Source: a virus (Duplodnaviria; Caudoviricetes). From it: 41,187 nt of DNA. Within the stretch, counting starts at the first letter, position 1. Every line of letters begins with the position of its first letter. The stretch covers positions 1 through 41,187 of IMG/VR virus record IMGVR_UViG_3300037722_000450; one strand, 5' to 3'. The notes under the pieces are model-generated. The model did not search any database, had not been told where the DNA came from, and saw nothing but the letters and a program-made list of their open reading frames with translations. The position numbers and the translations under genes are program-made. Positions 1-41,187 of this stretch are shown piece after piece.

Positions 1-169
1 TCACTTGCGTATGTTGTCGAACCTTATAAGAAGCCTGCCCAGCGCGGGGCATCGAGTGAAGCTGAAATCTTTAGTGTGGCGAAAGTCGATACACCTGAAT
101 TACCCAGTGGCGTGAAAATAGACGAAGCCTTACGCGAAAAACGCGAAAACGAATTAGAGCAAGCGGCGC
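1..169 (+). repeat. Terminal direct repeat, left copy (circular assembly overlap)
   Basis: Matches 41019-41187 except 6 mismatches within 128-135. Confidence 0.97.
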
Positions 170-249
170 AAGATGGGCTAGATGAAATGTTTAAACGCCT
201 GCAAAAGGAATTAGAGGAAAATGGAGCACAAGCAATTCTGGCAGAATGA
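1..249 (+). CDS. Portal protein, C-terminal part (continues from 39825 across the junction)
   Basis: Frame 1 is open (SLAYVVEPYKK...AQAILAE*, TGA 247-249) and in frame with the ORF starting at 39825. Confidence 0.9.
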   Translation, partial: SLAYVVEPYKKPAQRGASSEAEIFSVAKVDTPELPSGVKIDEALREKRENELEQAAQDGLDEMFKRLQKELEENGAQAILAE

Positions 250-784
250 GGCTCAATTATTCTTTAGAGCGATATTCCCTGTTGCGGAGGCAACCGCCAA
301 AATCGCATTAGGGGATATGCTGACTGAACTTGAGATTTTAACAGGCAATTCATTTTCGCGGGACTTCATTAATGAAGAGGCGGTTAAAATTGCGCGTTTG
401 GTGGCGATGGATTCCACTGTTTCAGTGATTAGCACCAGTCGTAAGTTAGTCTTTAGCAAAACAGCCGATTGGATTGAATCCGGTCAACCCTTGCAAGCCC
501 TGATTGATGAGCTTGTGCCCGTTTTCGGCAAAGCACGGGCCAACGATATAGCCGTTACTGAAACAACGCGCCTGTTCGCTAAGGCTAATCTAGCCTCATG
601 GCGCGAGAGCGGGGTAGTACCTCGCAAGCGGTGGTTTACGGCGAATGATGAGATTGTTTGTCCTGTTTGCGGGCCACTTGAGGGTGAAACAGTTGATTTA
701 AATGCGAAGTTCAGTAATGGTGTAGAAAATCCACCTGCGCACAATAAATGCAGATGTGGGTTAATGCCCGACATGGAAGGTTAA
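221..784 (+). CDS. Minor head morphogenesis protein (SPP1 gp7 / Mu gpF-like)
   Basis: IAVTET, KRWFTANDEIVCPVC and PPAHNKCRC motifs; follows portal. Confidence 0.9.
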   Translation: MEHKQFWQNEAQLFFRAIFPVAEATAKIALGDMLTELEILTGNSFSRDFINEEAVKIARLVAMDSTVSVISTSRKLVFSKTADWIESGQPLQALIDELVPVFGKARANDIAVTETTRLFAKANLASWRESGVVPRKRWFTANDEIVCPVCGPLEGETVDLNAKFSNGVENPPAHNKCRCGLMPDMEG

Positions 785-785
785 G

Positions 786-1214
786 ATGGCTAAAGATATT
801 CAATTTGAAATTAAGGGTTTGGACAAATTAGAACGCAAATTTGCGAAGTTGGGGCGTGACTTTCCGGGTGCAATGCGTGATATGGCGAAAGAAGGCGCTC
901 TATTTGTGCATAGCAAAGTGCCGCCTGCACCGTCGGCACGTCCGGGTTCGCGCTATATTCGCACCAATAAATTATTGCAAACGCTGACGGCCAAAGATAA
1001 GAAGATTAGCCGCAATGAATATGCGGGGGTTATTGGCTCCAGTATTGAGTACGCGCCGTATGTCATCAGTGATACTAAAGGACTGAACCAGAAGGGGCCG
1101 CAAGCGTGGTTTCACAAAGGCGTATGGAAGGTTATACAGGATGTTATACGCGAAAATAAACGCGGTATCCTTGACATTTATAGAGAACGTATTGCACAAT
1201 TACTAAAGGATTGA
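786..1214 (+). CDS. HK97 gp10-like tail-completion protein
   Basis: IKGLDKLERKF N-terminus, Y.RT..L and IGSSIEYAPYV motifs. Confidence 0.7.
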   Translation: MAKDIQFEIKGLDKLERKFAKLGRDFPGAMRDMAKEGALFVHSKVPPAPSARPGSRYIRTNKLLQTLTAKDKKISRNEYAGVIGSSIEYAPYVISDTKGLNQKGPQAWFHKGVWKVIQDVIRENKRGILDIYRERIAQLLKD

Positions 1215-1217
1215 TCT

Positions 1218-1937
1218 ATGGAAACTAAGACTTTTCCATCCGCTGTAAAAGATATTGAAGGGAATACCGTCGTTGGGATTGCCTCTGTCTTTGGGAATAA
1301 AGATTCGCATGGCGATATTATGCACAGCGGAGCATTTACCAAAACCATAAGTGAACGTAGTCATCGATTCCGCTTTTTATGGCAACATGATTACTGGGAG
1401 CCACCCATCGCTAAGGTAGTGGTTATTCAGGAAGTCGGGCGGGATGCCTTACCTGCTGAAATTCTAGCACGGGATACGGACAATCAAATCACGGGCGGGT
1501 TAGAAGTAACACGTAAGTATTTGAACACCCCACGCGGGCTAGAGGTTTTAGAGGGTATTAAAGAAGGCGCAATTACTGAAATGAGTTTCGCCTTTGATGT
1601 CATCAAATCAGATTTTGGTGATGCCAATGAGACTAGTCAGAAAGTGCGCCATGTGCGCGAAGTCCGTTTATGGGAAGCAAGTGACGTGAATTGGGGCAGT
1701 AATCCTGCCACTCTGGGCGCTAAAGATATTGGTTTAGCCCATATGCGTCATTCTTTAAAAGATGTTATGGCTTTACTCGAATTGCTCAATAGCGATGTGG
1801 GGCAAGCCCTGACAACCATTAACAACCATACGACCCCTCAAAATGCCGAGTCGAGTCCCCTCTCACTCACTGAATTAGAGCGTCGGAGTTTAGATTTACG
1901 AATTGAATTAGCTCACCTATTGGAGGTTCAGCCATGA
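1218..1937 (+). CDS. HK97-family prohead maturation protease
   Basis: GIASVFGNKDSHGD, GAF, FLWQHD, EMSFAF, LWEASDVNWGSNP. Confidence 0.95.
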   Translation: METKTFPSAVKDIEGNTVVGIASVFGNKDSHGDIMHSGAFTKTISERSHRFRFLWQHDYWEPPIAKVVVIQEVGRDALPAEILARDTDNQITGGLEVTRKYLNTPRGLEVLEGIKEGAITEMSFAFDVIKSDFGDANETSQKVRHVREVRLWEASDVNWGSNPATLGAKDIGLAHMRHSLKDVMALLELLNSDVGQALTTINNHTTPQNAESSPLSLTELERRSLDLRIELAHLLEVQP

Positions 1938-3292
1938 ATGCTGAAACTTTGGTCAAACAAATTGACCAAGCCTTAACTGAGGTTCGAGCCATTCAAGCTA
2001 AATACACTGACTCAGAAATGCCTAAAGATGTGAGTGACGACTTGAATGCTCGTTTGGATAAGATTGACCAAATGAAGGTTAGTCTTGAATTAGATCGTCG
2101 CGCCCGTGCCAATGAAAACTTTTTGAATGAAAGTCAGGGCACTAAAGGCGCGCAGTTTCACGGTTTTCGTGAAGCTAGTGAAGATGAGGGCAACGCCCCA
2201 ATTGACCCGCAAGCATGGCGTTCGATGGAAGTGCGCATGGGACGTGGGCGCAATGCCGAAGTTGTTGAAGTTCGTTATCATGTCCCCCTCAATGTCCAAG
2301 ACCCTAATTATAAGTCTGCTTTTGAAAGCTATCTTGTGAAGGGTCGGCATGACATGGGCGGGAATGACCGCAAAACGCTGTATGAAGGTTTGGATAGCGC
2401 CGGCGGTTATTTAGTCCCTGAAGATTATCAGGCGCAAATGATTAAGAAAATCATGACGATGGCGGTAGTTCGTCAATATGCGCGTGTTATCACTACCAGT
2501 AGTGACCGCGTGGCATTCCCCAGTTTGAAATACACAGACGACGATAATTACACGTCAAGCGTACGGCTTGTATGGACTGGTGAACAACCTGCCAGTGCCA
2601 GTGTCCACCGCGCCACCACTAGCGACTATGGTTTGATTACCATTCCAGTGCATACCGCCATGTCATCTATTCCGGTGACAATGGATTTGCTCATGGATTC
2701 GGTGTTTGATCTAGAAAGTCATATCGCTGGCATGTTTGGTGAGGCTTTTGCCTTAGGCGAAGAATCCGTGTTTTGGACTGGAACAGGCGCGGGGCAACCG
2801 ACAGGCATCTTGCACGATGTAGATGGCACAAACGGAATTGCATCTGTTAACAGTGGTAGCGCGTCGACTTTGACGGCGGACGGCTTGATTGATTTGACTT
2901 ACGAAGTGCCTACGCAATACGAAATGAATGCGCGGGTCTTTTGGCGTAAGGCCACTGAAAAAGTCGTGCGTACGCTGGTAAATTCGACCACGGATGATTA
3001 TCTGTGGCCTGCGGTTGCGCAAGTTGGGGCATTTGGTGGCGTAGAACGTAGCATTGAAGGCTATCCGATTTCCCGCGCTGAATTTGTACCCGCTATTGCA
3101 GGCGATGATTTTCCAATCGTATTTGGTGATTTGCAAGGGTATTACATTGCAGATCGGGTCGGCATTTCTATCCAGCGCCTTGATGAGGTCTATGCTGAAC
3201 AAAACTTAGTGGCATTTTTAGCTAAGAAGCGCGTCGGTGGTCAATTGGCTGAACCGTGGCGCATCAAAGCTCAGAAAATCAGCAATAGTTAA
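1934..3292 (+). CDS. Major capsid protein (HK97 fold with delta domain)
   Basis: Helical N-terminus, GGYLVPE, GTGAGQPTGI, IVFGD, RVGG; follows protease. Confidence 0.96.
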   Translation: MNAETLVKQIDQALTEVRAIQAKYTDSEMPKDVSDDLNARLDKIDQMKVSLELDRRARANENFLNESQGTKGAQFHGFREASEDEGNAPIDPQAWRSMEVRMGRGRNAEVVEVRYHVPLNVQDPNYKSAFESYLVKGRHDMGGNDRKTLYEGLDSAGGYLVPEDYQAQMIKKIMTMAVVRQYARVITTSSDRVAFPSLKYTDDDNYTSSVRLVWTGEQPASASVHRATTSDYGLITIPVHTAMSSIPVTMDLLMDSVFDLESHIAGMFGEAFALGEESVFWTGTGAGQPTGILHDVDGTNGIASVNSGSASTLTADGLIDLTYEVPTQYEMNARVFWRKATEKVVRTLVNSTTDDYLWPAVAQVGAFGGVERSIEGYPISRAEFVPAIAGDDFPIVFGDLQGYYIADRVGISIQRLDEVYAEQNLVAFLAKKRVGGQLAEPWRIKAQKISNS

Positions 3293-3303
3293 GGTGGTGT
3301 GAC

Positions 3304-3708
3304 ATGATGGAAAATATTGGATTTGCCGAAGCATTCCCGGCATTGGCGCGGACGGCAAGCGCTAACGGTAGCGCTGTTGATTTAGCCTCCGAAGCGGCGG
3401 GTCAACATCAAGCCTTTATCGGGGCTGGTCCCGGTGGCCGCGCTCTCAAGGCTATTCTCTCAGTTGGTGCTAAAGGGGGCACAACCCCCACGCTGAATGT
3501 GAAACTGCAATATAGCGCAGACGGTAGTACGGGTTGGACTGACATTACAGGTGCAACCTTTACCGAACTTGACGACGAAGTTGGCCGTCAAGAAATTCAC
3601 TTTATCGCGCCCGAACGTTATGTACGGGCGGTGGCTACCATTGACGGTGGGGGTGGCGAAACGTTCACCTTTGCCGTGTTAATCTTAGGTGTAGAACGTT
3701 ACGGCTAA
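3304..3708 (+). CDS. Putative capsid decoration / head-associated protein
   Basis: Small, beta-rich, Gly/Ala/Thr-rich; directly after the capsid gene. Confidence 0.5.
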   Translation: MMENIGFAEAFPALARTASANGSAVDLASEAAGQHQAFIGAGPGGRALKAILSVGAKGGTTPTLNVKLQYSADGSTGWTDITGATFTELDDEVGRQEIHFIAPERYVRAVATIDGGGGETFTFAVLILGVERYG

Positions 3709-4322
3709 TGGCTGACTACGCAACGCTTACGCAGGTCAAGGCGCACTTATCCGATGGTATCACAGCTGGCGATACGCAGTATGATGCTATTTTGAGTGCG
3801 CTTATTACCCGCGTTTCGCGTTCTATTGATAAATTTACGAAACGTGCGCCGGATGCGTACAAAGTCGAAAGTGACGCAACCCGTTATTTTTCAGGGAGTG
3901 GGTCAGGGACTATATTCATTGATGAATTGGCAACTGACCCCACCTCAGTCGCGGTGGCTGAAAGTGGCGATATTACCGATTACACGACGTGGGCCAGTAC
4001 AGATTATATCCTAGCGCCCTACAATGCAAGCCAGTGGGGTAGACCCTACACAATGCTTGAAATTGACTTGCTGTATGGTACAAAAGCCACTTGGTATAAG
4101 TACCCCAAGGCAGTCAAGATTGTGGGTAAGTTTGGGTATAGCGAAACTGTCCCCCCTGAGATTGAAGAGGCGACGATTATCCAGACTGCCCGATTGTGGA
4201 AACGTGGGCAACAAGGCTTCGTGGACTTGTCGAGTATGGTGGAATTAGGCCAGCTCCAAATTCGCAAACTTGACCCCGATGTGTCCGAAATTCTATTGCA
4301 CTTTATCAGAGGGGTCATTTAA
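3708..4322 (+). CDS. Head-tail connector (gp6/gp15-like)
   Basis: YATLTQVKAHL N-terminus, G.FGY..VPPEIEEA; synteny. Confidence 0.85.
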   Translation: MADYATLTQVKAHLSDGITAGDTQYDAILSALITRVSRSIDKFTKRAPDAYKVESDATRYFSGSGSGTIFIDELATDPTSVAVAESGDITDYTTWASTDYILAPYNASQWGRPYTMLEIDLLYGTKATWYKYPKAVKIVGKFGYSETVPPEIEEATIIQTARLWKRGQQGFVDLSSMVELGQLQIRKLDPDVSEILLHFIRGVI

Positions 4323-4741
4323 TGAGCCTACAGGCCGCTGTACTGTATCTCAATGATATAGTTGGGGCAATTTCAGGCATTAACGGTGCGCCCGATTACC
4401 CCACCGAATCGCAAGGCACATTTCCTTTTTCGATTTGCTATCCCGGCTCAGGGGAGTTTGAATGGGAACCTTACGAGGCGTTGCGGGGTCGGCACATTAT
4501 TAATCTAGAAGTCCATTTCAATCGCAGTAATTTGGCAAAAGCGATGAAAGAAATGCTTCCGATGGTTGAAGCAGTCCGCGATGTTCTCAAAACCGACCCC
4601 ACGTTAGGCGGGAATGTCGATACTATAATTGCCAGTGGTGGTCAGGCTATCACCTATACAACTGTTTATGTTGAAATTGGCGAGGTTAAAACCATCGCCT
4701 TAAGATTCCGAATACCAGTCAAAATCAAGGAAGGCACGTAA
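4322..4741 (+). CDS. Putative tail terminator
   Basis: DPTLGGNV motif, size, position before the major tail gene. Confidence 0.65.
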   Translation: MSLQAAVLYLNDIVGAISGINGAPDYPTESQGTFPFSICYPGSGEFEWEPYEALRGRHIINLEVHFNRSNLAKAMKEMLPMVEAVRDVLKTDPTLGGNVDTIIASGGQAITYTTVYVEIGEVKTIALRFRIPVKIKEGT

Positions 4742-4989
4742 TGAACGTATTGTACAAGTATGTAGGCAAGGGTAGCTTTATCCCGGGTATTCCCGCGCGG
4801 GATATTCCGGAAAGTGAAGTGCATTTGTATGACATTAATGCGCTAGAAGGGTCAGGCCTTTGGGAAAAGGTCAAGCCAAGTAAATCTTCGTCTGCTAAGG
4901 TAGAAATTCCTGATGTCGGGACTGAAGATAAAATGAAAAAGCCCAGTCGCACGAATAAGCAAAGTGACGACTCAGAAGCCAAAGGATAA
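4741..4989 (+). CDS. Hypothetical protein
   Basis: RBS AAGGAAGG; TAATG coupling; GIPARD motif. Confidence 0.7.
   Translation: MNVLYKYVGKGSFIPGIPARDIPESEVHLYDINALEGSGLWEKVKPSKSSSAKVEIPDVGTEDKMKKPSRTNKQSDDSEAKG
4908..4921. promoter_or_regulatory. 14-bp palindrome, copy 1
   Basis: TCCTGATGTCGGGA. Confidence 0.6.
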
Positions 4990-4995
4990 ACGATT

Positions 4996-5994
4996 ATGGC
5001 GGGTATTAAAGCACTCCGCAAGCTTCAGTTCGGACGGGAAGGCACAGCGGGCACAGCCGTAGCCGCAACGACTATTTGGCGCGGCATGGGTACAATTCAT
5101 AATAAACCCACGGTTACCCAAGCTGAGGAAGATGTCGGCATTCTATTGAAGCCCCATCGCACCTATATCCCAAAGCACGAAGCATCCATTTCACTCGATA
5201 GCGTCCCGGCCACCTATCAACAACTCTTGCATATTTTAGAGGCGGGGGTCGCATCCGTTACGCCTGCCGCTGACGGCGCGGGGGATGGCTTTATCTATAC
5301 CTATCCATTCCCCACCACGACTGTACCCACTATCAAGACGTATACCATTGAAGGCGGGGATAATCAGCAAGCGGAGGAAATGGAATACGCCTTTGTGCAG
5401 TCCTTTAGCATCAGTGGCAACAATGGTGAAGGTCTCATGATGTCCGCTGAGTGGTTAGGTCGGCAAGTTACCAAAACCACATTCACCGGAGCGCTAACAT
5501 TGCCATCTGTTGAGGAGGTGTTATTTCAGAGAATGAAACTTTATATTGACGACGTGGGCGATGGCTTTGGTACAACGCAAGTCAGCAACACGCTTCTCAA
5601 TATGACCTTTGATTACACCACTGGCCTCATTCCGAAGTATACCGCCGACGGTAATCTGTATTTCAGTTTCGTGCAACAAACCGCCCCCACGGCCACACTG
5701 AATGTGACCTTTGAGCATAATACGGACGCGGTAGCTGAAAAAGATGCTTTCTTAGCAAATACACCCCGCGCAATCCGCTTAATTGCGGAGGGCTCCGCTT
5801 TTGGCACAGGGGGCACAGAATACGATAACCATACCCTCATTTTAGATATGGTGGGTGTGTACACTGAATTTAGTGCGCTGGGTGAAGTGGATGGCAATGA
5901 TATTTACGACGCTACCTTGACTTTAGGTTATGATGGCACGTTAGCGAGTGCGGGTGAAATTGTAGTTGTAAACGAACTGAGTGCTGTTCAATAA
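4996..5994 (+). CDS. Major tail tube protein
   Basis: Thr/Gly-rich, GREGTAGT N-terminus, YTIEGG; precedes chaperone and TMP. Confidence 0.85.
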   Translation: MAGIKALRKLQFGREGTAGTAVAATTIWRGMGTIHNKPTVTQAEEDVGILLKPHRTYIPKHEASISLDSVPATYQQLLHILEAGVASVTPAADGAGDGFIYTYPFPTTTVPTIKTYTIEGGDNQQAEEMEYAFVQSFSISGNNGEGLMMSAEWLGRQVTKTTFTGALTLPSVEEVLFQRMKLYIDDVGDGFGTTQVSNTLLNMTFDYTTGLIPKYTADGNLYFSFVQQTAPTATLNVTFEHNTDAVAEKDAFLANTPRAIRLIAEGSAFGTGGTEYDNHTLILDMVGVYTEFSALGEVDGNDIYDATLTLGYDGTLASAGEIVVVNELSAVQ

Positions 5995-5997
5995 CGA

Positions 5998-6360
5998 ATG
6001 ACATTCGATAGCACCGTAAAGGAAAATGAAAACATGGCAATAACGCAGATGAAACCGCCTGCGCAACCCGAATCAGAATTTAACAAGCTCTATGCGATTA
6101 AGTTAGATAAAGATCGCATCGACCAAGATTTGACAGTCGGGCAATATGTTGGCCTGCAAGAAGGTAATGTTAAGTCGATTGTGCAGATTTTGAGTAGGTG
6201 CGTATGGGATAAACGCAAACACACGTATCTTGACCCCAAGTTAGGTCAAAATATCATTTATGATTTGCCCCTGACTGAATTTAATCACGTCATGCGCACA
6301 CTCATTGATTACATTGATGAGATGGCTATCCCAAAAGAGAACGGGGAACTCTCCGAGTAG
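5998..6360 (+). CDS. Tail assembly chaperone (gpG-like; start may be 6034)
   Basis: Between tail tube and TMP; carries a slippery heptamer near its 3' end. Confidence 0.85.
   Translation: MTFDSTVKENENMAITQMKPPAQPESEFNKLYAIKLDKDRIDQDLTVGQYVGLQEGNVKSIVQILSRCVWDKRKHTYLDPKLGQNIIYDLPLTEFNHVMRTLIDYIDEMAIPKENGELSE
6330..6336 (+). promoter_or_regulatory. Programmed -1 ribosomal frameshift site C CCA AAA
   Basis: X XXY YYZ heptamer in the correct phase; the -1 frame is open from here to 6548. Confidence 0.85.
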
Positions 6361-6548
6361 CCTTGCTTAAAGGCTTGCCAATGCTTCCCCCGTGGTATGG
6401 AATTTTCAAAGCCGCCCGTGAATGGGGCATTGCGCCTTGGGAGATTGACCCCGATACGCCGCGTCTCATCTGGTATATACGCAGTCATTTTATCTGGAAT
6501 ATACGCGATGATAAACGCGCTAAAGATTTGGCTAAATTGGAAAAATAA
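6336..6548 (+). CDS. Frameshifted extension of the tail chaperone (gpGT-like)
   Basis: -1 frame RERGTLRVALLKGLPMLPPW...AAREWGIAPWEI...; ends 2 nt before the TMP start. Confidence 0.8.
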   Translation, partial: RERGTLRVALLKGLPMLPPWYGIFKAAREWGIAPWEIDPDTPRLIWYIRSHFIWNIRDDKRAKDLAKLEK

Positions 6549-6550
6549 AC

Positions 6551-8449
6551 ATGGCAGAAACACTTGAAATTCTAGTTGTCGCTAAAGACAAGGCCAGCAG
6601 TACTTTCAAAAGCATTGGCAATTCTATGTCCAGTGCTTTTAAGGTTGCCTCAATTGGAGCAGGGGTAGGTCTAGGCGCAATTGGAGTAGGACTAGCGGGT
6701 ATTATTACGCTAGGCATGGAAGGGGAGCGCGTGCAGGCGCAACTCAACAATGTTATCAAGTCCACCGGGGGCGTGGCGGGTGTAACCGCTGACGAAGCCA
6801 ATGCGTTAGCCGATTCGTTATCCAGAGTAACAAAATTCTCAGCTGATACCGTCATTGAAACTGAATCGATGTTGTTGACCTTTACGAATATCGGTGGCGA
6901 TGTGATGCCACGGGCAACTGAAACGGTGCTAGACATGGCGACGGCGCTTGGCACAGATACCCAAGGCGCGGCGGTTCAACTTGGTAAAGCCCTCAATGAC
7001 CCCATTAATGGCATTACCGCCTTATCCCGAGTCGGCGTTACGTTTACCGAAGAGCAAAAAGAACAAATTAAGGCGATGGTTGAAGCGGGGGACGTGGCCG
7101 GGGCGCAAGCAGTTATTCTAGATGAATTGGGTAAAGAGTTTGGCAATAGCGCCCGCGCCGCTGGCGATACGTTTGGTGGTAAGTTAACCATTCTTAAGAA
7201 TAAGTTGACTGATGTAGTCGAGACCCTAGGCATGAAACTCATGCCGCATTTATCTAAATTAGTGGATGTTTTAATTGATGACTTATTGCCTGAAGCGGAA
7301 AAATTAGGGGAGCGCATTGTCCCGGAACTTACCAGCGCCTTTAATCAATTAGCGGATGATTTACAGCCATTGATTGACCAATTCCTGACTTTTATTCAGG
7401 ATACAATCGTGCCCTTTGTACAAGATCATTTCCCTGCCATACGCAACGCACTCTTGGCAGTCGGGGCGTTATTTGCAGGCGCGGCGATTATTGGGGGTAT
7501 TTTGGCAGTTGGGGTAGCGATTGCGGCATTGGCTAATCCTATCACTTTAATTGTCTTGGCAGTAGCGGCACTTGCGGCGGCATGGACTGAGGACTGGGGC
7601 GGTATTCGCACCACCCTACAACCCATTATTGACGATATTGTGAAGTGGCTACAAGAGAATATCCCCATCGCAATTGCGGCGCTCAAAGTTGTGTGGGAAG
7701 AGGATTTGATGCCCCTACTCGAAGACTTGAAAGAGTTTTGGGATAATGACCTAGCGCCTGTCCTGAGTGATATTGCCAAGTGGCTACAAGAGAATATCCC
7801 GGTGGCAGTCGCGGCTCTCAAAACGGCATGGGAAGAGGACTTGATGCCAGCGTTGCAAGACTTGAAAGAGTTTTGGGATGAATCGTTATCGCCACTACTG
7901 AGTGCTATTGCAGACTGGTTTAGTGATAAAATCACGACTGCCATTGATGATTTTAAGACGGCATGGGACGAGGATTTAATGCCAGCCCTGCAAGACCTGA
8001 AAGATTTTTGGGATGAAACTTTAGAGCCACTATTTGCTGATCTCGTTGAGATGTTAGATACAACCCTCAATACAGCCATTGACGCGGCGGGTATAGCCAT
8101 TGGCGCGTTGCAAACAGCCTTTAGCCAATTGATTAAACCTATTGGCAATGTAGCCACCGAGATCGGAAAAGTAATGGATGTGTTTAATGATATGAAATCT
8201 GTCATTCCAGATGAATGGTGGCCGGGCAGTCCTACCGCGTTTGAGATGGGTATTCGTGGTATAGCCAATTCGATTCGAGACTTAGGGGGTGAGGCGGCTA
8301 CAACAGGCAATATATTGCAACCTACCGGGGGCAAACCACATAAGCAAGGCGGTACAACCAATTATAATCTGACTATCAATTCTAATGCGCAGACTGAAAA
8401 CTTGCGCAATGATTTTAACATCATGCGCGTATGGGGAGGCTTAAACTAG
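6551..8449 (+). CDS. Tape measure protein
   Basis: Ala/Gly-rich helical; LGKALNDP motif; hydrophobic segments; Trp-periodic repeats. Confidence 0.95.
   Translation: MAETLEILVVAKDKASSTFKSIGNSMSSAFKVASIGAGVGLGAIGVGLAGIITLGMEGERVQAQLNNVIKSTGGVAGVTADEANALADSLSRVTKFSADTVIETESMLLTFTNIGGDVMPRATETVLDMATALGTDTQGAAVQLGKALNDPINGITALSRVGVTFTEEQKEQIKAMVEAGDVAGAQAVILDELGKEFGNSARAAGDTFGGKLTILKNKLTDVVETLGMKLMPHLSKLVDVLIDDLLPEAEKLGERIVPELTSAFNQLADDLQPLIDQFLTFIQDTIVPFVQDHFPAIRNALLAVGALFAGAAIIGGILAVGVAIAALANPITLIVLAVAALAAAWTEDWGGIRTTLQPIIDDIVKWLQENIPIAIAALKVVWEEDLMPLLEDLKEFWDNDLAPVLSDIAKWLQENIPVAVAALKTAWEEDLMPALQDLKEFWDESLSPLLSAIADWFSDKITTAIDDFKTAWDEDLMPALQDLKDFWDETLEPLFADLVEMLDTTLNTAIDAAGIAIGALQTAFSQLIKPIGNVATEIGKVMDVFNDMKSVIPDEWWPGSPTAFEMGIRGIANSIRDLGGEAATTGNILQPTGGKPHKQGGTTNYNLTINSNAQTENLRNDFNIMRVWGGLN
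7643..8047 (+). repeat. Three 135-bp (45-aa) tandem repeats within the TMP
   Basis: AAGTGGCTACAAGAGAATATCCC at 7643 and 7778; WLQENIP..W.EDLMP.L.DLK.FWD pattern three times. Confidence 0.9.
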
Positions 8450-10899
8450 TGGCAATTAATGGCTATTGGTCAATTGTTGTGCCGAGTGAGAACGTGAACT
8501 ATGTGAAGAATCCATCATTTGAAAATGACTTGACAGGGTGGGCCAGCGACGGGGCGGGGTCAGGCACGGCTACGCAGTCCGATGAATGGCAATACAGTGG
8601 CATCTATAGTCTGAAGTTGGTTAAGACAGTTTCAGCTGGCCAATGGGGGTATCAGTATAGCGTACCTGATTATGCTGATTTTGCCTCTTTAAGTGCCACA
8701 GTTTCAGTACGCTACAAGGTAGATAGTGGCACACTCAATATTGCAGTGGCCGGGACGGGTGTTTCGACAGTAACTGAAGCCGTGACAGGCGAGGGCGAAG
8801 CGGTCATTACTGTAGGGCCACTGTCGGCAGGCATTACCGCGCTGACCGTCACCGCCTATTTTGCCGATGCAACCACCGGAACCGCCTATATTGATGCTAT
8901 CCAAATCGAAAAAGACACGCGGCAAGCCACTTACTTTGACGGGGATAGCGACGGGGCGTACTGGCAAGGCATAATCCACAATTCCAAGTCTAACCAAACC
9001 ATTAAAGGCGCAGTCGGTGGCAAAATCTATAGCCTTGATGATTATCAGGTGGCTGTTGAGAGTAGTCCCGGCATGGGGATGCCACCTATTGAATTACAAA
9101 CCCAAAAGCAGGCGCTATTGCCCGGTTCGCTGTTGCGCGGCTATACGGTCAAAGAACGTTCAGTTACGCTCAATTGCATGATTATTGTGCAAGATAGTCA
9201 GTCTCGACAGACTACGCATTCCTTACGTCAGGACTTAATTGATTTAATCAAACCTGACCGGATAGGGGACTTTCGTCCGTTTTGGCTTCAATATGACGGC
9301 GCGAACTTGACGCAACCTATCTATTTGCCCGTGGTCTATGACTCAGGACTAGACTTTAATCCGCTTGACGGCTTTAGTGAAGAAATTAACTTACGCCTTG
9401 TATCGCCAAGTGCCTTGTGGCGCACCTTTAAACAAACTGCTTACGCTGTTACGGAGCGCTCCAATATCGCCTCAATGCGCGGTATTTTGGCGCGGGAGGA
9501 TGGCGTATGGCAGAATATCGGGGTTAATGCGAGTACCACAACTATTAGTGTAATCGGGCAAGGCCCCAACGGATTAATTTATTTCGGTGGCTTATTTGCC
9601 AACGCAGGCGGGGTCGGTGACACCCAGAATTTGGGCGTATGGAATCCTGAGACACAAAGTTTTAGTTCGATTGACTCGGCCAATGGTCAGGTGATTAGCA
9701 TTAATTTTGATAGTCAAGGCGACTTATACCTGACAGGCGCATTTACGAGTGTGAACAGTGTAGCTAACACATCCCGCATTGCAAAGTATGATACCAGCGC
9801 GGGAACGTGGTCATCTATTACCCCGTCAGGCGCGGCAGATAATAGTATTTTTAACAGCGCCTTCGATAGCGAGGGTAATCTGTACGTAGTGGGTAATTTC
9901 ACCACTATTAATGGCGTGGCCGCGACTCGTATTGCTAAAATGGACACGAGCGGCACATGGACTGCGCTTGGGACTGGATTAAACGGATTAGGTCGGGCGG
10001 TTGTGGTCGCACCCGACGATACGGTGTATGTCGGTGGTGATTTTACCACCGCCAATGGCGTAACGGTCAACATGATAGCGCGTTGGAATGGCACAACATT
10101 TGAAGCCCTCTCCGATGGCACAGTCGGCATCACCGGAAGTTATGTACAGGATTTGCTATTTCATAACGACGGACGCTTATTTATTACCGGTAATTTTACA
10201 GCCGCCGGGGGTGTGACCGCTTCACATATTGCTATCTGGAATGGCCTGCAATATGCCCAAGTTGGACTAGGATTTAATGCCGAGGGGGTTAACCTTCAAC
10301 AAGATAGTTTGGGGCAAGTGTGGGCAACGGGGAGTTTTGACACAACCGCCGGGGGAGAGGTTAGTCTCAAGAGTAAAACTGCAATCTGGAATGGTTCACT
10401 GTGGATACCAGTGGATTTATTTAGAGGCTCAAATAGTACCAATGGTTCATCATTGGCACTCGCTAGCAATGGTAATGTATATGTCGGCACAAAAAGCGCG
10501 GACGCGGCTTGGAATGTGTCGGCTATTACGACGTTAACCGTGCCCAGTACCACGCAAGTTTACCCCATCTTTACCATTGAACGCACCACCGATGCAGGCA
10601 CGGCCACGGTAGTTTGGCTTGAAAATCAAACCAATGGCAAGAAATTAGTCTTAGACTATGCCTTATTGCCCGGTGAAACGCTCACAATCGACTTGACTTT
10701 AGGCCAACGCAAGGTAGTTTCTAGTCTTAAAGGCCTGGTATGGAATGCCATATTGCCCACGAGTGACATCGGCACATTTGTATTGCAACCGGGTGAAAAT
10801 GAAATTGCGGCGCTTGTGCATGAAACGGGGAGTGCCAGCGTCTCAATTTATGCGGTTGTGCCAACGGTTCACTGGTCATTTGATGGAGTGGCAACGTGA
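8449..10899 (+). CDS. Distal tail (Dit)-like protein with N-terminal carbohydrate-binding-like module and inserted beta-propeller
   Basis: NYVKNPSFE..LTGW start; repeated LY.GG.FT..G...IA.W blades; C-terminal LQPGENEI; GTG start after GGGGAGG. Confidence 0.8.
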   Translation: MAINGYWSIVVPSENVNYVKNPSFENDLTGWASDGAGSGTATQSDEWQYSGIYSLKLVKTVSAGQWGYQYSVPDYADFASLSATVSVRYKVDSGTLNIAVAGTGVSTVTEAVTGEGEAVITVGPLSAGITALTVTAYFADATTGTAYIDAIQIEKDTRQATYFDGDSDGAYWQGIIHNSKSNQTIKGAVGGKIYSLDDYQVAVESSPGMGMPPIELQTQKQALLPGSLLRGYTVKERSVTLNCMIIVQDSQSRQTTHSLRQDLIDLIKPDRIGDFRPFWLQYDGANLTQPIYLPVVYDSGLDFNPLDGFSEEINLRLVSPSALWRTFKQTAYAVTERSNIASMRGILAREDGVWQNIGVNASTTTISVIGQGPNGLIYFGGLFANAGGVGDTQNLGVWNPETQSFSSIDSANGQVISINFDSQGDLYLTGAFTSVNSVANTSRIAKYDTSAGTWSSITPSGAADNSIFNSAFDSEGNLYVVGNFTTINGVAATRIAKMDTSGTWTALGTGLNGLGRAVVVAPDDTVYVGGDFTTANGVTVNMIARWNGTTFEALSDGTVGITGSYVQDLLFHNDGRLFITGNFTAAGGVTASHIAIWNGLQYAQVGLGFNAEGVNLQQDSLGQVWATGSFDTTAGGEVSLKSKTAIWNGSLWIPVDLFRGSNSTNGSSLALASNGNVYVGTKSADAAWNVSAITTLTVPSTTQVYPIFTIERTTDAGTATVVWLENQTNGKKLVLDYALLPGETLTIDLTLGQRKVVSSLKGLVWNAILPTSDIGTFVLQPGENEIAALVHETGSASVSIYAVVPTVHWSFDGVAT

Positions 10900-12035
10900 A
10901 TGTAAATATTTATCCTGAGGCAAGTTATGAGGTGTGGCTCTGTGATGGCGTGGGGCGACGCTTATATTTGCTCGATGGCTTTAGCGCTTTGTCATTTTCC
11001 AAAGCATTAGGGCAGGTGGGGCGCTTTGATATTGAGATGGCCTCAAGTGTTGTGCCTTTTGATTTTCTGCAATTTGATGCGAATATCCAGATATGGCGCA
11101 CGGCTTATCAAGGCGTGGCTAAATTGGTCTTTGCTGGCTTTTTGGAGTTAGTCGAATATGCAGAACGCAATAGCATGGATATGATTACCTTGTCAGGTGT
11201 GGATGGTCTAGCACTCTTAGATCATCGCGTGAATGCCTATAAGAGTGGCACGATTTATGCAGATAGATATGCTATCCCCGCTGACAATATGCAAAAAAAT
11301 ATTGTACGGCAAAATATGGCGGACGGCAGTGGGTCAGTCGGCACAGACCGCGATTTGACTGCTTATGATTTTAAGGTAGACATCAATCAAGCCTTGCTCA
11401 GTGATATGGATGCCAATATTTCTTTTGCCAATTTACTTAAAGTCATGAATATGATTACTGAGTTTGCCCTTGAAAATGGGGAGCCTTTATTTTTCGATAT
11501 AGAACCTATCGTTTATCATGACCATTTAGGCTGGTTTTTTGTGAATCGAGTTAATCAATTAGGCGCTGATAGAGGTATTAATTCTGCTATCCCCACTATC
11601 TTTTCCAAAGAATCAGGAAACTTAGAGCAACCCATCTTAACTTATAGTGCCGAAAATGAAGCCACTTTAATTTATATTGGTGGCCGGGGCGGTGGCGCTC
11701 ATCGGCGCACTCAAACGGTTATGGATAGCACCCGGCGCTATCGTACCCCGTGGAGTCGTAAAGAGGTGTTTATCAATTATCGTAATGAGAAGTTGAACAA
11801 TTCACTGGTCAATCGTGCCGCAAGTGAATTACAACAACGCATACCCAAAATCGCCTTCCGGGGTAATCTTAAAGACACGCCCCAGTCGCGCTATGGCATC
11901 GACTGGAATTACGGGGATAAGGTGGGGGTAGCCTATCAGGGCATTAGTTTTGATGCGTGGGTCAATGCGATTAGTTTTCAAGTCAATTCAAATGGACAGG
12001 AAACCATTAAGGCGAAAGTAGAGTTATTGACATGA
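10896..12035 (+). CDS. Minor tail/baseplate hub protein (ReqiPepy6 gp37-like)
   Basis: GRGGG..R, RKEVF and YGIDWNYGDKV motifs; follows Dit. Confidence 0.75.
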   Translation: MNVNIYPEASYEVWLCDGVGRRLYLLDGFSALSFSKALGQVGRFDIEMASSVVPFDFLQFDANIQIWRTAYQGVAKLVFAGFLELVEYAERNSMDMITLSGVDGLALLDHRVNAYKSGTIYADRYAIPADNMQKNIVRQNMADGSGSVGTDRDLTAYDFKVDINQALLSDMDANISFANLLKVMNMITEFALENGEPLFFDIEPIVYHDHLGWFFVNRVNQLGADRGINSAIPTIFSKESGNLEQPILTYSAENEATLIYIGGRGGGAHRRTQTVMDSTRRYRTPWSRKEVFINYRNEKLNNSLVNRAASELQQRIPKIAFRGNLKDTPQSRYGIDWNYGDKVGVAYQGISFDAWVNAISFQVNSNGQETIKAKVELLT

Positions 12036-12544
12036 ATAATAATATGTTTGGGTGGTTAATGCGTGAAAATAAAACGCTTGCGGAGCGAGTGGAATTACTC
12101 GACACCCATGACAGTTGGGCGCTCATTGCCAAAACGCATCGCATCACGTCAAGCTTCCAAATTCCGGGGACGGGCGCGGTCACGCCTGTGCAGTTTAATG
12201 ATGTGTCGATTGATTCGCTTGACCCTGAAGATACCTTTTTTCCCACGAATGATTATACAGTCCAGATTCCAATAGGTGGCATCTATAACTATAGTTTTCA
12301 TGGCTTTATGGTGGTTGGCAGTACCACGTTCATATTATTTCAAGTGAATGGCACAACTGAAGAAGTCTTTCCAATGGATGGCAATGGTATCTTGACCGCT
12401 AACGGAAGTTATGAAGCCGACGCGGGTGATACCTTTACGATTGCATTATCACAATCATCAGGCATAGCCTTTAACATGAGTGCCTCTAATTCATTTGGTA
12501 AGCCAGACAATGCCTTTACCGTCTGGAAACTAGAGGGTAATTGA
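12032..12544 (+). CDS. Minor tail protein, possible C1q/TNF-like receptor-binding domain
   Basis: Short coiled N-terminus then V.F......D......IPIGGIY.YSF and AGDT beta pattern. Confidence 0.55.
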   Translation: MNNNMFGWLMRENKTLAERVELLDTHDSWALIAKTHRITSSFQIPGTGAVTPVQFNDVSIDSLDPEDTFFPTNDYTVQIPIGGIYNYSFHGFMVVGSTTFILFQVNGTTEEVFPMDGNGILTANGSYEADAGDTFTIALSQSSGIAFNMSASNSFGKPDNAFTVWKLEGN

Positions 12545-12545
12545 T

Positions 12546-12935
12546 ATGATAATACGTCACTACGTGTTGAGATGGCTAGTCATTGGTTTAATGCTGATAG
12601 TCCTGAGTGGATGCACATGGTTTGAATCTCAGGTTATGACATGGCAACCCGTTACGCCGCGTCAGTCTGTGCAATTTGTGTTAGAAGATAATGCCGAAAT
12701 TGAGACGATACGCATTTGGGAAAAACCATTTAAGGGGTCGTTAACGGGAGTGCAACACCTTCAGATTGAAATAGATGGTCAGTTGGTCATACTCAATGGA
12801 CAAAGCGCATGGGTAGACAATCACCCCGCCACGCCGGGCCTTTATCTTGAGATTGCAGTTAATGGGCAACCTATCCATGAAATAGAGATTAGATCAGGGC
12901 ATGGGGTGGGGTTGGTTAGGCTAGAAGTTGAATAA
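12546..12935 (+). CDS. Predicted lipoprotein
   Basis: Basic n-region, hydrophobic h-region, lipobox LSGC. Confidence 0.7.
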   Translation: MIIRHYVLRWLVIGLMLIVLSGCTWFESQVMTWQPVTPRQSVQFVLEDNAEIETIRIWEKPFKGSLTGVQHLQIEIDGQLVILNGQSAWVDNHPATPGLYLEIAVNGQPIHEIEIRSGHGVGLVRLEVE

Positions 12936-12969
12936 CTATTGCGTGTTGATACAGCATCCTTTTAAAAAG

Positions 12970-12998
12970 TTGAATAGCAAACTTAAATGGCGTATAGT
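12970..12998 (+). promoter_or_regulatory. Sigma70-type promoter
   Basis: TTGAAT-17-TATAGT upstream of RBS AAGGA and 13028. Confidence 0.6.
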
Positions 12999-13027
12999 AG
13001 GGTGTATGACTAGATAAGGAAATCTAG

Positions 13028-13633
13028 ATGGATGAGGAAGTAACGGAAATTTTGTTAACCCCTGAATTTATGAGTGCAATGGGTGCTATATTGACATTAG
13101 TAGTAGGTTCATTTGCGACGGTTATCAATCGCCAGATGGCCACTATGAATAAGCGCATTGTAGTCTTAGAGAGTGATATAGAAGAAAGAGACGACGAATT
13201 GCGCGTTAAGTCTAAGGCGTTAATTGATAATCAGTCGTTACTTTACAATGTGCAACAGATGTACAATCAATCGTTGCAACAAATCACTGAACTCAATAAT
13301 TCAACCCGCATTAGTAATGCCGAAATTGCCAAGCTTCAAAAAGAACTGAAGGATGTCAACAATATTATTTTAGACCAACAGAACCAAATTAAAAGATATA
13401 TTGAAGAAATTACCCGCTTGCAACCTTTTGAACAACTCGCGCATGAAAAGAATGGTGAGGTGGCTAAACTGACTGAACGCCTGAATGAACTTGAGAGACG
13501 CTACAATATTGAAATTGCGAAACGAGAGGGTGCAATTGAAGCGCTTAAGGCGTTAGGTGAATTACATATTTTAGAGCAGGCCACTCGCGTGAATACGCCT
13601 GATGAAATAACCGAAACTACTGAGACCAAGTGA
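13028..13633 (+). CDS. Membrane-anchored coiled-coil protein (lysis-cassette position)
   Basis: One N-terminal TM helix then a long heptad region. Confidence 0.75.
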   Translation: MDEEVTEILLTPEFMSAMGAILTLVVGSFATVINRQMATMNKRIVVLESDIEERDDELRVKSKALIDNQSLLYNVQQMYNQSLQQITELNNSTRISNAEIAKLQKELKDVNNIILDQQNQIKRYIEEITRLQPFEQLAHEKNGEVAKLTERLNELERRYNIEIAKREGAIEALKALGELHILEQATRVNTPDEITETTETK

Positions 13634-13864
13634 TAACAGCCACGACCAGCGGCGGCGTTCTCCTAACCCCGCTGTTGCAACAGAAGAGGGATACTAACCC
13701 ATGCCGCTGGATTTTAATTCGCGTCGTAAGCCAACCGCTAGATTATCTCAGGCATATCTAGAATCCAAGGTGATAATCGACCTTTCATGGATTATATCAT
13801 CTTTGATAATTTGATACAATTGACTTATATTGATAATCACAATCAACTCAAGAAAGAGGATAAT

Positions 13865-14212
13865 ATGCGATTTGCAATTGAGAAGTTTGAACAAAGCGCC
13901 GTCTACCTTGCGCTTGCCGCAGTCTGGATGGTATCCGTATTTACCGACCAAGTCGCCGTCAACGAAAACGCCATTACGCAAATGGTAGTTATCATTATCG
14001 CCATTCTCGCAGGCAGTTCTAACATCACTGACCTGTTGCGTTGGTTAGCGGTTAACCGTGATTTTGGCGCGGATGTACTGGCAATCCTAAACGAAGTCGA
14101 GAATCAACTAGGCTATAATATCTCGGACGGCCTAAAGGATTTAATCGTTAACGTTGCTGATGATTATGACGCGCAATTGAGTAAGCCGCCTGATTTACCC
14201 ACCAAAGGCTAG
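13865..14212 (+). CDS. Holin-like membrane protein
   Basis: Two hydrophobic helices; RBS AAAGAGGA before ATG 13865. Confidence 0.55.
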   Translation: MRFAIEKFEQSAVYLALAAVWMVSVFTDQVAVNENAITQMVVIIIAILAGSSNITDLLRWLAVNRDFGADVLAILNEVENQLGYNISDGLKDLIVNVADDYDAQLSKPPDLPTKG

Positions 14213-14215
14213 ACA

Positions 14216-14710
14216 ATGGATATTAAACCCACTGGTAATTACGAGATAAATGTTCGTCGCACGCCTTCGTTAAGTGGCAATATTGAAGGCAAAGTGCAAC
14301 CTACGCAAACTATCACCGTGTATGAAGAAAAGACACGCGCTGATAACTATGATTGGTTGCAGATTGCCAGTGGGGATTTTACTGATTTGTGGGTAGCGTG
14401 GGGCAAGGTGGGGAGTAAACCTTTATGGGTGGATGTTAGCCCGGAGCCGATGCCACCCCCACCGGAGCCTGACCCTATTCCCGACCCGCCCCCGCCTATC
14501 CCAGATGGTTTCGTTGTGCTTGTGAACGAATGGACACAATTAGAAAGTGGTCAATTTGTCTGGGAAAGTGTGAAGCTAGTCAAGGTGGTTGGTCATGACA
14601 TTATTTTTGACCTGCTATTTATTGAAGATGACAATGAGATTGCTATTCTAGGTATTGCTAAAGGTGGCAAGCTCAATGAGATTAAGTTGAGCGCGTGGGT
14701 CATCGAATAA
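14216..14710 (+). CDS. SH3b-like domain protein with proline-rich linker
   Basis: INVRRTPSLSG...YDWLQI...WVA; PEPMPPPPEPDPIPDPPPP. Confidence 0.7.
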   Translation: MDIKPTGNYEINVRRTPSLSGNIEGKVQPTQTITVYEEKTRADNYDWLQIASGDFTDLWVAWGKVGSKPLWVDVSPEPMPPPPEPDPIPDPPPPIPDGFVVLVNEWTQLESGQFVWESVKLVKVVGHDIIFDLLFIEDDNEIAILGIAKGGKLNEIKLSAWVIE

Positions 14711-14715
14711 TCTAA

Positions 14716-14729
14716 TCCTGATGTCAGGA
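14716..14729. promoter_or_regulatory. 14-bp palindrome, copy 2
   Basis: TCCTGATGTCAGGA, intergenic. Confidence 0.65.
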
Positions 14730-14793
14730 AACGAACAAGATTAGAACATAAACCTACGCTTTACCCAATTTCCAAATTAGCCCACCCAAACAC

Positions 14794-14822
14794 TTGACAT
14801 ATGTAAGGTAATTTGATATACT
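14794..14822 (+). promoter_or_regulatory. Strong sigma70-type promoter at the start of the early region
   Basis: TTGACA-17-TATACT; RBS AGGAG before 14876. Confidence 0.85.
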
Positions 14823-14875
14823 GTGTATATAAGGTTAGGAATTGACCTGACCCCAACAACACAGGAGCTTTTAAA

Positions 14876-15568
14876 ATGTCAACAACAGCCACCTTCTTAG
14901 CTGATAACGAAATTGTAGTAGTCGAAAATCTCCCCTTCAAACTCGATGACCAAGGCACACTCTGGATTGCCTGCTCAAATATTGACGACTTCGTGATTGA
15001 CGAAATCGAAGTTAGTGACGATGGCAATGCTGAATATCAAATCGAAATCACCGACGCTCATTTAGCCAAAGCTCGCGAACTCATGACTTATGATTTAGTC
15101 GCAGAACTCGAAGATGCAACTAGCGATAACTCAAACAAGCCTTATGCTTGGATGGTTGATGGTTACGAAGATAGCCACCTTGCCAGCTTGACATCTGATG
15201 ATATTCTCAAGGCGCAAGTTGAAACCATTTTGGATTATGGCATCCAATTTGATTTTGAAACTGAAGATTTTGAAGAAATCTGGAAAATCTATCGTGATAC
15301 AACTGATTATAATGTTGCAAGCGTTGAGCTAACCGAACTGATTGATAACGCGAAATTGACGCAAGTCATGACCGCTAGCGAAGCCGCCGAAGAATTTGGC
15401 ATCAGCCGCCAAGCTGTTCACGATGCAATTAACGCAGGTCGCATCATCAGCCGCCAAAGTGGACAAACGCATTTAATCCTACGCACCCACGCCGAAAAAC
15501 TCTGGAAGAAGTTTCCAGTGGTGATGTTGGCACTCTGGATTAGCCTAGAAATTGTCAAGGTGATCTAG
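14876..15568 (+). CDS. Acidic protein with C-terminal excisionase/MerR-like (HTH_17) DNA-binding domain
   Basis: MTASEAAEEFGISRQAVHDAINAGRI. Confidence 0.8.
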   Translation: MSTTATFLADNEIVVVENLPFKLDDQGTLWIACSNIDDFVIDEIEVSDDGNAEYQIEITDAHLAKARELMTYDLVAELEDATSDNSNKPYAWMVDGYEDSHLASLTSDDILKAQVETILDYGIQFDFETEDFEEIWKIYRDTTDYNVASVELTELIDNAKLTQVMTASEAAEEFGISRQAVHDAINAGRIISRQSGQTHLILRTHAEKLWKKFPVVMLALWISLEIVKVI

Positions 15569-15597
15569 TTCCCCTAACCTTAAAATCTATCGTCCCC

Positions 15598-15642
15598 ACC
15601 CCGCCTTATGGTATAATACACCTAATGAGGCGGGGTTTTTTT
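15598..15642 (+). terminator. Intrinsic terminator with an extended -10 element in its loop
   Basis: ACCCCGCCTTAT/ATGAGGCGGGGT stem plus T run; TGGTATAAT at 15609-15617. Confidence 0.8.
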
Positions 15643-15733
15643 ATCCGAAATAACTTGGGGTTAGTTTGGAGTCTGGTAGATGTGACCCCGCCTTAACTTG
15701 CAAATCAAATCACATATAGCGAAAGGTCACAAG

Positions 15734-16507
15734 ATGACACAACAACAATCTAAGGCACAGCCACCCAATTTCGCCAAACTCACAGAACAACAAATCGCAG
15801 ATTTACCTCAACAGGATATGATAGCCTATATCCAGTGGCTACAGTCCGAAAAGTCCAAAGCAGAGCAACGCGCCAGTGAAGCGGAAAGTAGACCGCAACG
15901 CCGTAAAATCGACTGGTCACAATTTCCTGACCAATGGAAACTCATTGGTAATTTTGCGCTCTATTCCAATCCTAAACACTTTGAAGATGGCAAGAGTAAG
16001 AATGGTCAAGGCTTTGTCTTGCATCTGTATGATGCTTATCCTAGTCGCAATAAAATCTATTCTGATTTAAGCATTGGCGCTTACACGCGCAATGATGCCA
16101 ACCATCAACTGGCTTACCGCTTGCTCTCCGCAGGTGGCCTAAGTGCGACTGATTTAGGTAATATAGTCGAGAGTGGCTTACTTCAACCCTGCGAATCGAG
16201 TTGGAAAGCACCTATCCTAGATACCACGCAACCCGAACCGCCCTTAACTATTTTCCGCTTGCCTTTTCCCATCGCAGTCGATTGCAAACGTCGGACCAAA
16301 ACCAAAGAAAAGACTAATCCGCAAACAGGCGAAATGTACACTATTGACGTGTATCAATATAAAATCCTGTATTATGAGCAACAATTCGTTAAGTGCAGTT
16401 GGGAGCAATTGCCGATGCACAAAGGATTTTATGACAACCTCAATAATAAGCGCTTAGGCGACTGGTTGAAGAAACAGAATGAGAGCACAACAAACGATGC
16501 AGACTGA
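15734..16507 (+). CDS. Hypothetical protein
   Basis: Long ORF; RBS AAAGG; ATG 15734. Confidence 0.8.
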   Translation: MTQQQSKAQPPNFAKLTEQQIADLPQQDMIAYIQWLQSEKSKAEQRASEAESRPQRRKIDWSQFPDQWKLIGNFALYSNPKHFEDGKSKNGQGFVLHLYDAYPSRNKIYSDLSIGAYTRNDANHQLAYRLLSAGGLSATDLGNIVESGLLQPCESSWKAPILDTTQPEPPLTIFRLPFPIAVDCKRRTKTKEKTNPQTGEMYTIDVYQYKILYYEQQFVKCSWEQLPMHKGFYDNLNNKRLGDWLKKQNESTTNDAD

Positions 16508-17300
16508 ACAATTTGCCTCATTCTTGGAAAGTATCGACTTTTCACTGCTGGTATTTGGGCGCGGTTATGCCACCGTGCCCCAATTTAATGACGATGGCAA
16601 AATCTATATGGGGTTAAGCCAGCGGAAAGACGTGCCGTTTACGCCCGAATCTTGGAATGATCTAGGTCAAGAGTTAATGGCTATCATCGCTGGGAAGTCA
16701 TGGATATTTGGGGATTTATACCGCCTTGGGGAGCTAAATGGATTAGACCCTGAGCAGTTAGCTCCGATAGGTGCATGGAAAACAATTAGAAATTGGGCAA
16801 GTACCGCGTCATCATACCCCCTCATAGCACCGCCAGAAATGGCTCAATTTTCAACGATTAGCCAATATCTGGATAAAGTAGCCTGTAAGGGTGAAACAAG
16901 AGCAAATGGACAGCCTCTAGGCTTAATGAGGTTCGCTCAGTTGCCAGAAAGTCACCACACGGCTATGAATAAGCTTGGCAATGGCATGAGTGATTATCGG
17001 GCTATGCTAATCTTGCAGGCTATTCATGAGAACTGGACAGCTAAGGATTGTCGCAAACGAGCCAATGAAGTGATTAGCGAACTTGCCACTAAAGGCAATA
17101 CCGACGCGCAAAATCATTTTCAAGTTAAAAAGGTATTCCAAGGGTTTGATACTAGCGGTTTCGGCTTCCAGATAAAGCCCGGCATGACCAAACAGGAAGT
17201 CTATAAGGCAATCTTGCCACTGGTCAATAAGATTATGGCCTTGCCAGCTGATGCGAGTGAATGTTCAATTGAAGGCAAAATAAGTTGGATAAAGGGATAA
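16479..17300 (+). CDS. LmbU-like putative DNA-binding protein
   Basis: W.FGDLY..GE, KTIRNWAS, LPESHH, ENWT...CR resemble the LmbU-family pattern. Confidence 0.55.
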   Translation: MRAQQTMQTEQFASFLESIDFSLLVFGRGYATVPQFNDDGKIYMGLSQRKDVPFTPESWNDLGQELMAIIAGKSWIFGDLYRLGELNGLDPEQLAPIGAWKTIRNWASTASSYPLIAPPEMAQFSTISQYLDKVACKGETRANGQPLGLMRFAQLPESHHTAMNKLGNGMSDYRAMLILQAIHENWTAKDCRKRANEVISELATKGNTDAQNHFQVKKVFQGFDTSGFGFQIKPGMTKQEVYKAILPLVNKIMALPADASECSIEGKISWIKG

Positions 17301-17304
17301 ACTA

Positions 17305-17904
17305 ATGTTTATGATAATAGCTTTTGGATTAATCGTAGCGGGCGCTACACTTGCAATCCTGCACATAGAAGGCGTTAAGCCTGTCGTTATGGCATTCTAC
17401 GCGATACGTAATGGCAGGGGTAGACTGAGACTTGCTAAACAAGCATTGCTAGCTCATAAATATTTACGCGCAATTGGCACACGTCCCGATGATTATGATG
17501 GTAAGCCTATCCCATTCGGTGATGGTTATTGCGTAGAGTTTAGTTATGCGCATTGGTTTCTGCTAGGTGATAATATCATCTTAAAAATAGATGGTGAGAA
17601 GATTGGGAATATCAAGTTAGCGCGGCAAATTTACTTGGAAGAACATAAGTACTTTAAGCCAGTTGAGAACATCCATGCAGATACTCCCGAAAATCTGACA
17701 ATCTTACTAGACCAATTCGAGAATCTAGTTGCACTTGCCATGCTACACTTTTATGAAAAAAAGCAACTCGAATTAGAGCAACAACAACAAATCAATAATC
17801 ATTTGCAACTTGCATCTAAACGTTTATCTGTCAAAAAATATTCCACTTATGAGATTGATGATGATGGGATGGTTACAGGAAAAGTAAGGCGGATAAAGGG
17901 GTAG
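17305..17904 (+). CDS. Hypothetical membrane-anchored protein
   Basis: N-terminal hydrophobic helix. Confidence 0.75.
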   Translation: MFMIIAFGLIVAGATLAILHIEGVKPVVMAFYAIRNGRGRLRLAKQALLAHKYLRAIGTRPDDYDGKPIPFGDGYCVEFSYAHWFLLGDNIILKIDGEKIGNIKLARQIYLEEHKYFKPVENIHADTPENLTILLDQFENLVALAMLHFYEKKQLELEQQQQINNHLQLASKRLSVKKYSTYEIDDDGMVTGKVRRIKG

Positions 17905-17907
17905 GCT

Positions 17908-18069
17908 ATGCGAAAAGAACCTTTTAAGCTTGGCTTTTGTTTCGCATCCGTGCTATGGCTGTTGTGTATGTTTGCTATCGCGTGGGTTTTTGAAAGTGGT
18001 AATCAGATTGATAAAGCGACAACTGAAGATGTTAACCAAAATCATAGCTTGCGCGATAGTCCAAAGTAG
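17908..18069 (+). CDS. Small membrane protein, 53 aa (below ORF-track cutoff)
   Basis: MRKEPFKLGFCFASVLWLLCMFAIAWVFESG...SPK*; RBS AAGGGG. Confidence 0.6.
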   Translation: MRKEPFKLGFCFASVLWLLCMFAIAWVFESGNQIDKATTEDVNQNHSLRDSPK

Positions 18070-18076
18070 GTATAAT
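18049..18076 (+). promoter_or_regulatory. Promoter driving a putative sRNA
   Basis: TTGCGC-16-TATAAT. Confidence 0.7.
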
Positions 18077-18082
18077 TAAAGG

Positions 18083-18146
18083 TAGGCAATAACCTCCTTC
18101 CTTTGCCCATATTTCGATGATAGACCGCCCGCCAGCGGTCTTTTTT
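18083..18146 (+). ncRNA. Putative ~65-nt sRNA with anti-SD loop
   Basis: Own promoter; hairpin GGCAA-TAACCTCCTTCCT-TTGCC; terminator; no ORF. Confidence 0.6.
18122..18146 (+). terminator. Intrinsic terminator
   Basis: AGACCGC-6-GCGGTCT plus T run. Confidence 0.85.
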
Positions 18147-18154
18147 ATTTCAAC

Positions 18155-18183
18155 TTGCGCGATTTAAAGGGGTGCGCTAAAAT
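18155..18183 (+). promoter_or_regulatory. Promoter of the replication operon
   Basis: TTGCGC-17-TAAAAT; RBS AGGAGG before 18235. Confidence 0.7.
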
Positions 18184-18234
18184 AGATTTATCGAAATAAG
18201 GGGACTGGCACTCCCCAATAAACAGGAGGTTTTT

Positions 18235-19350
18235 ATGAACGATTCCTCAAATAATGCCACCCAAAAACCAATTCAAGGCTTACGTCAATTCATCACCGCC
18301 TTAAATCACTATGGCGGGACTGTATCCCCGTGGCGCTATCAAGTGTTACGTTATCTTGAAACACGCGCCAATGAAGAGCGTAGAGCGTGGCCTTCAGTAC
18401 ACCGCATTGCCAAAGAGTTAGGTTGTTCAGTCAACACCGTTTCGGCAAGCCTTAAGGACTTAGTTGCAGTTAAGGCAATTGAAGAAGTACCTTATGACAA
18501 GCGTACTAAATCACAGTCTCGGTTACCCAATGCCAAGAAAATTTGGCAAATGACCACTACTGCCGAAATTGACGGGCAAGGTTATTGGTATGTCTTTATT
18601 GAGTCTAAATTCAATATCCCAATGAGTGAGGATTTAAATTCCCAATCAGTCAATAATCAAATGGTTGGGGGTAAAGAAAGTACCAATAAAAAAAATAATG
18701 AAGAAAATTCCAGCGAAACCGAAAATGAAACCCCTTCACAAGATTCTCAAACCGACACATCCAAACCAACCGAACCTACGTCTACCGAAGATACCGATTC
18801 ACAAAAGCCAAAACTCAAGACGTTAACTGTGGATGAAAAGCGTATCAGCAAGATACTAGACTTTGTAACTGCAAATCCTCATTTCAGTGAAGAGTCTGAA
18901 GTGGCGTTAGGGCATCAAGGCCAGCGCGGGACGGATACACTCTTAAATGCCTACTCTTTATTGTGCAAGTCTGTAGACGATATACTAGCACCGCCGCCGC
19001 CGGGTGCGAAAAATCAAACCGATGACACGCGCCGTTTTGCCGCGCAAGTTAAAGAGTATCTCATTAACAGCACCTACGCAGGCCAAAAGAAACGCCGCGC
19101 CACTGCGCAAAACTTTATCGACTTCATTTACTGGTATGCGAATGAAAATCCCGATTATGAATATCTCCCCGGTTTCAGCAAGTCGGGCAAGGGTAATGCC
19201 GATGACCGCGCCACGAAGTTCATTAAAGCCTATGAATCGTATCGGGCGGACTTGCTAACAACCCAACGCGCCAACTGTACGCAGTGTCCCGGTGATGGCA
19301 TGGTGGTTAAAGGTGATGAAATTGTTAAATGCGAATGCAGTAAGGTGTAG
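18235..19350 (+). CDS. Replication initiator (N-terminal winged HTH; C-terminal Cys cluster)
   Basis: AWPSVHRIAKELGCSVNTVSASLKDL; low-complexity linker; upstream of helicase. Confidence 0.85.
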   Translation: MNDSSNNATQKPIQGLRQFITALNHYGGTVSPWRYQVLRYLETRANEERRAWPSVHRIAKELGCSVNTVSASLKDLVAVKAIEEVPYDKRTKSQSRLPNAKKIWQMTTTAEIDGQGYWYVFIESKFNIPMSEDLNSQSVNNQMVGGKESTNKKNNEENSSETENETPSQDSQTDTSKPTEPTSTEDTDSQKPKLKTLTVDEKRISKILDFVTANPHFSEESEVALGHQGQRGTDTLLNAYSLLCKSVDDILAPPPPGAKNQTDDTRRFAAQVKEYLINSTYAGQKKRRATAQNFIDFIYWYANENPDYEYLPGFSKSGKGNADDRATKFIKAYESYRADLLTTQRANCTQCPGDGMVVKGDEIVKCECSKV

Positions 19351-20954
19351 TGATGGCAACTAAACCCGACCCCAACAATACAAATCCAGATAACTTTCTA
19401 GCGCCCCACTCAGTCGAAGCCGAAGAGGCGACGTTAGGCGCAATTCTTATAGGTGGCAATCAGACGTTTGAGGATGTCTATAACGTCCTCAGTACTGGTA
19501 TTGATACCAAGAAGCCGCAAGATGATGACAATCCATTTTTCATACTAAGGAATGCGTGGGTATGGGATGCCATGCAGTCAGTCTATAAAGATGGCAACGC
19601 CATTGATTATCTGACTGTCACTGAAAAGCTCAAAGGGTGCAAGAAGTTAGACGAAATAGGCGGGAGTGCCTATATCACGTATCTGCTTAACAATACCCCG
19701 ACTTACCTGAATGCTGATAGTTATGCACAGGTGGTTATTCGTGCTAAAGTGCGCAGGCGCTTGCTAGGTGTGGCCTCTCAAATTACGCAAGTTGCCACTA
19801 GTCCCAACCATGATATTGAAGAGGTATTAGAACGCACCCGCACCATTACGGATGACTTTTTAAATGCCCCACGCAATTTGAGCAATTCACGTTTCAGTGA
19901 TGATTGTGAACTTGAGTATGAAACCTATCTTGCGGAGCAGGACGCGCAAGGGGACGGATTTACAACAGGTTCAAGCATTCTCGACAAGGCATTAGGTGGG
20001 GGTATCCAGATCGGCTTAACCATTATTGCAGGTCTATCAGGTGTAGGCAAAACGCATGTTATGGTTCAACTTGTCTACTTAATGGCCCAATTAGTTGCCA
20101 AAATGAACAAGGGACTTAAAGAAGTTGAGGCACGGCAAGCCAAGCGCTTTGGTATCGACTTTGATAATGACCATCTCAATGATGATAGCGACCTTGATCT
20201 AGAACTCGACACACGGCAACAATCTATCTATATCGTGACACTTGAAATGACACGCAGTCAATTAATCCGTCGGCTTATTGCGCGTTCGGCACGGTTAGAC
20301 AGCAATCTTATTCGGACTAACAAAGCTATCTCTGCACTTAGTTCTAGTGACCGCTCTAAATACACCAAAGCGCGAACTGAAATTATGGACTTTCTGAAGT
20401 CTAAAACGTTGGTCATTATGGAAGGTCAGGGACTAGATGCAAGTGGCATTAAGTCCGAAGTAAAACAGCACTCGATAGCCAACAATAGGCGCGTTATGGC
20501 TATCTTTATTGACCACCTACACGAAATGAAGGAAACCGAAAATAGCAAAGCCGAAAGCGTAGAATCCAACGCAGGCAAATTGCAACACATGAGCAAACTT
20601 GATTTTAAATGCCCAATTGTGTGCCTTGCCCAACAACGTCCAGTTGAGTCTTACGTCAAGACTGACAACCCCAACTATCCAAGCGACACAGATATTCGCT
20701 ACTCGAAGGCAGTTAAAGAGAAATGCGATTTTCTCTTATTCTGTTACGACGCGGCGAAAAATAAAGCCAAGTTTGGTGGGTCGGTCTCAGTGGATGAAAT
20801 ACGTCCCAATAGTCTCTATTTCATTATGCACAAGGCCCGGGATAAAGAATTACCCACCATTGGCTATAATATAGCCGCGTGGGTGTATTTTGATCGTAGC
20901 TGTAGCTTTTTTGGCAACTACGAAGATCATAGCGTCCGGGTGCATGTTGAGTAA
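19350..20954 (+). CDS. dnaB: Replicative DNA helicase, DnaB-like
   Basis: PHSVEAEEATLGAIL, IGGSAYI, Walker A GLSGVGKT, LEM, IFIDHL, LAQ. Confidence 0.93.
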   Translation: MMATKPDPNNTNPDNFLAPHSVEAEEATLGAILIGGNQTFEDVYNVLSTGIDTKKPQDDDNPFFILRNAWVWDAMQSVYKDGNAIDYLTVTEKLKGCKKLDEIGGSAYITYLLNNTPTYLNADSYAQVVIRAKVRRRLLGVASQITQVATSPNHDIEEVLERTRTITDDFLNAPRNLSNSRFSDDCELEYETYLAEQDAQGDGFTTGSSILDKALGGGIQIGLTIIAGLSGVGKTHVMVQLVYLMAQLVAKMNKGLKEVEARQAKRFGIDFDNDHLNDDSDLDLELDTRQQSIYIVTLEMTRSQLIRRLIARSARLDSNLIRTNKAISALSSSDRSKYTKARTEIMDFLKSKTLVIMEGQGLDASGIKSEVKQHSIANNRRVMAIFIDHLHEMKETENSKAESVESNAGKLQHMSKLDFKCPIVCLAQQRPVESYVKTDNPNYPSDTDIRYSKAVKEKCDFLLFCYDAAKNKAKFGGSVSVDEIRPNSLYFIMHKARDKELPTIGYNIAAWVYFDRSCSFFGNYEDHSVRVHVE

Positions 20955-20972
20955 TTGACATTGAAAATCGAC

Positions 20973-21001
20973 TAGCGCAAATCGAACACTTGCGCTAAAA
21001 T
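20973..21001 (+). promoter_or_regulatory. Promoter overlapped by an inverted repeat
   Basis: TAGCGC-17-TAAAAT; TAGCGCAA-9-TTGCGCTA. Confidence 0.55.
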
Positions 21002-21118
21002 AGAATAGAATCGAACAAAAAGGGCTAGGTATGGTGTCATGAATCATGCTGAAGAGGTAGCAGTTCCACTACCCTGCCCATTTCCCCAATTGGAACCTAG
21101 CAAAAGGAACATGCTGAA

Positions 21119-21991
21119 ATGACACAATTATCACTGTTTGAACACACCGCAAACCAACCCTATCCCCTTTTAGTTGCCCAGAAATGGGACTTTCAACTAG
21201 ACTATTATGATGTGAATGGTAATCCAACTGATTATCTATATCATGCTGTTCATTGGACACAAGGATTAGGCGCAAGTAGCCATACGACATGGGAGCGCAT
21301 TAAATCTAAGATTGTCTACCCAACGCACAGTCTTAAAATCAAAGAACTTCCCTTCACTTCCACAGATGGCAAAACGTACCAAGTCGATTACTTTAATCAA
21401 GAGGCTTGTTATCAAGTCGCTATGGAAATGCGTGTTACTAAAACACGTCCCCAACTTCAAGAGATACGCGATTATTTAGCGAAGTCAGGCGCATTTGTCG
21501 ATTGGGCTAAACGCAATCCGCATAAGGCTATCGAGAATTTATCAGCTTATGCGCGTCAACAAGAAATCGAAAAGCTAGAACGTGCTGGCTATGATGAGAC
21601 ATATGAGGCGCGTCGTTTTAAGGCACGTCATGAGAACATCGAAGTGCTTAAGCAACTGCATGATAAGCTAGCTGAGATTGTCGATAATCCTAATTTCGCT
21701 ATCCTCAACAATGAACGCTACCTAGGCATTTTCGGCGCAACAGCCTCAGAATTAAAAGAGATACTTCACACGCAAAAGGTGCGAGATTCGCTTGGTTTAA
21801 CTCAACTACGTACTTTAACTTTTGCTGAAGATACGTTAAAGGATGTAATCGCCTCTCAGCAACATCTCTCACATGAGCAAGCAGTTATCATCATTCGCCA
21901 AGTCTTACCACCGATTGGAAAAATGCTCAAAGACTTGATGCAAGCGCGTGGTTTAGATCACATCACAGGTCAACCCCTACTCGCCGACTAA
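21119..21991 (+). CDS. Bro-N/DinD-like DNA-binding (antirepressor-type) protein
   Basis: DGKTYQVDY motif; C-terminal FAILNNE.YLGIFG..A..LK...RD.L. Confidence 0.6.
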   Translation: MTQLSLFEHTANQPYPLLVAQKWDFQLDYYDVNGNPTDYLYHAVHWTQGLGASSHTTWERIKSKIVYPTHSLKIKELPFTSTDGKTYQVDYFNQEACYQVAMEMRVTKTRPQLQEIRDYLAKSGAFVDWAKRNPHKAIENLSAYARQQEIEKLERAGYDETYEARRFKARHENIEVLKQLHDKLAEIVDNPNFAILNNERYLGIFGATASELKEILHTQKVRDSLGLTQLRTLTFAEDTLKDVIASQQHLSHEQAVIIIRQVLPPIGKMLKDLMQARGLDHITGQPLLAD

Positions 21992-22000
21992 CGAATCGAA

Positions 22001-22036
22001 AGCATTCCCTCAATTATCTGGGGGAATGCTGTTTTT
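22001..22036 (+). terminator. Intrinsic terminator
   Basis: AGCATTCCCT/GGGGAATGCT stem plus T run. Confidence 0.8.
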
Positions 22037-22039
22037 CTA

Positions 22040-22068
22040 TTGCGCTATCCTAAATTTAGCGGTAAACT
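22040..22068 (+). promoter_or_regulatory. Sigma70-type promoter
   Basis: TTGCGC-17-TAAACT right after the terminator. Confidence 0.65.
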
Positions 22069-22141
22069 AGAGATTATTAAGTAACATCAACACGCAGTGA
22101 CGTATCATCAAGTTAACAAGTAACATGAAAGAGGTCACAAG

Positions 22142-22621
22142 ATGACACAAGCAACCAGCTCCAATGATGACAAGCCAGTCCCGATGTCAGGAAACGATTC
22201 CGACACTTACCCTAATGCCCCACTCCCTAACCAAAGTTTCGCCCCATTGGGCAGTGAACCGCCCCATAATTACCAGATTATCAAGTCTGTGTACGGGTGG
22301 TCTATGCAATGGTTTGAAGCCGCGCCTAAGAATTGGCAAGATTTTGCACAATTTGAGGTGGGGGAAGTGGTGCAATGGCATGGTGAAAGTTACGAAATCA
22401 AGACTGCTTATCTCAATAACGATTATGACGATGGGACATTAGGCAGTAAAATCAATATTTGTTATGAAACTAGTTCAGTAGAGCATAAATTCAAAGGCTA
22501 TTTCCAAGAAATAGGATTGCTCATTCACAACCCCCGCCGTCCTAGTCCGTTTCTTATTGGCTACGAATACGGCAGAATTATGAGATTGTGGGTTACTGCC
22601 ACAGAGCCGACGGAGCGTTAG
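22142..22621 (+). CDS. Hypothetical protein
   Basis: RBS AGAGG; ORF. Confidence 0.75.
   Translation: MTQATSSNDDKPVPMSGNDSDTYPNAPLPNQSFAPLGSEPPHNYQIIKSVYGWSMQWFEAAPKNWQDFAQFEVGEVVQWHGESYEIKTAYLNNDYDDGTLGSKINICYETSSVEHKFKGYFQEIGLLIHNPRRPSPFLIGYEYGRIMRLWVTATEPTER
22179..22192. promoter_or_regulatory. 14-bp palindrome, copy 3
   Basis: TCCCGATGTCAGGA. Confidence 0.6.
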
Positions 22622-22623
22622 AG

Positions 22624-22932
22624 ATGGAATTTGAAACCGGAATTCTCCAGATCACCATTGCAGTTGTATCTGTTGTCGGAGTTTTAGTTTTAGCACTAAT
22701 TAACGAAAGATTTATTGACTCCGATTCCACCTATCAAATTAAGATGGATAAGACTATCGAGTTCAATAATGAATACGGTAGTGATGGTATCGAATACAAC
22801 CTTCAAACAAAATTTGAGGTTTTGCATATCTATGACGATAAGGTGAATGTATCTAGCTGGCATGGTTTGAATCGAATAGAACTAGTCCTGTCTAGAAAAG
22901 TTTTTTTCTATTATCTGAAGAAACGTAGCTGA
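22624..22932 (+). CDS. Hypothetical membrane protein
   Basis: RBS GGAG; N-terminal TM helix. Confidence 0.7.
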   Translation: MEFETGILQITIAVVSVVGVLVLALINERFIDSDSTYQIKMDKTIEFNNEYGSDGIEYNLQTKFEVLHIYDDKVNVSSWHGLNRIELVLSRKVFFYYLKKRS

Positions 22933-22943
22933 GGGATAAACCT

Positions 22944-23285
22944 ATGAAAATCACACGCATTCAAACCATCAGCATGAATAAAGACAAAAGCAAGATGATG
23001 GCAGTCATTCATACTGACCAAGGCACTTTTACCCGCCACTTGACCAAACAAGTAACCAAACAAGGCATAGATTGGGTAGGCGTTGCCATTGGCAATATTA
23101 CTCATTTCAAGAATCCCGCTTCGGAAAAGTGTAATGCCAGCATCATTAAAACAGAAATTCGCACCCGTGAAGTCATGAAACTTGAACTGGTAGATGGCAA
23201 GATGCAAAAGGTTAAACGCATTGAGCAATATATTCATGAATATGTGCCAATGGTTAACTATTCTCAGATTAGCGAACTCTCATGA
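22944..23285 (+). CDS. Hypothetical protein
   Basis: RBS GAGGGA; ATGA coupling to the next gene. Confidence 0.75.
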   Translation: MKITRIQTISMNKDKSKMMAVIHTDQGTFTRHLTKQVTKQGIDWVGVAIGNITHFKNPASEKCNASIIKTEIRTREVMKLELVDGKMQKVKRIEQYIHEYVPMVNYSQISELS

Positions 23286-24046
23286 CGCTCAAAAAACTAT
23301 TCAAAACGCCCGACCATCGCGTCGGGCTATGCACTCAGTCCGAAGGCGCGTATATCACCTTGCAATTTGCGCCTAACGACACTCAAGTGTATCTACTCGA
23401 TGAATTAGTCCCGTACACGATGCCTAGCCAAAAGGCGATTATTGACCCCTTTAATCTAGGGGAAAAGGTCATTAAAGTTGGCAAGGATTATGCCCGACCC
23501 CGCGTACAGGTGATGTGTGTTAAGCATGGCTATACCCGTTGGGTACGCTTAGATCGCATCACCAAGCGCAAGGGCTGTACATTCTGTCAGTCCGAGTGGG
23601 CGGGTCATGTTCGTATGACTAAGGCCCGATGTCTAGATGGCAAAAAAGCCTATTTACATTTAGTGAAGGCTATTCAAGCCAAGCAACGCGCTAACCCAAG
23701 CAAGCCTGAATTAGCCGTGTTTGAATTATTAAAAGACTTCAATATTCCATTTGCTCAGCAACCCATTATCGAAACCCAAGACCGTTACTTTTTGCCTGAC
23801 TTTGCAGGCGGTTGGCGACAAGGGGTAGGCTGGCAATGGATTTTAGAGGTGAACGGTCAATATTGGCATAGCAAAGAGAAGCGCAGTGACCGGGATTATG
23901 CTTTACAGTGTTATTGCGCTAGAAATGGCATTCAGTTATTTGTAGTCTCAGATGTTGATATTAAAGATAATTGGGAAGGTATTGCCGATGAGATAAAGAG
24001 TTTTTTTGATAATATGGATACTAGTCAAGCTGATTGGAGTATGTGA
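23282..24046 (+). CDS. Zn-finger plus DUF559/Vsr-like PD-(D/E)XK endonuclease
   Basis: C..HG...GC..C; PSKPE, FLPDF, ILEVNGQYWH, GIQLFVV. Confidence 0.75.
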   Translation: MTLKKLFKTPDHRVGLCTQSEGAYITLQFAPNDTQVYLLDELVPYTMPSQKAIIDPFNLGEKVIKVGKDYARPRVQVMCVKHGYTRWVRLDRITKRKGCTFCQSEWAGHVRMTKARCLDGKKAYLHLVKAIQAKQRANPSKPELAVFELLKDFNIPFAQQPIIETQDRYFLPDFAGGWRQGVGWQWILEVNGQYWHSKEKRSDRDYALQCYCARNGIQLFVVSDVDIKDNWEGIADEIKSFFDNMDTSQADWSM

Positions 24047-24651
24047 TGGCAAAACCGAAACGACAAAAAACAGAGTTAGAAGATATTCTCTTTATGATAG
24101 ATGCTTCAACTCTTGGTAATTCCCGCGCTATCGATAAACAGGAATTGCGTGGCCAAAAGGAACTTATCGATAGCGCGGTATTACCTAAGCGAATCAGTGA
24201 TGGAGAACGTGCAATTTTAGAAACATATGGCATTATCTTTGGTGAGGATGTTGATGATTTATTCGTGAATGTTGTATTGCCTCAAGGTTGGACTAAGGTA
24301 GCTACAGAACATTCGATGTGGAGTAATTTGGTAGATGATAAAGGACGTGAACGCGCCTCTATATTCTATAAAGCCGCTTTTTATGACCGAGATGCGTTTA
24401 TTAGATTATCACGACGTTTCAGTGTGCATTCGGGTTCTATTGAAGGTTTTAATTCTGGCTTGCCTTATGAACAACAACACCATATTGGAATTGTAAAAGA
24501 TTGTGGTGTTGAGATTATCCGGACTGAAGGATTAAAAGAAACGCCCGATGTGCCTTGGTATGCGATATGCGATATTGTTGAGCATTTTGCGCGTGAATGG
24601 CTAAATAAACACTATCCCGACTGGGAGCAGTACGACTCTTATTGGGATTAA
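24046..24651 (+). CDS. Hypothetical conserved-looking phage protein
   Basis: LPQGW..TEHSMWS.LVDDKGRERASIFYKAAFYDRDA; flanked by 19-bp direct repeats. Confidence 0.8.
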   Translation: MAKPKRQKTELEDILFMIDASTLGNSRAIDKQELRGQKELIDSAVLPKRISDGERAILETYGIIFGEDVDDLFVNVVLPQGWTKVATEHSMWSNLVDDKGRERASIFYKAAFYDRDAFIRLSRRFSVHSGSIEGFNSGLPYEQQHHIGIVKDCGVEIIRTEGLKETPDVPWYAICDIVEHFAREWLNKHYPDWEQYDSYWD

Positions 24652-24670
24652 CTACTGATTGGAGTATGTG

Positions 24671-25369
24671 ATGCAAGAAAAGGTTATCCGTATCATCTCG
24701 ATTGACCCCGGCAAGGCGACGGGCATTGCCAGCGCAGTCTACACGTTAACTCCTGAGAGCATCGGCATTCAGTTAGAAGATACGCTGTTTGTTGAGGCGG
24801 GGGATTACAAGAACGCCGGGACTTTAGAGCGCCATATGTATCAAGCTGTTGAGAATGTGGATAAATTACTCGATTTTATCTATGTAAGTTGCAAACAGAC
24901 TGAGACGATTTGGCTAGCGATTGAATCACCATTCGCATTACTCCGTAATCTCAATGGTGTACTCACTCAACAAGGTTATATTTCAGCAATCGCTATGCGG
25001 ATTATGAACCTAGAACCGCTTATTTCACTCAGTCGTTTCATGCTCATTAAGCCTGCAATGGTTAAGAAGATGGCCACTTCAAATGACACGCATCCTCTGA
25101 CCAGCGGTAATGGATTATCCGAAAAGCATCATGTAGCGCAGGCAATAGCTGATAAGTTTAATTTGTCGCAAGATGAGTTAAAAAACTTAACGACTAAACC
25201 CGATTCACGTTCTAAAAAGGCTGTATACGAAGTCACGGACGCGCTAGCCATCGGCTTCAGTTGCGCCCGAATCTTGCAAGCGGCGTGGTTCGGTCTAGAT
25301 CAGGACTTGCCCGTGCGCAAGGATACGAAGTCGTTACGTAAAAAAATCAGTGAATGGAGGCAAGCATAG
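24671..25369 (+). CDS. ruvC: RuvC-like Holliday junction resolvase
   Basis: ISIDPG..TG, AIES, P..VKK.AT, K..V, DALAI. Confidence 0.85.
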   Translation: MQEKVIRIISIDPGKATGIASAVYTLTPESIGIQLEDTLFVEAGDYKNAGTLERHMYQAVENVDKLLDFIYVSCKQTETIWLAIESPFALLRNLNGVLTQQGYISAIAMRIMNLEPLISLSRFMLIKPAMVKKMATSNDTHPLTSGNGLSEKHHVAQAIADKFNLSQDELKNLTTKPDSRSKKAVYEVTDALAIGFSCARILQAAWFGLDQDLPVRKDTKSLRKKISEWRQA

Positions 25370-25438
25370 CAAAATTTATCGTTGTCTAAATCAATCCAAG
25401 TCATTCAATTAATTTAATCCTATAAGGAGAACAATCAA

Positions 25439-25756
25439 ATGTCTAAGAAAATGTATCGTCAAGGTGATTTTATGTTTGTGCATACCGATGAAACTCCGCC
25501 CGAAGATGCCCAAAAAGAACAACGTGTTCAAGGTAAGGCTATTGTTGGCTATGGCGAGGCAACAGGCCACCATCACGCTATCGTCAGTGAAAAAGCCGAT
25601 ATTCTGACCATTGGCAATATGCGCTGGATTGTTGCTGATGAACCTGTTGAAATTAGCCACCAAGAACACCATGTTATTACCTTGCCAGCTGGCGTGTGGA
25701 CTGTGGTTCAAGAACGCACCTATCACGCTGGCAATATTTCGCGAGTGGTGGACTAA
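25439..25756 (+). CDS. His-rich MYRQGD-type hypothetical protein (usual partner of DUF6745)
   Basis: YRQGD, GEATGHHH, HQEH..I.LP.G.W.V.QERTY. Confidence 0.85.
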   Translation: MSKKMYRQGDFMFVHTDETPPEDAQKEQRVQGKAIVGYGEATGHHHAIVSEKADILTIGNMRWIVADEPVEISHQEHHVITLPAGVWTVVQERTYHAGNISRVVD

Positions 25757-26862
25757 TGATTAAGATAGAAAGCCTAACCAAAGAACAAAAAGCGCGTTTT
25801 CCTGAGTTTGTAGAAAAGTGGACAAAGATAGGTTTGTCCACTGAACCAGCTAATCGCTCAGAGGCCGAGCGCGGCGTTAACTTGGCATATGAACTTGCTG
25901 GATTAACACCTCCACAGCATATCGTATGGTGTGACTCGCCGCTAAGCATGACTATAACCCATGCAATCGGGGCTAGTGTCGGGGCTAGTGTCAGGGCTAG
26001 TGTCAGGGCTAGTGTCTGGGATAGTGTCAGGGCTAGTGTCGGGGCTAGTGTCAGGGCTAGTGTCGGGGCTAGTGTCGGGGCTAGTGTCGGGGCTAGTGTC
26101 GGGGCTAGTGTCAGGGCTAGTGTCAGGGCTAGTGTCGGGGCTAGTGTCGGGGCTAGTGTCGGGGCTAGTGTCGGGGCTAGTGTCAGGGCTAGTGTCTGGG
26201 ATAGTGTCGGGGCTAGTGTCAGGGCTAGTGTCAGGGCTAGTGTCTACGGACAACACGATGCGCACTGGCTTGGTTTTTTTGAATATTTCAATCAAGTATT
26301 GAACTTGCAAGCTGAAACTGAAAAGCTAGAAGGCTTGTGGCTCATTACACAACATGCAGGTTGGTGGCTACCTTGTGAGAATATATGCTTCATTAGTGAG
26401 CGTCACAACGTGTTAAATCTTGACGAATCAGGACGCTTACACGCAGTAGACCAACCTGCCTTGACTTATCCAGATGGTTTTTCAATTTATGCGTGGCATG
26501 GTGTGCGAGTGTCTGAAGATGTGATTATGAAACCTATCACATTTGAGCAAATCATGACTGAGCAAAACGCAGAAATCAAACGTGTGATGATTGAACGTTT
26601 TGGTGAAGATAAATTTGTTGAAAGTCTTGGCGGTGAACCCGTTGACGATAATCCTCAATTTGGCAAGCTGTATCGTATCGACTATGGTGATAGTGAGCCT
26701 CTAGTTCTAGTACGTGTCGAGTGTCCAAGTACAGGCCGTATCTATTTTAATCAGTGTCCGCCTGAGGATGATAATGGACAGCCGATATTACGCGCTAGGC
26801 AAGCGTTGGCATGGCGTTTTAGCTTATCTGAAGAAGAATATCTACCTATCGTCGAGTCCTAG
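25756..26862 (+). CDS. DUF6745-like protein with internal tetrapeptide repeat
   Basis: GQHDAHWL.F, GRLH...PA..YPDGF..YAWHGV, NAE.KRVMIE.FG, V.CPSTGR.Y. Confidence 0.85.
   Translation: MIKIESLTKEQKARFPEFVEKWTKIGLSTEPANRSEAERGVNLAYELAGLTPPQHIVWCDSPLSMTITHAIGASVGASVRASVRASVWDSVRASVGASVRASVGASVGASVGASVGASVRASVRASVGASVGASVGASVGASVRASVWDSVGASVRASVRASVYGQHDAHWLGFFEYFNQVLNLQAETEKLEGLWLITQHAGWWLPCENICFISERHNVLNLDESGRLHAVDQPALTYPDGFSIYAWHGVRVSEDVIMKPITFEQIMTEQNAEIKRVMIERFGEDKFVESLGGEPVDDNPQFGKLYRIDYGDSEPLVLVRVECPSTGRIYFNQCPPEDDNGQPILRARQALAWRFSLSEEEYLPIVES
25969..26244 (+). repeat. 23 x 12-bp tandem repeat, (G/A)GGGCTAGTGTC or TGGGATAGTGTC
   Basis: Direct count; encodes GASV/RASV/WDSV. Confidence 0.97.
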
Positions 26863-26887
26863 CATTTTATCAATAGGAAGTTTAAGC

Positions 26888-27421
26888 ATGTCTCAAGATA
26901 CACCAACACAAGAATCCGACATGGTACAAACCGTCGAATTTTGCACGATTGATAACCGAGAAATGCGGCCATACGTGGCCCAACTCGGTTTTAAACACGC
27001 CTTAACAGCCCGATTAACTGTTGAGATGCTAGACTGTCTAGGTTATGACGATTTAGCCGAAATAGACCTAGTGCAACCCCTCGTGGCTACGAAAGTTTAT
27101 GAAGCATTACCAGCGATTAAGCCGAGAGCGCTTGGTATGGCCATGCTTAATCGTTTGAAGTCACTGGATGCCAATGCCTATCAGTTCCTGATTGAACTTG
27201 ATAAGTTAACACTGACTGAACACAATCAATTTGCACTTGATATGGACACGCTTAACCATGCATCTAATTACGTTTATCTGCATTCTAGTTTAAGTCAGGT
27301 GACACTCGACCTATTGCCATTTATTAGCACCTCAGTGAGTCGCCGTGGCGCTAAGTGGACAGTCTACGGCAAAGCTGTAAGCGCTTATTTCCGTTTTAAG
27401 TTGCCACAGGAGGATAGATAA
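26888..27421 (+). CDS. Hypothetical protein
   Basis: RBS AGGAAG; ATG 26888. Confidence 0.75.
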   Translation: MSQDTPTQESDMVQTVEFCTIDNREMRPYVAQLGFKHALTARLTVEMLDCLGYDDLAEIDLVQPLVATKVYEALPAIKPRALGMAMLNRLKSLDANAYQFLIELDKLTLTEHNQFALDMDTLNHASNYVYLHSSLSQVTLDLLPFISTSVSRRGAKWTVYGKAVSAYFRFKLPQEDR

Positions 27422-27720
27422 TGCGTAGACAAGACTTTTCGCGTCAACTTCAGGCGCGGAGCCTGTATGTAGAGCGCATGTATCGCGACAATGTAGATAT
27501 TCATGGCCTTGAGATCGAAGCTGAAAAACAAGCCGTGCGTCTCAATGATGATACGTCGCCCGATGCCCCTTTAAAATGGGATATGGTCAGTGGGCAGATG
27601 GCTACCGATTGCCCACGTAAAGGCTGGGAATTACTGAATTGGCAAGTGCATCATTTAGAGCAACGCCTTGATTTGCTGGGCTTCAGGATACAACCAAATA
27701 GATGGGAGACATTGAAATGA
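27421..27720 (+). CDS. Hypothetical protein
   Basis: RBS AGGAGG; TAATG coupling. Confidence 0.75.
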   Translation: MRRQDFSRQLQARSLYVERMYRDNVDIHGLEIEAEKQAVRLNDDTSPDAPLKWDMVSGQMATDCPRKGWELLNWQVHHLEQRLDLLGFRIQPNRWETLK

Positions 27721-27929
27721 CCACAACACGCAAGATTTGCCCCAATTGCCATGAATTGAATTATGCGAGTGCAGATGTATGCCCGAATTGCGGGTTGGGC
27801 GACGTTAAACGTCGCCCCGATTATGGCGCGAATATGCCGATGCCCCGCACCGCGCCCCGTGAATTTTATGAGAAACAAATGCGGGATTATCTAGCATGGC
27901 ACAAACGATTTTATCGTAAAAGCGAGTAA
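27717..27929 (+). CDS. Zinc-ribbon protein
   Basis: CPNC-x10-CPNCG; ATGA coupling. Confidence 0.7.
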   Translation: MTTTRKICPNCHELNYASADVCPNCGLGDVKRRPDYGANMPMPRTAPREFYEKQMRDYLAWHKRFYRKSE

Positions 27930-27966
27930 TTAAATCAGATAGGGAGTGCAACCGTACTCCCTACAG

Positions 27967-27980
27967 TCCTGACATCAGGA
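27967..27980. promoter_or_regulatory. 14-bp palindrome, copy 4
   Basis: TCCTGACATCAGGA, intergenic, reverse complement of copy 2. Confidence 0.65.
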
Positions 27981-27993
27981 AAAGGTAAATATC

Positions 27994-28251
27994 ATGATGA
28001 ATAACAGCACGAATAAGCCCAATTCCGATAATAAGCAGGCCATTTTAGGCCAACTTGAGTATGCGTATGAACGACGTGCCCTTGCGCAAGCCCAACTCCG
28101 CAATGTATGAGGATATAGTGCGATTAGTCACTATAATCAGGAAGTTGACCACTGGACTGTGCATATTCAGACATTAGAGGAAGCCTTAGCTAATTTAGAA
28201 CAAGAAGAGACGATTAATCAAGCCGAAACAGGCAATGAGGAGAGCGAGTGA
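27994..28251 (+). pseudogene. Small gene interrupted by in-frame TGA at 28108-28110
   Basis: RBS and ATG; frame continues past the stop to ...GNEESE* and couples (TGATG) to the next gene. Confidence 0.65.
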
Positions 28252-28550
28252 TGCGACTAATTGATTTACTCCGTGCAAGTTTATCGCCAGAAGAACGTTT
28301 TATTATGGAACAGATTGCCAATGGCAAGTTGCCACCTGAAGCCCTAACGAATTATCGAGAGACAATGGGTAAATCTAACGCTACAACAGGCAATGATAAA
28401 GAAGTTTTAGAGGCTTATCATTATGCGCGGGATTATGTGGTTTCCAGTGCGATTAGTGGACTGAGTGCAGGCGAATTGGAGTTAGTGGAATACTTCGATA
28501 TTCAGCAAGTACATGAAGATAGCCAACCTAAGCAATTAGGCTTATTCTAA
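28251..28550 (+). CDS. Hypothetical protein
   Basis: RBS GAGGAG; C-terminal QLGLF resembles a beta-clamp-binding motif. Confidence 0.7.
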   Translation: MRLIDLLRASLSPEERFIMEQIANGKLPPEALTNYRETMGKSNATTGNDKEVLEAYHYARDYVVSSAISGLSAGELELVEYFDIQQVHEDSQPKQLGLF

Positions 28551-28558
28551 GGAGTAGA

Positions 28559-28936
28559 ATGGATATGCAATTAAACGAAATTGGCAAAGCAACCCTAGTA
28601 ACCTTTGAAAAGCCGCGCAAGGTATATATAGGCACACTTGATTTTGCGTATGCTGAGCCATTATGGAAGTTTGATTATCTTTCCCCTGTCAATGCCGCCG
28701 CCGACCAAAATGGTGAATACAAAGTTTTTGCGCTATCTTTACGAGGCAAGCTAGCCCTTCGTGAAATAAACGTCGATTACGAATTAGAGATTCGACGTAA
28801 AATTTTTGAAGATGCCGAAAAAAAGGTGGCGGACAATCCTCTTTCTATAGATTGTGCCGTGGAAGCGTTACGTGAGGCAAATCGCTATATCAATGCATTA
28901 AAAGAATATATCCACAAATTGGAAAAGGGGAAATAG
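28559..28936 (+). CDS. Hypothetical protein
   Basis: RBS AAGGAG. Confidence 0.75.
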   Translation: MDMQLNEIGKATLVTFEKPRKVYIGTLDFAYAEPLWKFDYLSPVNAAADQNGEYKVFALSLRGKLALREINVDYELEIRRKIFEDAEKKVADNPLSIDCAVEALREANRYINALKEYIHKLEKGK

Positions 28937-28939
28937 ACG

Positions 28940-29092
28940 ATGAAATACATTAAATCATTCTTCCAACCAATTTATCACAATGGTAGGTTTGGATGTATTT
29001 GGATATGCCATGTATGCCACAATAAAGGCAAAATTAGTTAAGACATTGGCCACGATAGCGCCATGATGATTAGCCTAGAGGAGAGTGAATAG
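28940..29092 (+). pseudogene. Small CxxC gene with in-frame TAA at 29039-29041, or a 33-aa peptide
   Basis: MKYIKSFFQP...CHVCHNKGKIS*DIGHDSAMMISLEESE*. Confidence 0.45.
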
Positions 29093-29341
29093 ATGCCTAA
29101 CCCAACACCGCCTAAGTTACCTAATCAATTCTTCAATGCTCTCATTCGGATGCAACAGCAATTTGAGATTATGATAGGCGATGCGTTACAGGATGCTGTG
29201 CAAAGATTAAATGAATTTGCCGATGCCTATAAGCGTTTAGATCGTGAATATCGAGAGATTTATGGACTTGGCATTCATGAGTTTGTTGATTTAGGCAACT
29301 ATCTGATTGACTTTGATGATTTTAGAGATGGGAGTGAGTGA
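29093..29341 (+). CDS. Hypothetical protein
   Basis: RBS GAGGAG. Confidence 0.7.
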   Translation: MPNPTPPKLPNQFFNALIRMQQQFEIMIGDALQDAVQRLNEFADAYKRLDREYREIYGLGIHEFVDLGNYLIDFDDFRDGSE

Positions 29342-29499
29342 TGAAACACATCAAAATAACGTCCGTAGATTGGACTGACGAAGAAATCTTTGATTTGCTT
29401 AAACAGTTGCTCAAAGAAAATCCAGACGCTACAGGTTTTTCTGTCTATGGCAGTATGTGGCAAATTGAACCTGAAATAGAAATAATTGATATTGACTAG
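29341..29499 (+). CDS. Hypothetical protein, 52 aa (below cutoff)
   Basis: MKHIKITSVDWTDEEIFDLL...IDID*; TGATG coupling. Confidence 0.6.
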   Translation: MKHIKITSVDWTDEEIFDLLKQLLKENPDATGFSVYGSMWQIEPEIEIIDID

Positions 29500-29507
29500 G
29501 AGGCAAA

Positions 29508-29915
29508 ATGTATCAACAAATCACCATTATCGGCAATTGTGGCCGTGACCCAGAAATGCGCTATACCAATGAGGGCATTGGAGTATGTAATTTCTCCGTG
29601 GCCGTGAACAAACGCCGGAAGAATGCCAACACCGGGGAATATACCGACATTACCACATGGTTCAAGGTGGCCGCATGGCGGAATTTAGCCGAAACGTGTA
29701 GCCAATATGTGCATAAGGGCATGTTGGTTATGGTCGTCGGTGAAGTCAAAGTCGATCCTTATGTAGGGCAAGATGGGCAAGCGCGGGCTAGTCTGGAAAT
29801 TACCGCGTATGAGGTGAAGTTTTTGAGCAAGAGTGAACAAACTCAAAGCGAAACTAGCGAACAATCTAGTCATGACGAAGATGATTGGATTAATAACGAC
29901 GATATTCCGTTCTAG
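29508..29915 (+). CDS. ssb: Single-stranded DNA-binding protein
   Basis: IIGNCGRDPEMRYT, TTWF.V.AW, C-terminal DDIPF. Confidence 0.97.
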   Translation: MYQQITIIGNCGRDPEMRYTNEGIGVCNFSVAVNKRRKNANTGEYTDITTWFKVAAWRNLAETCSQYVHKGMLVMVVGEVKVDPYVGQDGQARASLEITAYEVKFLSKSEQTQSETSEQSSHDEDDWINNDDIPF

Positions 29916-29923
29916 GCAACCAG

Positions 29924-29951
29924 AATACTGATAACCGTAATTTTCACGACA
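29924..29951 (+). other. dif-like 11-6-11 site A
   Basis: AATACTGATAA-CCGTAA-TTTTCACGACA. Confidence 0.45.
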
Positions 29952-29964
29952 TTAGGAAAGGAAA

Positions 29965-30258
29965 ATGGGAATGAAAGATTTAGGACTACCGCCGCCTTCA
30001 TTAGAAGATTGGTTAGCCCTTCAATCAGAGCGTCTTGCCGATAGTTTAGTATTAAGTGCGCGAATCGAAGATAGTATAACTTACGCTAGCGAATGGGGAG
30101 GCTCAAGAGGTGCTCGGAAATTAAAGGAACTTCAACAACAGTCCGCAGAAATAGACAAAGTTCTATTCAGTATCAAGAATAGTTTTGACAGACTTTTAAT
30201 TGCACATCAAGCGGGCGAACGCATATTCCAAGATATTCCAGTAGAAAGTGAGGATTAG
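29965..30258 (+). CDS. Hypothetical protein (ends ESED)
   Basis: RBS AGGAAAGGA. Confidence 0.7.
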   Translation: MGMKDLGLPPPSLEDWLALQSERLADSLVLSARIEDSITYASEWGGSRGARKLKELQQQSAEIDKVLFSIKNSFDRLLIAHQAGERIFQDIPVESED

Positions 30259-30261
30259 ACA

Positions 30262-30573
30262 ATGGCTGAACAAAAAGACAATATGGTTAAAAGGTTATTC
30301 AGATGGTTGATCGGTAAGCTTTTGGGTGGGGATGCTTTTGCTCAAGAATATATAGAGCGCTTTATATTTCCAGTCCAACATGAACTTATTGACTTGGGTT
30401 TAACTTACACACAATCTAATGAACTAGCATCTATGGCGCTTACGTTAAGTTCACACTACCGCCCGTGGGGGTTTGTTTATCGCGACATGCGTGATGACAT
30501 AAAAGGAGGCATGAGTTATGACGATGTTATGCAAAAGGCACTGGATTTATTGGGGCGAGTAGAATCCCGATAA
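30262..30573 (+). CDS. Hypothetical protein
   Basis: Starts after a junction repeat; stop lies inside dif-like site B. Confidence 0.7.
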   Translation: MAEQKDNMVKRLFRWLIGKLLGGDAFAQEYIERFIFPVQHELIDLGLTYTQSNELASMALTLSSHYRPWGFVYRDMRDDIKGGMSYDDVMQKALDLLGRVESR

Positions 30574-30590
30574 GTGATAATATCACGGCA
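30563..30590 (+). other. dif-like 11-6-11 site B
   Basis: AATCCCGATAA-GTGATA-ATATCACGGCA; 24/33 identical to site A with flanks. Confidence 0.45.
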
Positions 30591-30655
30591 TTATCCAACT
30601 GTTGCATTTTTTGCAACAGTTCAGAATGGTTCAGAAATGAGAAAAGAGGATTGAA

Positions 30656-30961
30656 ATGAATAAACAATCAATGCTTGTCACCTTGCTTCAAGAGTGTATG
30701 CCTATTGAGGCGCGTATTATTGATGTTAAATATTATCGCAAACTACAGCCAAAACGATACATAGATTATAAGACTGGCTGGTTCGTAGATTTCAGGATAG
30801 GCACAATAAATCATAGTCTGTATCTAGGCCGCAATTTTAATATTGCCTATGAAGCAGTTAAAAGAATTTATTCTATTTCTCCTACATATGATGAGTTACA
30901 ACTTAAGAATGGCTCATGGGTACGGTTTTATATGTGGGATAGAGTTCGGGCGTTAGAATAG
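30656..30961 (+). CDS. Hypothetical protein
   Basis: RBS GAGGA. Confidence 0.7.
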   Translation: MNKQSMLVTLLQECMPIEARIIDVKYYRKLQPKRYIDYKTGWFVDFRIGTINHSLYLGRNFNIAYEAVKRIYSISPTYDELQLKNGSWVRFYMWDRVRALE

Positions 30962-30975
30962 AAAGCGAGGATTAG

Positions 30976-31275
30976 ATGAGTGGCGGAAGTTTCAACTATG
31001 CGCTGTACAAAGCTGATTCAACTGAGATATTTCAGGGACTAGAAGATTATAAGGCAATTGAGCAGTTCCTACGCGATAACGGCAAGCAAGAAGCCGCCAA
31101 CGAAGTACAGAAATTCATACTAGCACTTGAAACTGCGTTCAATCGCCTGATGGTACATGGCGAATATGTCAAGCCTTTGCTCAGAGCGGCGGAATGGTGG
31201 GCTAGCGGGGATAGTGGTGCGGATGGTGTTGATTATGCAATGGGCATGTTAACGGGTGAAGAAAGTGAGGATTAG
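30976..31275 (+). CDS. Hypothetical protein (MSGGSFNY type; ends ESED)
   Basis: MSGGSFNY start, EWW.SGD.G.D. Confidence 0.75.
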   Translation: MSGGSFNYALYKADSTEIFQGLEDYKAIEQFLRDNGKQEAANEVQKFILALETAFNRLMVHGEYVKPLLRAAEWWASGDSGADGVDYAMGMLTGEESED

Positions 31276-31278
31276 ACG

Positions 31279-31581
31279 ATGAAACTAGCCCGATTTGCGG
31301 TCTATGATGACAACGAATACGAACTTGAATTAGGTCAAGCCCCAATACCGCGCAACCAATTAGAGGGATTGCTCTATCACATCTGTCATGGCCTGATTAT
31401 GCGTTATCCACTGTGGAAAGTTTTAGCATGGTCATGGATTCACCGAAAGTCATTTCAGGAAGCCGAAACGGTGCTAGATTTGACTGCATTAGCTGATATT
31501 GATGATACGTCACTGAGTGTTGACGACGAACACCTTATACACGAATGGACTGGTCATGCTGACTGGATAAGAGAGGACTAA
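31279..31581 (+). CDS. Hypothetical protein
   Basis: Starts after a junction repeat; ends RED*. Confidence 0.7.
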   Translation: MKLARFAVYDDNEYELELGQAPIPRNQLEGLLYHICHGLIMRYPLWKVLAWSWIHRKSFQEAETVLDLTALADIDDTSLSVDDEHLIHEWTGHADWIRED

Positions 31582-31584
31582 CCC

Positions 31585-31731
31585 ATGAACCACTTATTCA
31601 CCCACCTAATCGCTTTTTTGTGCGGAGGTGCATTTACGTTAATTGTCAGCACGATTCTATTATTGAATTGGGCACTCAGCGACAAATTCAAAGAACAACG
31701 CCAACGCACTCAACAAGATAAAGGCGCGTAA
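31585..31731 (+). CDS. Small membrane protein, 48 aa (below cutoff)
   Basis: MNHLFTHLIAFLCGGAFTLIVSTILLLNWALS...; RBS GAGGA. Confidence 0.6.
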   Translation: MNHLFTHLIAFLCGGAFTLIVSTILLLNWALSDKFKEQRQRTQQDKGA

Positions 31732-31733
31732 CC

Positions 31734-32027
31734 ATGCCCAAACGTAACGCAAATTGGTTTGACAAGACAGGGCGCTATATGATACTGAATGCCAAGATAT
31801 TCAATACATCTAAAGCGTTCCCGATGTCAGGACAAGACCCCCACCCGAATCAGGCTATTTATGATGTGATCTTAGAGGCGATTGAAAGCGCCCGGTGGCG
31901 TGACCCAGACATCACCAAAACTGAGGTAGTGCTAGGGGCATTATATGGGTGGGCACTCTGGGAACTTGCAGAGAAGCCGATGCCACTACCGACGGATGAT
32001 AATGGAAATATGGAAAGTGAGGATTAG
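31734..32027 (+). CDS. Hypothetical protein (ends ESED)
   Basis: ORF; RBS AAGG. Confidence 0.7.
   Translation: MPKRNANWFDKTGRYMILNAKIFNTSKAFPMSGQDPHPNQAIYDVILEAIESARWRDPDITKTEVVLGALYGWALWELAEKPMPLPTDDNGNMESED
31819..31832. promoter_or_regulatory. 14-bp palindrome, copy 5
   Basis: TCCCGATGTCAGGA. Confidence 0.6.
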
Positions 32028-32028
32028 C

Positions 32029-32262
32029 ATGGTAAAGATTAACATGGATAAAAACAAACTTGAAGAAGCGTTAGAACGAGTGCGTGAAACAATTGAACAA
32101 AGATTAAAGGAAGAAACTGTTCAAAGGGCACGAGATATTCAAGACGAACTCATACTAGAGCTTAAGGCATCCCACCGCCATTACATGGCTGTATATGCGT
32201 CAATTCCGCCGCATATACGGAAAACCGTTATGCGAATGCTTGATGAAGAAAGCGAGGATTAA
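32029..32262 (+). CDS. Hypothetical helical protein (ends ESED)
   Basis: ATG directly after a junction repeat. Confidence 0.7.
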   Translation: MVKINMDKNKLEEALERVRETIEQRLKEETVQRARDIQDELILELKASHRHYMAVYASIPPHIRKTVMRMLDEESED

Positions 32263-32263
32263 C

Positions 32264-32749
32264 ATGGAAACTAGAGAAACAATTCACGAATTAACAAAAT
32301 TGGCCTATGCACTTGTGGCCTATTGCGCATGGTGGGAAGTGAAACTCATTGCAGATAAACTGCAATCTGAATATGGCATTGAAATCACAGGCGTACATGC
32401 TTCAAAGATTGAAAATAATGTGCGTAAAGTGTCCAGTAAGGGAACAATCTATTTTAAAGGCTACCCTTGCCATATTTCGGTTAGCTATAACTATGATACC
32501 CTATCAGATGAAATGCTGGCCCACAGGGATAATATTCGTGAATTAACCAATTGTGAGTGGCTTATTCAAAGTGAATTTAGGCAGATAGACCCGGTAAGCA
32601 ATTGGCGACCCGACGATGTGCCCAGTAGACCTAGTATTAAGCGCAATATCTCGATAACGATTGAGAATAAGACGAAAACGAGCTTACTAAAACAACTCGA
32701 CACCCTCAAACAAATCATTGAAGCTGAGTTTGCCGAAAGCGAGGATTAG
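32264..32749 (+). CDS. Hypothetical protein (ends ESED)
   Basis: ATG directly after a junction repeat. Confidence 0.75.
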   Translation: METRETIHELTKLAYALVAYCAWWEVKLIADKLQSEYGIEITGVHASKIENNVRKVSSKGTIYFKGYPCHISVSYNYDTLSDEMLAHRDNIRELTNCEWLIQSEFRQIDPVSNWRPDDVPSRPSIKRNISITIENKTKTSLLKQLDTLKQIIEAEFAESED

Positions 32750-32754
32750 CCACC

Positions 32755-33009
32755 ATACCAGAACCCAACGACAACGAATCTAACAAAGATGTTGATAAAC
32801 CGACATCTGAAGATGTTGCACTCGACATTCAATTACCACCTAATACAGCCGATGTGTTAAAGGCGCTCAGAGAAGCCAGCCGACGCATAGTGGAAAAGAC
32901 TGCTAAACACCCACAGGTTAAACAGTGGAAGGGTATCGACATAGGTATCCCAATTACTGAGAGACGCGCTAAACGACGTAAGCGTAAGACAGCTAATAAG
33001 TTAGGATAA
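32755..33009 (+). pseudogene. 84-codon ORF with ATA start (mutated or non-canonical start)
   Basis: IPEPNDNESNKDV...RRAKRRKRKTANKLG* fills the gap, 9 nt after GAGGA. Confidence 0.55.
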
Positions 33010-33022
33010 AGGATAAAAGCCG

Positions 33023-33241
33023 ATGCCAGAATCAAAGAAGCCGCCCGACTATGAGTATATTCAATTGGATATTTCACTTAAGCAAAGAGATGCCCAGCGC
33101 GCCTTTGAATATATCCGTGAACGTTTAGTTGAAAGGTTAGTGATAGAAGCTAAAGCCAAGAAACCACTAACGCCTAGGATAAGTGACGCTGTGCTAGCAT
33201 ACTCTGTATATATTGCAACCAAAGGCATAGACACAGACTAG
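33023..33241 (+). CDS. Hypothetical protein
   Basis: RBS AAGGA. Confidence 0.7.
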   Translation: MPESKKPPDYEYIQLDISLKQRDAQRAFEYIRERLVERLVIEAKAKKPLTPRISDAVLAYSVYIATKGIDTD

Positions 33242-33351
33242 CTACCTATGCTATCCTATAGATGTTGAATAATGACATCTATTGAACTATACATTCAAAA
33301 TGATGTTGCCGAATTGTCTCTCTATGAGAGTTGAGTATCCATATATGATGT

Positions 33352-33449
33352 AGCCCCACTGGTTGCTGATACTTACACACTAACAAGACAAAGCTCCCTC
33401 CTACCCAGATAGCCAACTGAAAGCCCTAACCAGTGGGGCTTTTTCTTTT
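33352..33449 (+). ncRNA. Structured RNA / terminator closing the early region
   Basis: 13-bp inverted repeat AGCCCCACTGGTT/AACCAGTGGGGCT plus T tract; internal CTCCCTCCT. Confidence 0.45.
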
Positions 33450-34105
33450 CCATATCCCAACCACCTATCCCTATAGCCTGCATTGCCCTCATTTTTTAGG
33501 GGGGGGTATAGGTCCACGTCTGCAATATTTTTAATAGGGGGTAGGGGTCATTGCTCAGAATTAATTTAATCAATAGGGTAGGGTATAGGATGCCAATAAA
33601 AAAAAGGGGGTAGGGTACTGGGTAACTTTGAAACATGGGGCATGTTAACGCTGGGTGTTAAGAATTAGGCGATTGATTGATGGGAAGGGCTATGTGAAAG
33701 GGAGTGTGACATTTTAGGGGAGGGGATGATTGAATGGGATGGAATGTAGATTCGTGATAATGACAGAGTAAACAAGGTGATGGGATACAGTGTATTCGTT
33801 TTTTTATAAGCCACCCCTGCCTCTCCCAAATTTTGACGGGGGGGGGTCTATACTGTGCTATTCTGGTCTGTGTGATAGACTAGTTTGTGATAGAATAAAG
33901 TGAAAACGATTGATTATTGCGTTAGTTTCCTGATAAACTACATTATCACGAATCTAAAAGCGCAATTCCAGTCAAGTCGAAAAAACGGGGCTAGGGGGTG
34001 CTCGATTCAACATAAGACTTTTTCCCACAAGTGGGGGGTCGGTGTCAAAAATTACGAGGATAAAATTTTGATGAAGTCTACAACAGTTGACACTAAGGAA
34101 AACTA
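33450..34105. other. Large non-coding region upstream of the packaging operon (candidate cos/pac or origin)
   Basis: G tracts, repeated AGGG(GG)TAGGG(G)T, 16-bp inverted repeat, dif-like site. Confidence 0.55.
33926..33953. other. dif-like 11-6-11 site C (near-palindromic)
   Basis: TTTCCTGATAA-ACTACA-TTATCACGAAT. Confidence 0.5.
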
Positions 34106-34786
34106 ATGGAACTTGATTTCGACTTCGATGATCTACAACCCGACTTCGATTTTGACGATTTGCACATTGAAGGCGACACCCAAGCCGAATCGCAGAAACC
34201 GAAGCCTCCTAAGCAAACGTATGCTTTATATCAAAAGGCGCTTAAGCGTAGCCAACGCCGCATTCTGAAACGGGCATCCTTGCGGAGCGAATTAGCGCAT
34301 TTGCCGGAAAAGGGCGAAACGCTTCATATCATTGGCGAGGGTACATATGACTTTTTCACATGGATTCCCGTTATTCAAGATATTTTAGGTACACCGATTA
34401 CACTCTATGCCAGCACATGGACAATGAATAGACCGAACGTCGTTGAGTTATTCGAGTTATTCGATATAGGTAAATTGTCGAGCGTCAATATGTTAACTGG
34501 TTTGTACTTCAAACAACGCGAATCGTCGGTATTTTCGGCGCTCATTACGGGGATGCGCAAGCGTGGGCAACGTTACGGAGCATTTAAAAATCACACTAAG
34601 ATTACCTTGATTACCAATGGGGATATTTATTTAGTTATTGAAGGTAGCGCCAATTTTACGAGTAATCCGCGAGCCGAACAATATATTTTGACCAATGACC
34701 AAACAACTTATGACTTCTTTCAGAATTGGTTTGACGAGATGTTAACCACTTATGCTTTGATAGGATATGACAATGCCACTGAGTGA
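34106..34786 (+). CDS. Phospholipase D-like (HxK) nuclease-fold protein
   Basis: NHTKITLI...IEGSANFT. Confidence 0.8.
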   Translation: MELDFDFDDLQPDFDFDDLHIEGDTQAESQKPKPPKQTYALYQKALKRSQRRILKRASLRSELAHLPEKGETLHIIGEGTYDFFTWIPVIQDILGTPITLYASTWTMNRPNVVELFELFDIGKLSSVNMLTGLYFKQRESSVFSALITGMRKRGQRYGAFKNHTKITLITNGDIYLVIEGSANFTSNPRAEQYILTNDQTTYDFFQNWFDEMLTTYALIGYDNATE

Positions 34787-35234
34787 AGAACAAATCGCTA
34801 TTGCGATAAAAGCCAAGGCGGGGAATATATCGGCGGTGGCGCGTGATTTAGAAGTTTCGCGTCAAGCAATTTACAACTATCTGGATGAATATCCTCGATT
34901 AAAGGAATTGGTTGCTGATACCCGTGAAGAATTAGTTGATATTGCCGAAAGTGCCGCCCGGCGGGAAATCATCAACGGTAATACCGCCATGATTATTTAT
35001 ACGCTCAAAACTCAAGGTCGGCATCGCGGCTGGCAAGAAAAGGTGTCCCTTGAACTCAGTAGCGAGGCGTGGGTGTTATTGCCTAAACTGGCAAAAGCCT
35101 TAGAAGCGCAGGGGGTGGCTTTAGAGGATGTGTTGACGGCCATGCTGAGTGAAATCAATTCACGGGGTACTGAAGAAATAGCCCTGTTGCCTGATGTGGT
35201 AGAGGGGGAAGTATCAAATGTCAGTGAGTCCTAA
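34767..35234 (+). CDS. terS: Terminase small subunit (putative, Fis-like HTH)
   Basis: GNISAVARDLEVSRQAIYNY; IYTLKTQGR.RGW.E; directly before TerL. Confidence 0.75.
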   Translation: MTMPLSEEQIAIAIKAKAGNISAVARDLEVSRQAIYNYLDEYPRLKELVADTREELVDIAESAARREIINGNTAMIIYTLKTQGRHRGWQEKVSLELSSEAWVLLPKLAKALEAQGVALEDVLTAMLSEINSRGTEEIALLPDVVEGEVSNVSES

Positions 35235-36765
35235 TCCTCCCCAAAAAGCCAATGTGCCTACACTCAATATTAATTCACTGGTCAGTGATAGTCTGGATAG
35301 GGTACAAGGCACACTCCGCAAGTATCAGGGTGAGAGTGGCATCGGCTTATTTTGTCGAGAAGTGTTAGGCGTACACTTACACCCTTACCAAGATGAGATA
35401 CTCAAGGCGTTAGTGCAGAAACGGCGCGTGGCGGTGCGAGGGCCGCATGGCATCGGCAAGTCATTTCTGAGTAGTTGCGCGGTGTTGTGGATAGTTTCAA
35501 CTGCTCCTGATACGATTGACACGAAAGTAGTGACGACGGCCAGCGCATGGCGACAATTAGAGAAGTTCTTATGGCCTGAGATTAATCGGCTGGCCATGAA
35601 TGCCGATTGGGGCAAGATTGGTCTACAAATGCGGCGGAGTTATGAGTTAATGCGTCTGAGTATCAGATTGTCAGGTGGCAGAGAAGCATTTGCGGTAGCG
35701 AGTGACAATCCCGCTCTCATTGAAGGGGCACATGCCAAGCGCATCGGCTATATATTTGACGAATCGAAGTCTATCCGGGACGGTACATGGGACGCGGCGG
35801 AGGGCGCATTTAGTCAAGAAGGGCTAGATGGTCATGAGGTGTATGCGTTGGCGGTGAGCACGCCGGGGGATAGTCAGGGTCGTTTTTATGATATTCACCA
35901 ACGTAAGCCCGGACTTGAGGGCTGGTGGACGCGCCACGTTACCCTAGAGGAGGCGATTGAAGCCGGACAAATTAGCGAAAAGTGGGCCAGAGACCGCCGT
36001 AACCAGTGGGGCAGTACAAGTCCCATGTACAAGCGGCGGGTACTTGGTGAATTTGCCACCGATAGCGCCCAAAATGTTATTCCACTGGAGTGGGTGGAAC
36101 TTGCCCACGAACGGTGGCAAGAATGGCAAGATTTACAAGCCGAAAATGAAGCCCTTGCCGATGATTTGTTAGAAGAGAGCGCCCCTACCGAGAAATCGAC
36201 CAACGAAGTCATTGGGTGCGACCCATCGGGCGAAACGGGCCGGGATGATACCGTTATTATCCGCTTACGGGATATGATGATTGTGGCGATACACGAAATG
36301 AATAATATGGACCCGGTGGAAATTGGGGAATTGCTCATTGATATGGCAAGCCACAATGAACGCATTGCCATAGATAGTATCGGCATTGGCGCGGGGGTGG
36401 TGGCTCATTTACGCAAAAAGGAACGGTCAGCCCACGGGGTCAATGTGAGTGAGCCTACCCACTGGACAGATATTAGTGGGGAAATTCGCTTTTTGAATTT
36501 GCGCAGTTTCTTATGGTGGTTAGCGCGTGAATATCTTGACCCCACCGCTCCGCATGGCAAGTTGTTGGCTTTTCCTGAGCATGATCGACTGACGCAAGAA
36601 TTAACCGCGCCCCTATGGAAACAAACGACGCGGGGGGTAGTCCAAGTTGAGGCGAAAGCCCTAGTAAAAAAGAGATTAAGCGGACGGTCAACTGATTTAG
36701 CGGATGCGCTGATGTTGGCATTGTACGCGCAACGAGTAGGGAGTAATCACGGCATATGGCTATAG
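35218..36765 (+). CDS. terL: Terminase large subunit
   Basis: Walker A GPHGIGKS, Walker B YIFDES, STP, nuclease GCDP / IDSIG.G.GV / DLADAL. Confidence 0.96.
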   Translation: MSVSPNPPQKANVPTLNINSLVSDSLDRVQGTLRKYQGESGIGLFCREVLGVHLHPYQDEILKALVQKRRVAVRGPHGIGKSFLSSCAVLWIVSTAPDTIDTKVVTTASAWRQLEKFLWPEINRLAMNADWGKIGLQMRRSYELMRLSIRLSGGREAFAVASDNPALIEGAHAKRIGYIFDESKSIRDGTWDAAEGAFSQEGLDGHEVYALAVSTPGDSQGRFYDIHQRKPGLEGWWTRHVTLEEAIEAGQISEKWARDRRNQWGSTSPMYKRRVLGEFATDSAQNVIPLEWVELAHERWQEWQDLQAENEALADDLLEESAPTEKSTNEVIGCDPSGETGRDDTVIIRLRDMMIVAIHEMNNMDPVEIGELLIDMASHNERIAIDSIGIGAGVVAHLRKKERSAHGVNVSEPTHWTDISGEIRFLNLRSFLWWLAREYLDPTAPHGKLLAFPEHDRLTQELTAPLWKQTTRGVVQVEAKALVKKRLSGRSTDLADALMLALYAQRVGSNHGIWL

Positions 36766-37058
36766 AAGTAAATGAACTCAGAGAACACCTGTTAAGTGTG
36801 TATGGCAAACAAGCCTTCGACCATACCCAATATGCAAATGTTCACATAATTGAAGTTGTTGGTGAGTATTTTGTTCAGTGGGTTGGCTCTAATAATCCAT
36901 CGAATGATCTTTTGGCGGTGTCATTGAAAACGATAGAGAATTTAATAACACTTGCAGTTGAAATCATTGATAACAAATATCTCATGTTGTGTGGTTTCCG
37001 CTTACGGATTGTCAATTATGATTATCTGTGTGACGCGGTCATCTGCCAATTAGGTTAA
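36756..37058 (+). CDS. Hypothetical protein
   Basis: RBS GGGAG; AT-richer ORF. Confidence 0.65.
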   Translation: MAIEVNELREHLLSVYGKQAFDHTQYANVHIIEVVGEYFVQWVGSNNPSNDLLAVSLKTIENLITLAVEIIDNKYLMLCGFRLRIVNYDYLCDAVICQLG

Positions 37059-37068
37059 GGAAAATAAA

Positions 37069-37524
37069 ATGGCAAAATATAATGATGGCAAAATTGTAAC
37101 TGTACCTTTAACACTCGACACAGATGCTTATGAAGCTGGCGATGTCTTGCATGGGTTGGTATCCGTTGACATCAGCAATTTTAATGATAGTGCGATGTTA
37201 CGCGCAATTGAATTGCTCGAAGATGGTTCAAACGCCACGTCTACGTCGTTCTATTTCTTCGATAGTGAACCGAGTACCATTGCCGACGATGCCGCGTTTG
37301 CCCCAGCGTGGGCCGATATGCAAAAGTTGATACCGCGCGGGGTGGTGACTTTATCCGATTATACTGCTATCAATTCGATTAATTACGCCATGAGTGATGA
37401 AATTAACTTGGATGTAGTGGGGGATACGCTTCGTTTCTATACCGTGACGAATGGCACTCCGACTTATGGCGCAACTGATGTAGTGCTACGGCTTAGCTTT
37501 TGGCTAGATGGGACTGAAGAATAA
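37069..37524 (+). CDS. Acidic beta-rich hypothetical protein (possibly virion-associated)
   Basis: AYEAGDV..G motif; RBS AAGGA. Confidence 0.7.
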   Translation: MAKYNDGKIVTVPLTLDTDAYEAGDVLHGLVSVDISNFNDSAMLRAIELLEDGSNATSTSFYFFDSEPSTIADDAAFAPAWADMQKLIPRGVVTLSDYTAINSINYAMSDEINLDVVGDTLRFYTVTNGTPTYGATDVVLRLSFWLDGTEE

Positions 37525-38348
37525 TGACCCATCGGCGACGGGCGCTAGCGGCGGGGATTGTGGGGGGTGGTGGTGGTGGTGTTACGCTGTTGACGATGCA
37601 AACCACGAGCGTTACCCCCACCACGTTCGACCCAGTGTTAACGCTCGCAGGGGGTGCGCCTACGCCTGAGTGGGACATGGGCGATGGTACACAGTTGACA
37701 GGCGCGAGTATCTCGCATACGTATGCGGACGCGGGGACGAAGACGGTGACGTTGGGGCCAGCGTCGTTGTATGAGTATGTGACGGTATTGGATATTAGAA
37801 TAGATAATTTAACAGTGTTAGACGCGGCTCCATTGGTGAATTTAACGATACTAAATTGTGCCGCCAACAGTATCAGCGTGTTAGAGGTTGGTGCGTTGGT
37901 AAATTTAAATCAACTGTATTGCGACTCTAACAGTATCAGCGTGTTAAATGCGGCTCCATTGGTAAATTTAACGATACTGCGTTGCTACTCTAACAGTATC
38001 AGCGCGTTAGAGGTTGGCACGCTGGTAAATTTGACGCGACTACTGTGCTACTCTAACAGTATCAGCGCGTTAGAGGTTGGGGCGTTAACTGAATTGGACG
38101 ATTTCCAATGTCAAGACAATGGTATGACGCAATCCGAGGTGGACACGATTATTGATGATATATATACGAATCGTGCCAACTATACCAGCGCTACGCCTAG
38201 CATGAATATCGGCGGCACAAACGCCGCGCCAAGTGGCACATATCAATACAGCGCCACGCCTTCAACTGGTAAAGAGAAGATTTATGCGCTGGTGAATGAT
38301 GACGATGGCGAGCTTTTTAACACATGGACGATAACGTTTTCAGCATGA
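37524..38348 (+). CDS. PKD-like domain plus 21-aa leucine-rich-repeat protein
   Basis: WDMGDGT..SHTYADAGTKTV; LxxLxCxxNxIxxL repeats. Confidence 0.88.
   Translation: MTHRRRALAAGIVGGGGGGVTLLTMQTTSVTPTTFDPVLTLAGGAPTPEWDMGDGTQLTGASISHTYADAGTKTVTLGPASLYEYVTVLDIRIDNLTVLDAAPLVNLTILNCAANSISVLEVGALVNLNQLYCDSNSISVLNAAPLVNLTILRCYSNSISALEVGTLVNLTRLLCYSNSISALEVGALTELDDFQCQDNGMTQSEVDTIIDDIYTNRANYTSATPSMNIGGTNAAPSGTYQYSATPSTGKEKIYALVNDDDGELFNTWTITFSA
37785..38095 (+). repeat. About five 63-bp tandem repeats encoding LRRs
   Basis: AACAGTATCAGCG at 37866, 37929, 37992, 38055. Confidence 0.9.
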
Positions 38349-39127
38349 TTTTAAATAGTGAAGATATTCTAATCCTAACCATACTAGTAGAACAACGATG
38401 GAATGGCAGGAACAAAAGTAGATATATTGAGCTTGGATATAAATTCACAAAGATTGGTGATGCTTTTCAGGTTTCAATTGAACATTTAAGTCATGGTTCG
38501 CGGGCGAAGGTTTTAGTGGCTTGTCCTGATTGTGGTGAGCAAAGAGAAATGGCTTACAGCAATATATTAAAACATAATTCGACACGTTGTAGGAAATGCG
38601 CCAACTTCAAAGCAACTTTTAACGATTTATCCAGCAAACGCTTTGGACGATTAATAGTAATTGAATGTGGCGAGCTAAAAAATAGTCAATATACATGGAA
38701 ATGTCTGTGTGATTGTGGCAGGGAATTATATGTGCGCAGTGCGGATTTAACTAGAGGGAAAAGCACATCTTGTGGGTGTAAGCGCGATGAATATGTTGCA
38801 TCATTGCAATACAGAGTTGGTAAGAGACATCCTAATTGGAAGGATATTTCAGAAGCGGAGCGCAGGAAAAGGCGAGATCACAAATCATCTCTATTAAGAG
38901 AAAAATGTTTCAAGCGGGATGATTATACTTGTTTATCCTGCTCAAGACGGGGTGGCGATTTAGAAGCACATCATTTGTATGATTGGGCTTCATATCCAGA
39001 CATGCGGTATACCCTAGAAAATATTGTCACTCTTTGCGTTGTGTGCCACAGAAATTTTCATACTTGGACAGAGACATGCAATCCTGAGATGTTCTTGGGA
39101 TGGAAGAATATAGAGCGAGGAAGTTAA
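38345..39127 (+). CDS. Free-standing HNH endonuclease with Zn-finger DNA-binding modules
   Basis: RFGRL..WKCLCDCG..STSCGC; RDDYTC..C...LEAHH...N.VTLC..CH..FH. Confidence 0.9.
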   Translation: MILNSEDILILTILVEQRWNGRNKSRYIELGYKFTKIGDAFQVSIEHLSHGSRAKVLVACPDCGEQREMAYSNILKHNSTRCRKCANFKATFNDLSSKRFGRLIVIECGELKNSQYTWKCLCDCGRELYVRSADLTRGKSTSCGCKRDEYVASLQYRVGKRHPNWKDISEAERRKRRDHKSSLLREKCFKRDDYTCLSCSRRGGDLEAHHLYDWASYPDMRYTLENIVTLCVVCHRNFHTWTETCNPEMFLGWKNIERGS

Positions 39128-39128
39128 C

Positions 39129-39338
39129 ATGCCAGTTTATTATCTGATAGTAGGTAACAGAATCAAGCAGGAAATTGACACCGCCGATGGTGACGTTACC
39201 GCGTTGCCGATACTTGATAGTGCGCGGGCGGTATCACTACTGAATCGTCAGCATGTGATTGCGCTGATGAATAACGAGGGATGGACAGCGCAACAAGTCA
39301 TCGACAAGTTGGGTTTAGTGGATGAGCGTGAGGTTTAA
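39129..39338 (+). CDS. Hypothetical protein
   Basis: RBS GAGGA. Confidence 0.7.
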   Translation: MPVYYLIVGNRIKQEIDTADGDVTALPILDSARAVSLLNRQHVIALMNNEGWTAQQVIDKLGLVDEREV

Positions 39339-39821
39339 ATGACTATCCTATTCGGCTTATTCCTACTCTTTGGCACTGGCATTGTAGATTGCATAGGCAT
39401 AGAGCCTGCCTTCATGCTGATTTATCAGGATAAATACTATTGGGATGCGTTGCCTGATGATTTTATCACCTTAGAAGGCCAGCAAGTCGAGTGGTTAGGC
39501 TATGCGCCCCGCGATATTCCTTATTACTGGCTATTAGAGCGTCAAGGTGTTGAGTATGGTTTTAAAGGTATCAACTTAGATTTACTTGAACCTCTAGCCA
39601 TTATCCACTTGTATGATATGGATGGCATCACCTATGAACGCTTTACGATTAGCGCCTATGGTGATGGGTATTTCATTACTGAGACAAGCTTAGGGGAATT
39701 TGGGCGTTCAGATGGCACAGCTTATGATTATCACATATTGGCAAATCCTACAGGTGGGGCGTGTATGTGGTTAGTTGAGGATATAGGCTTGGGTTGGTTA
39801 GAGCTAGATAAAAGAGGTTAA
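39339..39821 (+). CDS. Hypothetical protein with hydrophobic N-terminus
   Basis: MTILFGLFLLFGTGIVDC; RBS GAGG. Confidence 0.7.
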   Translation: MTILFGLFLLFGTGIVDCIGIEPAFMLIYQDKYYWDALPDDFITLEGQQVEWLGYAPRDIPYYWLLERQGVEYGFKGINLDLLEPLAIIHLYDMDGITYERFTISAYGDGYFITETSLGEFGRSDGTAYDYHILANPTGGACMWLVEDIGLGWLELDKRG

Positions 39822-39824
39822 TGT

Positions 39825-41187
39825 ATGCCAATTTTGGGGCAACTATCGAATATCATTAAAAAAGCCATGAATCGGGCGCGGGATGTATTCGCTACCTATA
39901 TCCCGGATTGGATGGCTAACGTCACATGGAGTCAGCGGGGGTATCGTACCAATGTGAGACTACGCTATACCTTCAATGAACTCATTTTCGCGTGTGTGAC
40001 ACTGAACGCATCAACAGCGGCCAATGTGCAACTGCGCGTCAAGGGACGTGCGACCAACACGTTTGAAGATGACCATCCCATGCGGCTGTTACTGGAAAAC
40101 CCCAACCCCTACATGAGCGAAGCGGATTTATGGGAAACTGTGATTATGCATCAACAGTTAGCGGGTCGGTGTGTACTCGAAAAAGAACGCAACCGACGCG
40201 GGGAAGTCATCGGCTTGTGGCCACTACGTCCCGACTGGCTTGAAGTTGTGCCATCTGTTACGACGCTTATTGCAGGGTTTACGTACGGGCCACCGGGGAC
40301 TAAAAAGGTATTTATTCCCTATGATGATACAGTCGATATTCCCTTGCGCCACCCTGACAACCCGATTGTGCCATTTGAGACGTTAGCGCCTGTTACCGTG
40401 GCCGCACGGGTAGTAGATGTAGACAGTCAAGTGACTGAGTTCTTAAAGCTGTTCTTTGAGCGTGGGGGTGTACCGCCGGGAATCCTCAAGACGCGGCAAA
40501 AGCTCATTGAATCGGATGTAGATTTACTCCGCAAGCGGTGGCGTGAACGCTACGGCGGGTATACCAAGTGGACTGAACCTGCGATTCTCGATAGCGATGC
40601 TGAGTATCAGAGAATCGGCGCAACCTTTGAAGAGATGGGCTTTATTGTCCTAGACCGTCGTAACGAATCGCGTATTTGTATGATTATGAAAGTACCGCCG
40701 ATTGTGGTGGGTGCTTATGCGGGGTTAGAGTTGGGCAGTTACGATAATTACCTGACAGCGCGTAAGGCATGGTGGGAAGATAGCAATATTCCCCGCTTTG
40801 AACAAATCGGGCGACGGGTGCAACTCGAATTAGCCCATGAATTTGATAATCCCATAGTCGAGTGGGATTATTCACGGGTACAGGCGCTCCAAGATAACAA
40901 GGAAATTAGTTGGAAACTAGCGGCTGAGGTGTTTCGGACAGGTGCAATTACCAAGAATATGTATTTAGAAATGCTGAATATGCCTCAATTGGGGCCAGCG
41001 GGGGACGTGTTCTTACACTCACTTGCGTATGTTGTCGAACCTTATAAGAAGCCTGCCCAGCGCGGGGCATCGAGTGAAGCTGAAATCTTTAGTGTGGCGA
41101 AAGTCGATACACCTGAATTACCCAGTGGCGTGAAAATAGACGAAGATCTTAGAGAAAAACGCGAAAACGAATTAGAGCAAGCGGCGC
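39825..41187 (+). CDS. HK97-family portal protein (wraps to 249; about 480 aa; absent from ORF track)
   Basis: Manual translation MPILGQLS...IFACV...HPMRLLLENPNPYMS...GLWPLRPD...; RBS AGAGG. Confidence 0.95.
   Translation, partial: MPILGQLSNIIKKAMNRARDVFATYIPDWMANVTWSQRGYRTNVRLRYTFNELIFACVTLNASTAANVQLRVKGRATNTFEDDHPMRLLLENPNPYMSEADLWETVIMHQQLAGRCVLEKERNRRGEVIGLWPLRPDWLEVVPSVTTLIAGFTYGPPGTKKVFIPYDDTVDIPLRHPDNPIVPFETLAPVTVAARVVDVDSQVTEFLKLFFERGGVPPGILKTRQKLIESDVDLLRKRWRERYGGYTKWTEPAILDSDAEYQRIGATFEEMGFIVLDRRNESRICMIMKVPPIVVGAYAGLELGSYDNYLTARKAWWEDSNIPRFEQIGRRVQLELAHEFDNPIVEWDYSRVQALQDNKEISWKLAAEVFRTGAITKNMYLEMLNMPQLGPAGDVFLHSLAYVVEPYKKPAQRGASSEAEIFSVAKVDTPELPSGVKIDEDLREKRENELEQAA
41019..41187 (+). 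repeat. Terminal direct repeat, right copy
   Basis: Matches 1-169; unit genome is 41,018 bp. Confidence 0.97.

What the first reader, a model, noticed from the sequence alone, without database searches (positions are those of the whole stretch)
30244..32749. Array of unrelated small genes joined by a 15-nt stop+RBS junction (GAAAGYGAGGATTAR, 'ESED*')
Seen: six copies (30244, 30961, 31261, 32013, 32248, 32735), each exactly at a gene boundary. Five are translated as the C-terminus ESED* of otherwise unrelated proteins, and each supplies the GAGGA Shine-Dalgarno for the next ORF. The 30961 copy lies after an out-of-frame stop, so conservation is at DNA level and is not a peptide tag alone. Degenerate forms end neighbouring ORFs (KSE* 27929, EESE* 28251 and 29092, GSE* 29341, RED* 31581, GAAAAGAGGATTGA 30641). 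Inference: an integrase-free, integron-like cassette array in which recombination at the junction adds, removes or swaps whole translationally coupled genes. Boundary repeats are known in other phages; I do not recognise this motif.
Basis: partly seen in the sequence, partly recalled or inferred. Interest (0 to 1): 0.85.

Follow-up and report, generated by a model that had tools for sequence, protein, structure and literature searches.

The report
Shared stop-start linker between phage genes
In an uncultured sediment phage, one 15-base stretch ends six small genes and likely serves as the next gene's ribosome-binding site, and close relatives carry or lack whole genes at this stretch, so it likely acts as a shared linker for occasional gene gain and loss, a known kind of phage mosaicism rather than a new integron-like system.

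Summary
The repeat is real: 6 exact copies and none with 1-2 mismatches, against 0.36 expected. Ten of its 15 bases are predicted to pair with an extended 16S tail of the likely Chloroflexota host, and three more are the stop. Relatives show a nested series g7-g8-g9-g10 / g7-g9-g10 / g7-g10, rejoined at the motif. None of 129 homologues of g4 ends in ESE[DE]. So whole genes do come and go at the junction.

It is not integron-like. There is no integrase, resolvase or attC-type hairpin. All five motif-free junctions nearby also carry breakpoints. The copies share only 8-18 identical bases, below published pairing minima. The same 15-mer is a common stop/start junction in unrelated phages, where swapping is not significantly higher than at neighbouring junctions.

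Verdict: a new, short example of the known boundary/linker or start-associated sequences. A word search of this scan's earlier findings returned 18 of this kind on other genomes.

The parts
30244..30258 (+). Junction copy 1 (g1/g2), ESED*, ATG 3 nt later; no breakpoint seen here
30961..30975 (+). Junction copy 2 (g3/g4), not translated as ESED; left homology edge with L119/X5 at 30960
31261..31275 (+). Junction copy 3 (g4/g5); X3 and X9 carry different upstream DNA from 31264
32013..32027 (+). Junction copy 4 (g7/g8)
32248..32262 (+). Junction copy 5 (g8/g9), TAA form; X6 joins g7 directly to it
32735..32749 (+). Junction copy 6 (g9/g10); L119 and X5 join g7 directly to it
30640..30654 (+). 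Degenerate junction AGAAAAGAGGATTGA before g3; homology edge in X6
29965..30258 (+). g1, 97 aa, no family, ends ESED*
30262..30573 (+). g2, 103 aa, no family
30656..30961 (+). g3, 101 aa, no family; absent from L119 with its own RBS (5-nt AGAAA overlap at the start of copy 2)
30976..31275 (+). g4, 99 aa, phrog_6724 (unknown function), ends ESED*; 0 of 129 homologues share the tail
31279..31581 (+). g5, 100 aa, ends RED*; C-terminus replaced in L119/X5
31585..31731 (+). g6, 48 aa, hydrophobic; no motif after it
31734..32027 (+). g7, 97 aa, ends ESED*; a second allele ends AESESED* in L119, X5 and X6
32029..32262 (+). g8, 77 aa, ends ESED*; absent in X6, L119 and X5
32264..32749 (+). g9, 161 aa, ends ESED*; present in X6, absent in L119 and X5; no homologue beyond its own cluster
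32755..33009 (+). g10, 84 aa; ATA start in the window, ATG in relatives
28237..28251 (+). Second junction class GAGGAGAGYGARTRR (EESE*), copy a
29078..29092 (+). Second junction class, copy b; X3 joins 28396 to 29092 through a hybrid of this class

Best explanation
The 15-mer is a repeated gene-junction sequence that holds a stop codon and a predicted strong ribosome-binding site, and it likely also serves as a passive short-homology linker at which whole accessory genes are occasionally gained or lost. Shown: six exact copies at gene boundaries in the accessory region before the packaging genes, and related phages whose gene content differs at these copies. Predicted: (A)GAAAG-Y-GAGG pairs with the host's extended 16S 3' tail with Y bulged. 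The stop and the 0-5-nt gap to the next start would then couple translation by termination-reinitiation; ESED is a by-product of this spelling. Inferred: a generic, low-frequency process (replication slippage, single-strand annealing, or host or unrecognised phage recombination at 14-18 identical bases) joins two copies. Because a copy-to-copy join keeps both a stop and an RBS, such products are viable and survive, and each insertion duplicates the junction. The linker is not required, because neighbouring motif-free junctions are also swapped.
For: Nested series: window g7-g8-g9-g10; X6 g7-g9-g10 (joint 32004->32248); L119 and X5 g7-g10. X6 and L119 share the same g7 allele and differ by exactly g9, across the 14 bases shared by copies 5 and 6. 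X3 and X9 switch inside copy 3. X3 joins two copies of the second junction class. 6 of 13 hand-listed homology edges fall within -10/+20 of a copy against 5.8% of positions. 0 of 129 g4 homologues end in ESE[DE]. Fixed codons are unlikely under a peptide-only constraint (0.06 per copy, 1.3e-5 for four more). The six starts rank 2nd-7th of 59 in predicted pairing with the 15-nt tail. In unrelated phages the same 15-mer precedes an ATG in 77 of 116 and 88 of 119 loci against a 16.5% background, and some pairs share one side and differ on the other at the motif. Precedents: PMC2839356, PMC3029335, PMC3203893.
Against: The copies share only 8-18 identical bases, below the minimal efficient pairing lengths of 31-34 bp for RecA and 23-27 bp for Red-beta (PMC3945230). 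No RecT, Erf, Rad52 or AAA_24 match was found in the record, so the enzyme is unidentified. 7 of 13 edges are not at a copy, and one of the 6 counted (31279 in X6) is a case where the motif is not kept. All 5 motif-free junctions also show an edge within about 25 nt. In unrelated phages, partner switching is 9 of 34 at the motif against 4 of 30 at the next motif-free junction (p = 0.23). Copy 1 shows no edge. With a 13-nt tail the pairing advantage shrinks (14 of 53 other starts are as strong), and the host's true 16S end is untested. The direction (gain or loss) is unknown.
Confidence: 0.62

Rival explanations
1. Pure translation signal. The repeat is a favoured stop plus extended Shine-Dalgarno spelling kept by selection for strong coupled expression. 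Breakpoints fall there only because random illegitimate recombinants survive when they break at gene boundaries.
For: 13 of 15 bases are explained by predicted anti-SD pairing and the stop. The motif arose in many unrelated phages, mostly as single copies (63 of 78 and 57 of 80 loci of 3 kb or more have one copy at up to 2 mismatches). Motif-free junctions break too (5 of 5). No significant excess of switching in unrelated phages (p = 0.23).
Against: Six exact copies with no 1-2-mismatch copies suggests copying rather than a selection gradient. X6 and L119 differ by exactly g9 between copies 5 and 6, with no filler. A second junction class shows the same kind of join.
Confidence: 0.25
2. Integron-like or other site-specific system: a dedicated recombinase (phage-encoded and unrecognised, or from the host) recognises the 15-mer and excises or inserts cassettes.
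For: Tandem promoterless single-gene units in one orientation; high sequence uniformity; nested precise indels. Several genes of the record have no family match.
Against: No PF00589 or PF00239 match. The motif is non-palindromic, with no inverted repeat at any copy. Edges scatter (30960, 31264, 32004) instead of one fixed crossover base. The sequence is explained by RBS plus stop and is shared by unrelated phages.
Confidence: 0.05
3. Peptide tag: the acidic C-terminal ESED is selected at protein level (for example against C-terminal proteolysis, or as a docking tail), and the DNA repeat is secondary.
For: Five of six copies are in frame, and the two variable bases are both synonymous positions. 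Related tails (ESEE, ESED) are in frame in most copies of unrelated arrays.
Against: Copy 2 is out of frame in the window and follows non-coding DNA in L119. Codons are fixed far beyond codon usage. 0 of 129 g4 homologues have the tail. The variable Y is also the predicted bulged base of the SD duplex.
Confidence: 0.05
4. The rearranged forms are assembly mis-joins at the repeat.
For: All variants are contigs, not long reads. Some have low depth (X6 4.5; X9 2.5).
Against: The longest identity between copies is 18 nt, shorter than the usual assembly word (31 for Logan, recalled). The g7-g10 form occurs in an IMG/VR contig and in run X5 at depth 18.4 (these may be one strain). The 31264 switch occurs in two studies. 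The joined forms carry their own alleles.
Confidence: 0.03

Closest known systems
Boundary/linker sequences of phage modular evolution (Susskind and Botstein, Botstein, as summarised in PMC2839356 Discussion; 'short conserved boundary sequences', refs 21-22 of PMC3029335; originals not read), with Island3 gene 68 and LRRHood genes 43-46 as examples (PMC3029335, passages and section 13)
   Same: A short direct repeat at gene 3' ends gives unrelated proteins a shared C-terminus. Relatives have one copy where this phage has two flanking extra genes. No dedicated recombinase.
   Different: Much shorter (14-18 nt against 29 and about 50-60 bp), six copies in 2.5 kb, and the repeat is itself a predicted extended SD plus stop.
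Start-associated sequences (SAS) of Cluster K mycobacteriophages (PMC3203893, passages)
   Same: An asymmetric 13-15-bp repeat in one orientation, confined to non-structural genes, a few bases before ATG, containing an SD core and rare in the host (here 0 exact and 2 one-mismatch sites in 5 surrogate genomes).
   Different: Different sequence. Here most bases are explained by rRNA pairing plus a stop, whereas SAS has conserved non-pairing positions. No ESAS-type inverted repeats. Gene gain and loss at the site is seen here.
PeSL cassettes of T4-type phages RB49/phi1 (PMC2839356, abstract and Discussion)
   Same: Repeated expression signals in a variable region act as sites for gain, loss and swap of ORFans without an integrase. 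The authors also compare them with integrons.
   Different: PeSLs are promoter plus stem-loop units, and mini-circles were shown. This is a translation junction with no promoter or hairpin, and circles were not seen.
Translational coupling by termination-reinitiation (PMC10666635 abstract; PMC6728339 search listing only)
   Same: Stop and next start lie 0-5 nt apart, with the SD inside the upstream gene.
   Different: Those papers find -4/-1 overlaps most common. Coupling was not measured here.
Integron cassette arrays (attC, IntI; features recalled)
   Same: Tandem promoterless single genes in one orientation, separated by a repeat.
   Different: No integrase, no attC hairpin and no fixed crossover point; exchange also occurs at other junctions.

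Membership tests
Integron / attC array | Tyrosine recombinase IntI in or near the array | tested here: not met
   No PF00589 match in the record; none in PHROG/Pfam scans of 63 ORFs. The record is circularly closed by a 169-nt end repeat, though CheckV lists 51% completeness.
Integron / attC array | Imperfect-palindrome attC sites that fold into a hairpin | tested here: not met
   No inverted repeat at any copy; no Rfam match in the window.
Integron / attC array | Single fixed crossover point | tested here: not met
   Edges at 30960, 31264, 32004, 32248 and 32735 fall at different offsets from the motif.
Phage boundary/linker sequence | Short conserved direct repeat at gene boundaries | tested here: met
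Phage boundary/linker sequence | Relatives differ by whole genes between copies or switch at a copy | tested here: met
   g8, g9 and g8+g9 indels; switch at 31264
Phage boundary/linker sequence | Exchange is driven by homology at the repeat and exceeds the general gene-boundary effect | tested here: inconclusive
   Enriched over random positions but not over motif-free junctions; identity is below the published minimal pairing lengths
Start-associated sequence (SAS) | Asymmetric repeat, one orientation, just upstream of starts of non-structural genes, with SD core, rare in host | tested here: met
   (the host genomes are surrogates chosen by SSB similarity)
Start-associated sequence (SAS) | The Cluster K consensus GGGATAGGAGCCC and ESAS inverted repeats | tested here: not met
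   Different sequence; no flanking inverted repeats
PeSL cassette | Consensus promoter plus terminator stem-loop in each repeat | tested here: not met
   Promoter-like hits at chance level (14 against 16.8) and no stem-loop at the copies
PeSL cassette | Excised mini-circles | not testable with these tools
   Only contigs were available; no back-joints were listed in 8 runs, which does not show absence
Translational coupling junction | Downstream translation depends on upstream termination | not testable with these tools
   The geometry fits (0-5 nt); needs a reporter assay

The most novel reading that the evidence does not exclude
GAAAGYGAGG(A)-stop-ATG is a cross-phylum 'universal connector'. 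Because the 16S tail is nearly invariant, unrelated phages converge on the same junction. That junction then lets them exchange ready-to-express small genes through only 10-18 bases of identity, possibly with an as yet unrecognised short-homology annealing protein. Arrays of 7-9 such junctions in unrelated low-GC phages (L044, L166) would be the same system.
Probability: 0.12. Interest if true: 0.7.

Novelty: new member of a known kind. Interest (0 to 1): 0.36.

Why it matters
It gives a compact natural test case for the long debate on whether phage mosaicism comes from recombination at short boundary homologies or from random breaks filtered by selection: three nested gene orders rejoined at a 14-nt identity, next to motif-free junctions that serve as controls. 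It also shows that such a linker can be largely dictated by ribosome pairing and a stop codon, so the same linker can arise independently in unrelated phages. It is not a new recombination system.

Tried and rejected
Searches for relatives: terminase and g4 in viral contigs found only the one contig. g5 and a 21-nt conserved pattern in metagenome contigs found nothing. The capsid protein in genome contigs found nothing. GenBank phages gave only chance 27-29-nt hits. No look-alike earlier finding in relatives. No RNA holder was listed; this is no evidence on expression.

Homopolymer-error idea for copy 2 (a lost A hiding an in-frame ESED): rejected.

Recombinase hunt: no integrase, resolvase, RecT, Erf, Rad52 or AAA_24. 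The Atlas look-ups of two orphans before the replication initiator were uninformative. ORF 24671-25369 looks RuvC-like to my eye (recalled motifs) but had no family or PDB match, and its single-sequence model was unusable (pLDDT 36).

Excluded edges: short X9 and X4 matches with both ends loose (for example X9 32223-32258) were treated as other organisms' DNA and left out of the edge list. X3 record 16 and X4 record 24, which end at copy 6 with 30 and 8 unlaid letters, were also left out because their loose letters were not shown. Only 8 of the 18 listed runs were laid (X2-X9).

Literature: three five- or six-term searches and one four-term search returned no papers, and one returned an irrelevant paper. 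No search used the motif's own letters, so 'not described in print' is not claimed. No supplementary files were read; SAS tables or PeSL lists there would not change the membership calls.
Full report
Setting. The window is a whole phage record of 41,187 bases, closed by a 169-nt end repeat; CheckV lists it as 51% complete. Nearly all genes lie on the + strand: HK97-type head, siphovirus-type tail, replication initiator, DnaB, SSB and terminase. Runs holding the region are sediment and soil metagenomes. The SSB's best matches are Aggregatilineales and Anaerolineae (60% and 56%), so the host is likely Chloroflexota (inference). The repeat lies in a run of small genes between SSB and the packaging genes. 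I label them g1 29965-30258, g2 30262-30573, g3 30656-30961, g4 30976-31275, g5 31279-31581, g6 31585-31731, g7 31734-32027, g8 32029-32262, g9 32264-32749, g10 32755-33009 and g11 33023-33241. Only g4 has a family match (phrog_6724, unknown function).

Observation. GAAAGYGAGGATTAR occurs six times, all on the + strand, with no copy at one or two mismatches; shuffles give 0.36. It occupies 6 of the 10 junctions from g1 to g11. Five copies are in-frame ESED* ends; copy 2 overlaps g3's out-of-frame stop. Two other runs reproduce that frame without gaps, so it is not a homopolymer error. Copy 6 is followed by ATA in the window but ATG in L119, X6 and X8. The motif is not the general RBS: the best match upstream of any of the other 59 starts is 12 of 15. 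The looser tail AGY-GAR-(GAT)-stop ends 9 of 17 genes starting in 27700-32300 and 0 of 48 others (range chosen after the fact).

What the sequence encodes. I read the 16S end of two surrogate Chloroflexota genomes. With a 15-nt tail, (A)GAAAG and GAGG pair around a bulged Y at -12.0 to -12.5 kcal/mol, and only 1 of 53 other starts is as strong. With a 13-nt tail the figure is -8.1 and 14 of 53 are as strong. The mature end was not determined. Ten bases are thus predicted SD and three are the stop, and the two variable positions are the bulge and the stop's last base. Given ESED*, the observed codons have probability 0.06 per copy (1.3e-5 for four further copies). None of 129 g4 homologues ends in ESE[DE] (also P0002 and P0003). 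The constraint is therefore on nucleotides, and the peptide is a by-product (inference). Start codons follow 0-5 nt after the stop, within the short distances that allow termination-reinitiation (PMC10666635, abstract); coupling itself is untested.

Relatives. One IMG/VR contig (L119, 14.5 kb, 88-99% identical in shared blocks) and 8 of 18 listed runs were compared. At the motif:
(a) L119 and X5 join g7 directly to copy 6 and g10, lacking g8 and g9.
(b) X6 joins the same g7 allele to copy 5 and g9, lacking only g8. X6 and L119 therefore differ by exactly g9 across the 14 bases shared by copies 5 and 6. That g7 allele diverges from the window 9 nt before copy 4 and carries a tandem GAAAGY, which suggests slippage (inference).
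(c) X3 and X9, from two studies, carry other DNA upstream of position 31264, inside copy 3.
(d) L119 and X5 lack g3 and its RBS, with a 5-nt overlap at the start of copy 2.
A second junction class, GAGGAGAGYGARTRR (2 copies in the window, 3 in L119), shows the same behaviour: X3 joins 28396 to 29092 through a hybrid copy.

Against a motif-specific process. Homology edges also occur at 29955, 30640, 31568, 31709, 31716, 31734 and 32987. In X6, g5 begins without copy 3 in front of it. Outside the array there are edges at an 8-nt GGCAATGA overlap (28389-28396), inside SSB (29704), and at 34078, 36766 and 37587. Six of 13 hand-listed edges in 29900-33100 lie within -10/+20 of a copy against 5.8% of positions (binomial 4.6e-5). 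These edges are not independent, however, and 5 of 6 motif junctions against 5 of 5 motif-free junctions show an edge within about 25 nt (hand-entered tally). The whole region is mosaic at gene boundaries. What is special to the motif is that the clean whole-gene indels of g8 and g9 run copy to copy.

The same junction elsewhere. None of the others resembles the window. An ATG follows within 0-7 nt in 77 of 116 and 88 of 119 (background 16.5%), and 51 and 64 are also in-frame ESED* ends; these loci include many close relatives of one another. Most loci hold one copy (63 of 78 and 57 of 80 loci of 3 kb or more). L044 has 9 and L166 has 7 GAAAGYGAGG sites, mostly ending small genes in ESEE, ESED or a similar tail. 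Some unrelated phage pairs switch partners exactly at the 15-mer (for example L059/L195, L032/L181, L152/L201). My control, however, shows 9 of 34 multi-member classes switching at the motif against 4 of 30 at the next motif-free junction (p = 0.23).

Machinery. There is no match for integrase, resolvase, RecT, Erf, Rad52 or AAA_24, and no hairpin, promoter excess or Rfam family at the copies. Copies share 8-18 identical bases, under the 31-34 bp (RecA) and 23-27 bp (Red-beta) minima quoted in PMC3945230 (passages). Efficient homologous recombination is therefore unlikely. Slippage or annealing at microhomology, followed by selection for joins that keep a stop and an RBS, fits best (inference). 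Mis-assembly is unlikely because the repeats are shorter than typical assembly words (recalled) and the joined forms recur.

Comparison. It works like the boundary or linker sequences of modular phage evolution: Island3 gene 68 (about 50-60 bp shared 3' end) and LRRHood genes 43-46 (29-bp repeats) in PMC3029335 (passages and section 13), and PeSL cassettes in PMC2839356 (abstract and Discussion). In layout it resembles the Cluster K start-associated sequences (PMC3203893, passages). It fails the defining tests for integrons and PeSLs. A word search of this scan's earlier findings returned 18 findings in at least 18 genomes, and the 8 shown were junction-repeat arrays. They are unchecked notes, and I used them only for leads to papers.

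Verdict. It is a new member of a known kind. Confidence: stop plus extended-SD junction acting as a passive linker 0.62; translation signal only 0.25; site-specific system 0.05; peptide tag 0.05; assembly artefact 0.03. Interest 0.36.

Noticed in passing
window 27994-28251 and 28940-29092: Two small ORFs each have an in-frame internal stop (TGA, TAA) before an EESE* tail; L119 has the same stops. They could be broken genes, readthrough or pairs of tiny ORFs.
   Followed up: partly
window 30597-30621; L119 about 4521-4545: A perfect 10-bp hairpin with a TTTTT loop; L119 has the same stem with an AAAAA loop (loop inverted), and its mid-SSB deletion ends at this hairpin, leaving SSB truncated and frameshifted.
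   Followed up: partly
window 28251-28550; L119 2139-3367: The window gene is a fusion of a 52-aa and a 192-aa L119 gene across an 8-nt GGCAATGA overlap, with 921 bp (two whole genes and most of a third) missing. In L119 two successive genes end in the same TGNEESE* sequence.
   Followed up: yes
window 29930-29948, 30570-30590, 33911-33930: Three similar GATAA...TCACG stretches upstream of gene groups, seen by eye; possibly an operator or promoter element. A strict pattern recovered only the first.
   Followed up: partly
window 25919-26290: 12-bp tandem repeat (ASVG/ASVR) inside a DUF6745 gene.
   Followed up: no
window 37815-38129 and 37587-39722: A 63-bp repeat in a PKD/LRR-like gene and an HNH gene lie between terminase and portal; this block is replaced by other genes in L119.
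   Followed up: no
window 34106-35234; L119 6605-7144: The N-terminal part of the small terminase subunit is swapped between relatives, and the window carries an extra endonuclease-like gene (phrog_16945) in front of it.
   Followed up: no
window 24671-25369: Orphan with RuvC-like motifs by eye (recalled); no family, PDB or usable model support.
   Followed up: partly
L044 (9 sites), L166 (7 sites), L066 and L152 (4 sites each): Unrelated low-GC phages with arrays of GAAAGYGAGG-stop-ATG junctions, mostly ending small genes in ESEE, ESED or a similar tail.
   Followed up: partly
window 33352-33440: 13-bp perfect inverted repeat, 63 nt apart, overlapping a terminator-like hairpin at the end of the early region; conserved in L119.
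   Followed up: no
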